Assembly: GCA_017499595.2 (NCBI GenBank)
Contig: CM038998.1
Coordinates: forward strand, 1,550,001-1,614,000
Length of the DNA: 64,000 nt
Direction of reading: 5' to 3'
From: Psilocybe cubensis
Taxonomy: Eukaryota
Shown here: in pieces, positions 1 to 64,000 of the stretch
Numbering within the stretch: the stretch's first letter is position 1
Layout of the letters: each line of letters starts with the position of its first letter
Program-made: the position numbers and the translations under genes
Notes under the pieces: generated by a model
Told to the model about the DNA's origin: nothing
The model's database searches: none
What the model saw: the letters and a program-made list of their open reading frames with translations, nothing else

Positions 1-637
1 CAGCTTGGAAGACGCGTTGGAGCCACGGTGATTGGTACGACGTCCACTCCGGCAAAAGCAGAACTTGCGAAGCAGAATGGAGCCGATCACGTTATTTTAT
101 ATCCTGTAGAAGACACTGTGGCAAGGGTTTTGGAAATCACTAATGGCGAGGGTGTAGATGCCGTTTTCGATGGTGTTGGAAAAGACACGTATGTAATGGA
201 AAAAAATTCCCAGTTCCATTGTTTAGAAGGCTAATACATGTTTTCGTGTTCCAGGTTTGACAATAACTTTAAGTTGATCAAGCGCAAGGGTACCATAGTC
301 TCAGTTGGGAACGCTTCTGGTGCCGTCCCGCCGTTTTCAATCCCTAGGCTTGTCGAAAAAAATGTCAAACTATTGCGCCCAACGTGAGTTGTCATATTTG
401 CTCAGGATGGACAGGTACTGAAAACATGGCTAATGATTCAGAATGAGTAACTATGTTTACACCCCAGAAGAAGCCGAGCACTATGGCAAGATTCTTTTTG
501 ACTTGGTGGTGAAAGGGGACCTCAAGATCCAGATTTATAAAGAGTACCCCTTCACTGTAGAGGGAGTGAGGCAGGCACAAAGCGATCTCACCGCCGCTGG
601 AGGGAAGACCACCGGGAAGTTGCTGATCAAGGTGTAA
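1..637 (+). CDS. NADPH:quinone oxidoreductase / zeta-crystallin-like MDR protein, 3' part (5' end outside window; introns ~190-254, ~384-441)
   Basis: Spliced translation GATVIGTTSTPAKAELAKQNGADHVI..GEGVDAVFDGVGKDT|FDNNFKLIKRKGTIVSVGNASG..KTTGKLLIKV* matches QOR family motifs. Confidence 0.85.
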
Positions 638-1163
638 ATGTAAAGAAAGTCTCGATAGATGATCCAAGCTTCACACGCCGTGAATGTTTACAAAAAATGA
701 CCAAAGAGCTATAACAGAAACATAAATGTTCCAATCCGAAGCAAAAGAGGGAAAGACAAAATGCAACCAGCATTGTAAAATATGCGAGTGTGATATGGAA
801 GAGCAGATTGAAAAGGGACGACAAGTGACATTCAAGTCAAGTAATTGTCCCCTAACTTGGTGAATTACATAATAATGGACACTGCGTGGGCTCTGATTTA
901 GAAGTGCTTTTGTAGGCGTTCCAGCTTTGAACTCGCGTTTATCTTCTTAATCTCCTATATACCGCTACCATTCTCCAAATCGCTGGTCTACTTCGGGGAA
1001 GTATCTTTGTGCACATATTAGCCCTCTTTGTATATCGAGAAGTCCAAGCCAACAACCGATCTCCCGAGCACTACAACTACGTATGCCACTCATCAGGTCT
1101 TGTACAGGATCCTTTAAACGCTCATAACTATAATCCAGATATCAACAAGACGAAGATCTGGCT

Positions 1164-4100
1164 ATGGATAATCCGGATACCCCGAAAACCAGGCGTCCGT
1201 TGCCAACCCCCGGCGCACCAGCGTCGCAAAGGCCAAGCACTCCAATCTTGAGTCCTGCCCCGATTCCAACCTCCAGCTTCTATGGCACAAAGGCACCACC
1301 GCTTCCTTCGAGGCCTAAAAATCCAGGCTCGTCTCACACAGCATATGTACCACCAGCGCGTTACAATTCACCGTCATACGATGGTTCATCTGGGTATCGA
1401 GAGCCTGAGCTGGTGGAAGATGTTGCTGATGAAGATGACACGCTTCCGGATCTAATTCCTCAGTCAGATACAAACTGGGCCTCAGATATTCCTGAAGATA
1501 ACAGCGTCTGGCAAGCCCATAATTGGAGCTCATCATTAACAGATTGGGAAAATTCCAACACACCTTCAAATTGGGCTGAAAAGGTGCACACAACGGTCGG
1601 AACTACCGACTATTCCATGGATTATCTCAACTCGAGTAGGATCGATGACTTCACCATCGATGGTAGAAGTCATTTTGAAGAATTAAATTGGTGGAACCCA
1701 GAAGAGCGTGCCAAAAACAAGCGTCCAGGATTCGGTATACTTCCCCCTATTCTGGCAGAAGAACTTCATGACCCAAATCACTCCTTGTTCTCTGTTAACA
1801 TCACCACCCCGCAACACCCAGCAAATACGCATATTTCTTCTACTCCAACAAAAGATCAATCTTCTCCTGGTCCTTCTAACACTTCCTCTAGTCCCCCCCA
1901 TGCACATCATGCCACCAGCGATAATTCTCCTCCGCCATCGGAAGACGAAATTAGGATGTCAGTTCCTCACCCAAATGCGTACTATTGCCCCAAGGACAAT
2001 GGATGGGTCATCCTGAGCTGGAAATCGTCTTCTGTTCCACCTCCCCTTTCACGCACCTACATCAATAATTCAGGATCTCCTCTTCCCGATCAATCGCGTC
2101 GGAGACAAACCCAATCTTGTATAGAAGATTCTGACCAGCCTTTCGGTAAAACAAACAAGACACACCACTTTCATAAATATGAAAAGGCCGTCGACAGTCA
2201 CAAATTAACACCACCTTTCAGGCAAGATGAGTGGCAAATCCTCGAAAATCTCAAGCAGAGACGACGCGCTGGTACAATCATCACATCTGACACAGATATC
2301 AATACCGCAGAACCAGGTGAGCAGGAAGGAGAACTCGAGGACGAGGGACAACTCTTGGATCTCTATGTTTGCTGTCAGTGCTCTTTTTATTGCATAGCGT
2401 CGGGCGTGATTCCAGGAGTCATACCCCGTAAATATATCGATGAGCTCGTAAAGGAGAAAAAAGCACACCCAATGCTAAACAGAACTGGTGAAGCGACCGT
2501 TCTCTGTGCCCTTGAGACTTTTTTGACGTGAGTGTTTTTTTTGTTGAACCATGATTTCCTCCGCATCTAACGTTCTTCAGTGCCATTGAAAATAAACTAT
2601 GGAAAGGCAATAACCGTCAAATTAAGGTCATGAGTTCTGGATTCCAGGCAAAAGTGGGATGGAATCCAAATATGTAGGTCGCGTTATCTTCTTTATATAT
2701 TTACTACTTAATGTCTTGTAGTAAACGTATATTTGAATGCTTGGGCTTCGTGGAAGAAGCCATGGAGCGAGATAGCACGCTGAAACCCCCCGTAACGGAT
2801 ACAATCTCTGCTGTTGGAAAACAAAATCGCCGCAAGCTACTTCGTGCTTGGGTGGAGATAGGATCCTGGGTCGCAGACTACAAGAAACTTCAAGGCATGT
2901 TTTTTGTTTCTTCCTTGGCAATATGCTCACTTATTTGTGATCTAGCTTCTTATCTTAAGGATATTGTGAAAGAGTTCAAACTTTACGTCCAATTGGACAG
3001 CGCTAGGGAGATGTACCAAACTGCTATTGGGGCTCATCCTGATCAAAGTCAGTGAAGGGGGCCGGTCTCAATTCATTAGTACTAATGTTGACGTTATGGT
3101 TTCTATAGTCCCACGAGGCGGGTTGTCAGATACCTTACTTGAAGCAGTGAGGCCTTTAGAGGCCGCCTGGAGAGGCCTTGGCCTTACCGCGACGACTTTC
3201 TCCGCAGGTGGGCGTTATCTATTTCGTATCATTGGTTAACTAACGTCTCTTAGATATGTTGATATTCGCTTACCTGGCACAATGTCGATGCGATCCTGGT
3301 GGAACTTCAAAATATTTCAGCTATCTAACGGCTATTGTAAAGCAGCTTGAGGAATATGGAGGTTGTCCTGCGCAAGTGCAGGAACTCGTTGTGATGGAAC
3401 AGTCTCGCGAACGGTTTACGCTGGATGATGTAGCTAATGCTGCTACGACCCTTGGGTTCGGTTCTGAAAATGTATTGGGCGTGGAATACGACCAAGACGA
3501 TATCCCCGACGAGTTTGTGGAAAACGCTTGGAAGGATTGTGTAAAACGGTCGTGGCGTGATCATGAACATGGCTCAGAGACACAAAGGCATTCCAACGAG
3601 GCTTTGAGAATTCTGGCAGAATCAAGAGGAAGCATAACTCTCAGAAAGGCCTGGGAAGTTGGAAAAAACAAGTATATGAACCCCGATCGCGCTTACGATA
3701 CCCTGGAGATACCCAAAGACGTGGATGACCACATGTTAATCACGGTTTATAATATGAGGGTATGGTCCTACTAGAAGATATGAATAGGCAGTTGACATGC
3801 GTTGTTTTAGCTTGAAGAAACGCCAATGCAGCTGGAAAAAATGCGCGAGGCTATGTCAGTGATAGCAGAAGTTCGAGACAGTGAACGTCTAAGACAATTC
3901 ATTTCCTCTGGACTGGATCGTACGTCTTTCTATTGTGTTTTTAAATAGTGATGTTCATTTTCATTGTAGCTGGCGAGATTATCGCCCCAACTAGGTCAGA
4001 TTTACCCCGAGGGCTTAATCAATTGGGAAACACCTGCTATCTTAATTCATTGTTACAGGTACTCATTCATCTTTCTAGTCAAACTTCGTCATCTTAATCT

Positions 4101-6142
4101 TTTGTAGTATTTTTATACAATCAAAGACCTGCGGGAAGCTGTACTACCTATGTCAAAGCTGGACATCAAAGCTCTCGATGATGAGAAGTTGTCCGATGAA
4201 GATCTGAAACGTCATCGCGTAGGCGGAAGACTGGTAACAAGAAGGGAAATCATCCGTTCTAGGAAATGTATATCCTTCATATGTTGGCTATCTGTAACGG
4301 ATGCTAATTTGAATATTATAGTCATCAATCAACTTGCGGAGCTATTTTTCCATTTGGAATATAGCGAAAATCCAGCGGTTACTCCGACCATAGAACTTGC
4401 CAAGCTTGCCTTGATCACTTCAAGGGACGAGGAAGAGGACGAAATGGACAAGGGTGGAACAGACTCATCGAATGATACCGACGCTACATTGGTCGACGAT
4501 GGTCCTTTAAGGTCAAGTGCCCCTGAATATCCTCAAACTATACGTTCTCCAAGCTCCCCGAACTCCGTGCTGGGAAAAAGACCTCGAGACATGGAACGAC
4601 AAAACACTGCGATGGATGTCGACGTGCCTCTTATACAATCACCGAAAGACAAAGACGGATTTAATTTTTCCCCTTCCCAAAAAGATCCTAGTTCGTCTGG
4701 TTCTAATTCCTCGCGAGCAGAAGCGTCATCGTCCAAACTTCTAGCGAAAGGCACAGACGGTGACAGCAAGATGCTCTCTGTGCCAACCTCCCAGAAACCA
4801 GTTCCCCCTCCCAGAAAAAGAGTTGAGACCAATGACTCAACAATGATGTTCGGTGAGTTTATCTATCATAGACCGACTGATATTTAGCTAACTCTTCACC
4901 ATAAGGGAAACAACACGACGTTGCTGAGTGCATGGACAACTGCATGTTCCAGATTGAAACTGCTTTGTTGAGGTTCGATGACATGAATGATGATTCCGGA
5001 AAGACCAGTGTTGTCAAGAGGTTTATCCAAGCTTTCTAGTTTTTTTTGTCAGTACTGATACACTTTCAGCTTATTTTACGGAAAAATCCGCCAACGTCTG
5101 ACCGCAGCGGATGCTCAACAATCAAGGGCGTCAATCCATGAAAAGGAGGACCTTTTCTCCCACCTTCCGGTCAATGTGACCAACGATGGTGTTGATATTT
5201 ATGACGGACTGAGCGGCTATTTTGACGACATAGTTGACTTTGAAGGTCGAAAAGCGCGCATGGAAGTCACTCTTGTAGACTTGCCTCCAGTGCTTCAGAT
5301 CCAACTCCAGGTTTGTCATCTTTCCATTACAACTATGAGACCAATATATTGATAAAATTTGTTCCAGAGAGTCCAATTTAATCGTGAAACACTGCAGCCT
5401 TACAAATCGCAAGCGTATGTAAAGTTTGGAGAGAACCTCTACATGGATCGTTTTTTGGATAGTGCAAACCCAGATAAGAAGTCAAAGTCAAAGGCCATAC
5501 AGACAGAGTTGAATGCATGTAGAGAAAGAGTTCGCATTCTGGTTGAAGGAAAAGTGAGTTGATGTGGTAAATCACAAACGATAATTACTTATCTATCTCA
5601 TGCAGGATTTACCCTATGCTTCGTCCCTTGAGCATACACAGAAGTTCTTGTTCGGCTTACAAAGCACAGGGAGTATATCTGCAATTGAAGACGAAACATT
5701 GCAGCAATTGGAGGATGAAAAGAAACGAATCAATGATGATATTGATCGCCTTCGCGCTCGCATCGATGTGTTGAAAACCGAATTAGAAACCATCTGGGCA
5801 GATTGCAAACAGGCTGCGTACGAGCTTACATCTGTCTTCATTCATCGTGGCTCGTCACCATCTTGGGGACATTATTTTTTTTACTCTCGACATTTGCCTG
5901 GATCTCCCGACTCATGGTTTAAATACAACGATTCCGATGTAACGGTTGTTTCGAAAGATGAAGTTCTCTGTGATACGACGGGTTCCACTGCCAACCCATA
6001 TCTGGTATGTTGTATTCTCTACACACTATGGCCCGGAGGCTACTGTACTGATTGATTACTCTAGCTCGTGTTTGCTCGCAAAGACTCCAACGTAGTTGAT
6101 ACCGTAAAACGGTTCGATCCATCGATGCTCGATTCGTCGTAA
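1164..6142 (+). CDS. UBP2: Ubiquitin carboxyl-terminal hydrolase (USP/C19), Ubp2-like, multi-exon
   Basis: Cys box PRGLNQLGNTCYLNSLLQ (~4010-4058), QHDVAECMDN (~4910), His box IHRGSSPSWGHYF..WFKYND (~5840-5935); stop TAA 6140-6142. Confidence 0.85.
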
Positions 6143-6717
6143 TGATACTGTTGTTTTATTTCTCAGAATCTTGCATTTTTGTATAGTAGGCCAAGTTACT
6201 ATTGACTGGTTGATATGACAGTGTATTCAATGGCATAATTAGATTAACTTATCATCGGACCATACATTTATACGATGTATTACTAGCTGATCATCATTCG
6301 TACTTCGTTTTGGTTTGTTTTGAAAAAAAAAAATACGGGGATGCTATACCGTCAGGACTCACAGCCTCATTCTTTGGCTTCTCTTCGCGTCGGTTCGTTA
6401 AATTTGAATTGTAGAAGTTAGTTTAATCGTACGGAGTAGGTTAATTTGCAAGTGAAAGTGGAACAAGGTAGATGATGGACCCTCTACGATATGGCAATGT
6501 CCATGTGTAGGTGTACAATCGATGCAGAGTAGTGTAAATACTGAAAAATTGCAATACGGGTGTACAATAATGAAATATAGGATGGTGAATGCGTGATAGT
6601 GGTACCTGCTGAGCGAAAACAAATGATTGAGAAAAACGAACAAGTGGGTTTAACGCCCTCTTCAGCTTTGAATGTCAAATTTATATATACTGTTCAACAG
6701 ACCTACCGAAGGCAGTT

Positions 6718-7089
6718 TTAAGTAGGTCTTTCTACTGCTGTGCTGGGAAGAGGTGCAGAATGCTGTTCTTCAGTTGGAGTGGCGCCCGTCACACCATCGT
6801 CAGATGGACCCGTAACACACTCTGAGGCACCTAGACCAGAAAGAAGCTCGTCCAGCTTTTGCAGAACGCTATCAACCTTGCTCTCCATGTCTTCAGCCAT
6901 ATTCTCTGCATTTGCTAGACGCTGGAGTAGTTCAGTGACATCCTCGCTGCCTAGTAAATTAGAATTCTCGTCCATGAGTGCATTCAGCTCTGCTTCAACC
7001 TCTGCTATCTCTTTTTCTGTTTCAGCAATGGCTATGCGATCGGCCGACGTTTGTACATGGTTTGAAGTTGTGTTTGGGCGTAAGGACAT
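6718..7089 (-). CDS. Small hypothetical coiled-coil protein (~123 aa, single exon)
   Basis: ATG at 7089 (MSLRPNTT), acidic heptad-like segment EKEIAEVEAELNALM..AENMAEDMESKVDSVLQKLDELL; divergent from THOC1. Confidence 0.6.
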   Translation of the reverse strand: MSLRPNTTSNHVQTSADRIAIAETEKEIAEVEAELNALMDENSNLLGSEDVTELLQRLANAENMAEDMESKVDSVLQKLDELLSGLGASECVTGPSDDGVTGATPTEEQHSAPLPSTAVERPT

Positions 7090-7120
7090 GATATATGTAG
7101 TGATCGGCCAAAGCAAGTGG

Positions 7121-7140
7121 TGTTGTTGTTGTTGTTATTG
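7121..7140. repeat. (TGT)n microsatellite in the 82-bp divergent intergenic spacer
   Basis: tgttgttgttgttgttattg. Confidence 0.75.
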
Positions 7141-7171
7141 TCGATTGTTCCTATTTGAAATTCCGCCAATT

Positions 7172-9732
7172 ATGGCTTCCCTCCAACCACATCTGACGAG
7201 CCTCTTGAAGTCTCTACCGCCTTCACCTGCCGACAAGGAAGCTCTTGACAAACTCGTAGAACACACTTTACTCGAAACCAAAAACAAATCCTCGCCAGAA
7301 AACAAAAAAAGTCAATGGGAGTATTTGTTAAAGAATGACATATTCTTGTTGGCTGTACGTCAATTCTTTGGGCTCAGCTCCGCTGCGTCCAAAAGCTTAG
7401 TGAGCTCTCATACAGGCCAGCGAAGGGACCGCTTTGAAAAGCGACGAACAGAAGTACTACACTCAGTTGTGCGAGAAACTCGATGTCATTTTAACATTTA
7501 CAGAGCAAGGTACGAGGATACTACAGTTCCTTCGGCGGTCAGACACTCACTTTTGCACTACAAAAGATGCCTGCGAACCATCTTTTCCTTTGATTGTGCT
7601 TCAAGACCTACTTGAAACACAGACCATTGCATCCTGCTCCCATATTTTCTCATGGATAGAGTCGCGCGCTGACAGATTGACCGAGGGTATGATACCGCAA
7701 AAGGGCAAGGCTCTTATTTTGTTGCGTACTCTGAATGATCTCTTGCGACGACTATCGAAGATGGGGACGACCACGATATTCTGCGGTCGGATCCTGACTT
7801 TCCTAAGCGGCGTATTCCCTCTAGGAGAGCGAAGTGGCGTCAACCTCCGAGGAGAATATGGACCGACATGGGAAGGCGTTCTGTTCACGGATAAGGCAAA
7901 GCCTGATAATTCTAGTGCAGATGTCAGAGCCGAAGAAAATAAAGTGAATGGACCCACACAAGAAAACATAAAGGATAGTGAGAAAATGGAGGTGGACGAA
8001 AAGAAAGCGCTTCCGGTCCAAACCCCCGCAGAAAAGAAAGAAGGTACGTGAATCACCTTTCTTGTGGCCTAATATAAATGCCTTATATTACTAGATTTCT
8101 ACAATACATTTTGGTCACTCCAGCTGCCATTCTCAAAACCTTCCCTTTTTGCGCAGAAGACAACTTTTGAAGAATTCAAGGAAGCAGTTGGCAAAGTTAT
8201 GCCGGTAATTAAGGAAGCAACTGCGAAAGAAAGAGCAATGATGGGTAGTAGAAGTGGCGTCGGTAACTTGGGTACCCTCAAGAGGAAACGAGATTCTGAA
8301 GAAGAAACCAACTCAAACGAATACTTCTTCGCTAAATTCTTGACAAACCCAGATTTACTTGACCTAGAGGTAAGCTCTCCAAACGAAGGTAACTATTTGA
8401 TGTCAATGGTTTGCTTTGAAGATCGCAGATACACACTTCCGTCGACAATTCTTATTCCAACTTGCGACATTGTTGAACCATCTTCTTAACTTCACCAAAA
8501 CCGCAAAAGCCGCTTGGTACACCGTACGCAACCGGTCACTGCAAATGGATTTCACCCTTGAAGACTTGGAAGTACAGTGGGTTCAAGATACTTTGACGAA
8601 AATAACAGAAGAACTGCGACAAACGACACCAAATGGTAGAACATTCGCCGATACCGTTAACGTCATATTGGAGAGAGAACGAAATTGGGTGAAATGGAAA
8701 AACGAATTATGCACGCCTTTCGATCGAGAGCCTTGGTCGCAAGATATTAACGGTGAGAAGGTCGACTTTTTTGAGGCTACAAAAGGCGATAGAGAACAGC
8801 TGCGCAAACCGCCTTCAGAATGGCAATGGAAAATGGGGACCGAGGCATTGACTGAGATTTGGGATATGGGGTACACCAACTTGGAAGATTTGAAGATGCC
8901 TTTCCAGTATGTCATTTACTTACTCTATCAAATAATATTATGAAATTTCTTGATATTTAGGCCTGGCGACGTCAAGGACTTCGTTAAAAAAATCAAACAA
9001 GAAGATGCGCGTATATCATTGCGAAACCAAAGGTTGGAGAAAATGGCTGCCTTAGCCAAAAGTAGAGCCGCCTCCGCTGCCAATCAAGCTAAAAGCGCTA
9101 CGCCAAATCCACCTCCGACAATTGTTGTCTCAGCGGAGTCCTCTACACCCGTCAAGTCAGAAACTGCCACAACTCGCGCCGAGCCGGCTCCCGGAACCCT
9201 TGCTGCACCGCGACCTATATCAGCCGTAAGTAATTCACCAATACACCCGTCTCTCCCTCCAAAACCTGGATCGCCATCGAAACTCGCATCTTCATCGCAA
9301 GAACCTGTCAAGATTGTTAATTCTTCCCCTAATGTTGGTCCCGCACCACTTCCTGTGTCTACCCCAGTACCTGCGGCTTCGCCGGCCCCTACACCGGTAC
9401 CTGTCCCAACTGATCCAGAGATTACAAAATACGAAGATGTTAGTTCTCGATTTAGAGCTATAACCTTGCTTTCACTGACTGTCATCCAGAACAAGCAACG
9501 ATGGGCATGGCTTGCGCTTCGTGCGGCCCGCGACCAGTATTTGCAACACTTCGGAAGGATTGGAACCGGAGACATCGAAGCTTTGGCCCAAGAAATCGAG
9601 AAAGAAAAAGATAAACCGCAAAGGATGGAAGATGTAGCTAGCTCAACAATAGGGGAGGAACAGGGGTCTGGAAGTCCTTCATTTGGGCAGCTCCAAAGAG
9701 ACACTGAGGGAGATGTGAAGATGGAAGGATAG
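7172..9732 (+). CDS. THOC1: THO complex subunit 1 (Hpr1/THOC1), multi-exon
   Basis: [93 protein letters not shown] are THOC1 signatures. Confidence 0.9.
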
Positions 9733-9810
9733 AGTCAGTAAATATATCTACTATAATTTTATTGATATTGGATGTACATCAAGTGTGAACCTGAAGCGTG
9801 ATCGGCTAGA

Positions 9811-9820
9811 ATATATAAAA
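9811..9820 (+). promoter_or_regulatory. Candidate TATA box for GAL10
   Basis: atatataaaa ~105 nt upstream of ATG 9925. Confidence 0.4.
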
Positions 9821-9924
9821 GCTATGTAAGTAGTGCACCAAGCATTTGATCCGATCTTCTTCAAACTATTTCTCTAAGTAGTCTGTTCACAATCTCCCCT
9901 GTCGTCAAACCCGCTTTTGCAGCC

Positions 9925-11396
<1,472 letters not shown>

Positions 11397-12312
11397 TTTA
11401 TTGACAGGCAGAACGAACACTATTGGTACGCGCGTTAAGAATGGGCCCAGTCGCATAGATTTTCATAATATTGTTGTCACTCAAACTAAACGTCGAATTA
11501 TTTTGTTTATATACATCCTATCACGACTTGTTTCACCCTAGGAACGCCCAGTATTTCTTCCATTGGGTTTGTCTGAATCTGTAATGTCGTGTCTTCATCA
11601 CTTACCGTCGGTACGTCCTGTTATTTGACCTCTGGGAATTTCTCGCCTTATTGATGAATCGTGTTTGTGAAGGGCCCTAGATCTGGAAAGTTGGTGCCGA
11701 ATGATTCAGTTGAAAACACGCGTGTGCTCACATGCCTCTCACAGTTATCCGATCCATGTCGGATTCTCTTGACAGTGACTTCCCAACCCATCTTATCACT
11801 GGCTTTACTCTCTCTCTCTCTCTAGGGCAGGCAGACGGGCATTCCATCCCATTTTCATTGGAACACCAGTCTTGTTACCATAAAACCCTATATCCTGCGA
11901 CACGATCCGAACGAGGGTTCTGATTTCATTGACCTATCCTTCAACCCTGTCTGGTTTATCGAAGGACGGTGATCTCGTACCTCCTAGTGAATTGCCTTTA
12001 TCTCTCATGGACTCAATTTCTAAAAGTTTTAATAGTTGCATGGCCCCATATGATGTTATCTTCCCATGCCATGACAGAGACGTGTTGGAGTCGCGATTTT
12101 TCTTGAGAACATAACATGTGAAGGTTTATTTTAATGTGCTGTCTGAAATGAATCGCTGCGAACGATATTTGCTCAGGAGGAAAAATACAGGGATCCTACA
12201 GGGACGTCACATTCTAATTGGTTCTTATCATCCAGCCACGGGCCTCCCAACCGATGGGCTTGCTATTTAAACGGGCCTCTTGGCTTTCAGTTTTACAACA
12301 TCTTCACTCATA

Positions 12313-14777
12313 ATGGCTATCGGGATTTTAGGTACTCCAAAAAAGTGCATAACCTTTTTGCTACAGTTCTCTGACTGGTTGTCTCTCAATAGAAGACAAG
12401 CATCTTCAAATTGTTCCCGGAACAGCACTTTTATCAGACTTGGGCATTGTCCATGGCCACCAGGTGTGTAGCTTATGGCTTTTTTCTTACGAATTTATGG
12501 ACAGGTAAGTAGGTCAAGGTAAGCGAAGGTGCTCATTTGAAGCGAGGCACGGGCAAGAATAGCCACATCATTCTTGTCCCCCAACCGTCAGATGACCCTA
12601 ATGACCCGTTTGTGTCTTCGTTGCCAATTTATGGCCCAAATGCTTACGGTGTTCATGCCAGGTTAAACTGGCCAAGGTGGAGAAAAGAAGCCTGCTTTTG
12701 GACATTGTAAGATTTCCAAAGTTAGGTTGGGGTATTGTTGTAGTCTGATATTGGTTTTCAGAGCTTTTGCGGCCTCTCTTGATGGCGCATTGTCACCGAT
12801 GGTGGGACCGGGATACGTTCTGCTTTCAAACCAGTTTGGAGTTAGTGTGGATGAAGTGGCCTCTTCCTTCGGGTCCATCCTACTTGGACTAGGGTGTTTC
12901 ATGTAAGCATGAATTGTACTTGAAACAATGCTACTATCAAACATATTCTTGACTGTAGGCTTTTCCAAAACACCTTGGCCGCTAAGTATGGCCACCGTAT
13001 AGTCTATCTTACATCTGTGACGGTGGTTTGTCTCGTTCAGCTGTACACCAGATCCTTCTTCGTTGATCTAAGAATAGATGTTTATCGCTTGCATATGGAC
13101 GGCAGTCAGCCCCAACATCGCTTCTATCAAAGCGTCTCGGGTGTTCCAAGGATTTGGAATGTCTGCTTTACAAAGGTGCGTAATAGTGCTCTAACCTTAC
13201 CAGTTGGTCACCAATATTCAATTCTCTATAGCCTCGTTGCATCGACAATCGAGCAAATCTATTTGTGCGTCCGCTTAAGTCAAGAATCCAAACACAATAA
13301 TTTATGGGCTATACAGTGTTCACGAGCGAGGAAGTCGGACCGTTGTATGGAGTTTTGCCATCTTGTCTGGTATCACGCTGTGTGTAGATCACTTATTTCC
13401 GTGAAATCGATTATGACAGAAATCTTTTCCCAGTGGTCCTCTTCTGTACAGTTATGTTATTCAGAACCTATCGTGGCAGATGGGGTTCTGGTTTGTGACT
13501 ATCCCATTGGGAATGTCCATTTTTCTCGTCTTTTTTTTGGTCCCGGAGGTTAGTCTCCGTTCTTGTGAACCGCACAACGACGTATCTCAAAGTTTTGAAG
13601 ACTACATATGGACGTGAGAGAAAAATAATATCAGTATCGGAGAAGGATCCAGAAAAACACAGCATTGAAGAAGCTAAGTCCTCTGTGGATGAAGCTGGAG
13701 TGTCTCCCCGCCATAACTTCGTTTCTGAATTAAAGATCTGGAATGGCACTTTCAGCAATGTCAGCATTTTCAAGTTATTCTTCAGACCTTTCCCTTTCCT
13801 GTTATCCCCTGTGGTCAGTTCATTTTTTTCAAATTGCTTTATTTCTACAAGGCTCAATGACCACTAAGACATGGTTTATCTTTGTTTCTCATGGCATGCA
13901 AACTGTGTGGCTCAGTAAGTCATACTATATCCTTTTGCAATTTATACTAATTGTTTATGGGCAGGCCTTATGCCAATATGCTCTTCAACGATTTTCACAA
14001 TCGAGTATAACTTCAATGCTACTCAAATTGTAAGACACTTTGGAAACAAGACTTAAACATATATTTACATATCTGAAGGGCTTGACGAACCTCGGTGGCA
14101 TAGTTGGAATAGTGCTGGCAACGTGTATAACTGGCCCCCTGACCGACTGGGGAACGGTCTGGCTTTCTAGGCGCAATAAAGGAGTTTATGAACCTGAGTT
14201 CCGCATATTGTTTATGGTCACAATGTTATTTGGTGTATTCGGTTATGCTGGATGGGCAGGTGAGTCCATCATTGCTGTTGCGAACATTCCTCTGATATGA
14301 AGTATGACCAGTCGGAACGACACAGAATATGCCCTGGATTGGCGCAGTAGCGTGCATTGCGTGCGTCTTCTCAGCAGACATGTTGCTTTCTATCATTTGT
14401 TTACTTTTTTCCAGCATGGCAAATTTCAGCATGACAATATCTGGATCTGCGGCGGTGACCTATCTTCTGGATACCCATAAAGAAAATGCACTCCACATTC
14501 TGGCTATGAGTAATTTCGCAAAGAATATGGTCCTTTACGGATTCACATTTTTTGCGAATGGCATGATAGCCAGAAGGGGTGTCAAAGTTTCTCTCCTGAT
14601 TTTAGCCGCTTGTCAAGCGACCTGCTGGCTCTCCTCAATTCCCATGTATATCTACGGCAAGCGAGTCAGATCATTCGTGTGTTGATTCGACATCTTTCGT
14701 TGCATGCTGGCTGATAGTTTGTGCAGATCGCCCGCCATCCTGAAATTTTCATCATTGCTGCAGAAAAAGAAAACTAG
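12313..14777 (+). CDS. MFS transporter (Hol1/DHA1-like), many short exons
   Basis: ILVPQPSDDPNDP|LNWPRWRK, FVHERG, FLVPE|TTY, RRNKGVYEPEFR, MYIYGKRVR; hydrophobic helices; stop TAG 14775-14777. Confidence 0.85.
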
Positions 14778-14820
14778 TGCTTCTGTATATCATTTATCGT
14801 ATAGCGATATGAGTATGAAT

Positions 14821-16847
14821 TCAATGCACCATCTCGGGACCGTTCCATATGTCGAAAGGAATACAGAAATGATAACTATTATTGGCCAGTGTGAATTGCT
14901 CATTTGCTTCGACCAGTTTCTTTCTGTATTCTTCCGCTTCTTGAGAGGTCATGACACCCTCTACGTTTTCCAGAATTTTTTCAATCACTTCGTGAGGTAG
15001 GCGAGTGTCAAGATTGTCATCCAACGCCTTATGCATCCAGGATTTCTGTTGAGGGGCGACATTTGCGGTGGAGACTATTGGTCTGATATCCGGGTCAACC
15101 AAATAGAACCAGATTGCCTTCAAATGACCATCTCGAGAGCAATCAACAAGAGAAAACGGTGTTTGTTGATGTTGATAAATGTTGGGGAATACCAGGCTTA
15201 GGCCTGGCCGTAAAGGAACTTCCCCAACATACTGGTGACATGAATCTCCATCTCGGATGCCCCAAGTTCTGAGTGTAGCACCTGTGTCACCTGCAGAGAA
15301 TCCTCTAGGATACGTCACAGCCATGCGAAATTTTAGTAAAGTTTCGGTGATGTTATCCTACATGAATGAATAGGCGAATGTTCTATTCAGACCAACAAGC
15401 AGGGAAGACAGGGAACTTACAATCGAAAGACAATGGAAGCCACATGCGACAATTCTCTCGCTTCGCATTCCTTCCACATGCCATACCGAACCTGAGAATG
15501 TCGACCGCTGAGGACTCTTCAAGCGGGAACTCTCAGAACAGCAAAATACTAAGTCACGGCCACAAACTCACAAGTTCAATTTCGAGGGCACTGACGATGA
15601 TTTGTAAAGTTCTGTTTCGTAACTTTACGTTGAACCGTCGTTTCTCAAGCCCACCTGGGTAGCCAGTATGTGGAACATCCGGAAGATTTATTGGCCGATT
15701 CATTGTCCATTCACGAAGTGCTCTTTCATAATTCGTCCACCCGTCTTCATCATCAGAGTGCTCTGGAGGTTCAGGCTCGTCCCAGATGGTGTACCGACAG
15801 TGTCCGGCTATTCGCTGAACGAGGTGGTTGTTTCTGTGAAGATCTGTCAAGGAATGTTCAAAGAGTGGTATGAAGCGTGCCAAAAGATTTTCCAACAGCC
15901 GGTATGTATTACGATGTGTTTGTGGATGAAGGTTGTTGATGTAGGAAATAAATTTTACTGAAGAAGCGTCGGACGAAACAAACACGTCGGAGGGTAGAAA
16001 TGTGAAGTTGGGAGAGACGGTGTATACATCAGTAGATGGAGGGGGGGATACCGGACGGAGAAACCTTCCATTCAGTTGAGATACCAAGGTTTTGTTGTAT
16101 ATCAAAGGATATAGTCTATGGTCTACAAAGTATCTGGTGATACCGTCGTCGCATAAGCTGACTTCAGATTTCAGCAGCTCAAGCGCTTTGACTAGTTCTG
16201 CTGTCTCAGACAGATCTAAGAGATTATCTGATTCCCAGATACGTTCAAAGCAAGATACTTGGCTGAAATTCGAGAATTAATTCTGAGAAAAAGAAAAGTA
16301 AGCTTCTGTTGTTTACCACCGGGCATGCTCATCGCGCAGAGCAGCGTATCCTTCGAGTTCATCCAATACGTAATCCACCTGATTTGCGGTAAAGAATGTT
16401 GGTCTTCAACTGAAGTTGGTCTTGATTGACGTACCTGTCGTTGGGAAAGCTTTACACTAGACTGTTGTGACGGAGTTTGAACAATCCAGGTCCTTTCAAG
16501 AGCAGAAGTAGCCCATTCCTTTCTTGCTTCCTTCTCTGTATATTGAACCCACCATTCATGGGAACGACGGATTTCTGCTGAGAACTGGGACATTGCAAGC
16601 TCTGCAAGCTTTTGGATACAAGCCGTATTGCTTTTTTTAAGACCAAAGGATTTGTATATACCCACATTCAGGGCTTACCGTTCTCGGCGTATCTGTCACA
16701 ACAAAATATCAGTCGAAGAATAGCATCGTTCCTTGATAAGATGTGCGACTTGCCTCCCACTCCACCCAAATAGTGAATACCAAACAGAAAAGGATGTCTA
16801 TACCCTAAATGCCTATCAGAGAAGAGTTGATTAGACATATTTTGCAT
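14821..16847 (-). CDS. DUF4246-family protein, multi-exon
   Basis: VKFISYINNLHP, TLQIIV, WHVEGMRSERIVA, FPNIYQHQQTPFSLVD..GHLKAIWFYLVDP..IVSTANVAPQQKSW; ATG 16847 (no further in-frame ATG before an upstream stop). Confidence 0.8.
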
Positions 16848-17048
16848 ATATCTTAGTTGAACTTCAAGGTGAGTGGGTGATGGTATACTCCTTACTGGCT
16901 GTTGTCGGAGATAGGGGCTAGGTCACCGTGGACTTTGTTTAGATAATCGACACCTATCTTCCGCGTCCAGCCACAATCTCACAAACTCAGCACTGCCAAC
17001 GTCAACTTTCATCTGCCATCTTCCAACCCATTGTAGCATCAAAGCAAA

Positions 17049-17668
17049 ATGGTACGCATGTGCCTAATAATTATTGGGTGCTAGTATTCAAGTATGTGCT
17101 TAAAGTCGCATTGGGAAGTCCGAATGTCTTCGTCCAAGGGGCTACCTTATTTCTTCAATAACCAAACCAAACAGTCGTCTTGGGACGCGCCGTCAGAGTT
17201 ATCTCAGCAAGAGATAGACTCTCTACCTGGCGCTAAGGAATATCTCAATGGAAAGGGTGGAGCTGCAGGTGCCCATGCCGGACAAGTGCGTGCTAGCCAT
17301 TTGCTGGTGAAGCACCGCGGCAGTAGGCGCCCCTCAAGCTGGAAAGAGGTGTTTTCCCTAATTTTATTACAACGGGTTCAAAGGTTGACATTATCATGTA
17401 GAGCAACATTACGCGCACAAAGGAGGAGGCGATTGAAATACTACGCGGATATCAAGCCCAGATCAACGGATCGCAGGAGAAGTTTGCTGAGCTCGCTACG
17501 CTCCACTCTGATTGCTCATCTCACAGCAATGGAGGGGATCTTGGATGGTTTGGACGAGGGCAAATGCAGAAACCTTTCGAAGATGCTGCTTACGGACTGG
17601 AGCCTGGTCAGATCAGCGATATCATTTCGTCTGATAGTGGAGTCCACCTTGTTTTGCGAACCGCTTGA
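17049..17668 (+). CDS. ESS1: Peptidyl-prolyl cis-trans isomerase Ess1/Pin1 (WW + parvulin domains)
   Basis: M|SHWEVRMSSSKGLPYFFN..SSWDAP (WW), VRASHLLVKHRGSRRPSSWKE, SDCSSHSNGGDLGWFGRGQMQKPFEDA..SGVHLVLRTA*. Confidence 0.95.
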
Positions 17669-18120
17669 AGACCGAACATACTTGAATGTATAGACGGCAT
17701 ACCAGAAGAAGAATTGTATGTTAGCAAGTTGTACCTCGAATGAAATAAATAGGAACGTCGAACATATCGCTGAGCGAACCTATTGTTGGCGAATAAGATA
17801 AGATAAGATCTCGTCATGCTGGCGGATTCTGACAACGAATCATTTCATCCATCGAAACCAATAGAAATACAGAGTTGTTTCTTGGCAGTTTGTCGTAGCT
17901 TATTATCCCCGTCGTTCATTTCGTCTAATGTTTCGTTTTGTTTCGTGCAAGTGTTCCATCTCAAGGCATTTGACGTCTCCTGGTATCTGCGTTACATAAG
18001 GTTCAATTGAAGCACGATGTCCTGACCAATGGTAGAACCTGTTCGGCAAACCCTCGGACAACTTCCTACAACTTCATTGAATCTTTTTCTGAACTGGCAG
18101 CATTCGACAGAGCGGGCCTC

Positions 18121-19626
18121 ATGACCTCATTTACCGAGAAAGTTGTTCAATGCTTTTCTCAGGCTTACAACCATGCGTCCACGCTTACTGGGTGGACGGT
18201 AGTGGCAGTAGTAGTTCCGTTTGTCATCCTCGTATATAACCTGCGGACGTCCGTTGGGAGGAGTCATAAGGCCAAAGCCATGGAAGGTTCCTCATTGGAA
18301 ATACCTGTAGCATCCGTCGCGTCCTCAACAACAGCAGTCCCGATTCCAGGACAAGTGAAGGTGTCCAAGATATTGGTCCATCCAATCAAGGTCAGCTTGC
18401 TGTACTATCTTATCCTCTTCTGCTAATATACGTGCCCCGAAGAGCTGTAGAGGTATTTCGGTGCAGACTGCAAAATATACACCGGAGGGCTTAGAGGTGA
18501 GCACAGAAGGACATATTGTGTGTATGCGAATCTTGAGCTTTTTGATAGAATGATAGGCTTTGGTGTATCATTGACGCGGTGAAGGTCGTCGTGCTGACAG
18601 CGAGAGAAGTACCCAAGGTCAGTCGACTGCAAATAATACATGTGCTGTTGGTCGAAGATTAGGAAAAAATGATTTTAGATGGTACTTATCACGCCTTCCA
18701 TCGAATCGGACGGTACCCTCAATGTCAAGTTTCCAGAGAACTCTGGTTGTGATGAATTCAGTGTTCCGTTGAATCCATCGGAAGAGACGCTAAAGAGCTG
18801 GTCCATGTATGCATTACTATTTTACTCTATGATATTAATATCTGATGGTCACAAAATATACTTGTATAGCCTTCCTAAGGTGACTCTATGGCCAACCCAC
18901 GATCCAGTAGACGGTTACATATGTGAATCAATTAATGGCCCCAAAGACGGGCCCTCTACGATCCTGTCCAAGTATTTCGAGAAACCTGTTCACCTCATCT
19001 ATAAAGGGCCTCAACCACGTCCCATAGACCCAACAGCCTCATTTCCTGATCTGAAAGCGACTGCCAAATATCAGGACATGTATCCTTTGCTCGTCTTGTC
19101 CGAAGAAAGCACGGTGGCCATTGAAAAGCAGCTTCGCGGCTACGTTGGTACACAAGGAATAGATGAACGTTGGAGGACAGATACAGTGCCGATCCAAAGG
19201 TTGTCTCTTAATTTTATGCTTTTTTGCAAGGATCGAATCCCTGACTTTATGAGATCACAGATTCAGACCCAACATCGTTCTTACTGGAGGAGGGCCGTTT
19301 GCAGAAGATCATTGGGAACAAATTCAGATCGGCTCCGAGGACGCCCCAATGTTAACACTTGTTTCCAAATGCACAAGATGTTTGGTAAATCAATTGTGAT
19401 GTTATGTTTTTACCTTTACAATCTAATCATGATTCTTTAGCTGCCAAACGTCAGCCCCGAGACTGGAGAGCGGGACAAAGCCGTCCCGTATAAGGTCATA
19501 ATGAAGTTTAGAACAGGACTCGACCCTCAGCAAAAAATGAAACCCTGTGTAGGATGCAATGCTGTCCCTAACGGACTAGGGACAGTCAAAGTAGGGGATT
19601 GGGTTTATGTCAAGAAGTTGATATAG
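18121..19626 (+). CDS. MOSC-domain molybdenum-cofactor protein (mARC-like) with N-terminal membrane anchor
   Basis: VSKILVHPIK|SCRG, NDRLW, YQDMYPLLV, RFRPNIV..FAEDHW, KCTRCL|LPNV; hydrophobic WTVVAVVVPFVILVY near N-terminus. Confidence 0.88.
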
Positions 19627-20877
19627 TGTCCAAGTTGTCTTCACGACCTACATTTTTCCCAGATGTATTCTCAGAATCGTATTACTAGACATATCAAAAT
19701 CAGCCAAACGTCGAATAGTTGTCTGATTAAATTAAAGGTAATCAAAAACGAGTTACGGGCGTTTGCCACAGGTGTCGTTGACGAGTGCATTGGACTAGGC
19801 GGATAGAAGTACGTGTTGTTTAGTCGCAGGCGAGTTTTCATGGCACGATTGGGACTCTGTTCGTTGAACATGACCCCACTAATACGGCTGGTAATTAAGT
19901 AATCGAATAATTTCTGTATGATATCCATACTTTGGAATTGGTACACTGTGTTGCCTGGAGAAAATACGGGAGGACCCTTGGAGTAAAATCCGAGGTTATA
20001 TCGACATATTTGATGGGCGACAAGATCTCAGTTGGAATTTTAGCATCATACATCTTCTCAGTCTTGTATCCATTTTAGCAACAATTACCCACATATATAA
20101 TTTTTTGAGCCTTTTATAGGTCGGGGATCCATTCGCGAGCAAACGCTCTCTGAATGTCATCCGACTGCCTGTCTAACCAGCAGTCGGTGGCACCACGCGC
20201 GGACCGCTCAACATGAATGATATACAGGAGGCAGTCATATCTTGAGCTTGTTTAAAGGCGTTGTTGCTGTACAGGAAAGCACCACAGGATTGAGTACTTG
20301 GTCCTTCAAGGTCAAGACGGGATTGAAGAAGAGTTCATAGGTGGGTCAAATGTTTACGCGCTGGTGTCGTCTGTGAACCTTGGGGATTCCAGTTGTATCA
20401 GGAAGGTGATTGTAGACGTCAGACCTGCACAATAGTCAGCATGGAGGAGTTCTTATAATGGCGACCAGTTGCACACCAACGTCAAATATCTCCCTTTGGC
20501 TGTCCAAGTGAGGATCGCGTGGTAATATGCATGGCACACTTGAAGTAGGTTTTTAGAGCTGAATCAAGGGCGCAGTCGAGCTGGAGGTGGCGGGCAGGCG
20601 GGACTATGACGCCGGGCCGAATGTTATCGATTGGTGAGAGGCACAGATGGTCAGGCACAGCAGCTCCGCATCAAGAAGCTGGCGCAGATCTCAGATCCTT
20701 AGTTTTGGTTAGCCTTGACCTCCTTAGAAGTCGTAAAGGTTTCGAGTAATCGCCCCTGCTAAAGTATCGCGTTGAGGGCTCTACATAGGCCTGAAAGTAT
20801 TGGGTATGTTAAAATGTTTGTAGTTACAGAAAGAAACCGGTGAATAAAGACTGATATCAGGGGAAATTAGAGGCGAG

Positions 20878-20885
20878 TCACGTGA
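20878..20885. promoter_or_regulatory. Palindromic E-box TCACGTGA ~140 nt upstream of the CreB-like USP
   Basis: gagTCACGTGAat; the same octamer occurs at 55186-55193 upstream of RNase H1. Confidence 0.35.
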
Positions 20886-21026
20886 ATGGGTACTCTGCGT
20901 TGAGATCCCATTGGCATTTGATCCAACTCAATCCACCTTTACCGTCCACACCCTCCTCCTCGTCCTCCCAATCCGCCCCGTGTTCGGGTGATCCTCCAGG
21001 CGGCCATCCCACAGACTGCCCACACG

Positions 21027-24000
21027 ATGGCAAGGTCGAAATGGATATCCTTTGGTGCCCAGCAGTCTCTGGACCGCGCAGCAGCCAAAGCTGCTGCAGT
21101 TACTACCGCTTTACCACTGACATCTTCAGCGGATGCGAAGAAGTTTGGCCTGGAGAATGTGGGTTTCTGTTTCCTCATTCAAAAAGTCCCTTGTAGCTTA
21201 TCGTCCAAATATATATCAGTTCGGCAACACTTGGTGAGCCCTAGCCAATATTTACTTCGTAAGATGGATACTGACGTATGAACAGCTATGCGAATTCAGT
21301 TTTGCAAGCACTATATTTCTGCACTCCATTTCGTGACCTCCTTCTGCAAGATTTTGAAGCCTTGCAGACCCAGGATAGTTCTGTGGCGACACCCCCGGGG
21401 ACCAGTAAGCCTCCGTCTACATCATTCGCTCCCGTTCGACGGAAGCCCGAGCGCAAGGCTTCGACCTCCGGCCACATAGCCGACCCTTCTGGATCGACAT
21501 CCCAACAAGTCTCTGCCTATCCTATACCCTCTTCATCTCCTACTCTCTTCTCTGCACTACAGTCACTCTTTCTCAACATTTCCACGAACCCTGGCGACAA
21601 GGGCACAGTGTCGCCACGCGCCTTTATCGACAAGTTGAAGGAACTTAATGATATCTTCCGCTCAACTATGCATCAGGACGCGCATGAATTTCTGAATTAT
21701 CTGCTTAATAAGATCGTTGAGGAGATAGAGCAGGAGAAGAAACAGACGCAGGCGACCGCAAACGGGGATGATTGTGAGTATTCTATTTGTTGGAGTTCTT
21801 TGTAGCTCATTCGCTTTTCATCAGTATCAAATTCCGTTGTAACACTAGGTTCGCGGACACCTCCTACCGTTTTAACCGCCGCTAGTTCTAGTTCCGGAAC
21901 TCATCCCCAAGACGCCACCCTCGTTCACAAGCTCTTTGAAGGCATTCTTACGAGCGAAACACGCTGTCTGACCTGCGAAACTGTGCGTGGAACGTTGAAA
22001 CAATATTTAACGAAAACTGAGGTTGAAATGAAATAGGTATCATCTCGGGACGAATCATTTCTTGACTTGTCCATCGATATCGAGCAGAATTCTAGTGTTA
22101 CCGCATGCCTCCGACAATTCAGCGCAAGTGAGATGCTATGCCAAAGGAACAAATTCTTTTGCGATTCATGTTGCGACCTGCAAGAAGCAGAGAAAAGGTG
22201 TTTATCTACCCGTTAACTGTGTTTAACAAACTTTTGACATCTTTACAAGGATGAAAATCAAGAAACTACCCAATGTACTGGCACTGCATTTAAAGCGCTT
22301 CAAATACCAAGAAGATGTTGGAAAATACATTAAGCTTGCTTACCGAGTTGCTTTCCCCTTTGAACTTCGATTATTTAACACTGTAGACGATATCGACGAC
22401 GCCGACCGATTGTATAATTTGTTTGCTATTGTAGTTCATATCGGAAAGTGAGTCTGACTGTTTTGTTTGTCATTTACGGATGCTGATACATATCTCTTTC
22501 TAAAGTGGACCTCATCACGGACATTATATTTCTATAATCAAAACCGCAGGAACCTGGCTCGTCTTTGATGACGACAATGTATATTCAATACCAGAAGGTG
22601 ATATCCCAAAGTACTTTGGGGACTCCAACTCAGGTTCTGCGTATGTACTTTATTATCAAGCGGAGGATATTGATTTGGCTGGCCTTGGACTCCGCACACC
22701 TGAAACAACACTTCCACTAGAGGTACCCGCAATTCCATTGTCGCAGTCGCAAGAATCACCTACTCAGTATCGTCGATCACCTCCTCTACCCCCTGGCCTC
22801 AGCACAGTACCCATTTCCGACGGAGATGCCGACGCCGTGCAATCACCCCCTCCAATTCCACCACCTATGCCGATCCCACCCACTCCATCAGCTCCCCCGC
22901 CGGAAAAACCTTCATTGACGCCAGTCGTCATTTCGGACCCTCCATCAACCGATTCTTCTTCACTACCAGGGTCCTTACCCCCTGTGACCACATCACCTAT
23001 GGCTTCCACTGGATTTGGCAACAAACTACTCAACTCAATCCGTCGGGCGCCGTCTATATCTACCTCACGTGGGACAATCGGGAGCGCGACCAGCTCACCT
23101 GTACATCCTGGCGAGACACGCCGCTCCGCCGCTGACAAGTCTCCAGGGCCATCGACTTCGACTTTGTCGTTTGTAACGCCTCTAGATATCTCAACACATG
23201 AGTTACCCCCACCTTTTCCACCTAATGTGCTTAATCAATCTCAATCTCCTATGGATACTACACCAATAATTATACCTCAAGTTAATGAACCGAAAGTGGA
23301 GCAGCAAAAAGTGAAGGAAAGGGAGAAAGATAACGAGAAGGAGAAGGACAAAGAAAAAGAGAGAGAGAAACAAAAACCACCCCGCAAGTGGTTCAGACGA
23401 CAAAGCGTCAAGACGGTGGATAAGTCGGGGGTGGATAACTCTCCAATGCCTGACGTCCCGTCAACTCCTGTACATCCTCAAGAAAATTCCCATTCAAATT
23501 GGTTAAAACACCCTTCATCTTCTGTTAACCCCTCTTCTCCCCGGCCACAACGACAGCCGTCTGAAAACGGAAGTTCTACGGTATATTCAGAGACTTCGAC
23601 ACTTTACCCCAACTCGTCAAAACTTGCACCAACGCTTGTTCCATTAAGAAGACAAGATCGAATGAATGGCCATGACGAATTTCACCCGCCTGCGTCAACT
23701 TCATCCTCTCCAAGCTCAAATTCGTTTTTGAGCCAATTACAACCATCTGTCACGGGTCATACTACACGGCCGTCAACATCATCTACCACCACATCAGGAC
23801 CGCAGGAATACTCATCTTCACCTGTGCGTAAGCTGCCTGTTACTCCATCTGATCGGCCACGGGCCAGCGTCGAGCGAAAACGAAGCCTTGATCTCAATGC
23901 ACTCTCTACGGCTGGTCCGGGTTCGATTTCTGCAACATTTACTCCCTCTCAGACTGCACAATACAAAGACCGACCAGCGGTGCCACCACCTAGATTCAAC

Positions 24001-24363
24001 TCGCATCGCGCTAATGCGAGCAACGGCAATATCTTCGTCGCCGAACCAGAGAGTTTCGTGAAAGGCAAGTTCCGTTCCACGGAGTTTGAGGGCGGTTCTG
24101 CAAGCCCGACCGGACCTGGGTTCAAGCCAGCAACGCAGAAATCGCTGCCGCCCGTGTCGCTGGCTTCCGCCGTGGGCGCTAATAACAGCATGAGTAGTAC
24201 CAACTCGGCTAGTTCGAATTTCAAACGTACGACGCGCAAGCTGAGTCTAACGGCGCCTATGCTCGGGTTTGGGAAGCGGGATAAAGACAAGGAGAAGGAA
24301 CGAGAAAAGGAGAGGTTGCGCGAGAGGGACAGGGCGTCGCCGAACGGAATGAACAGAGTTTGA
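21027..24363 (+). CDS. Ubiquitin-specific protease, CreB/Ubp9-13/USP12-46 type, with long Pro/Ser-rich C-terminal tail
   Basis: [64 protein letters not shown]. Confidence 0.9.
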
Positions 24364-24560
24364 TCTCTATTACTACTATTATTATTGTACACTTGGAAGG
24401 ATGGAATCAAAATCTGAAAATGTATTTGTTGGAATACGAGAGCAGTTATCACATTGAAAACATACAACAAAACAATTGAAAGCTATAAGACACATTACAG
24501 TACAGAAAGCGAGGGTAGAGATTGTCCGGATAATTAAACTGTTCAATAATGAGAGTCAAG

Positions 24561-26674
24561 TTACAGTATGCTGTAGCGCAAAAACGATATAAAGTCGAGT
24601 GACTGGAGGATGCTTGGCGATGGGGGAGGAGGGAGTGACATGACTTGGTCGGCCTGCTTGGGCGGCTCCAATGTATCATCTTCAATGACTTTGAGTTCCC
24701 ATTTATGAGCAAGGCGAAGGTGAGGCTCGACAACTGGGGCAATATCCAGCAGCCTGATAAAATCTTCGTTCTCCGCAGCGACGCAGATCTTGCCGCTGGT
24801 CTCGTCCCAAGCCGAGGCGACAAGACCTCCCCCGCGGTTAATATCATGCCCGACATCTTCAGAAAACATGATGTCGTCCAACGCCCGCGAGTTCTCTGCT
24901 GGGACTTCAGTGATCGGATACGTTATATTAGCCAAAGGGTTAGGATTTATCCTCCCCAGACGTTTTTCCGGCCACTGGAACCGGCGCATGCGCTTGAGGA
25001 ACTTGGCCTCTGAGATATCATCGTTGATCTCAAGAAAGAGCGTGCGGAACGCACCGGGCAGCGCGCGTTCGTGGAACTTGTCGTTGGCATGGTGGTGCGA
25101 GGTAGAGTCCGTCTCCGAGTAGCGCCAGCCGTGCGCGGTGCGCTGCGCCCTGATCCACCAGTACGCGCAGCCTTTCGGGTTCGCGGACGGCGCGAAGACC
25201 CAGATGGTGGGCGGGCCTGCGTCGCGCAGGATGACGTCCGGATGCTCCTCGTTGGCTTTGCCGAACTCGGCGTCGGAGATGACGAATTCGCCGTCTAGCT
25301 GCCATGTGTCTTGGCGCTCCCATTGTTCGATGGGGTCCAGGATGTGGACGCCTTCGTCGGAGGGCATGTCGTATATTTCGAACAGGATGATGACTTGAGC
25401 ATCTGGATTGGGCGCGGGGTTGGTGCAGAGGGTGCGGATGACCAGGAGACCTTTTTGGCATGGAAGATAGCGAACGGCGCGGATGCGATGGGGCTGAGAG
25501 TACATTTGAGCGATTTGGATTAAAAGGAAAACATGAATTTTGGAGGATACTCACGATGCCTACAAAGGCGGGGTGTTCCTTGCAGATGATGGAGACACGA
25601 AAGAGGCCGTTGATGTTGACGATTTGAATAGTTGTAGATCCTACGTCGTCTTCTACGAAGATGACTGAAGGGGTATCGTTGATGTTCTGAAGCGAGGGCG
25701 AGTGAATTTCCGAGGTCGATCTCCACCGCAATGCATCGATGAAAGGACGGTCGAGACGCCTTGTGATTCCCAAGTAGGAGAACCGCTTGGTTATGGGGTC
25801 GAGATCTGGGTGAATCAGCTTTTCGACTGGCTCCAATGGCATGTGGATGCAGAATGCTTCATAAGTCAGAGGATGGGGTACTGGATATCGATTTCGTGGA
25901 TTAAAATCGTTAATGTTTTCCATGAAACTAGAAGAACGGTCAGAAAGGATGAATACTTTGAAATGGAAAGGCTTACTTTGCAGGCACCCCGCCTCTGAAC
26001 CTTCGTCGTGTATAATATATCATGATGCCCGGGACAGACTTGTAATCCATATACTTGGCTTGAAGATCATAGGCTTTATAATAAGTCGGGAAACGGGCAA
26101 TAAGCCTGGAACCATGCATGACATCCAAAGCGTACACATTAATAAAGAACCGGTAATTGCAACGATCCTTAATCGATGCGACGAGGAACTTGCCGCCCGG
26201 GAGCAGCTTGAGGTCGACGACCTTGCTCTGGCTGGTCAAAATGCGCTCGCTGCGTATTTTGGGAAAGTTGCCCCGCCACGCGCGCTCCATTGCGCAGGCG
26301 GTGACTACTACAGTCTCGATTTCGTATTTCTCGACGTTGGCTACGTAGTCGAATGTTGGGCGGAGGTGCGGGGTAGGAATCCGGATGCGTTTCAGGAATC
26401 GTTTCCAGATGACTGGTTGGTGAGTGATAATGTAGAACCATTTGTTGACCTGTACATCGATATCAGCTAGGTCCGAAAAAAAGCAAGTTTAAAAGGCACA
26501 GACTTGTCGGATCCTGATGATATCCTCGACGAGAAAGTACGGAAATAGGAGGTCAACCCAGATATCAGCCGTCTTGAACGCCTTTCTCTCCTCTTGAGCA
26601 TAGATGCTGTAGCGCCAAAGTGTCTTTGTGATACTAGGATGCGCGGTGCTCGCCAAAGTATCTTCGTCGGGCAT
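24561..26674 (-). CDS. F-box domain protein, multi-exon
   Basis: Spliced DIWVDLLFPYFLVEDIIRIRQ|VNKWFYIITHQPVIWKRF F-box pattern, then LLPGGKFLV and C-terminal AWDETSGKICVA typical of Agaricomycete F-box proteins. Confidence 0.7.
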
Positions 26675-26996
26675 GGCGAATAAAGTGAAAAGTGGACAAA
26701 AATCCAGCACAAGTCGGATTTTTATTTACTCATCTCATTCCTTGTTACGATAAAGGGAATGTTGTTTCCAGAGAAGGTTGCACAGAGACGCCTTGTATTT
26801 TTGAACACAAGGTTTTACAACTGTCACCGGTCGCGTTGGTACAAATTGACGTAGATTCCATCCTTGGTGATAATACAAGAAGCAAGTTCAGAGGATTTGA
26901 GGCTGGAGGTGGTCAGAGACCAAGGTCAACGACCAGCGATCATGGTATGTAATTACGTAATATCTGTTCAGACTTTATTTTACCTGGTAAAGTTTG

Positions 26997-28559
26997 TCAT
27001 GGCTGAACGCGAGTCATTGTAATATCGACGCCATTTGCTCTCAAGCGGTCTACTCTGACCGCCTGGTCATGGTTTATCACCTGGCCAGTATAATCGAGGA
27101 TAAAATTGAACGGAGGACTATATAATTCGCCCGGGGCGAGTCGGTCTACGCCCGCCTGCCAGCGGTACTCGAGCGCGCGGATGGCCGCCTCGAGATCGTC
27201 CACGCTGCACGCGAGACAGCGGAGCCGCGGGAGCACAGCACCAGCTGCTATAGCTCCCAGCACGTCCCGCGGGACGAGGTTGTCCGCGCCGATGAGGAGC
27301 GCGGTGAGCGTCGGCAGCGCGTGTGCGATCTCTGCGACGGTGTGCGGCGGGAGCGGGATGTTGTCGATCTGGAGGACCTCGAGGGTGTGGCATGCGCGCG
27401 TGAGGAGGGCGAGCAGCTCGTCTTGTGGATGTGGGCGTTGCGTGCGGATGGAGTTGGATATGGTGAGTTCTTTGATGTTGGGTGTGTAGAGCGGCTCGAG
27501 GAAGGAGCCGAGGAGCGGGCCTTGGGTGGTGAAGATTAGGCTGAGCTTTTGCAGGGATATGAGGCGGATGCGGGCTTTGGATATATCAAAGTCGGATGGG
27601 TCGTTTCGGGTGTCGACGCTCAGCAGACATTCGACGAGGCTGCGGCACAGACGCAGGAGGGCGTGGATTTTGGGGATGCTGATGGGGGTATCGTGGCAGT
27701 AGAGGTGTGTGAGCTGCTTCCACGGGAAAAAAGCATCGTCCACTTGGAGCTGGTAGCGAAAGTTGGACAGACCGAGCTTTGTCAAGAGGGGAGAGTTGGC
27801 AGGAAAGAGTTTACGGAGTGAAGGGCCTCGAGTGCTTGAAGAATTATCACATTCTAGATGTATTGATTTAAGGCAGGGGAATGAGAGCTGGGGCGCGATA
27901 GATAAGAAAGTGTAAATGGTCGACTCGGACAATCGCAAGTGTAGTCTCCAGAAGCGCGACGCATAGGGTATTACGAGACTGCGGAGGATGTTTTCCATGA
28001 TTGTTTGGTGGTCATCAGGAAAGTCGGGCCCCGACCAACGAGATATCTGTAACGACAGAGGCTTGAGGGAACCACAGCGGGCAAAAAACATTTTGGCAAG
28101 CAAGACTGTGCGTCGTGGATCGAGGCCCTTTTCATAGCGAAAGACAACGTCTGCCCAGAGGTCTGGAGTGTCGAGTGCAACTGTTCGCCATCTGGAACAG
28201 GTCTGACAGAGGACAAGAGGGGTAGATGTACGACTAGGGGGAGGAAGATCTGTCGGAAAACAGCTGTATGCAAGGATGAATATGTAGGACAAAAGCTCTG
28301 TAGGGAGAGATTTGTGGGGTGCGATGGCAATGTCGCAAGCAGCAATGAGGGAGACAAGCTTGCGGCGGGTTTGGCGCTTGGAATGTTCTGATAGGATATT
28401 ATTGTCTTGCAATGAAAGTTGAGCGAGGGCTAATTCAGCATCTAGGAGAGCAAGGTCGTCGAGAGCAGATTTGCGCTGGCGGTGAAGGGTTGCGCGGACA
28501 TCGTCTGAAAAGAGGTTGTTTGTTGCGAGGTCGAGAAGATGGAAATCAAGAGACAACAT
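26997..28559 (-). CDS. F-box/LRR-like protein, single exon
   Basis: IAPHKSLPTELLSYIF..PLVLCQTCSRWRTVALDTPDLW followed by LxxLxL repeats (PWKQLTHL, LISLQKLSL); start uncertain (ATG 28559 chosen). Confidence 0.8.
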   Translation of the reverse strand: MLSLDFHLLDLATNNLFSDDVRATLHRQRKSALDDLALLDAELALAQLSLQDNNILSEHSKRQTRRKLVSLIAACDIAIAPHKSLPTELLSYIFILAYSCFPTDLPPPSRTSTPLVLCQTCSRWRTVALDTPDLWADVVFRYEKGLDPRRTVLLAKMFFARCGSLKPLSLQISRWSGPDFPDDHQTIMENILRSLVIPYASRFWRLHLRLSESTIYTFLSIAPQLSFPCLKSIHLECDNSSSTRGPSLRKLFPANSPLLTKLGLSNFRYQLQVDDAFFPWKQLTHLYCHDTPISIPKIHALLRLCRSLVECLLSVDTRNDPSDFDISKARIRLISLQKLSLIFTTQGPLLGSFLEPLYTPNIKELTISNSIRTQRPHPQDELLALLTRACHTLEVLQIDNIPLPPHTVAEIAHALPTLTALLIGADNLVPRDVLGAIAAGAVLPRLRCLACSVDDLEAAIRALEYRWQAGVDRLAPGELYSPPFNFILDYTGQVINHDQAVRVDRLRANGVDITMTRVQP

Positions 28560-28701
28560 AGGGCAGATTGATGTATATACAAACTGGCTACTGGGGTACA
28601 GAAATGAGGAGAGCAAAGACTAGATAATGTACAGACGACAGAGAAGAGCAAGAGGTGATACTACAAACGGGGCATATAATCAAGAAGGAATAAATGGTAT
28701 A

Positions 28702-29457
28702 TTAGACCAAGGTCTCTCCAACGGTGAAATGGACATGATCACCCTCGCCGAGAGTGAGACGAACGGGGAGACGGGGGTCGATCCTGACGGGAGCGCTGGA
28801 GCCTACGAAAAAGTCGCCGCGAGAAAAGTTGCGGATGGCGGCAGTCTCCTCCTCAGTGAGGGCGCGAGGGCGCTTGTTTGGGCGGAAAGTCGAGGTAGAA
28901 GCGCCGGTAAAAGAGCCGTTGTAGTCGTAGTACTGCTGGTGGGAGAGATTTGGGGTGCCCTGGAGAGTAGCGTACATGGGGGGCGGAGCGAACTGGACAT
29001 TTTGGGCAGGGGCTGGATCAGAGGATGATGAGAGAGAGCAGCAGAAAAGAGACACACGACGCGAAACAAACCCGATGCGGAATGGTGGCCCTGCTGCTCC
29101 TGTGCGTCTGGATCCGGATATGCGCAAGAGTTGCCTAGCCCGCGCTTGAGACAGCTCTGGGGGGGAATGAGGACAAGAGGGAGGAAAAAGAGAAGAAACG
29201 GACCTGGCAGGGGAGAACCTCGCTGCAGCGAGTCTTGCCAGTGTGACAGGCGATGCAGGCCCTGCGGACAGAGGGGGCCTTGGCTGTGGGGGACAGTGAG
29301 CAGGGCAGAGAGGAAGAGAGAAAAAAGAAATACGCTTTCGGGGAGGCTCGGGGGGAGTGCCTTCCTGTTGTTGTTGCTGCAGTTGCTGCTGCAGTTGCTG
29401 TGTGTCGATCGCGGACGGGGCCTCTTGCGCCGGTTCGTCTGGGGGGATGGCCGACAT
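28702..29457 (-). CDS. Short Zn(II)2Cys6 transcription factor (~200 aa, 3 introns)
   Basis: Spliced RRACIACHTGKTRCSEVLPCQ|SCLKRGLGNSCAYP = C-x2-C-x6-C-x5-C-x2-C-x8-C; polyQ N-terminus; 3' end less certain. Confidence 0.82.
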   Translation of the reverse strand: MSAIPPDEPAQEAPSAIDTQQLQQQLQQQQQEGTPPEPPRKRISFFSLPLCPAHCPPQPRPPLSAGPASPVTLARLAAARFSPARSVSSLFPPSCPHSPPELSQARARQLLRISGSRRTGAAGPPFRIGFVSRRVSLFCCSLSSSSDPAPAQNVQFAPPPMYATLQGTPNLSHQQYYDYNGSFTGASTSTFRPNKRPRALTEEETAAIRNFSRGDFFVGSSAPVRIDPRLPVRLTLGEGDHVHFTVGETLV

Positions 29458-29608
29458 CTGGACGAGACGGAGGGGCGTTTGCGGGCAACCACCGTTCTTC
29501 CCCGCTGCAATCCTAACTCTCTGTCACGTCACTCCGGCTACTCTCTCCCCGACTGCCGGTCAACCTCTCTTAATCTCTCTGCCCCATCTCTCTCTCTACC
29601 ACAAAGCC

Positions 29609-30319
29609 ATGTCCCACTCGCCTCTCCAGCCTCCAGTTCCCTTTGCCGACTTTGAGTTCACATTTGACCCGTCTCTCTCAAATCTCTTTCCCAATCCCCC
29701 GCCCCTCCCCTCCTCGGCCGACCTCTTCTCCCCCGCAGAGACAACTGATCTTCTCGGCTTCCTCGACAACTTTAACGACTTTGCATGGGACTTGGGTCCA
29801 ACGGATCTTCAGCATGACCACCACGCACCCTACTCCAACCCACATCTAAACACCGTCCCAGAACCATCCCCTTCTGCCAGGCCAAAACCCACCAGCCGCA
29901 CCTCTTCGTCCCGCGGCACCCATAACCACGACGAAGAGCCCAGCACCCCCACATTTGCCGCAAGTGCTGATCCTCCAGCAGCCAGAGCAGCCGCTGCCCG
30001 CACAAAACCACTCCTCTCCACTCCCCAGAAGCGGCTCAACCACATCATGTCCGAGCAGAAACGACGCAATGCCATTCGCGACGGTTACGCCCAGCTCATC
30101 GCCCTCATGGCTCCAGCTGGCTCAGCCCCTGGAATCGGCATGCCTACAAGGGGAAGACCCAAGGGTTCCGGAAGCAGAGGAAAAGGTCAGACCAAGGGAA
30201 AGAGCGGCGTCTTGTTTCGCGCCGTCGAGTATTGTCGTTGGCTTGAAGAGGGCCGCGATTCGCTGCACCAAGAAGTCATCAGAGTTGAAGCGGCCGCCGG
30301 GATTCGACACCCATCATGA
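29609..30319 (+). CDS. bHLH transcription factor (Ino2/Ino4- or Mlx-like basic region), single exon
   Basis: LLSTPQKRLNHIMSEQKRRNAIRDGYAQL..GKSGVLFRAVEYCRWLEE; ATG 29609 (MSHSPLQ). Confidence 0.85.
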   Translation: MSHSPLQPPVPFADFEFTFDPSLSNLFPNPPPLPSSADLFSPAETTDLLGFLDNFNDFAWDLGPTDLQHDHHAPYSNPHLNTVPEPSPSARPKPTSRTSSSRGTHNHDEEPSTPTFAASADPPAARAAAARTKPLLSTPQKRLNHIMSEQKRRNAIRDGYAQLIALMAPAGSAPGIGMPTRGRPKGSGSRGKGQTKGKSGVLFRAVEYCRWLEEGRDSLHQEVIRVEAAAGIRHPS

Positions 30320-30423
30320 TCACCATTTCTTTTTCTTTTTTATTCCCCCTCCAGGATATATACCACCTATGTAATAAATATCAAAAGTACTCCATACCAT
30401 GTATCTCTAAACTCTTTATAAAA

Positions 30424-30480
30424 ACGCGTATTTTTACTTGGACGCGTCGTAACGTTATATATTACCATCACCTGACGCGC
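30424..30480. promoter_or_regulatory. ACGCGT/ACGCG (MCB-like) motif cluster upstream of BSP gene 1
   Basis: ACGCGT at 30424 and 30442, ACGCGC at 30475. Confidence 0.4.
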
Positions 30481-30490
30481 ATACATTCAC

Positions 30491-31308
30491 ATGCCTCCTG
30501 CTTCATTACCACCACCACCCAAGCCATGGCCCATACCAAACTTCCAGCTCCGTATCGACGACCTTGACCATGAAGGCGTCGACATTTTCTTGGCCGCTGT
30601 CAACCCCAAACAAGCCATGCACGCAGCCGTCATGACCAGCTTCCAATTCCTCTACACCCAGCGCACCGTGCCCCGGACGTGCGCATCCCCTTCTGTTATA
30701 TGGCCCTCATTTATTAATTCCACGCTAGCGTTCGCCAGATAAACCTCGTGCTTCGCCCGATGGATGGCGTCGCCTACACTTTTGGCTCACAAACCCTCAA
30801 GGAGATCCATTTTTCCTTGGATTACATCAAACGCACCGCCAACAGAGCCCGCGATGAGATCATGGGTGTCCTCGTTCACGAGGTCGTCCACTGCTTTCAA
30901 TACAACGCCTTTGATACTTGCCCGAGCGGTCTGATCGAAGGCATTGCAGGTATGTTCTTTCCATCTTTTCTGATTCCATAGTCCTTACACTTTTTTCTAG
31001 ACTTTGTGCGTCTCCATGCAGGTCTTTCCCCGCCCCATTGGAAGCGCACCGGTGGCGATAGATGGGACATGGGGTATGAAAAGACTGCGTATTTTCTAGA
31101 CTGGATTGAGAACCGCTATGGAGAGGGAACCATACGCGAGCTCAATGCCGCAATGAAAGATACCCAATACCACCGCCGCATCTTTAAAGAGCTCACAGGC
31201 AGGCCTGTGCGCAAGCTCTGGGCTATGTATTGCAAGAGTCTCGAAGAGTCGTCCGACGCAGAGACGACCGAGGGCTTCCTTCTCCTCCATCACGAATACG
31301 AGTCTTGA
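30491..31308 (+). CDS. BSP (basic secretory protein / gluzincin-like metallopeptidase) family protein, one domain; introns 30679-30728, 30950-31000
   Basis: MDGVAYT, KEIHFSLDYI, GVLVHEVVHCFQ (HExxH), GLIEGIA|DFVRL, WDMGYEKTAYFLDWIE. Confidence 0.88.
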
Positions 31309-31423
31309 ATAACATGGGAATCTATGTGAAATAACTTGCTTTTCGCGGTGAATGTCGTTAAGCGAATAAAGTCACGACATGTCATGACAAGATTATCGAT
31401 GTAAATGATGGGAATATCTGACA

Positions 31424-32999
31424 ATGCCTCCTCTAACCCCCGCGACGACCATCGATCCACCCAAGCCCTTGCTCAAGTTCCGCATAGACGACCTTTCTCA
31501 CAAAGGCGTGAGCATTTTTCTCAACGCTGTTGATCCGGGACAGGTCCTCTCCCAGGCTTTGGCGGCTAGCTTCAGATGGCTCTATACGCCTGAAACGGCG
31601 CTTCCAGAGTACGGAATCCTCCTCTTGCATTTGTGCGACGATCTGACGCGTAATAGTGTAAAAGAAGTCACGTTGGTGCTGTGCACATCGGGTACAATCG
31701 CAAGGACATCATTTACAGTCAAGGATGGAGGAGTGTACATTGAATCTCTGCTTTCCCTCTCGTATATCGTGCATAGCGAGGACCGCGTCGAGGATGAGAT
31801 AACGGGCCTGTTGATTCATGAAATCGCACATTGTTTGCTGCGTCTGCACTCAAAGAGTAAATGTCCCTCGGGAGTCCTGGTGGGCATAGCTGGTGAGCTT
31901 GGGACCTGTAGTCATACTCTTCGCTAAACCGTAATAGACTATGTGAGATTGAGAGAATATTACGGGCCGCCGCATTGGACCCAGAACACGAAAGGGTCAT
32001 GGAACGATGGTTTTGACAAGACAGCCTACTTTCTCGACTGGATAGAAAAGAAGCGCTGTGAAGGAACCGTTCGCAAGCTCGTTGCCGCCCTCAAAGCAGA
32101 GTACAGCGACGACCTATTTGCACAGATCACGGGCGTCTCTGTGTCTGATCTCTGGAAGCAATACGTCGAACACGTGGAATCGAATCATCAGGACGAGGTT
32201 CATGCTGAGGAAGAGCAGGAGTCTGCTAATCCGTTGGCGGCGTGGCCTATGCCGAAGTTGAACATCCGAGTCGAGGATCTGGATCATGAAGGAGTGGACA
32301 TCTTTTTCGGCGCCGTCAAGCCCAAGGAGGCATTAAAGACGTCTGTCCTCGCGAGCTTCAACCAGCTGTACACGCTAAGCAATGTGCCTACCAAGTATGT
32401 TGATCATCTTTCTGGGCACAACCACCGACTCATCACTTTGTCTCTTAGCGTTAAAGAAATTCTTCTCGTGCTTCGTGATATGGGTGGAGTGGCATATACG
32501 ATTGGCAGCGCTTCGCACAAGGAGATCCACTTTTCTTTGAACTATATTAAAGCTACCAAGCACCGTGCCAGCGAGGAAATTCTAGGTGTGCTCGTACACG
32601 AAGTCGTGCACTGCTACCAGTACAACGCACGCGGGACATGTCCCGGAGGGCTAATCGAAGGAATCGCCGGTAAAGCATCATTTTCCTTTCCCTCATAAAA
32701 TCGCGCTTACGTTCGGCCGAATGCCAGACTTTGTCCGGCTGCACGAATCGCTCGGTCCACCGCACTGGCGAAGATCGACAGGCGGCAATTGGGACGACGG
32801 ATACGATACTACAGCGTATTTCCTCGACTGGATCGAACAGTCCTTTGGAAAAGGCACGATACAGAAGCTCAACTACCGCATGAAACGCGCTCGGTACGAT
32901 CATGGCTTGTTCAAAGAACTTACTGGACGCGAGATCGATGAGCTGTGGGCTAATTATGTGTCGTCTTTGGCTGGCGGCGACGATGCGAAAGACCGGTGA
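31424..32999 (+). CDS. Two-domain BSP family protein; introns 31609-31656, 31893-31937, 32395-32448, 32670-32727
   Basis: Domain 1 HEIAH..GVLVGIA|DYVRL..TAYFLDWIE; in-frame acidic linker; domain 2 HEVVH..GLIEGIA|DFVRL..TAYFLDWIE. Confidence 0.82.
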
Positions 33000-33499
33000 T
33001 CGTGGTTAGGATACAATGTACTTTGGAAAAAAAGAAAAAGGGTGTTTTTTCTTTTCGTACTGGAAAAATAGAACTGCTAAGTAAGGGCATTTTTTGCAAT
33101 CCCTTTCACCTTTCACGCACGCTGGCAAGCTCGGATCTCGGAGCGTTCTTTCCAGGGATACTGTTTCCCTAGAACACACTGCACACACACACACGCCGTA
33201 ATTCTGGAATACGGCCCCATGCACATGTCCTAAAGGGATCTATAGTTCAGCCTAATCGAACGTCTTTGCAATCCCTTTACGAGACCGTGACGAGTTTCCG
33301 GGCATTTTAAGCCCCGTCGAAAAGGAGTCTATATACCCAGACTTGGGTATAACGGTATCTGGCTGGCAAGGAGAGCTTTGGACAGTACCTTGTAAGAATA
33401 GCCAAAGGTTGTTGAAGCCAGTACTTCGGGTTGTCCAGGTACTCCATTGACTAATGATACAGTAGGTCGTAAATACGTCTGGTCAAGGCGAAATTAATG

Positions 33500-33760
33500 G
33501 TTAAAGAATAACATAATGGCAAGGAAAGAAAAAAAGAGTCGTAAATATCGTGAAACTAAAGCAAGAAAAAGAAAAAAAGAGAAAAAAGCTAGAGATGGTC
33601 GAAAGAAAGCCAACACAAGCGTTACGAAAAACTGCAAGAAAGCAAAGGTTAGACGAAAGCACGCGGAGAGATAGAAATGCGAAATGCGAAGAGGCTGGGA
33701 AGATGAAATCCAAGAGCAGAGAAAAAAGAGAGAAAAAGATGACTGGGGGGCAAAACAGGG
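33500..33760. repeat. A/G-rich low-complexity tract (U-rich on the FCP1 transcript strand, probable 3' UTR)
   Basis: runs such as aaggaaagaaaaaaagag, gcaagaaaaagaaaaaaagagaaaaaag. Confidence 0.55.
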
Positions 33761-33783
33761 TTTGAAGGCTGTGGCGGAGTGTC

Positions 33784-36700
33784 CTATCCCCACTCTTCCT
33801 CCAGCTCGCGAGCTAAGAAATCGTCTTCTTCCTCCTCCTCTTCCTCATCATCATCCTCTCCATCCTCCTCCTCGTCGTACGCAGCAGGCGACGAGCCTTG
33901 CGCGTCCGGCAGGGCAGTACCGTTGCCGCTCTCATTGACATCATTCGTGACAGCGTCGCCGCCTTCAATGTCATCCGCTGTGATCCCCTCCTTGAGCTTG
34001 GAGTACCCCGTGCGCCCAGCAGCCGCTTTCTTCCGCCTAGCGAGCGGCGAGCCATAGTCGCTCCCCGCATCCGACGGCGTTTTGCTCCGCATCCGTTTCC
34101 GTGAGCCGGTCCCTAAGTACTCGTCGTTGCCGCCGCCGCCATCAGACGGCGTCGCGCTCCGAAACCGCTTCCTTGTCGTCATCGTCTGCGAGGTATTATT
34201 CGCACCCCTATTCAAAAAAAAATTTCCAATAACAAAATGAACCCTTCCGCAATTTTTTTAGGAGGAGCGATGGATTAAAAAGGTACTGACCCGTCCGTGG
34301 TGTCGTCTTCCGAGACGTTGCCGCTTTTGAAAGCAGCGTAATATTCGTCGTATTCGTCGTCGCTTTCGTTCATGGCAGCTTCGACTTCATCGTTGATGTC
34401 ATCCCAGTTGATGGCTTCGAGGTGGAGGGGTCCGGTTTCCTTCATCTCTGGCGGCTCCTGGTCCCAGTCGTCCGAGTCGATGTCGAGGTCCGAGGAGAGT
34501 TGGTGGTATTCCGTGGTTGGACTCGAGGCGGGGATTACCACAGGCGGGTCGTCGAGCAGATACGGCTTCTCGTCTTGTCTTCGCCACAGCGCTATAGAAT
34601 CAGTGAACCACGCGAGCCAAACTATCTTGATTCCCCCTCGCCTCCGTGCCATGTCCACTTTAACGGTCCCACGCTACAACAAGTGTTATTGTCTCCGAGT
34701 CAGTAAAGGTCCATCATGAAAACAACAATTGGAAAGGGAAACAAACAAGGAAGTAAACAACAAAAAGTAACAAGAATGCATGAATGTTTCATATTTGATA
34801 AGTAGATTATCATGGAGAATGCTCGGCTGAATACCCCGCACCCACTTTTGCTCTGCGCGAGGTCGCGTGCCATAAATGAAAGAGATGTCTGAGCTCACCT
34901 TTGCAGCAACGACATGCGTGATGTTACTTGTCAATTCCGTCGAGCACTGGGCTCCGAACATATGAGCCATCCGCCAGATTTCGGTCGTTTCTGGCTTGGT
35001 GTCCAGAGGGATTACACTCGAAAAGAGGATATGGACACCTTCGAATACTTCTGATCGTATCCGAGGGATAATGCGCTACGAACAGCAAGCATAATTACAC
35101 TTGGATGCCATCTGGGATTGTCGAAAATGAAACATACCGTGACGTCGTATGCTTTAGCAGCCGCAGCCTTTGCTTTAGCGTTCTCATTCGCGCGACGAGT
35201 GTCATAGGCCGTAAAGAACCTCGTATGAACCTCATTTAGCAGCTACAAAGGTTAACTGTTAGCCTAGGTCCAGAAACTGCCTCACTGAACCTACTTTGCC
35301 TATTCGCTCTAATTCATAGTCGTCGTTCTTTAGTAGCGCCTTCTTGTGCATTTTCTCTGGCTTAGGTGACGGCGTTGGCGTAGGAAGCTTCTCGACGCTA
35401 GCTGGCGTTTCTGGGGGGGTCGGTGTTTTCTCAGCGGCTTGCTGTTCTTGTATTTCGTGCTCTTGAAGCTCCTTCTCCTTCTTGGCTAACGGCCGTTCTT
35501 CTAGTTGGGCATCGAGAGCAGCATTATTCTGCGTAAACATGGCGTTTTCGAGTTCTGATATTTCCCCGTCTGCAGCTACAGTAGTGGGTACATCAGGTGT
35601 TACTGGATTAGCGTTGTTGTTGGGTATTGGAGAAGTAGAAGACCCATTTATGCTTGCTGTTGGAGTTGCCTGGGGCACATTTAGCACAGGCGTAAGCGGC
35701 TCAATCTTGGGAAGGAACGACGAGTTGATGTCGCCAATTCCGACAAAAAAGTCATCTGTTCCGAGGTTAGCGACGATTAACCCGAGCGGATAAGTGGTAA
35801 AAGAACTTGCAGGGGATAACTTTGAGAAGGTTCGGACTCCATTCCCATACGTCTGCACGGTCGTCAATTATAACAACCATTGACGTGTCTGAAGGGAAGA
35901 GTCGCTTAAGGTTCTTCTGGGTTAAACCTGGCAGGTGGTCAATTGGTTGGCACAATAGGGACAGGACAGCGTATGATGCGTACTTCCACTCTCGTCTCTA
36001 CTTAGCAGTCGACCTCCGAAAATGTTTCCATCCGGATCAATTGCAGCACAGACTTCTTCCGCATATGCTCTGGTTCCCATCGTATAAACATGCATCTCGT
36101 ACTTGGTGGCAGTCTCACGTAGAAATTCTTTCCAACCGGGTCTGATTAAAGGAGAGGCAATAAGAAACCAGGGGTAGACGATAAGACAGAGAGGTAAGAA
36201 TCTCACCGAGGCTTGATGTAATACATACACCCTTCAGTCTCGACCATCTTGTTCTTGCCCTTTCCGCGATGTGCACTGCGTACGGCCAGGGGCCCAAAGG
36301 ACTCTGGACCGAGCCTGAAGCTCTTGACGTCCTTGAGAGCCTCCCAGTTGGGGTTGCACTCGTCGTCGTCGTCGGCATCATTAGCGGTTGGAGCACCGTC
36401 GTCGGGCGGGGTGGTAGAAGCCTTCTTGGCCTGCCTGGCCTCCCAGGCGAGACCCTCGTTTATCCACTCACCCACGGTTGGGTCGACTGTAGCATGGACG
36501 ATAGTTTGGTCGAGATCGACAATCAGAGAAAGCTTGCGGGATTTGAGAAGATGGTCAGCCGATTCGCGCTCGAGACGCTTGGCGTATTCGAGAGACACGG
36601 TAGGGCCGTGTGCGGAATGGGTCATCTGGATGTTAGCACGAGAGGTATCTGACACGTCTAGATAGTCGGCACTGAGTAGACACGGATTAGAACGAGAGCT

Positions 36701-37076
36701 GGGCGCGCTGATAGTATGTGGGAGCGTACATGGTCATATCCTTCGCGCAAAGGGCGCAGAGGCCGCTGATCTGTATTTCATGCTTGCACGGCTCGACGAC
36801 GAAGATTGCTGGAGATTCAGCAGCCTTCTTTCTAGTTACAACATCGCCGACTTTGAGATTCCAAGCTTTGACGACACCGTCAAGGGTGGAATCCCAAGTG
36901 CCAAATCTGGTTTCGGGGAGTTGTTCTGGACCGGGAGGAGAGTAAACAAAGGAATATTCGAGGAGACGGGACTTGCGGTCTACGGTTGCATTTTGAGCAG
37001 CGTTGAGAGAGGTGATCTTAAGAGGATACGGGAGATTCTGGGGCAGATGCAGCGGAGTCGGCTCCGAGTCGTCCAT
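33784..37076 (-). CDS. FCP1: RNA polymerase II CTD phosphatase Fcp1, multi-exon
   Basis: EPCKH..GLCALC, RKLSLIVDLDQTIVHA (DxDxT), YYIKPRPG, YEMHVYTMGTRAYA, LSRDESG, MVVIIDDRADVW, BRCT (FSSVIP..THVVAAK..WFTDS), acidic tail DDFLARELEEEWG*. Confidence 0.95.
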
Positions 37077-37163
37077 GGCCCAACCAACGCTGTTTCTGAT
37101 CAACGTTGAACATACACCATCCGTCTTCGGAATTTGCCGCGTTTACTCTATACTGTGCTAACT

Positions 37164-38402
37164 CTACAACAGTCCTCCGACGTGCCCATTCTCACCGAGC
37201 GACCTGCTCTGCACGCCGTCTACGACAATCCGCACGCCCTCGAGCACAAGTCTCCGCGACGCCTCTTTGTCGCCCCAGTCCACCCGCGCTCCCAGCACCG
37301 CCATGTGCACCCCCCACTGCACCACCGTTCGTCGAGCCACCTCTTCCCCGGGCTCGCATGTCCTCTTGTACTCTTTCAAAAACTCCTCCAGCACCCCCGT
37401 CGCCGTCGACCCACACACCTCAGGCTGCGATCGCCGCAGCAGATGCATCTCTGCGCAGAACTGCCCAATGTCCAGCCCACTCAGCCCCGTCTTGGTCAGT
37501 TCCCAGTCGAGCACGCTGATGCCCTCCACTTCACCTTGTCCATCAATTCGCAGCATCATGTTCCCCGGCCAAAAGTCACCCATCACGAACTAGTCAACAG
37601 CGTCAACAGTGTCAACATTTACCACACATTTTTGACCGACCTGATCGTCAACAGCAAGCAGCGCCGCCGTCGTCTCCTCCACCAACCCCTTGATCACCTC
37701 CAGATCCTCGGCGGCAGCTACCAACGGCGGGTCCATCAACTTTGGCACACCACTGTCTCCAGACAGCGTAGGCAGCAGCCGTCCGTAGAACACCCACGCC
37801 GACATTGCCTTTGCTTGGCTGTTCCCTGCAACCGCTGCACAGAGCTCCTTGTTGCCTTTTCCCCACTTGTGCATCCCGCCCAGGAACGCCCCCACCGCCG
37901 CTCCGATCTTTTTCGCGGATGCAAGCGTCGCATGGCCCTGCTGTATGTATGACTTGAGCGAAATCGCGTCCTCGCCAGCGTCGTCCATGATGATCACATG
38001 CGCGTCCTCGTCGAACAAGTGTACCTCGGGCACCGTCACGAGCGAGTCGGCGGGCAACCACCCTCGGACGCGGCGCAGTGCCTCTACTTCATATTTCTAC
38101 GATTAAAATATACAACGATGATCAGTCAACCAGTTTTGTACACTGACCATAAAAGAGCCTACCTGCCTGCTCAACTCGAACGCAAGCTCGGGCAAGTCTT
38201 TGACGAATGGCTTCGCATGCTTAAGCACGACAGTGCGCCTTCCCTCGTACGGTGCATCAAGACGCAGTCTGAACACATAATTCCCCGTCCCGCCTGACAA
38301 TGGCTGGACATCGGTACTGGCAAACGGGGTTTTCGCGAGATACACGCGCACATCTGCTTCGAGTGATAAATCGAGGGTGGGCTTGATCTCGGTTGTCGCC
38401 AT
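37164..38402 (-). CDS. APH/methylthioribose-kinase-like phosphotransferase, similar to 4-hydroxytryptamine kinase PsiK; 2 introns
   Basis: LSGGTGNYVFR..APYEG..VLKHAKP, RQ|KYEVEAL, VTVPEV..IIMDDAG, MGDFWPGN, LDWELTK, LDIGQFCAE. Confidence 0.82.
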
Positions 38403-40135
38403 GATGGATGACGATGTTGTGCTACTACCGTATATCGGTTTGGTGGTGCGCCGGGTACCCTGTTTTTTGAGGGGTAGGATTGGTTGGTTCCTGATGGTGA
38501 TGGCGGCAAATGCTCCGTATTCGATGTCTTCTTTTGGACTTTGGTATGTGTTTTGTTTCGCAGAGCAGTCAAGTGATCCTGAGGAACCAGCTGTGTCGTT
38601 GTAATAGTGGCGTTCGGATGGCGACTCAATCCCTGTCTTGCTGAGATGGTGTCCTTTTAGCTAACTCTATGTGGCATATAAACCTATTGGTTCGAGTCGG
38701 TTGCGCCCGACGTCTCCTTACTTACGAGATGATGATCCTATTATCCGCAAGACGGTCCCGCACTGAACCGCGCGTCCCTGCGAGTCATTTCATTTGTTGA
38801 CTCTGCGAGTCATCCAAGAAAGTAATCATCTAGATGATTTTTATCCTGATCTTTCCGATATGTAAATAACACCGTTGGTCGTACGCGCAACCAACCATCA
38901 ACCACCTTTTTCATATTTCTGAAAATAGTAGTAGTATTACTACGGGGACGAAGAGAACAAGGGTAGAATTTCTCCTGGTTAGAATCTACTGACCACTTTT
39001 CGTCTAAACATTGGTGTACGCGGCTTACAATTTTCAAGACATGTAAAAATCCAAGGTTAGAAATTATACTCGACGTCGGCTGTCAAGTTTCAACTATCCT
39101 CACAGCTGGCTCCCGCCACGAATTGTATCGCGTCTCGGTTCTCGCCTCCGCTGTGTCAATCCAGCGGTACCGATAGCTCCTATCCACATAGCGTCCGACT
39201 AGAGCTCGTGTAGTACTCCCGTTTCTCTCGAGAACTGCAAGCAAGCAATTTGGAGTCGAAAGCAGCGTGATGGAACCTAGTCCCTAGAAACAGAACCATA
39301 AACAGTACTTAGTATTGTACTCACCTGCCAGCCACCAGAACCCGGATATTCATAACCCGGCCCAACTCGCCACCACTACTGGCAAATCCCGGCTTCGATG
39401 CTATTCGAGGCATCGAGTTTATCAAAAGCTCTCTCTGATCAGTGATTCACATTCAAAGTCAAACCAGGCAGGCACCCTAGAATTTTATATAGCTCGAAAA
39501 TTCTATAGGCGTCACAATTCAAAAGCCAACTTGAATAGGGTATGCATTCAGTCCCAAGATGTCATTGCTTCCGAGTCGCAGTTCGCGATCGCGTTGTCAA
39601 CGCCATAAGTGCGCAAAGGCGGTATGCTAGCAGATGTACTACATCCACTTGTGTCCTTACAAGGAACGCCGATCCCACCACGGTAGCACCAGATGTGGAC
39701 AAAAGTGTATTACCAAACACACTCGCAGACAACGAGAAAATGTAGGATATCTTCAAAGCGAAGTGAAGCGCAGCAGCAGCAGCATACAATAAAGTAACAT
39801 AATGGAATCTGGATCGTGCAAGGTTCTATACGGGATGAATGATGATGTGTAAAAGTAAACATGTAGAGAGTGAGAGAGTAAAAAGTAGCAACCGGAACAC
39901 TGAGAAAGAGAGACGGAGCATTCAAAGTTTGAAAGCAAGCCGAAGAGTGATCGAGACAGGCTGAGAGGATATACAGTGGAAGGGGGGAAGGGCAGGGGAA
40001 GGGGCAAGTATGCAAAGCAAAAAGCCTGTATGTGGTCTAGATACCATGCAAGGGTGTAAATGAATGAATGTGAGCGAATGGGTAAAGCGCAAATATTATC
40101 GAACGGCGGGTGAGGAAAGAGGAGGACATGCAAAG

Positions 40136-40174
40136 GCGATGGATGACTGGGGTAAATGCGATGGATGACTGGGG
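40136..40174 (+). repeat. Direct repeat, 17-nt unit x2 (period 22)
   Basis: gcgatggatgactgggg at 40136 and 40158. Confidence 0.8.
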
Positions 40175-40637
40175 CAGGACAGCATTGAATAGGGTGTGGG
40201 GGATATCAAAGGCATGGAATATGGTACATCGAAAACAACCAAGCAAAACCTCAACAAAATGACAACCAGTAAAGTACAAATGGATGGAAAGGGAGAAGCG
40301 AAAATATCGTGCGTTGGTTTACAATTACAGGAAAGTTGGAACACAGGCAGAACAGACAGAAAGGCGAAAGGCGAAAAAATCCAGCCTGATTAGACGCATA
40401 AAAGAAAGAGCAAGACGTCCCCAAAACACGATGCACAAGCATGGATCAATGTTCATGGAGCACACCCTGTGCATGTCAAACCATGGAAACAAAAAGAAGA
40501 GAATCGAAGGAACTGAGGCGAGTCAGGAAGCGAGAGGCGCGCGCGTGGTATGACTCTTTTAAACCTTTGCACTTGGGAAATTAATAAATTAAGACAGAGG
40601 CCCAAGCACAGGGAAAGAGACAACAACTGTCGACTCT

Positions 40638-42941
40638 TTATGCTTCTGACGACGATGACGGTGCCAGCGACACAGGTACAGACGACGCAGAACGGGTAAG
40701 CAAGCTGCGTCCAATGCCCTCATACGCCACGCCGACCACACGCTCTCTGCCTCCACCGAGCGCCGTCTCCCTGGCAATGCCCTCCCACTGGACGCCGCGC
40801 TTCCACATGATGTTGTGAAGCGCCTTGAGTCTGAGGTGGACGGGGTTGCCGACGCTGCGTATGCGCCAGCTGACCTGGCCGGGGATGCGGTTAGCCGAGG
40901 CCGAGTAATCGGAGGAGGGATACATGGTGTGGAGCTCGGAGAGTGCATTGAAGCGGAAAGGGGAGCGAGTAGGGGCAGGGACGGGCTTGAAGTAGAGACG
41001 GTAGGGGAGGGGGTCAGGGAGGACTGTGCGGGGAGAGCCATTGGAAGGAAAGGGAGATGTGAGGGGAATGTAGCGGGGAGTAGAGGCAGACTTGGCTATA
41101 TCGTTGGCTATCTGGGAGGAGTTGAGCATGAGGGGTGTTGGGTCGAGGAAGATGGCGACATCCGTGGAGGACACGCGATAACCTGCCGGTCTAAGTTTAG
41201 GACGGCTCTGCGGTGGTGCACGATCGTCAGATACCACAGTCTTGCCCGGCCCATCGACGTTTCGGTCTTCAAAATTATCGTACGAAGCCGCCACACTAAA
41301 CAGCGCCGTCGTCACGTATGCATTCTGGAAGCCCTTTGCAAGCTCCACAAACTTGGACATCCGCCGGACCAGCGTGCCTGCCCCATCCTGGGTAGCGCGC
41401 ACGGCGCTGGTACTCCGCTGGCGGCCTAGATGGGAGATGGGTGCCGGTTTGGGGGCACTGGGTAGTTCGATGGGCAGCGGCGAGTCTGCGGGTAACACCG
41501 GTGTTAGCGAATGGGGCCGACACGAGTGACGCAGCGACTGGTGGTCCGCCAGCCACGACTTGGGTCTAGGCGAGTTAAACCAGTTCGATTTCGTTGAGGA
41601 GAGGGGGGACGAGGATGGTGTGGTGAGATCGGTCGTCGATGAGGACGCAGATGAATTGCGGAAGGAGAGCCATGAGGACGTGCGCGGAATGGAGGACGAG
41701 GAGGAGGTGGAGAGGGCAGGGGAGAGCGGGGGCGGTGAAGGGGCAATGCTGCTGCAGGCGGGACAGGGCGGGAAGAGTGCGCGGCGGGGGAGGGCGCGCT
41801 GCTTACCCTTGCGCTTGCGGCGCTCCTCCTCGCTGTACTCGATCTCGACGAGGAGGGCGTCGAGGAGGCGCTCCTTCCTGCGCTGGCTGCGGGTGCGGGT
41901 GCGGGTGCGGGTGCGGGTGGGACTTGGAGAGCGGCGGCGGCGGAGATCATAGTCATGTGGGAAGAGGGCGCCCTGCATGCTCTTGAGGACATCGGCAAAG
42001 GAGACGGCAAGCGCCTCGTCGAGAGAGGGCGGGGCTTGAATTTGTTTTGCGGCGAGGGGCGGAGTGCGGGGCGGAGTGCTTGGGCAGCTCGAGGTGGGAC
42101 TGGGAAAGTCGTAGACAAAGGGAGTACGAGTCTGGGACTGGGGATGGGGCTGGGACTGGGACTGGGGCTGGGGCTGGCGGGGAGCGGGTTGAGGGTGCTG
42201 GAAAGAGACGATCTTGCGGCTGCTGTTCCGCTTTGTGCGCCGGCGCTCCTCATCTGCCGCCCGCCGTGTCTCGTGCTCGTCCGCCAGCTTCTTCTTCACC
42301 TTCCGCCGCAGAACAGCTACCCGTTCATCCCGCAGCCGACGCTTCTCCTCCTCCCATTTGCGCTCGCACGCCCTCAGCCGCTCCACCCGCCGTCGCTCCT
42401 CCAGCCGCGCCATCTCCTCTGCCTGCAACTCCCGCATCCGCTTCTCGTCCCGCTCGTCCAGCAGTGCCCCGTGTGGCATGAAGCAAAAGTCAAAGTCCTC
42501 GTCCTGCACCGCTGCGATGCGCGGATCGTCGTCCGAAGTGACCTCGATGCCCTTGAGGCGCAGCAGCAGGATCTTGGCGAGATGTATGTCATCGACGGCC
42601 CAGGCGGCGTGGACCTGGTCCTCGAGAGAGAGGGAGAGCGGGGGGGACGGCGGGGAGTCGTAGTAGTCGGGGGACATGGAGGCCGAGCTCGGGGGGGACG
42701 GGGACGCAGAGCGCATAAAGGGGGGCGCATATGCGGCGCGCATAGGCATGGGGGCAACGATGGGGAGGGCGTGTGTATGCATGTCGCTGTCGTTGTCGTT
42801 GTCGTTGTCGTCGTCGAAGACAAAGAGCTTGCGGTGTATGCGGCGCTCCTCAGAGGCCTGTCGGGCAAGGGCGGAGTCAGAGACCTGGCGGGAGCGGCCA
42901 CGACGGGCGACGACAGAGTCTGTGGGCGGCTGATTTGGCAT
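40638..42941 (-). CDS. Hypothetical 767-aa Pro/Ser/Arg-rich protein, single exon
   Basis: Long ORF with ordered-looking blocks (LEDQVHAAW..LAKILLLRLKGIEV..DFCF; WRIRSVGNP..LRLKAL..GRERVVGVAYEG), a charged coiled coil and in-frame micro-repeats (TR, QP, DN). Confidence 0.75.
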   Translation of the reverse strand: MPNQPPTDSVVARRGRSRQVSDSALARQASEERRIHRKLFVFDDDNDNDNDSDMHTHALPIVAPMPMRAAYAPPFMRSASPSPPSSASMSPDYYDSPPSPPLSLSLEDQVHAAWAVDDIHLAKILLLRLKGIEVTSDDDPRIAAVQDEDFDFCFMPHGALLDERDEKRMRELQAEEMARLEERRRVERLRACERKWEEEKRRLRDERVAVLRRKVKKKLADEHETRRAADEERRRTKRNSSRKIVSFQHPQPAPRQPQPQSQSQPHPQSQTRTPFVYDFPSPTSSCPSTPPRTPPLAAKQIQAPPSLDEALAVSFADVLKSMQGALFPHDYDLRRRRSPSPTRTRTRTRTRSQRRKERLLDALLVEIEYSEEERRKRKGKQRALPRRALFPPCPACSSIAPSPPPLSPALSTSSSSSIPRTSSWLSFRNSSASSSTTDLTTPSSSPLSSTKSNWFNSPRPKSWLADHQSLRHSCRPHSLTPVLPADSPLPIELPSAPKPAPISHLGRQRSTSAVRATQDGAGTLVRRMSKFVELAKGFQNAYVTTALFSVAASYDNFEDRNVDGPGKTVVSDDRAPPQSRPKLRPAGYRVSSTDVAIFLDPTPLMLNSSQIANDIAKSASTPRYIPLTSPFPSNGSPRTVLPDPLPYRLYFKPVPAPTRSPFRFNALSELHTMYPSSDYSASANRIPGQVSWRIRSVGNPVHLRLKALHNIMWKRGVQWEGIARETALGGGRERVVGVAYEGIGRSLLTRSASSVPVSLAPSSSSEA
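41888..41917. repeat. (GCGGGT)n hexamer repeat encoding TRTRTRTR in the 767-aa ORF
   Basis: gcgggtgcgggtgcgggtgcgggtgcgggt. Confidence 0.8.
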
Positions 42942-45900
42942 TAGTATAGGAAGGGAAATTCTGCCATCTCTCTAATGGAATATAAGAACGACCTCGAGGC
43001 CGCCGATCCACACCCACCGGCTCTTTCCGGCCCTTTCCTTATCAGCCAATCACACATACACATTTGCCAGCCGGTATTATCTCGGCATCCCCGGCCAAAT
43101 ATTATTTTTCGCCATGGGGCTCCCCCGGCACATCCCGCCCTCCCACTCAAACCTAAATCCCAACCCGGTCCCGCATCCTCCGCGGATTCTCTCCTCCTCC
43201 TCATAATTAACGTCGCGATCCGTCCACATGGATTCCCCTTCTTGTCCATGCGCGCTTGTCTCTGCTGCCCTTGCCAAGCTTCCCAGCTCACTCTTTCACA
43301 CCTCAACTTGTTCACCCGGCATTCAAGGTGGCTTCCACCCTTGTTCCATGCCGTCGTGCATCTCCAACAAAAGTTGCTCCTCACGTACTAATCCTTCATT
43401 GACACTCTTATCTCTCTTAAATTTAAAGCGTCTATCGTTATCCACTTGAAAGGCACCGAGAACACCACCGACAAAACAAGAAAAGAACCCTGCTTATTTT
43501 CAGGCTTGGGTCGCGTTACGAAGGCTAATGTCTTTCCACCAATCCATCAGCGGAACTCTGATGCGCGGTGTCATATCTACTGCCCGTTTCTGCTAGTAGG
43601 CATTTATGTATTAGTATATCTCTCCAATCTAGCTGACGTTGCATATATAGTGTTCTACTTGGATGTCGATGGGACAGTTAGTCCATTCGAAATTGGAAAA
43701 TACGACCTATCTTTCCCGGTTCCCGAGCCACACTTTTATGAGCACAGAACGTTCGTTAAGCTCGTCCAGTCACAAAGTCTGGGCAACGCCTCCAAAAGCA
43801 ATATTGAAGCTCGGTTGCGATTATCGCATTCTCTTCGTCGTCCATAATCGACGTGAAGATTCAGTCCGACTCGCCGCTCAACAACGATGTAACCCACCAC
43901 AATCACTTCATGACATACGACACAACAAAAGATATATGTAACGTAAAGTACTTTTTTTTTGCTTATCACTTGTCGCACTCTATTCCACCCAGCTTTTCAA
44001 GCATGGCCGTTTTGGTCACATCTATCTCAAATTGTGTGGAGAGTCGCGCGCGCGGCGTGCCTTCTCAGGTATCTATAAGCAGCGCAGCGCAAAAAAAATC
44101 TACCAAACCCCAGGCTGAGTTCCAATTCTGATTTTGGTCGTTACGGCATTTGCAGTATCAATAATGCACAGCTCTGGTGGCGCAGATGCGTAATCTGGGT
44201 CGCAAGACAACCTGATCGTGCTGTCTGGATATCTACACCCCAGAACATCGCGATGCAAAGAAGACCAACACCATCATCAAGCCTCGGCGCGCTTGCCAAC
44301 CATCCGTCCATCGAGCCTCAGCACCGGCTTGTCCCATCCGCACGACGCCCTGTCTTGCATCTCAAGTCGCCAGCGACCATGAGTAAAAATGCCTACAAGC
44401 GCGTCTGACCCCGGGATTCGCGCACCCTGCATGTCATTTTTGCTTGGGAGGTGGGTAAATATTAAATAGGATGGGTAACAGTGGGGTGGGTTCTTTTGTT
44501 CTTGATGATGAGCCTCGTTCTGTTCTTTGCTTTCTGCAAAGAAAGATGACGGTTATCGGGGTGGGAGCGAAACGGGCTTGATGAAAATATGTACTGCTGT
44601 TGGTACAAAAATATGCAGTGCCACGGTGTTTATTCTTGCTAATCTTGCTGTCACTGTCAGGCAGTGGGCAGATTTCCAGATCGCAGATGTGAACGCGGCG
44701 AACATATCATATCAAAAGGACTTATCGTTTCTTCTGTTCGCCGTTCTCTATTCTGTCTTTGTCTTGTCTCCGCCTAGTATCTCTGCGCCCCTCGCTATTT
44801 CTATTTTCAACCAAGGGCCCTCTATCTCTAACCTTGTCTCTATCTCTCTCCCTCTCTCATGCATGCGCCTTTGTGGCTCTGATGCACGCCATATACACTC
44901 TTGGAAACAAACCTAAATCAACACTGTGTTCTATCTACTTCGCAAGGCCGTGCTTTCCAAACTGACGATTCCAGAACATGCACAAGCACACAATCGCCAG
45001 CGGAAGGCGTCTTCGAGATGCTACTGGTCCATGCTGCGTGTTTATTTATTGCCTTTATCCCACCCCTCACTCTCTCTAATAAACGATAACCACCGACACA
45101 GACACCTCACAGCGTCCTGTATAATGGCGTGCCCGCAATCAGATTTCAGATGGCCATGTCGGCGCTGTGTACAGTAAGTAACGAGAGAAGAACAGGATGC
45201 CAGTCTCCCAGGTTTCTTGTGCTTATACTGTGCTGTCTACTCTTCCCCCATCCCGCTGCCTACAGGTGTCGCGAGAGCACTAATTTAAAACATCAGTCTT
45301 ATCTCGTTCTACCTCCGAGGTGCTATCTGTCTTTGCATCTATCTATCTTGTGTGCGCTGTTGCAAACATATTTTCCGATTCCGGAATGCGACCTCGACTG
45401 CGGCACCCACATATCATGTATCCCAATATGCACTGGATTGAAACCTGATAGCTTGTTATGCTATCAGCCAATTACCATGCTCTCGGTGACGGCGAAGGCG
45501 ACGGACGGGCATATAAGGTGTCAAGCCCGTGCCCGAAAAGTCGAACCTCCTCTCGGCCTGAAGTGACTAAACCATTTTTACGCGTCACAGCCAATCAGTA
45601 TTTTCGAGATCACTAATACTAGCTAGTAGGAGGGTCTGATAAGTCATACGTACATACATATACATCAATTCATCTCGGTACAGTTATCGTTCCTTCACGA
45701 ATCAAAAGCGATATGACACAGTATGATACGCCCAAGCGTCAACTAGGTTACTTACCCCGGATACGCAGTTTCAGCACGTCTGACTGTTCAAAGGGCGCCT
45801 CAAGGCAGATACCTACACATGCGCGCGGTCCCACTATACGTCGCACAGGAATAGTGGGGCACCTCGTGTACACTACTGTGATGTAATAGTATGATGGAGA

Positions 45901-46912
45901 TGACGATGGTGCATCTGCGGCTCACATCGTTGAGTCTCAAGAGCGATTTTGCATGAACAGTCTTACGTCGTGATACAAGTTAAACTACTGGACGTAGTAC
46001 ACCCCGTGTCCGCGTAGCTCGCGTATATGCCCCAGGACAGCAAGTAATACTAAACAATACACGTCCTATCATCAAACGCCGCCTAGGCCTCGTCATCTTC
46101 TAGAGATAGCTATAAATAGCTCTAAGCCGCGATTAGCATCAAGATACACGGGTATAAGCATGTAAGTTATCATTATCAACGTCACTTATGAGTACATACA
46201 TAAGGACACCAAGGGGAAAAAGACGACAGGGACATCACGATCACGATCACAGCCATCACCTATCACCAACGATTGTATTGAGCCATGTTGTCAATATAGT
46301 CAATGTGAGCTCGCCGATTAGATAACTATCCATAGAACGGGCGCAAATCCTCCATAACAATTGCTTGTTTACGATCGAGCACGTCGAAAGGTGGACCGAC
46401 TGCCAAATGGATCTTGCAGGCACGACCCATGCTCTGTTTTTCCGAGCTGTATCCCTCGGCGCTTCCTTTCTTTCTTGTCTTTGAATTGTAGATGGCAAGC
46501 GTGACGGATAGCCTTGGAAGACGAGCACCGCTGGTGATGATAGAGTAGAAACTCTCGAATTCAATTGTGGGGTAATTGCTTCGACAGATAAGCACTTCTC
46601 CACTTTGAAATTGATTAGACGCTCAGTATGAACCTGTTCTGCGTTAGTAATGTGGTAACTATAACATCATACTTCCCTCTAGAGGCTGCGGTGGGGCAAA
46701 GTACTTGAAGCCCCAGAGTAGATTCATAGAGACGTAAGGAAATTTTTTTAGACTTCAAAAATGCCCAATGAAGAAATATGGACAGAATCATGTGTGATTA
46801 TAGCGATGCAATGAGATCTGAGGTATTATAGTGTTCATAAGCTAAAGTACTCATATTGTGTGAATTTTTTTATGAATTGATAGTGAAAAAGAACGCAGAC
46901 GAACTTTTGTTA

Positions 46913-48265
46913 TCATAGTTTACCACCGAAATAGCGACTTCTTCTTCTCTTTCGATTTTTCCTTTTCACCCGACTCGTTCTTGGTAGAGGGGGGTTCAGT
47001 ATGAACCTCTCCGGTTATCTCTTCAGGTTTAAGTGGGGGGCGAGGACCATATATGTCTCCAGCATCCCAAGACATAGGTATGAGGGCTACAGGGAGAAGC
47101 CAGGTTGCGGTTAAGACTACACCGTTACCTGCCCAAAAAGTACTTTTAGCTATCTTAGAACAAATCGAATTTCCATTTGCATACCTTTATCGCACGCGCG
47201 TACGCGATCCCAGCTCCAGGCAATAAAGACACCGATGTAACCAACGACCGGACTCAGTTGTTTGAGCATTTTGACTGCAGGCCTGAATTGTGGTGGCACA
47301 AGCATAATAGGGATTTTATCAAGAAGCCATTTCAACGCTGTAGTAATCATTGCAGCGCGAGCAGTCGCCTTGAGAGAAGTATTATCTAACTTGGCCATGA
47401 CAGGAGGGGGCAGATACAATCGGTACCCCCACCATGTAGTTAGCAAGGACAACTGGACCGTCGACGGTACCCATACGTGTTTCTCGATAGTTGCTGCTTT
47501 AGATCCCTCCCCAAGTGTACTTGTCGATCCCCCGGTCTGATCTTTCGCTCCAGATGTTTCATTTGGCTTGCGGTTTTTCCTTGAGCCGGGTTCTTCTACG
47601 TATTCCAGAATAGTTTCCGAGGATGCAAGTTCGAGCTGAGAATCTGATTTCGGTTCCAATGGCGCGTACATCATGACACCGTCTTCTTGCTCTTCAACTG
47701 CACCGCGCCGTGGCTCCGTGCTTCCATCCTTCCCGCTGCTGTTCTTCAAGCTGGCCAAGATGTTCCAGACGCTGGGCCTGCTACTGCTATCGGCCGTCGA
47801 AGCTGAATTTTTCTGTCCATTCATGATATCTTCGGATGAAAGCATGCGAACTAAACCTTCGTCCATACCAGGAGGGACTGGCGAACCTAATTTCCTATCG
47901 TCCGGCTGGCATTCGGCAGTGTGTGATCCTGACTGAGTAGATAATGATGAAGGCGAGAGTGCGGCGGGGAGAGGTAGGGATTCAATCAGACCTCTCAATC
48001 GCTGTGCAAACGATACCACTTCGACAGGGGGAGGGTCCTCAAAGTTGGATTCTAGAAGTGTAGGAGATGATCTGTAAGATCCGAGAAGTTCGTCGCTCAA
48101 CTCCCATGATGGTGGTGGAAATACTGGTGGAGATGTTTTCCTCGGCTGAATGAAACTTCCACTGAAAGATTTGAGACGAGCAAGTGCCGCGAGCTTCTGC
48201 TTCGGTAAAGAGTGAGCTTGATGAGTGGTTCCATTGGAATCGGGACTAGAGTTTGGAGAGGACAT
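46913..48265 (-). CDS. Hypothetical protein with disordered N-terminus and hydrophobic C-terminal domain; one intron (~47129-47182)
   Basis: WVPSTVQLSLLTTWWGYRLYLPPP..VGYIGVFIAWSWDRVRACDK|GNGVVLTATWLLPVALIPMSW..YFGGKL*. Confidence 0.75.
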
Positions 48266-49345
48266 TTTGCAATAGTTGGATAGACTGTAATAATGTGTTT
48301 CGTTAGAACTAATGACAATGAAGACAGAAGGGTCTACTAAAGCAGTTGATTGACCCCACAGTGGCGCCCATCATATCTCCAGTGTCTCGAGATTAGATTG
48401 GGACAGCCATCTAACACGGTCACGCGACTTGCAACCGTGTCAATGAACTCTGCCACAACCACCATGGCCATAACGCATATCGCGTCCCCAAATTGACCTT
48501 GCGGCTGTCTTATCTCAATGCAATCTGTCAATAGATCTCAAGGCTCAGACATACGAAAATTATACCCGGAACACCCTCAAGGCCCTTACGAGTTACAAAA
48601 TCGCACAATCACCACAATATCTCAGCGTCGGAAACACCAAACAGCCGAAAAAAAGAAGGCTTGGGAAAGGATGCAAGCAGTCGAAAAGGAGTGGTAGGTG
48701 CGCTCCCAGCGTTGTGCGTGTTATTCAGGCACGTACTTTGCGTTAACACAGATTGAAGAAGGCGAACGTCGAACGAAAGGACGCCGAATTTCTCGACGCA
48801 TAATTTAAGCGCCAGTACGCTTCAATTCATGATAAATGCACATCTGTAAATACCCACATTGGATAATACCGTGCCCTCACGCAAAATCTTCGTCGAGGTA
48901 AGTTTCGCTGCTTAAACTTTGCTGAATTATCTCAGAATTGAATATTCTTTATACAGAAAAGAATAACGTACATTTTATACTCATTCTGCACGGCTCAAAC
49001 ATTTTCCCTCAGTTATCTTTATGCTTTTATCAGAGATGTACGCAGAGCGTACCGTGCTTTCTGAGCGAATTTAAACCGTTTTGAATGCATTTCTCAGTAC
49101 CAAGTGCAAGTAATTTGTTTTCCACATTTCCTGCCTTCACTGATGCTAAATTTACTCCGATTTGGCAACTCCAGAACTCCAGATATGAACACAAATTTCG
49201 CAGACTCCGGAATGCTAGCCTTCGGCAATCGAACCTACTACAACTTGACCAACATCTGCAAGTTTGAGCATCTATATTACTGTCTAGAATCTATATCTTC
49301 AGCCGACCGAGTCATCCCGAGATTTTTCATGGGTTCGATAGACAA

Positions 49346-51582
49346 TCAGGTATCATCTTTCATAATTTTCCAAGCTACGGAATGTCCACAATTATCCATA
49401 TGTTGACCACCTATGCCTGGACCAGCAAAGCAGAGAATAGGCGCCTGCAAGGTTGTAGATCCCTCTAGATATGTCCCAAATGCATCAGGATCCGTACGGT
49501 CGATGTCCACGAGGCCATGTAAACCAATGTTACTTGAGATTGCCCCGCCCTCGCTCGCCTTGTTGCTTCCTTTTGAGTCCATATCACTTCCCTCCGACTC
49601 TGAAGAATCGGGTTTCGTTGATAGGGGGTCACTATGGACAGCAAACCTCATTACCCTCACTCCGTTTGCAGCACTGGTCCGAAGTCTGGCCCGTGTGGCC
49701 TGAAGTTGTTTGATACCTTCGACCCATCCTTCTCCAAAGTGGTTCTGGATCGCCAACTGATCGTTTTCTTCAACAGGAGGGGGTAAAGTAACACATAGAG
49801 AAATCAAACTTGGCAGTGGCGGGAGTACTCTTACTCTCTCTTGTTTTTTTGCACGTTTTGTTGTGTTTTTACTCGTTGAGTTATTTCTGGACTTTTTGGA
49901 ATGCACCTGTCCGGTGACAATTTCTGCCTCTTCACTAGATTTTGGGGCGGGTGGTGAAGGTTTGGGGTATAATGGGACAGACTGGCGCGTTTCAGAAGAT
50001 TCTTGTGAACCCGAAGGCGGTACAGGAGAACTCTTCTGACCTTTTTTGTTGTAATGCGCTTGGATATCCGGAAGGCTTGCAGAAACTAACGAAGGAAAGG
50101 GCATCGAAACGGGTTTAGCCGGAGATGCCTGAGGTATTATGCTTTCGGAGCCTTCATTTTTTTTCTTGGGTGTCCGTGAGGATCCCTGGTCCGTAGTAGA
50201 GCGGGGACCAAGAGCAGGAACTGTTGTGGGGGTATCTGCAGGGATCAACGGTCGTCGTGGGGCAGCCGAAGTGACAATTTCAGCTCCACGTAAAGATATG
50301 GTGGCGGTGGCTAGCCCTCTCCTTCCAGGTTTAATTTTTCGTCCCTCATTAGAAGAACCTCCAGTACCATTCACTTCGCTGATTAGGCGGGATGCATCTC
50401 TCAACTCAAGATATTCCTTCCAAACCTTTTCTCGTTCCTTAGACCTCTGAACTCCAATCAGTGCACATCGTTTGCCGAAGGCTCTCCAATCATTGGGGTG
50501 TTGCTCTCCACGAAAGATGTTGCAATTATCTAAAAGGATGTGCTTGAGACATGGAAGTCTCACAAGCAACGAGTCGATTTCATTTTCTAGGATGGCGGTG
50601 TTGGATAGGTCGATAAATTCAAGATCTGGTAGTGGCAAACTACTCGATGGACTTGGGGGCACATTACAGAGTGCCCTTGCAACGGGGCGAGCAGGAATGC
50701 GAAATCGTAAGGAAGTCAGACAGCATAGTGCAGAGGAACGCATGAACGAGGCTACGTCGAGGCGAAAAAATACGAGGGGTTGCGCGAAACGTTTCTCTGC
50801 TACGATGCCAGTTGCATCGAAGGGATCTTGAATAATAGATAAGACAGGAAGGGTGCCGAAGGGCCATGAAGCTATGGCCTTGAGAGTAGAATCAAAGTAC
50901 GTTCCCTAAGCAGATTGTGTTAGCATACTTATTTTCCATTACAAGCATTGATCATTTTATTTACTTTGAGAAATTGCATATAAGTAGCCCTCTGTACACT
51001 TCCAAATGTGGTTATGTTCAATTGTTATGCATAACCAGATCTTTTGAACAAGAACGAATTGAAGAACACTTACTAAGGTCTAAATCTAAGTGATAAATAA
51101 CTTAAATTCGTAAGAGGTTCCTTAAATAGCTCTTCTAGATGTTCAGGTGTGAAGTTGCTGGGCCCAATCCATACGTTCAGTGATTGCAATCGAAACTTGT
51201 CCGAGCGACGTAAGAGTTGAAAAATGTTGATAAGAACTTCAGCATCTGCGACCCATGACTCGATGGTTATCTCGTTGATCCATGAAGCAATTTGATCCAG
51301 ATGAGAGTAGTTTTTTGATGCATTCGTTGTGGTGTCACTTCCCTTCCTAAGAGATCGACTCAGAGACTGGTGTAAATGAATGGCTTGATCAGGGTGTCGG
51401 ATACAGATGTGATGGTAAAGGTGGTGAATGGGAACTGGGGAAAATGGGATAGCTCGAGTAACTGCTAACACAGTTCGTTGGAGGTCCTCAGGAGCCAAGG
51501 ATCCGAAGATAGCTTCGTACAACTCTACTGGTAGCGCGTCAAAGGACATGGAGGTGAATGACAAATCATTCTCAGCCATCAT
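49346..51582 (-). CDS. F-box-like / LRR-like hypothetical protein, 2 introns
   Basis: FDALPVELYEAIF N-terminus; spliced LRFRP(Y)|VQRATYMQFLK|GTYFDSTL; LEFIDLS..LKHILLDNC; C-terminal HMDNCGH. Confidence 0.7.
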
Positions 51583-51684
51583 GATTATTAAAAATTATGA
51601 TTTCCGAGATTATTCAATTCAAATATATGTTACAACACAGAATATCTCAATGAACTAGGGTATATACAACTTGAGGAAAGGTAT

Positions 51685-52981
51685 CTATCGATTCAAGTCC
51701 AGGCCAGATGATCCGCCTTGCAAATGCCACTGTCGATCAGAAGGAACTCCTGCCACTGGGGTTGAAGGTTGATTCCACATCGGCATGTTGACGGGTCCCC
51801 CGCCAACACCAGCACCCATACCTCTCCCAACGCCACCTATAAACCCACCTCTTTGTTGTGCACCACCAAAGATAGCCGTTCTCCTCGCTTGCTGGCCCGC
51901 TCGCATCCCTGGTTGTATTTCCATGGCCCTTTGCAGATTACCGATTTGCTGACCGTTTGCATCCCAGTATATTGGTCTATTGGCAGAAAATTGGTCCATA
52001 TTTGGAGGTTGCCGCCGAGAGTTGGCGAGATATGTTGAGTTGCGCCCGCTCTCTATTCTATCCGCATCCACAGTTAGGCCGCGAGAGGTCATACTGGCCT
52101 CGTCTATTCCTAGCATCCGTCGTAGCTCTTCGTTTTCTCTTTCTAATCTTGATATTTCACATTCCCGTTCAAGAGCCCAGTCTTGACGTCCCTCTATTCC
52201 CGGGTAACCACCTGTACCACGTTCGTCCAGGGCCTCCAAAAGGTTACTTAGCTCTTGCAAATCCACACCATTTATACTTGCACCATCATAATCCGGATCA
52301 GGATTCTGAAACGGGTCGTAGTTTTCTCCAGCCATAGTTTTGAGTAGACCGCGAAGGTAAAGGGATAGGCGGTGCAGCGATTGCGTGATGTTGGGACTGA
52401 GGACAAATCTAGATGAAGCATTTTGAGAGTCATGAGCAGCGAGCAGAGTTTCGTAATGTCGTGTCAGAGTTAGCTCATGCTGTTGGGCGGCAAGCTACAG
52501 ATAACATATGAGACAGGCCGAAAGCATGGGGGATATAACCTACAGCATGATTCCGGAATTTGGACATAATGGTGTCCATTGTGCCCTCATATTCTTTTAG
52601 CAGAAGGCTGAGTTGTTTATTTTCGTGCAGTAATGTTTGGTTTTCGATTATAATTTGGGCATTTAACCTCTCCAATTCTGATTCAAAAAGCTCTAGAGGA
52701 ATAGATTAACGGTGTTAACCAATAGTCATTCACGAGTTAGTTTGCACCTTTGGAAATATCTGCATTGACGCGACGCAATGCGAACCCAGCAGTGGCTTGG
52801 GTTGCTTGTTCCTGGAGCATTTAATTACTATTAGCAGAACTCGAATCTTAATGGTGTCCGTACTCGCCTTTAATACCCCAGCTTGAGACTGCAATGCGGC
52901 CGTAAGCTTCTGGTTGTGAGCCAACTGTTCGCTCAGCTCGTTGACCACCTGCCAAACGAGCACAAGTGCGTCGTTTTCCAT
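51685..52981 (-). CDS. SIKE/Far3-like coiled-coil protein (possible STRIPAK subunit), 3 introns
   Basis: [81 protein letters not shown]; alternative in-frame ATG at 53050. Confidence 0.65.
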
Positions 52982-53375
52982 ACTGACGTGCTGGGAATGA
53001 GTTTGTTCTGTATTGGTTGAGGTCAATCCGAGAGGCCAGGCCGTGTGCATCACTTTGCATTAGTGGCGGAGGCGTTATGTCGTTCAGGGGTTTTAGCCAA
53101 GCACGGTGTCACAGCCACCTGCGTTAGGTCTTGTCTTCTTAAAATCGATAAATTAACCCAGAATTTCTCGGAAATAACAATCACTTGAATTTGACTTTGA
53201 AGACATACACTACATATTACATAAAGAGATTTGGAAGATATTGATTGGCACTTCACAGCTAGGCTACTTGAACCCAAAGCGATTCAGTTGTTACCTAGCA
53301 GCAGGTCGGGTACAAAAAGCGAAAAGAAAAAGTCAAGAGAGTAAACATATGCACATAGAGAATCATGAGAAAGAA

Positions 53376-54957
53376 TCAGTCCGATAAATCGTTAGAAGGG
53401 TCATCCAACAGACAGTCAGCATAGTCCTGCATCATTTAATTTAGCGAGAGTGAGTTACATGAAGGGTATCAAACTTACATCAAGGTTCACCTCTTGGGTG
53501 GTGACTGGAACTAAAGGGGGCACGGCACAAAGTACTTTCATCGGAGACTTTGCCCCAGAAAGGTGGGGATATGGTGCGACCGTGTGATTAGACGATGGAG
53601 GGTCAGCTTTGGTTTTTGTTGGACCACTCTTCTGAGGGGATGGCAATGCAGGCTTCCCCTTATTTGCTTTGTCTGGGGAACTGAACGACTGAACAGAACT
53701 AGAGGCGGGAGGAAACAGAGGCGAAATATGGAAAGGTGACGAGGTCTGATTTGTAGCCAATGTAGAGTGAGTGCAAGCTTTCAGTGAACTCTGGAGAGAA
53801 GCTCCTTTGCTCTTGATCGACTTTGAGGGTGTTGATGTCGTTGATGAAAGTTTTTGCATTTTGGCCGGAGATTCGGACAGGTCTGCATCATCTCCCTCTA
53901 CCATTTTATCGGGAGCTAAAACCGTCAACTTCGTGATAGGAGTGTGAGGATCACTGGGCATCTCCATTAACTTGCGCTGAAGTTGTTTTTCGATTGCTTC
54001 CCAAGGTCGTTCATCGACTCGAGGTTTGACAGCGCCTTGGTTTGCCATAAAATCTGCGCCATCATTACCAATATCTCCACTGTGCCCTTTGACGTATTCT
54101 AATACAACCTTCTGTCCCATTTTCCCTCGAAGATCAAGATGAGCCGAAATACAACGTATGATTCCGGCGTTTTTTACATCGCTACCCGTAGAGCTTTTCC
54201 AGTTATTGTTGCGCCATGTGTTGATCCAGGTTCGGAAGCCTTTTAAAGAGTGTAAGTGCTTGCTGATATGAAAAAGGACCAATGAACTGACACTGGATAG
54301 AATACTGGGAGTCTGTTCTAATCAACAAAGGTTTTTTCGTCTGGGGTGTACTTTCTAAAACGCGCAGTATTGCCTACAGAATGTTAATCGAAAGACACGA
54401 CATAAATGAGATAGACAAACTATTAATTCTGCGCGATTATTGGTCTGGTCACCTGGACAACGCTCTGCAATGTTTCTACAGAGAATTAACATAATCATAG
54501 ATGAATAATTGAATGTGTCCTTACCTTGGGTCGTTATGCCCCCACCATACACCCACACCTGCGTATGATCCTTCTTTACCGTTGCCTTTGCAAGCACCAT
54601 CACTATAAACAACATCCCAACCAGTGACATCGTCCACTTGTGGACCAAAGTCTAACTCTCGCTTTTTTGAAGTGGAATCGCCGGGAGCATGGCTTGTCGT
54701 GATATTGGAAGGACCCGCTTCTGCGTTGCTTGATGATGGTGAATCTTCCGATATAAAACCCTCTGCCTCTGCCAAAGTTGAAAACTTCTTATGTTCGGCT
54801 CCAGGGAATTCGTTTATCTGCGCTTTACACTCAGGCCTAGCTAAGCAATGAGTATCATTAACATCAATAAAAATGAGCTTACTAACCAGGTTTTGTATAT
54901 CCCTGGTATTCTTCCTTTTCGTACAGCATAGTACCCTCCAATGCCTTTGGGTGCCAT
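53376..54957 (-). CDS. RNH1: Ribonuclease H1 (hybrid-binding domain + RNase H domain + low-complexity C-tail)
   Basis: GYYAVRKGRIPGIYKTW (HBD), VYSDGACKGNG, QTNNRAEL, TDSQY, YVKGHSGDIGNDGAD catalytic D/E/D/D. Confidence 0.93.
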
Positions 54958-55185
54958 CTTTAAGGAATGTTTGATCAAAGATTTAGTAACGACCGGCAAA
55001 TGGATGCGTAGTAAGACAGATGGGTATATACGCCTTCTCAGCGAGAGAATTCGTAGAAATCTGTCCAGTTTCGTGGGTTCGAGGTGAAGCGAGCAAGTTG
55101 AAGTAGGGTTGAACGTTGAACCGCTGAATAGTGGTTGGTGGTTGAAGATCAACTACACGATGTAAGTAATTATTAATTAAAATAT

Positions 55186-55223
55186 TCACGTGACGTGACA
55201 GACGCGACAAGAAATGGCGCGTC
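55186..55223. promoter_or_regulatory. E-box plus CGCG motifs upstream of RNase H1
   Basis: TCACGTGA 55186-55193, then gacgcgac and ggcgcgtc. Confidence 0.35.
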
Positions 55224-55489
55224 TATACATACGCTTAGGAAGTCCAGGCGGCGGGACCAAGATACAGAGACGAGTTTCAGGTAGAAAATTGTGAGTGGTA
55301 TGGTACAATATATACATGGCACGGATGTGCGCAATTTCTTTAAGACAAGAAGGTTGGTAATTATATAAATACTCAGGATCTAGTATCATAAAGGACATGC
55401 CATCAAACTTTTTATATGCGACGATCGTCGACGTCCTACACAAGGAACACCCTCATGGGACAATAAATTGGATAACAGAACATGATCGA

Positions 55490-58400
55490 TCAACTGTCTC
55501 CAAACATAATTTTGAGGTTTTGGATGCTTTCTGGATCAGCTTTCCCACTTCCTCGAAATGCTTCGTTAACAATCGCCGTTTTACGTTTCTGGATTTGTAA
55601 GATGCGGTTCTCGATAGTTTTTGACACCTATGCGATGTGTGAGGTCTTCGAAAATGAGATGAAGGCAGTATACGGCATACGATAAAGTGTTTTACATATA
55701 CTGTTTTGTTTTGTCCTATTCTGTGCACGCGGTCGATAGCTGACAACGTTTGTTGTGTGCATTGTTCACTACAAGGTGCAAACATGCACTAACCTTGATT
55801 TTCCGTGGCGGAGTTCCACCAACAATCCATCTAGCAAATATCAGAATTATTCTTCCAGGATCAAGCAATATTTTCGTACCATGAACACATAATTTGCATT
55901 TGTGAGCTATAATTGAATCAAAACGACGATGAAGACAGATCATATAGTAAAAAACCCACATTCAGCCCAACGCCACCAGCTTTGAGACTAACCACCAAAA
56001 CTTTTGGTTTGCGAGAGAAGGATTTGAACTCATTGACTGCGGCGCTCTTCTTCTTCACATCCATCGTTCCATCAAAGCGGTACTGATCAAACCTTTCTCT
56101 TTCTAATGCGACCTGGATAAGGTCGAGGAAGCTTGTAAATTGTGAGAAAACTACAGCTCTGAAGCATGGGTCTTGCTCCCTTAGTTGCCCTGTAGTATCA
56201 ATCACTCAGAAAAACGGGATATCAAATGTAAAAATTTCCCTTACTCAGATTCCGGACCAGAGCGTCGAGTTTTGTTGAAGTTTGAAAGTCGTTCTTTCTC
56301 AACATAACCGGCGTATCAGAAGACTGTGAACTTGACATCCCCTGGTTCTTGCCTTTCTTCACAATCTCTACCAAGTCGGTGCTCTATGCAAAATTGGTTT
56401 AGACAAATATGGCTCGTTCAAAGGGAGATATACCTTTATGGGCCCTTCTGAGCAGGTTGGGCAGTTAGCGACTTGCCGCTTCTCCTCACAGATACCAATG
56501 TACGATACAATGCAATCTTTGCAACTATAAACACTCTTATTAGTGCAAATTGTCTTCGAAGTACTTGTAGACATACAACTGGTGCATACAACGCGGAATG
56601 ACCATCGGGATTTCCATCTCGTTGAAGCAGATAGGGCATTCGGCAAGATCGTTGCCACTAAGGTTTGTAACGAAATGTTCAACGAATGCACTCGAATTGC
56701 CATCTCCTGCTTGCTCGCCATCCGCAAACTTTTCAATGAGTTCGTTGATTGTGACCTTTTTGCCACCATCCTGTGGAAACGTGGAGTGTTCTTCATCTTC
56801 TTTGCCAAGGACAAGGCTAGGATGAAGCACTGCTCTCCGCAACCTAGCACATAAAATTAGAGGGGCAATAATTTAACTTCTACAATTTCAGTACCTCATA
56901 AGCATTGCCAAAATGTGAGTGTAATTTTTGCTGACCAACCCTTTCGCATCAAGGCGCTCAAAGTCCTTCTTGGCAGAAAGATATATGGAGTCGTAAATCT
57001 TTCTTTCCAACGGCGAAAATTCGAGCTCTTCGACAATTACCTTCCATTTTGATCAGTCAAACAACATTTAAAAAACACATAACAGCATTACCTCTTTAGG
57101 TGGCAACTCTACAATCATCTTTCCATCCTGATCCCGCATATTCTTCTCTCTTCGTAAAAGAATACTTTCGAGAATGACCTGTACAACCTCGATTGCCTTT
57201 GGGTCGCGAGACAGAAAGGGAATTGTAATGAATCTAGAAAACATGATCCCCAAGTAGTGCAATCAAATGAAAGGACTACTCACGAACGGAAAAATGAAAA
57301 CTCCGACCATGGTTTAAAGTCAAGGAATTTCCTGGCGACAAAACCATGAGCACAAGTACTGGAGAAGAAACTTCACACCCACAGCAACGAAAAAAGATCT
57401 TCTAGTTTGTTTACGATGGGTGTCCCTAGAAACCGACAAAAGTCCTTCAGTTGTATAGAATTGGGGGAAGAAAAGGTACCTGTAACGGCCCATCTCCGTT
57501 TAGCATTAAGTGCATAAACAGCTTTTGCTGTTTTACTTGTCCTCGATTTACATGCATGTGCCTCATCGAGGATTATCCTCAGCCAACAGACTAAAAGCCA
57601 TAAACACACTTTTGCTGTATCGGGATCAAAGTTACTCACTTTCGAAGATCGGCGATTTGACTTTACTGGAGCGATCCATTTTTGCGTGCTCAGAGGCAAG
57701 AACTCCGTAAGAAGTCACAACTACTTTGATAACATTGCCGCGATCGTCTTCGTCACATTCCAAAAGGTCCTCGAGGTCCTGTCGATTTTGTCCATGCCAG
57801 ACTATGACTTGCATTCTACCAGGTTTACATGATCGTTGAAGTTCTTCCGACCACTGAGTGAGTAGTGATGTAGGGGCAACTACTAATGTGGCAGACGCTG
57901 GTTGAGATGTTTGTTGTTTCCTTTGATTGACTGTACGGAAGGCGCTGTTCAATTTCAGCTGTTTTGATTTTACTACCTGTGCAGGTTGTTCTGGTTCTTC
58001 TAAAGGAGGACTTGACTGAATAAGCGCTGATAGCATTATTGTTTTTCCCATTCCCACTTCGCAAAGGATGAACTAAGAATTGCGTATTTGTGAAAAGAAG
58101 AAATTCAAACTTACTTTCTACATAAGGGTAAAAATCCGTAGTGTGAAATATGTGAACATCGCCTCACCGTCTCTAAAGGACATCAGTTTGGGGTCAATGA
58201 AATAAAACGATGCTTACGCCAAAATGCCGCCTTGACAATTTCTTTCAGCCCTAGGGAAGTCCAATCTCAATTCACCTGAATATGGATTGAAATAAAAAGG
58301 CTTTTCTTCGGCGGTAAGATCTATCGTCTCGCCGTCCATAATTGGCTCTCCTGGAAAGGCATATCTAATGCAGACATTAACGACAAGTTCGATTCACAGT

Positions 58401-60042
58401 ATTCTCCTTACTGGTTCCACAATGGATGCATTGACGAGGCTTCACGTGCATCCATGGTCCCTGTTTCAAGAGAGTGCATCCATCTATTGGGATGGATTAT
58501 GCTTTGTAAGAAATAATCTTATGGTTTTTGAAAGAATGAACCCACCGCAATGCCTGTTTCTGATAGCCACGGAGTGTAAGGCTGAATGAATCCGATGGTT
58601 CCATTTCAGCCATTGTCCGGTCGTTATGTTGTGCCCTGCGACTTGATTCAGGAAGCTATCCAGAGACAGATTAGGCGACAGTCACCTCGAATAGATAGCG
58701 TCAATTTCATTTTTGGTCAGTTCTTCAGAATCATCTACTTCAATCTCCTCATCATCCCCCACTATTTCTTTGACTTTCCTTACAGGCCGCTTGGCCAGTT
58801 TTTGAAGATTTTCTTCATGTGACATCTCATTTGTTTGGACATTGGCGCCTGCTTGAGGTCGAAGACCAAGTACTTCAAACATTTTCACGACTGCTTGTTT
58901 TCGTTCACGGAGTATTCTGCATTTGGATGTTATTATGTGCAATGACTGTAAAAAATCGGCGTCTTACGTCTCTTCCTCTGTCTCAAGGCCTTCATTGAAT
59001 CCTAGATGCACTGGATCATCATTGCCAAAGGTTCTCTTGAGTGGTTTGAAGGCAGAAGCAATCAAATACATGTGTAGAGTTACAATGAGGCTGGCACCTG
59101 TTGTCAGTTTCTCAGGACAGTCAGTCATAACACCTCTAATTTCAACAATATCTTGGATATATAAGCTAAAGCGAAAGAGAATAGAAATCTAGACCTACTG
59201 TTTTCCAGCAGTTTCGCGATCCACCACGAAGTGTCCGTCGCCAGTCTGCCAAACTCTTAAGGATTGTCAATAACCGTCATATTTCAATGAATACATGACA
59301 GACCAAAGCCCTTATTATTGACTAAACGCACGATTGTATCGCTTTTTTTCTTCTTCGAGTTGTTGAATTTTACAGGTTGAGGTTTAAGCATATTGGAAAG
59401 GGTAATTTGTCGTTTCCCGTCGGTTTTCTTTTTGCTACTTGAGGACGTTGAGGCCTCAGCTTTATCTGAGCTCGCATAATTCTGCTGTTCTCTTTTGACG
59501 TGGATAGAGTCATTGATTTTCACATAACCCCTACCAGAAACAGTACTCCAAGCGTTCGGAACAACGAGCTCGCCTATGTAAGTGGGCATAAAGGCATCGA
59601 TGACCTGGGATGTTGGTGTATCGGAGACAAAAGAAATAGAGCACTCCTTCGCGGAAGATATGTCCTTCTTCTCTTTAGATGAGGAAGTGACCTCTTCGGG
59701 ATCGATTTTCTTTTGTTTCTTTCGAGACAAACCCGGATCCTCAATTATTTCGATGTCGGAATCATTGTCGAAAATCTGGCGTTTTTGCGGAACTACATTA
59801 TCTTCTTCTTCGTATATATTCATGTTTTTGTCATCATCGTCATCGTCATCCAGGAATAATGGCTCGTTGAAGGGAGAAGATCGCGACGTTGAAGGAGTCT
59901 GAGGAGCGGTGGGAATACTAGGACTCCGAGTCTCCACATTCAAAGGGATATTCTCATCGTCTACTTCATCTTCATCGTCTGACCCAGCAAAAAAGAGACC
60001 AGGAGGAGGGGATTTTGGTATTGTAGCATTGGAGTCTGTCAT
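55490..60042 (-). CDS. RAD5: DNA repair protein Rad5 (HIRAN + Snf2 helicase + RING), multi-exon with micro-exons
   Basis: HIRAN-like region (WSTVSG..IVRL..EFGRL), [95 protein letters not shown]. Confidence 0.95.
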
Positions 60043-60072
60043 TAGAAGTGTGTGTGTTGGACTAAATAATTG

Positions 60073-60109
60073 ACGCGCTATACGGCACTGGACGCGTCTA
60101 AAAACGCGT
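60073..60109. promoter_or_regulatory. MCB-like cluster in the RAD5/CCT7 bidirectional promoter
   Basis: ACGCGC 60073, ACGCGT 60092, ACGCGT 60104 within a 174-bp spacer. Confidence 0.55.
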
Positions 60110-60216
60110 AATGACTAACAAGACCAAACAGACTCGAAATATTGTACATCTCGGAGGCGATCTACATTTCTTTCCAATAGATCGTCTACAGTTCCAACCT
60201 CGTACGACTTTCCAAA

Positions 60217-62161
60217 ATGCAACGTGGTCTACCGATGGTAAGCAGCGCTTTACATTCGCCGGATGTGTACTCATATCGTTTTTAGCAACCGACTGTCGTG
60301 TTACTCAAAGAGGGTACGGACGCCTCACAAGGGAAGCCGCAGTTACTCTCCAACATATCGGCATGTCTCGCAATCGCAGAGACTCTGTCCAGCACCCTTG
60401 GTCCAAGGGGTATGGACAAGCTCATTGTGAACGAAAGGGGCGAAGCTCAAATCACGAACGATGGTGCTACAATTCTGAAATTGTTGGATATAGTACATCC
60501 TGCAGCGCGGACACTTGTCGACATTGCCAGGGCTCAGGATGCTGAGGTGGGAGATGGGACTACTAGCGTGGTTCTTCTAGCTGCGCAATTGTTGAAAGAA
60601 GTTAGGACCTTGATCGAGGAAGGTGTCAGTCCTCATATCATCATGAAGGGTTTCAGGCAGGCATCGCAGCTAGTACGCGTCATTTTCTTTTTTGTCTTTT
60701 GCATATCCATACTGATGACCTGCAGGCGCTTAAACGTATCAAAGAACTTCAAATTACTGTTGATAAAACGGATCCAGAGTACGAATATCATTTTCCCGAT
60801 GTCCCCACCACTCATCGATGAACTTTAGACGTTTCCGTTCTCTTCTTTTGAAATGCGCGTCAACTTCGATGTCTTCGAAACTCATTCACTCAGAAAAGCC
60901 ATTTTTCTCAAAGATGGTTGTTGATGCCGTCGAATGTTTGGATCAAGATGATCTGGACGAATCCCTCATCGGTGTCAAGAAGGTTGCTGGGGGCGGTTTG
61001 CAGGACTCTCTGCTTGTCAAGGGAGTCGCGTTCAAAAAAACCTTTACCTATGCTGGCGCTGAACAGCAACCAAAACATTTTGTCGATCCCCTTGTTTTAT
61101 GTTTGAACGTCGAGCTGGAGCTCAAGGCCGAAAAAGACAACGCAGAAGTGCGCGTGGATGCTGTTTCGGATTATCAGGCCATTGTAGATGCCGAGTGGGA
61201 GATTATTTATCGCAAGTTGGAAGCGATTGAAAAGACAGGGGCCAAGGTGGTTCTCAGCAAGCTCCCCATCGGCGATTTGGCTACGCAATGGTTTGCAGAC
61301 AGGGATATTTTTTGCGCTGGACGAGTGGCCGCTGGAGATTTACGACGTGTTGTTCAAGCTGTTGGGGGCGCAATTCAATCGACCTGTTCGGATATTGGTA
61401 GAGAGCACCTTGGAACTTGTGGACTCTTCGAGGAACGTCAGATTGGAGGCGAGCGCTACAACATCTTCGAAGGTTGTCCCAAGGCCAAAACATGTACCCT
61501 GATACTCCGCGGGGGTGCCGAACAATTCATTGAAGAGGTTGAGAGGAGTCTCCACGATGCTCTAATGGTTGTTAAGAGAGCCATCCGTAACGGCGAAGTT
61601 GTCGCTGGTGGAGGAGCTATTGAAGTAAACATCACTTTCCTTCTTTCCTTCTATCCAATTTTGACAGCATTGCTTATTTTAGATGGAACTTTCAGCTCAC
61701 ATCCGCAAGCATGCCTTGAGTATACCGGGCAAACTACAGCTCGTCATTGCGGCCTTCGCAAAAGCTCTTGAAATTATTCCCAGACAAATCTGCGACAACG
61801 CTGGTTTGGACTCCACTGATATTCTCAACAAGCTGCGGATGAAACATGCTAATGGCGAAGTCTGGTACGGTGTTGACGTTGATGGAACTTCTGGTGTTCG
61901 TAACAACATGGATGCATTTGTTTGGGAGCCAAGCTTGGTGAAGATAAATGCTATTACCAGTGCAAGTGAGGCAGCGTGTTTGATTCTTAGTGTCGATGAG
62001 ACTGTCCGCAATCCTCAAAGTGAACAGGTGGGTAACTTATGGTACACTCTTCTGGTCTCTCTGATATTCATCTATTTTAGCAAAATCCCGGACCCAAAGC
62101 TCCACCAGGAACTGCTCAGCGAGCACTCAGAGGCAGAGGACGGGGAATGGGACGACGGTAG
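60217..62161 (+). CDS. CCT7: Chaperonin CCT/TRiC subunit eta
   Basis: [68 protein letters not shown]-terminal RGRGRG. Confidence 0.96.
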
Positions 62162-63242
62162 ACAAGTTAGCCGGCCCAATTGATAAAATACAACTGGACG
62201 TAAGGGTAGCCAATTTTCTATTACCTTCAATGATAATCAATGATAAAAGTAGTACTCGTTTCAGTTCATCCGTTGACAATGTCAGCCTAAATGTGCTTAA
62301 TGTCTTTCTTGTATCTATCGTAAACATATTTCAAATCAATAGCTAAAGAGATCCTCAATGTTCGAGATGGTCATGTGTTCGTGGCAAGTATTGTATTTTC
62401 TAGGTGACACCGCCTCCGTGGCACCTAGTTTCGGTTATAACATCACATAAAACATGCCAAAACATGTCGAAATTATTATTAAAGGAAGCAAATCTCAATT
62501 TTGACTCAACTTGAATGCCAATGACAGTACTATTAATTTCAAGTACTGCCTCCGTATCGTGGTCTGTCTACGAGAGACTACTGCCTTGGTAGGTGCCCGT
62601 GTGTGTGATGTAGTAGTAACGCCTCGAATTTGCAAGGATGTTATCACTTCCGAGTGACGATTGCCATACGCACCAGCTGTTGTTGATCTATTGACAAATG
62701 ACGTTAGCTTATGTGTACTCTCATGCTGATATGCAACATGCAGTCGAGTCGTCGTATTCGCTTCGGATTCTCTGCAGTTTTCAGACTGAACCGGTAAACA
62801 AAAACAACTGACTGTGACGATCATGGGAACTTAATCTGGTCACTTGAGCATCTGGGATAATAGCACCAAATAGCGTTCCCACTTCATTCTCTTCTGAAGG
62901 TGATATTGCGGCTGACCGACGCGTTTGCGAGGTCAAGCTATTTTTAGATTTGTTATCACGACACAGCTGCCCAATATGGAAGGTTGAGTGCCCAATTTAG
63001 AAGCTCTGTTGCGCAATCGAAGAGCCTGAAAACGCAATATAGACGGTATAACACGTACTTTGAGCAACATCGCTCACGCCGGTTTGATATCGACCCCAAA
63101 TCCACCCACATGTTCATTGACCTATTTTTAGAGATATGTACCACTGTAAGATAGATGATAAATAGACAGAAGCTCCATCCTGATTCGATGGTACTGTCGT
63201 TGTACTGTCGCTCTTGTTTATCGTGTCTTCGATCTAGCCATA

Positions 63243-64000
63243 ATGACTACAATATTGGTCAATCACAAGGACACAAAAAGAATCTCTGTCGCTAGCAGCA
63301 GCGAAAAACTCTCCAATTTCTCCACAGACAATAATGGGGACATTCCCAGCCTAGGGATGCCAGTGGATGCTAAGGCATTTGGCTTTTTGTCACTCTGGAG
63401 GCAAGATAAAAAGGACTTGGACGCTGTAGCAACACAGCCATCGGTGTTTGATGACCCCACAACACTTGAGATCTACCGACCACCTCCACAGTACGAAAAT
63501 ACACATCGTTTCGACCCGCTTGCACGCTGGACATGGAGAGAGGAGAAGGTAAGCTGAATTCGGGTATTATCAGGTCATTCAATGATCTTTAATGTGATCA
63601 ATTAGCGTGTCTTGAGAAAGATTGACATTCGAATCATGTTGTGGGCATTTATCATGTTTTTCTCCCTGGAGCTCGATCGCAGCAACCTTAGTCAAGCCAA
63701 TGCCGATAATATTTTAAACGACCTGGGCCTGTCAACTAACGACTTCAACCTTGGAAATATTTTATTCCGCCTATCTTTTCTGCTTGCAGGTATCCTATAA
63801 TCATTTCTTTCATCTTCCTATATGATTTTGATCAGAATTTCTCACTGGCAGAGCTTCCTTCACAATTGATATCAAAACGGGTGGGTCCAGACGTATGGAT
63901 ACCTTGCCAGGCAAGATTATCATTCTTATGTTGCTTGCCTCACTAAAATCAAACCAGATGGTTCTCTGGAGTGCAGTTTCTACTTCTCAGTTCTGGTTAT
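63243..64000 (+). CDS. MFS transporter, allantoate-permease (Dal5/ACS) family; runs off window end
   Basis: IATQPSVFDDP-like motif, YENTHRFDPLARWTWREE, RKIDIRIM..LDRSNLSQA..DN, AELPSQLISKRVGPDVWIP. Confidence 0.85.

Follow-up and report, generated by a model that had tools for sequence, protein, structure and literature searches.

The window analysed here, a stretch of 64,000 nucleotides of the Psilocybe cubensis contig CM038998.1, carries on its minus strand a gene whose product is identical to the annotated Ribonuclease H1 of this species (P0001, 443 residues; ATG at 54957). The gene has six coding exons (Table 1), and all five of its introns are confirmed by spliced contigs. The hybrid-binding domain (PF01693) is matched on exon 1 (E 2.6e-4) and on exon 2 (E 1.1e-8), as well as on the annotated P0001, and the RNase H domain (PF00075), which spans exons 2 to 5, is matched on exon 5 (E 3.2e-9). 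Furthermore, D103 and D236 are invariant in an alignment of nine RNase H1 proteins, and P0001 contains the motifs SDGA, NNRAEL, TDSQY and NDGAD, which we take to be the site of the catalytic residues. The gene is a eukaryotic RNase H1, i.e. a type 1 RNase H with an N-terminal hybrid-binding domain. The named fungal RNase H1 proteins all begin at this domain (9 of 9), without a presequence, and the AUG at 54957 is presumably the start of a short form of the enzyme, which would be nuclear.

At its other end, the protein carries an acidic motif, VN.D.YADCLL.D.DL..ELSD, which constitutes the conserved C-terminus of Agaricales RNase H1 and follows a long and variable Ser/Pro-rich tail. We saw it in exon 6 of P. 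cubensis and in P0010, P0012, P0013, P0014, P0032 and P0038. The yeast and human enzymes are not known to carry such a tail.

Table 1. Coordinates of the features in and around the 5' part and the coding exons of the P. cubensis RNase H1 gene (positions of the window).
Feature	Position	Strand	Basis and remarks
Exon 6, coding part: conserved acidic C-terminus	53376..53425	-	Protein comparison, splice joint; TGA stop at 53378-53376
Exon 5: end of RNase H domain and long Ser/Pro-rich tail	53478..54239	-	Gene model, Pfam, splice joints
Exon 4: RNase H domain	54292..54373	-	Gene model, splice joints
Exon 3: RNase H domain	54421..54475	-	Gene model, splice joints
Exon 2: second half of hybrid-binding domain, linker, start of RNase H domain	54525..54836	-	Gene model, Pfam, splice joints
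Exon 1, coding part: first half of hybrid-binding domain	54887..54957	-	PF01693, splice joint, gene model
Annotated AUG	54955..54957	-	Context AAGATGG; conserved core of the hybrid-binding domain (YYAV...) begins 8 codons later
N-terminal extension after the CUG, 36 codons; proposed mitochondrial presequence	54958..55065	-	Translation; basic, Leu/Ser-rich, one acidic residue
Transcribed leader	54958..55134	-	Spliced RNA contigs and codon scan; no ATG in any frame, no in-frame stop
Proposed CUG start codon	55066..55068	-	Context ACGAAACTGGACA (AAACTGG), A at -3, G at +4
Alternative in-frame near-cognate ACG	55072..55074	-	Two codons above the CUG; poor context, C at -3, A at +4
In-frame TAG bounding the open stretch	55153..55155	-	Upstream of the 5'-most RNA contig end
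AT-rich, TATA-like run	55167..55186	-	Upstream of the 5' end of the X1 contig by 33 to 52 bases
Palindrome TCACGTGA	55193-55186	-	Directly precedes the AT-rich run; both lie within the 155-base gap between the transcripts of the two genes

The extent of the transcript was read from public sequencing data. Five public runs cover the stretch. Two of them, X1 and X2, which come from one study, are recorded only as guessed RNA, and we took them as RNA because their contigs carry spliced joints. Indeed, each gave one contig of about 1.6 kb with all five GT-AG joints of the RNase H1 gene, and two DNA runs span the region without joints or indels. The 5' ends of the RNA contigs lie at 55134 (X1) and 55109 (X2), i.e. 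66 and 41 bases beyond the CTG at 55068; as contigs of a single study, they define a minimum 5' extent and not a mapped cap site. Since the spliced contigs reach these positions, the RNase H1 mRNA contains the CTG. The earlier note on this DNA had proposed that codon as the start of a mitochondrial isoform on a transcript beginning above it, and this minimum extent bears out the transcript part of the proposal. An additional upstream exon was considered and rejected, because neither contig has a further joint or a loose end 5' of the leader.

Between 55135 and 55290, no RNA contig of X1 or X2 was matched. The upstream neighbour lies on the same strand at about 55490-56900, with its gene end near 55490. 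It encodes a helicase C-terminal domain (PF00271) and has a spliced intron at ~55626-55678; its contigs stop at 55291 and 55298, which leaves about 160 bases up to the RNase H1 transcript start. Judged by its letters, the AT-rich run at 55186-55167 is presumed to be the core promoter of RNase H1, and its position would fit a transcript start near 55134.

The frame above the annotated ATG was described earlier as open and free of upstream ATG codons, with an in-frame CTG having A at -3 and G at +4, and each of these points was confirmed on the minus-strand sequence. The open frame comprises 65 codons and is bounded upstream by the TAG at 55155-55153. The nearest minus-strand ATG is found at 55230-55228, leaving 272 bases free of ATG in all frames. 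This distant ATG is excluded as a start, because the TAG intervenes between it and the gene and the RNA contigs stop short of it. In the leader, ATG aside, no in-frame codon but the CTG at 55068 combines a purine at -3 with a G at +4; when all frames are considered, the only other near-cognate in such a context is an out-of-frame AAG. The predicted RNA structure of the leader is not significant (z -1.14), and we attach no weight to a predicted hairpin that begins directly after the CUG.

We carried out a chance test with shuffles of the 177-base leader seen in RNA. An in-frame stop was lacking in 6.8% of the shuffles and an ATG in 11.7%, and 3.1% contained an in-frame CTG or GTG codon with A at -3 and G at +4. 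The three features occurred jointly in 0.035% of the shuffles, this joint test having been picked after seeing the data. Each of the features of the window is weak when taken singly, and the weight of the argument lies with the transcript and with the relatives.

To obtain these relatives, nine Agaricomycete RNase H1 proteins were aligned and the alignment was used to scan metagenome contigs; 325 pattern matches yielded 146 confirmed loci, the best 80 of which were retained. A hybrid-binding motif with an AUG just before it was present in 67 of these 80 loci, and the other 13, without the motif, were left out. Together with the window, the 67 loci fell into 42 clusters (threshold, 12-mer overlap >0.3 around the start), and, because the clusters are related to one another, the tests given below overstate independence. 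The other two frames of the same upstream DNA served as control.

The earlier description of an open frame turned out to apply to the orthologous 5' regions as well. An uninterrupted in-frame stretch of at least 30 codons is present in 38 of the 42 clusters, against 15 and 19 of 42 for the control frames (Fisher 3.6e-8), and it is rich in Arg, Leu and Ser and poor in acidic residues. Over the 40 codons upstream, frame 0 contains 282 Arg+Lys, 46 Asp+Glu and 14 stops in 1640 codons, whereas the corresponding figures in the control frames are 141, 102 and 51 and 177, 82 and 65, in 1600 codons. The upstream net charge is +5.8 in frame 0 versus +1.0 and +2.4 (Wilcoxon 2.7e-6 and 2.5e-5, 40 clusters), and frame 0 has the highest net charge of the three in 30 of these 40 clusters. 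When pairs at least 75% identical were compared, 13 of the 15 gaps were divisible by three, and the remaining two sum to six. Substitutions between relatives are distributed 139/102/152 over the three codon positions, with no clear third-position bias. The open frame, the charge and the in-frame gaps therefore argue that the extension is kept as coding sequence of a presequence-like nature, in which the exact residues are little constrained. In L024/L025, a stop breaks the frame 17 codons above the AUG, and the sister cluster L003 has 53 open codons and an optimal GTG; the stop may mean that the long form has been lost, that the locus is a paralogue, or that the sequence contains an error.

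The types of start codon found above the hybrid-binding domain were then compared. Among the best 80 of the 146 loci, an in-frame AUG lies 32 to 58 codons above the main AUG in 16 of the 42 clusters and is absent from the other 26. Exactly one in-frame A-NN-[C/G]TG-G at -21 to -40 codons occurs in 16 of these 26 AUG-less clusters, the window included. The same pattern is found in 0 of 26 in both control frames, and shuffles give 1.4 on average, with 0 of 1000 reaching 16. The near-cognate codon pointed out in the earlier note is thus a conserved one, carried as a CUG or GUG in optimal context by most of the clusters devoid of an upstream AUG. These 16 codons comprise 10 CTG and 6 GTG, and the codon that follows is GCN in 14 of them and GAT or GAC in L032 and in the window. 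The strict pattern is absent from the 10 other AUG-less clusters: three (L030, L038 and L041) show it in relaxed form, where G or C replaces the A at -3, and no pattern in any form was found in L004, L024, L031 (where the contig end cuts it), L034, L046, L056 and L077. L046 and L056, which are intronless frames of ~240 residues without extension, probably come from other organisms.

The region between the near-cognate codon and the AUG is strongly depleted of ATG, with 2 in 1656 bases (both in L003) versus 18.6 in shuffles, i.e. about ninefold, and a count this low was reached in 0 of 2000 shuffles. In the clusters which do have an upstream AUG, it has T at -3 in 12 of 16 and G at +4 in none, whereas in 37 of the 42 clusters a purine precedes the downstream AUG at -3. 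The contexts of the two AUGs are reciprocal, so that a start which is always weak lies upstream of a strong one. The extensions themselves, 21 to 58 residues long and rich in Arg, Leu, Ser and Pro, are alike whether they are started by CUG/GUG or by AUG (Arg 15-16%, Leu 11-15%, Ser 9-11%, Asp+Glu 2-3%). Frame, codon context, absence of ATG and peptide composition are all conserved in the family.

Two observations were made along the way. In L017, L076, L023, L045 (~124 bases above the AUG) and L067 (130 bases), which form one lineage, an out-of-frame ATG is kept at an equivalent place inside the AUG-started extension; a short overlapping frame may begin there and tune the two starts. The related loci L040 and L077 have the extension core TTLK.FKATRVALRVAK in common; L040 has two in-frame upstream AUGs, whereas L077 offers only a CTG flanked by A at both -3 and +4. 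From the sequences, the start type seems to have been switched recently.

Could the P. cubensis extension be translated from another near-cognate codon than the CUG? The candidates are ACG 55074, ACG 55116, ATT 55050 and CTG 55041. The first of these lies inside both RNA contigs, the second inside the X1 contig only, and the yeast enzyme Rnh1 (see below) does use an ACG. However, all four candidates have a pyrimidine at -3 and lack a G at +4, and the pattern seen in the family is specific for CTG or GTG flanked by A at -3 and G at +4. Moreover, L032, the only locus with which the P. cubensis extension could be aligned, has the same CTG and flanks as the window, the alignment being confined to the surroundings of the start codon (~15 of 18 bases match, counted by eye). 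We consider initiation at one of these other codons unlikely, and retain the CUG at 55068 as the start of the extension.

From the CTG onward, the 37 codons read LDRFLRILSLRRRIYPSVLLRIHLPVVTKSLIKHSLK. Their translation contains 6 Arg, 3 Lys, 1 Asp and no Glu, in agreement with the earlier count; the net charge is +8, and FLRIL forms a hydrophobic-x-x-hydrophobic-hydrophobic motif. Matrix presequences are rich in Arg, Leu, Ser and Pro and poor in acidic residues. The composition fits a presequence, as the earlier note suggested, and the helical hydrophobic moment of the peptide is not above that of its own shuffles: in P. cubensis it peaks at 0.51, against a shuffle mean of 0.68, and 91% of the shuffles are as high; family-wide, the excess over shuffles is small (mean z 0.25 and 0.50). 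Protein comparisons were uninformative on this point: an 88-residue query (upstream stretch and exon 1), compared with longer proteins, matched only the annotated protein, in its domain part, and the 103-residue open frame, compared with proteins of similar length, had no match, which says nothing on the extended form.

The lack of excess in hydrophobic moment would also fit an extension that is translated and selected for a job other than mitochondrial import, as another sorting signal, a degron or a peptide tuning the yield of the main form. Such a role seems to us improbable, since the make-up of the family extensions, in residues, acidic content and length, is that of matrix presequences, and since yeast RNase H1 becomes mitochondrial through an N-terminal extension and the mammalian enzyme through a second start on one mRNA. 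Slightly less credible still is an ordinary untranslated leader, a pyrimidine-rich 5' UTR that by chance is open in frame, lacks ATG and encodes a basic peptide: it would accommodate the singly mild shuffle frequencies of the window, a peptide amphiphilicity not above shuffles and the fact that no extended protein was matched in the protein collection, but it explains neither the ATG depletion and in-frame indels nor the frame-specific signals of the relatives, which base composition cannot yield, the controls being the two other frames of identical DNA.

A quick and rough tree of the two domains (51 rows, linker columns excluded) places the window in a clade with an SH-aLRT of 98, together with Pholiota, Flammula, Gymnopilus, Cyclocybe and Agrocybe proteins. 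This clade includes 9 clusters of the near-cognate type and 4 with an upstream AUG; outside it, L040 and L077 group with a Thelephora protein. By parsimony, at least 5 changes of start type are required on the tree, and the well-supported branches force fewer. Predicted proteins were also considered. The hybrid-binding motif was found in 113 of 180 proteins from the homology searches, within the first 15 residues in 84 and 16 to 90 residues in for 24, and in about 10 of those 24 an AUG starts a basic extension, and a second Met stands just ahead of the domain. The RNase H1 homologues P0104, P0115, P0123, P0151, P0156, P0163 and P0169 have short N-termini with Lys/Arg clusters (KRKR-type) before the hybrid-binding domain, which by their sequence look like nuclear signals rather than presequences.

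Taken together, the extent of the transcript and the orthologous 5' regions support the proposal of a dual-targeted RNase H1 made through a non-AUG start, and from them we infer initiation at the CUG 55068 and mitochondrial import in P. cubensis. We put at about 0.7 the probability that a longer P. cubensis RNase H1 is translated from this CUG and is mitochondrial. According to this model, one RNase H1 mRNA, starting near 55134, would give two proteins by leaky scanning. A minority of the scanning ribosomes would begin at the CUG 55068, which would be the sole efficient near-cognate in a good context in a leader otherwise free of AUG, and would produce a form with 37 extra N-terminal residues. 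This basic, Leu/Ser-rich and nearly acid-free extension would act as a mitochondrial presequence. Most ribosomes would scan on to the AUG at 54957, in its strong context, and produce the short form, beginning directly at the hybrid-binding domain, for use in the nucleus. The same two-start layout would hold across the RNase H1 genes of the Agaricomycetes, the upstream start being either an AUG in poor context or a CUG/GUG in optimal context, and the two would have been exchanged several times.

A broader reading, which we advance tentatively and to which we give somewhat less than even odds, joins these elements. The layout would combine an upstream start kept inefficient on purpose, a presequence, a spacer devoid of AUG and, at the hybrid-binding domain, a strong AUG, and it would be ancestral at least to the Agaricomycetes, and perhaps to fungi and animals. 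Selection would then act on the leakiness of the upstream start and not on its identity, so lineages would flip between a poor-context AUG and an optimal-context CUG/GUG, with the mitochondrial-to-nuclear ratio staying roughly constant. If this were true, RNase H1 would offer a natural series calibrating start-codon strength in mushrooms.

If the long form exists as proposed, the annotation of RNase H1 would have to be corrected in P. cubensis and in most of the Agaricales orthologues, and the supply of mitochondrial RNase H1 by one gene in these fungi would be explained. The exchange of AUG and CUG/GUG across the family is a more interesting by-product than the single isoform: it is an unusually clean case of start-codon turnover, where a poor-context AUG and an optimal-context CUG/GUG stand at the same place in related species. 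This pattern provides a test bed for fungal start-site prediction, as gene callers which require an AUG miss such mitochondrial isoforms.

How does this compare with known systems? Arabidopsis has separate RNase H1 genes for separate compartments, and in mammals the start choice of RNASEH1 is tuned by an upstream reading frame. This mammalian reading frame has a possible counterpart in one fungal lineage only. The P. cubensis gene otherwise resembles mammalian RNASEH1 in that the presequence lies between two starts, the second of them directly before the hybrid-binding domain. The mammalian two-AUG layout is also that of 16 of the 42 fungal clusters, whereas the upstream start of P. cubensis is a non-AUG codon. 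PMC11681198 states that the nuclear and mitochondrial forms of mammals are made from one mRNA under initiation control. In PMC8330923, Arabidopsis AtRNH1B is described as mitochondrial, and the likeness with the case proposed here is that RNase H1 activity is required inside mitochondria.

A parallel in the mode of initiation is provided by the LeuRS and ArgRS of Cryptococcus and by yeast ALA1 and GRS1, where a near-cognate codon in strong context stands above a presequence and a strong AUG lies downstream. According to PMC7049704, the mitochondrial LeuRS and ArgRS of Cryptococcus start at ACG or AUU, and weak AUG and near-cognate starts have repeatedly been exchanged in fungi, as we find among the RNase H1 clusters. 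These systems differ from ours in that they are tRNA synthetases, and in that initiation is backed there by ribosome profiling.

The closest precedent is the Rnh1 of S. cerevisiae. According to PMC6582344 and PMC11681198, its AUG form has no detectable presequence, and the enzyme enters mitochondria only as a form with a 21-codon extension, initiated at an upstream ACG; this ACG form was proposed in the former and confirmed by a split-GFP assay in the latter. Our literature search found no paper on a non-AUG RNase H1 isoform outside yeast, basidiomycetes included. The yeast precedent was absent from the earlier note, and it raises the prior of the P. cubensis proposal and lowers its novelty. 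The two cases differ in the codon and in the length of the extension, an ACG with 21 extra codons in yeast and an optimal-context CUG with 37 extra codons in P. cubensis, and also in the kind of evidence, since the yeast mitochondrial form was tested by reporters whereas that of P. cubensis is deduced from transcript and relatives. The likeness is nevertheless a close one. The enzyme is the same, the annotated AUG form is free of a presequence, an in-frame upstream near-cognate adds a short extension, and one mRNA serves two locations, as we propose for P. cubensis. The P. cubensis case would thus add to a known kind, that of dual-localised proteins made from upstream near-cognate starts.

What the first reader, a model, noticed from the sequence alone, without database searches (positions are those of the whole stretch)
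58057..58217. RAD5 helicase motif I is built from a 5-nt and a 3-nt micro-exon
Seen on the minus strand: ggc ggc att ttg gc|GTAAGC..TTTAG (intron 58173-58217)|AGACG (exon 58168-58172)|GTGAGG..TGTAG (intron 58118-58167)|AAA (exon 58115-58117)|GTAAGT..CGAAG (intron 58057-58114)|tg gga atg gga aaa aca. Joining all pieces gives GGILA-D-E-M-GMGKT, the canonical Snf2-family motif I (established). Inference: skipping only the 3-nt exon stays in frame and gives GGILADVGMGKT, an altered ATP-binding loop, while skipping the 5-nt exon frameshifts. This could be a splicing switch on ATPase activity, and gene predictors would probably miss it.
Basis: partly seen in the sequence, partly recalled or inferred. 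Interest (0 to 1): 0.78.

Follow-up and report, generated by a model that had tools for sequence, protein, structure and literature searches.

The report
Two tiny exons in RAD5 gene
In this mushroom's DNA-repair gene RAD5, two exons only 5 and 3 letters long supply the middle of the ATP-binding motif; they are spliced into the RNA, are conserved across mushroom-forming fungi and are missed by most automatic annotations, but nothing shows that they act as a switch.

Summary
On the minus strand, RAD5 motif I is split as GC | intron 45 nt | AGACG | intron 50 nt | AAA | intron 58 nt | TG. Only removal of all three introns gives GGILADEMGMGKT. A spliced RNA-derived contig of the same organism carries exactly 8 letters between 58218 and 58056, fitting AGACG+AAA. 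The arrangement is old. 57 of 64 metagenome RAD5 loci, picked only by the flanking exon, have it. These loci and the window make 38 lineages, and the micro-exons vary only at the three synonymous positions (NGAYG, ARA). Annotation mostly fails here. Of 120 relatives only 21 read ADEM and 24 read ADV. The near-identical Psilocybe cubensis protein omits the whole P-loop. The "splicing switch" has no support. All 12 long entries from non-NCBI sources, 9 of them on cDNA-sized contigs, read ADEM, and all 35 ADV entries are genome annotations. Verdict: a real, constitutive, conserved tandem micro-exon pair. It is a new member of a known kind (plant and Coprinopsis micro-exons) and matters mainly for annotation.

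The parts
55490..60042 (-). RAD5 coding region (start codon to stop), about 20 or more short introns
   Evidence: tblastn of P0002 (Psilocybe cubensis RAD5): residue 1 at 60042, last residue at 55493. The last ORF ends with its stop at 55490. P0002 has HIRAN, SNF2-related, RING and Helicase_C domains. 14 plain CT..AC joints of 47-55 nt lie along the gene in RNA-derived contigs.
58218..58364 (-). 147-nt exon ending ...GGC GGC ATT TTG GC ([11 protein letters not shown]...CQGGIL + first two letters of Ala)
   Evidence: Sequence. The X1 contig resumes at 58218 after the joint. The acceptor cattag|A at 58365/58364 was read and fits P0002's ...WNQYAFPG.
58173..58217 (-). intron 1, 45 nt, GTAAGC...TTTAG
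   Evidence: Absent from the X1 RNA-derived contig. An intron sits at the same position in 57 of 64 related loci.
58168..58172 (-). micro-exon 1, AGACG: third letter of Ala, the Asp codon, first letter of Glu
   Evidence: The three letters shown between the two sides of the X1 joint (TCT on the + strand, AGA on the minus strand) are its first three letters (table 5c). It reads NGAYG in all 38 lineages.
58118..58167 (-). intron 2, 50 nt, GTGAGG...TGTAG
   Evidence: Absent from the X1 contig. Across lineages it is the longest of the three in 36 of 38 and has the weakest donor.
58115..58117 (-). micro-exon 2, AAA: last two letters of Glu, first letter of Met
   Evidence: The 8-letter count in X1 record 5 and the single mismatch at the exon edge in X1 record 5 and X2 record 10 fit its inclusion. 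It is ARA in all 38 lineages (27 AAA, 11 AGA).
58057..58114 (-). intron 3, 58 nt, GTAAGT...CGAAG (uncommon AAG acceptor)
   Evidence: Absent from the X1 contig. An AAG acceptor at this intron occurs in 1 of 38 lineages, the window itself.
57640..58056 (-). 417-nt exon starting TG GGA ATG GGA AAA ACA (rest of Met, GMGKT, onward to ...SPIFE)
   Evidence: donor GAA A|GTGAGT at 57640/57639. SNF2-related domain, E 4.6e-14. Matches solved RAD5 6l8n, E 3.9e-08.

Best explanation
These are two constitutive, tandem coding micro-exons (5 nt and 3 nt) in the RAD5 gene of a Psilocybe-like agaric. Three short GT-AG introns (45, 50 and 58 nt) interrupt the codons Ala-Asp-Glu-Met just before GxGKT. All three are removed, and the 8 retained letters restore the canonical Snf2 motif I, GGILADEMGMGKT. 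The arrangement was inherited from an early ancestor of the mushroom-forming fungi (Agaricomycetes) and is kept by purifying selection on the encoded Asp-Glu. It persists simply because losing it needs a precise intron deletion. Shown: the sequence, the mature RNA form, the conservation and the annotation failures. Inferred: because a 3-nt or 5-nt exon is too short to be recognised across the exon, each short intron is recognised on its own (intron definition). The likely order is outside-in. Introns 1 and 3 have uniformly strong donors and go first, fusing each micro-exon to its large neighbour. The longer, weaker-donor middle intron then goes last, between two normal-sized exons. I give this order about 50%.
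For: Sequence and frame. Uniqueness: 1 match against 0.00 expected.

RNA: X1 and X2 contigs are 99% or more alike to the window and carry 14 plain CT..AC joints of 47-55 nt that the collinear X3/X4 contigs lack, so they derive from spliced RNA. X1 record 5 (356 letters, depth 15.2) lies on 57738-58061 with 1 other letter. It then has TCT on neither side and continues on 58218-58246. That makes 8 letters between 58056 and 58218, where TTTCGTCT (the + strand of AGACG+AAA) is expected. X2 record 10 ends at 58060, also with 1 other letter.

Conservation: 64 loci were found using only peptides of the flanking exon. 57 have GC|GT..AG|NGAYG|GT..AG|ARA|GT..AG|TG, and 2 more are cut upstream but show both micro-exons. 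In 38 lineages (clusters at 90% nt identity, window included) all encode LADEMG. The only variable micro-exon positions are the three codon third positions. Nearest named relatives of the loci belong to genera I place in Agaricales, Boletales and Russulales; the orders were checked only for Scleroderma and Dentipellis. One group is Thelephorales-like.

Transcript-like database entries: 12 of 12 long entries from non-NCBI sources read ADEM. 9 of them sit on 3.4-4.2 kb contigs, too short to hold the introns.

Splicing-order inference: donor G at +5 in 38/38, 23/38 and 38/38 lineages for introns 1, 2 and 3. Intron 2 is the longest in 36/38, with median 68 nt against 51 and 52. Passages read in PMC8378409 say micro-exons cannot use exon definition for steric reasons and rely on intron definition.
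Against: The tool does not print the five contig letters laid on 58057-58061. Their identity (CGAAA on the minus strand) is inferred from the letter count and the single unlisted mismatch, not read directly.

X1 and X2 are labelled RNA only as a guess; the spliced joints are my evidence. Both come from one study.

Contigs drop minor isoforms, so 'constitutive' rests on absence of evidence plus database transcripts from other species.

The 38 lineages are related, so counts of intron length and donor strength are not independent events.

The branch-site part of the steric argument did not hold up. A CTRAY motif lies further from the acceptor in intron 2 (median 28 nt against 11.5). But the motif-free AG-exclusion zone is no longer than in intron 1 (20 against 18 of 38, p 0.44) and only weakly longer than in intron 3 (25 against 12, p 0.026).

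The window itself is an exception to 'intron 2 longest' (50 nt against 58).
Confidence: 0.9

Rival explanations
1. Regulated switch. The 3-nt exon is sometimes skipped on purpose, giving an in-frame GGILADVGMGKT protein with an altered or disabled ATPase loop but intact HIRAN and RING parts.
For: Skipping a 3-nt exon is in frame by construction. ADVGMGKT still fits the generic Walker A pattern [AG]-x4-G-K-[ST] (recalled consensus, my reasoning). A fungal micro-exon switch exists in Trichoderma Xlr2 (PMC11121469, abstract only). The contigs laid cannot exclude a minor isoform.
Against: No skipped joint is listed in X1 or X2. 12 of 12 long entries from non-NCBI sources read ADEM. All 35 ADV entries are NCBI genome annotations, as expected when software cannot place a 3-nt exon. 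The G|TG that would make Val is already fixed by the Glu and Met codons, so its conservation says nothing for a switch.
Confidence: 0.06
2. The mature RNA uses some other splice pattern at this spot, for example a linker such as ADEV, ADGM or ADAM as in a few annotations, and the canonical ADEM reading is only approximately right.
For: The five contig letters at 58057-58061 are not printed. If the record's one mismatch lay elsewhere, they could read CGAAG, giving ADEV. Annotated relatives include ADEV (1), ADGM (2) and ADAM (1) among 120. L052 really does encode ADAM with only two introns.
Against: ADEV would need splice sites without GT or AG in the window. Any mismatch away from contig ends would have been listed in table 3, and none is listed between 57738 and 58056. 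X2 record 10 independently shows one mismatch in the 4 letters past the exon edge. All 38 lineages give ADEM with canonical GT-AG sites.
Confidence: 0.02
3. Chance look-alike or decayed gene. The true product lacks motif I, as in the annotated P. cubensis protein P0002, which joins GGILA to AFRTVNQ.
For: P0002 is annotated that way. 13 of 120 annotated relatives have no GMGKTI at all.
Against: The RNA-derived contig runs from the GMGKT exon through the 8 letters into the GGILA exon. The pattern occurs once against 0.00 expected. There is synonymous-only variation in 38 lineages. The P-loop exon scores as SNF2-related domain.
Confidence: 0.01

Closest known systems
Conserved, misannotated coding micro-exons of land plants (PMC8831610; passages read)
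   Same: Internal exons of 1-15 nt inside conserved protein regions, with fixed position and phase across species. They are usually missing from reference annotations. Adjacent pairs occur (5 nt + 12 nt in Peptidase M1 genes). They are lost when reverse-transcriptase-mediated intron loss merges them into a long exon, as L015 appears to show here.
   Different: This case is in fungi. Both neighbours are ultra-short (5 + 3 nt) and separated by one 50-nt intron. Together they encode the two acidic residues directly in front of the Walker A glycine-lysine-threonine of an ATPase.
Micro-exon catalogue of Coprinopsis cinerea from long reads (PMC12230235; passages read)
   Same: Same fungal class. 1,165 gene models have an internal exon of 15 nt or less, and 27 exons of 3 nt lie in 26 genes. 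Omission breaks gene models.
   Different: The passages I read name cytochrome P450 genes, not RAD5. The passages do not address class-wide conservation or the tandem arrangement. The older NCBI Coprinopsis entry P0035 reads ADGM.
Ultra-short exons needed to assemble fungal P450s (Fusarium CYP621A 1-nt exon, PMC12940212; search listing and start of abstract only)
   Same: A tiny exon is required to restore a conserved protein, and annotation misses it.
   Different: Different gene family and phylum, and a single exon rather than a tandem pair.
Regulated micro-exon switches (Trichoderma Xlr2, PMC11121469, abstract only; animal neuronal micro-exons, PMC8378409 and PMC12871342, passages)
   Same: A very short exon whose inclusion changes a functional protein region. 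The same steric problem arises for the spliceosome.
   Different: In those cases both isoforms are observed and depend on condition or cell type. Here only the inclusion form is seen.
RAD5/HLTF subfamily of Snf2 ATPases (solved RAD5, 6l8n/6l8o)
   Same: HIRAN, SNF2-related, embedded RING and Helicase_C domains. The motif I sequence is canonical once the micro-exons are joined.
   Different: Nothing at the protein level. The peculiarity lies only in the gene structure.

Membership tests
RAD5/HLTF subfamily of Snf2-family ATPases | SNF2-related N-terminal ATPase domain plus Helicase_C | tested here: met
   P0002 (99% identical to the window exon): PF00176 E 3.4e-52, PF00271 E 6.5e-20. The window exon 57641-58054 alone: PF00176 E 4.6e-14.
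RAD5/HLTF subfamily of Snf2-family ATPases | N-terminal HIRAN domain and a RING finger between the two ATPase lobes | tested here: met
   PF08797 HIRAN at residues 163-291, E 1e-11. PF00097 RING at residues 841-885, E 6.3e-07, between SNF2 (428-782) and Helicase_C (930-1044).
RAD5/HLTF subfamily of Snf2-family ATPases | Intact motif I (Walker A) ...ILADEMGxGKT | tested here: met
   Met only after joining both micro-exons. The mature RNA form is supported.
Conserved constitutive coding micro-exons (15 nt or less) | Internal exon of 15 nt or less bounded by GT-AG introns | tested here: met
   5 nt and 3 nt exons. The introns are GTAAGC..AG, GTGAGG..AG and GTAAGT..AG.
Conserved constitutive coding micro-exons (15 nt or less) | Letters present in mature RNA | tested here: met
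   X1 record 5 has 8 letters between 58056 and 58218, of which 3 are printed (TCT on the + strand). The remaining 5 are inferred from the count and the mismatch.
Conserved constitutive coding micro-exons (15 nt or less) | Same position, size and phase in other species, with coding-type substitution pattern | tested here: met
   57 of 64 loci and 38 lineages. The exons read NGAYG and ARA, and only third codon positions vary.
Regulated (alternatively spliced) micro-exon switch | Both inclusion and skipping isoforms present in RNA | tested here: inconclusive
   Only the inclusion form appears in X1/X2 contigs and in 12 of 12 long entries from non-NCBI sources. Contigs cannot show minor forms.
Regulated (alternatively spliced) micro-exon switch | Isoform ratio changes with condition (for example DNA damage) | not testable with these tools
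   No raw RNA reads or condition series were available.
Recursive splicing / nested (twin) introns | One intron removed in steps, with no exonic letters kept from the inner boundaries | tested here: not met
   8 letters from the inner boundaries are kept in the RNA-derived contig and are under coding constraint.

The most novel reading that the evidence does not exclude
Skipping of the 3-nt exon is used, at a low or condition-dependent level, to make a natural separation-of-function Rad5. The in-frame ADVGMGKT form would keep the HIRAN and RING (ubiquitin-ligase) parts but have an altered ATPase loop, so splicing would tune which branch of DNA-damage tolerance is available. A second, less dramatic possibility also remains open. 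The conserved strong-weak-strong donor pattern may encode an obligatory outside-in order of intron removal, so that neither micro-exon is ever recognised as an exon.
Probability: 0.05. Interest if true: 0.75.

Novelty: new member of a known kind. Interest (0 to 1): 0.45.

Why it matters
1. Database quality. In the sets I retrieved, most annotated Agaricomycete RAD5 proteins are wrong exactly in the catalytic P-loop. Only 21 of 120 are canonical, 24 lack one residue, 13 lack the motif, and the rest carry translated intron or other errors. Anyone inferring from them that these fungi have ATPase-dead or divergent Rad5 would be misled.

2. It is a compact, class-wide benchmark for gene predictors and spliced aligners. 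The rule NGAYG ... ARA between GGILA and GMGKT could be used to repair hundreds of models without RNA data, as was done for plants.

3. It is a natural test case for how a spliceosome handles exons of 5 and 3 nt that sit 50 nt apart. There is a conserved asymmetry of the three introns that suggests an order of removal.

4. The variants date intron gain and loss. One is an Auriculariales-like locus without intron 3. The other is a locus that lost all three introns at once.

Tried and rejected
Whole-genome scan for paralogues with the same structure: no genome is held for this window.

Sequencing-run search: no RNA holder listed on record. Two runs guessed to be RNA proved spliced when laid.

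Special RNA fold across the three introns: none. MFE -37.9 kcal/mol, z 0.46, and 130 of 200 shuffles fold at least as well.

Distal branch site upstream of the 3-nt exon, as in vertebrate micro-exons (PMC12871342): a CTRAY motif suggested it, but it is present in only 26, 18 and 20 of 38 lineages for introns 2, 1 and 3. The AG-exclusion-zone proxy did not confirm it, so I dropped it as evidence.

Other exon combinations in the window: skipping the 5-nt exon or both exons shifts the frame, and retaining intron 1 gives a stop. The upstream TAG at the CTTAG of intron 3 would give the wrong frame (read).

Recursive or twin-intron reading: rejected because the inner letters are kept.

Pfam on the 48-residue upstream exon alone: no family.

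Print search for this case: 'rad5' + 'microexon' gave 31 papers, and none of the 10 listed concerns fungal RAD5 (the term also matches RAD51). 'micro-exon' + 'basidiomycete' gave 7 papers, none on RAD5.

The review PMC5863539 is not held.

The supplements of PMC12230235, which may list the 26 genes with 3-nt exons, are closed.
Full report
WHAT IS THERE. On the minus strand the window carries a RAD5 gene (CDS about 60042 to 55490). The annotated Psilocybe cubensis RAD5 protein P0002 is 99% identical to the exon I queried and maps along the whole gene at 94-100% identity in clean segments. P0002 has HIRAN, SNF2-related, RING and Helicase_C domains. The only solved-structure match of the P-loop exon is RAD5, 6l8n/6l8o. 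P. cubensis is an agaric (Agaricales).
- ...GGC GGC ATT TTG GC, ending at 58218
- GTAAGC..TTTAG, 58217-58173, 45 nt
- AGACG, 58172-58168
- GTGAGG..TGTAG, 58167-58118, 50 nt
- AAA, 58117-58115
- GTAAGT..CGAAG, 58114-58057, 58 nt
- TG GGA ATG GGA AAA ACA, from 58056
The flanking exons are 58364-58218 (147 nt) and 58056-57640 (417 nt).

Joined in a script, the pieces read GGILADEMGMGKT. Without the 3-nt exon they read GGILADVGMGKT. Without the 5-nt exon, or without both, the frame shifts. With intron 1 retained there is an immediate stop. The composite pattern occurs once in the window against 0.00 expected from 100 shuffles.

IS IT SPLICED THAT WAY? The run search listed no run on record as RNA. 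When laid on the gene, the contigs of X1 and X2 are all 99% or more alike to the window. They carry 14 plain CT..AC joints of 47-55 nt along the gene, whereas X3 and X4 run collinear with the DNA. So X1 and X2, both from one study, derive from spliced RNA of the same organism.

X1 record 5 (356 letters, depth 15.2) lies on 57738-58061 with one other letter. It then has three letters, TCT, on neither side, and continues on 58218-58246. That makes eight letters between 58056 and 58218. The + strand of AGACG+AAA is TTTCGTCT, and the genome at 58057-58061 reads CTTCG. An aligner would therefore extend five letters with one mismatch and leave TCT, which is exactly what is reported. X2 record 10 stops at 58060, also with one other letter. 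No difference away from contig ends is listed in this exon.

The five letters laid on 58057-58061 are not printed, so their identity is inferred. A skipped 3-nt exon would give five letters, not eight. A retained intron would give no joint. The evidence points the other way.

CONSERVATION. A metagenome scan was seeded only with two peptides of the downstream exon (GKTIM[LVI]S[AS]L and [PAS][STH]ATL[IV]VAP[TA]), so it was blind to intron structure. It returned 64 loci:
- 57 have the full GC|GT..AG|NGAYG|GT..AG|ARA|GT..AG|TG arrangement: 56, plus L056 once the pattern allowed a TTG Leu codon.
- L021 and L061 are cut upstream but show both micro-exons.
- L027 and L063 begin downstream of motif I, so they are uninformative.
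- L064 is another Snf2 gene without introns here.
- L052 has the 5-nt exon but no third intron, and reads ADAM.
- L015 has no intron at all in motif I, although it has intron-like interruptions on both sides of this exon.

After collapsing at 90% nucleotide identity there are 38 lineages with the full pattern, the window included. All 38 encode LADEMG. In the eight micro-exon letters, five never vary. The three that vary are exactly the third codon positions of Ala (A/C/G/T), Asp (T 23, C 15) and Glu (A 27, G 11). That is the signature of coding sequence under purifying selection. The introns differ in length and sequence.

Nearest named relatives of the loci belong to genera that I place in Agaricales, Boletales and Russulales. 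I checked the order only for Scleroderma and Dentipellis; the other placements are recalled. The most divergent group with the full pattern (L056-L062) is 69-71% identical to Thelephora proteins (Thelephorales). L052 is closest to Auriculariales proteins at 57-63%. ADV annotations, the footprint of a missed 3-nt exon, also occur in Botryobasidium (Cantharellales), Ramaria (Gomphales) and Gloeophyllum (Gloeophyllales). That suggests, but does not prove, that the pair goes back to near the base of the class.

ANNOTATION. I classified the 120 best relatives of the downstream exon by the link between GGIL and GMGKT:
- ADEM: 21
- ADV: 24
- no GMGKTI at all: 13
- no GGIL within 40 residues upstream: 16
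- insertions of 5-34 residues, which look like translated intron: 33
- other short links (ADGM, ADEV, ADAM, AYV and so on): 13

P0002 joins GGILA directly to AFRTVNQ and so drops 38 residues, including the whole Walker A motif. P. cyanescens P0001 carries a 19-residue link between GGIL and GMGKT, which looks like translated intron.

By contrast, every long entry from non-NCBI sources reads ADEM: P0018, P0075, P0091, P0099, P0104, P0136, P0159, P0163, P0172, P0177, P0203 and P0209, 12 of 12. Nine of them encode 1007-1242 residues on contigs of only 3.4-4.2 kb. Those contigs cannot hold about 1.1 kb of introns, so they are cDNA-like. All 35 ADV entries (24, 11) come from NCBI genome annotations.

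HOW IT WORKS. The best-supported reading is plain constitutive splicing of three short introns. Exons this small cannot be recognised across the exon because splice-site complexes would collide, and they depend on intron definition (PMC8378409, passages). Short fungal introns suit that mechanism.

The comparison adds one conserved feature. The donors of introns 1 and 3 have G at +5 in 38 of 38 lineages, against 23 of 38 for intron 2. GT at +5/+6 occurs in 29, 8 and 28 of 38 for introns 1, 2 and 3. Intron 2's donor scores lower than intron 1's in 26 lineages and higher in 3, and lower than intron 3's in 22 and higher in 2. Intron 2 is also the longest of the three in 36 of 38, with median 68 nt against 51 and 52.

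For scale, by my count from the donors printed, 11 of 14 other RNA-supported introns of this gene have G at +5. So the outer donors are unusually uniform rather than the inner one being abnormal.

I infer an outside-in order. The outer introns go first, which welds each micro-exon to its large neighbour. The middle intron then goes last, between a 152-nt and a 420-nt exon, so no micro-exon ever has to be defined. This is inference, at about 50%. The lineages are related, and the window itself departs from the length rule. A distal branch site in intron 2 looked attractive and has a vertebrate parallel (PMC12871342), but it failed a motif-free check. There is no special RNA fold.

THE SWITCH IDEA. 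Skipping a 3-nt exon is necessarily in frame, and ADVGMGKT still fits the generic Walker A pattern (recalled). So the idea is not absurd, but nothing supports it. Only the inclusion form is seen here. All transcript-like relatives read ADEM. The database ADV forms are explained by software that cannot place three letters. Contigs cannot exclude a minor isoform, so I leave it at about 5-6%.

COMPARISON AND NOVELTY. Conserved, constitutive, misannotated micro-exons are established in plants. That work includes adjacent pairs and loss by reverse-transcriptase-mediated intron loss (PMC8831610, passages). In the agaric Coprinopsis cinerea, long reads revealed 1,165 gene models with exons of 15 nt or less and 27 exons of 3 nt in 26 genes (PMC12230235, passages). 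A 1-nt exon in Fusarium P450 genes (PMC12940212, listing) and a micro-exon switch in Trichoderma (PMC11121469, abstract) are also in print.

My searches found no description of the RAD5 case. The Coprinopsis gene list is in supplements I could not open.

I therefore rate this a new member of a known kind. It is real, neat, class-wide and practically important for annotation, but conceptually expected.

Noticed in passing
L015:1-1171: A RAD5 locus (best match Gelatoporia P0059, 66%) reads straight through GCAGACGAAATG with no intron in motif I, yet its frame is broken by intron-like stretches on both sides of this exon. It is most simply genomic DNA of a lineage that lost all three introns at once. 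A partly spliced transcript is not excluded.
   Followed up: partly
L052:100-250: An Auriculariales-like RAD5 locus (57-63% to Auriculariales proteins) keeps the 5-nt exon (GGACG) but has no third intron, and its joined reading is ADAM rather than ADEM. The ORF-style entry P0213 (...PEMGMGKT) likewise reads Glu-Met contiguous with GMGKT. Either intron 3 is younger than introns 1 and 2, or it was lost there.
   Followed up: partly
window 58118-58167 and the same intron in 37 other lineages: Across the 38 lineages the middle intron is the longest of the three in 36, and has G at +5 of its donor in only 23, against 38 for each flanking intron. This may reflect a fixed order of intron removal.
   Followed up: partly
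window 58057-58061: Intron 3 of the window ends in AAG, not CAG or TAG. It is the only one of 38 lineages to do so at this intron. A TAG 17 nt upstream lies in a CTTAG that may be the branch site.
   Followed up: no
window 53458-54982 (minus): Directly downstream of RAD5 lies a ribonuclease H1 gene (RNase_H E 5e-10; RNase H1 N-terminal domain E 1.7e-08). Two annotated relatives (P0070 Candolleomyces, P0081 Amanita) carry RNase H and RNase H1 N-terminal domains fused to RAD5. These look like merged gene models of the same neighbour pair.
   Followed up: partly
window 60286-62183 (plus): Upstream of RAD5, on the other strand, is a TCP-1/CCT chaperonin subunit gene (Cpn60_TCP1, E 3.1e-41 and 1.1e-73 for two exons).
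   Followed up: no
window 56013, 56799, 58408: Small differences between runs and the window: G>T at 56013 in both RNA-derived runs, T>C at 56799 in both DNA-like runs, and one letter left out at 58408 (in the intron upstream of the 147-nt exon) in X4. They look like strain or allele differences.
   Followed up: no
window 55794-55830 and 55880-55906 (minus): The same gene has further small exons of 37 nt and 27 nt, supported by joints in both RNA-derived runs. Short exons are a general habit of this gene.
   Followed up: no
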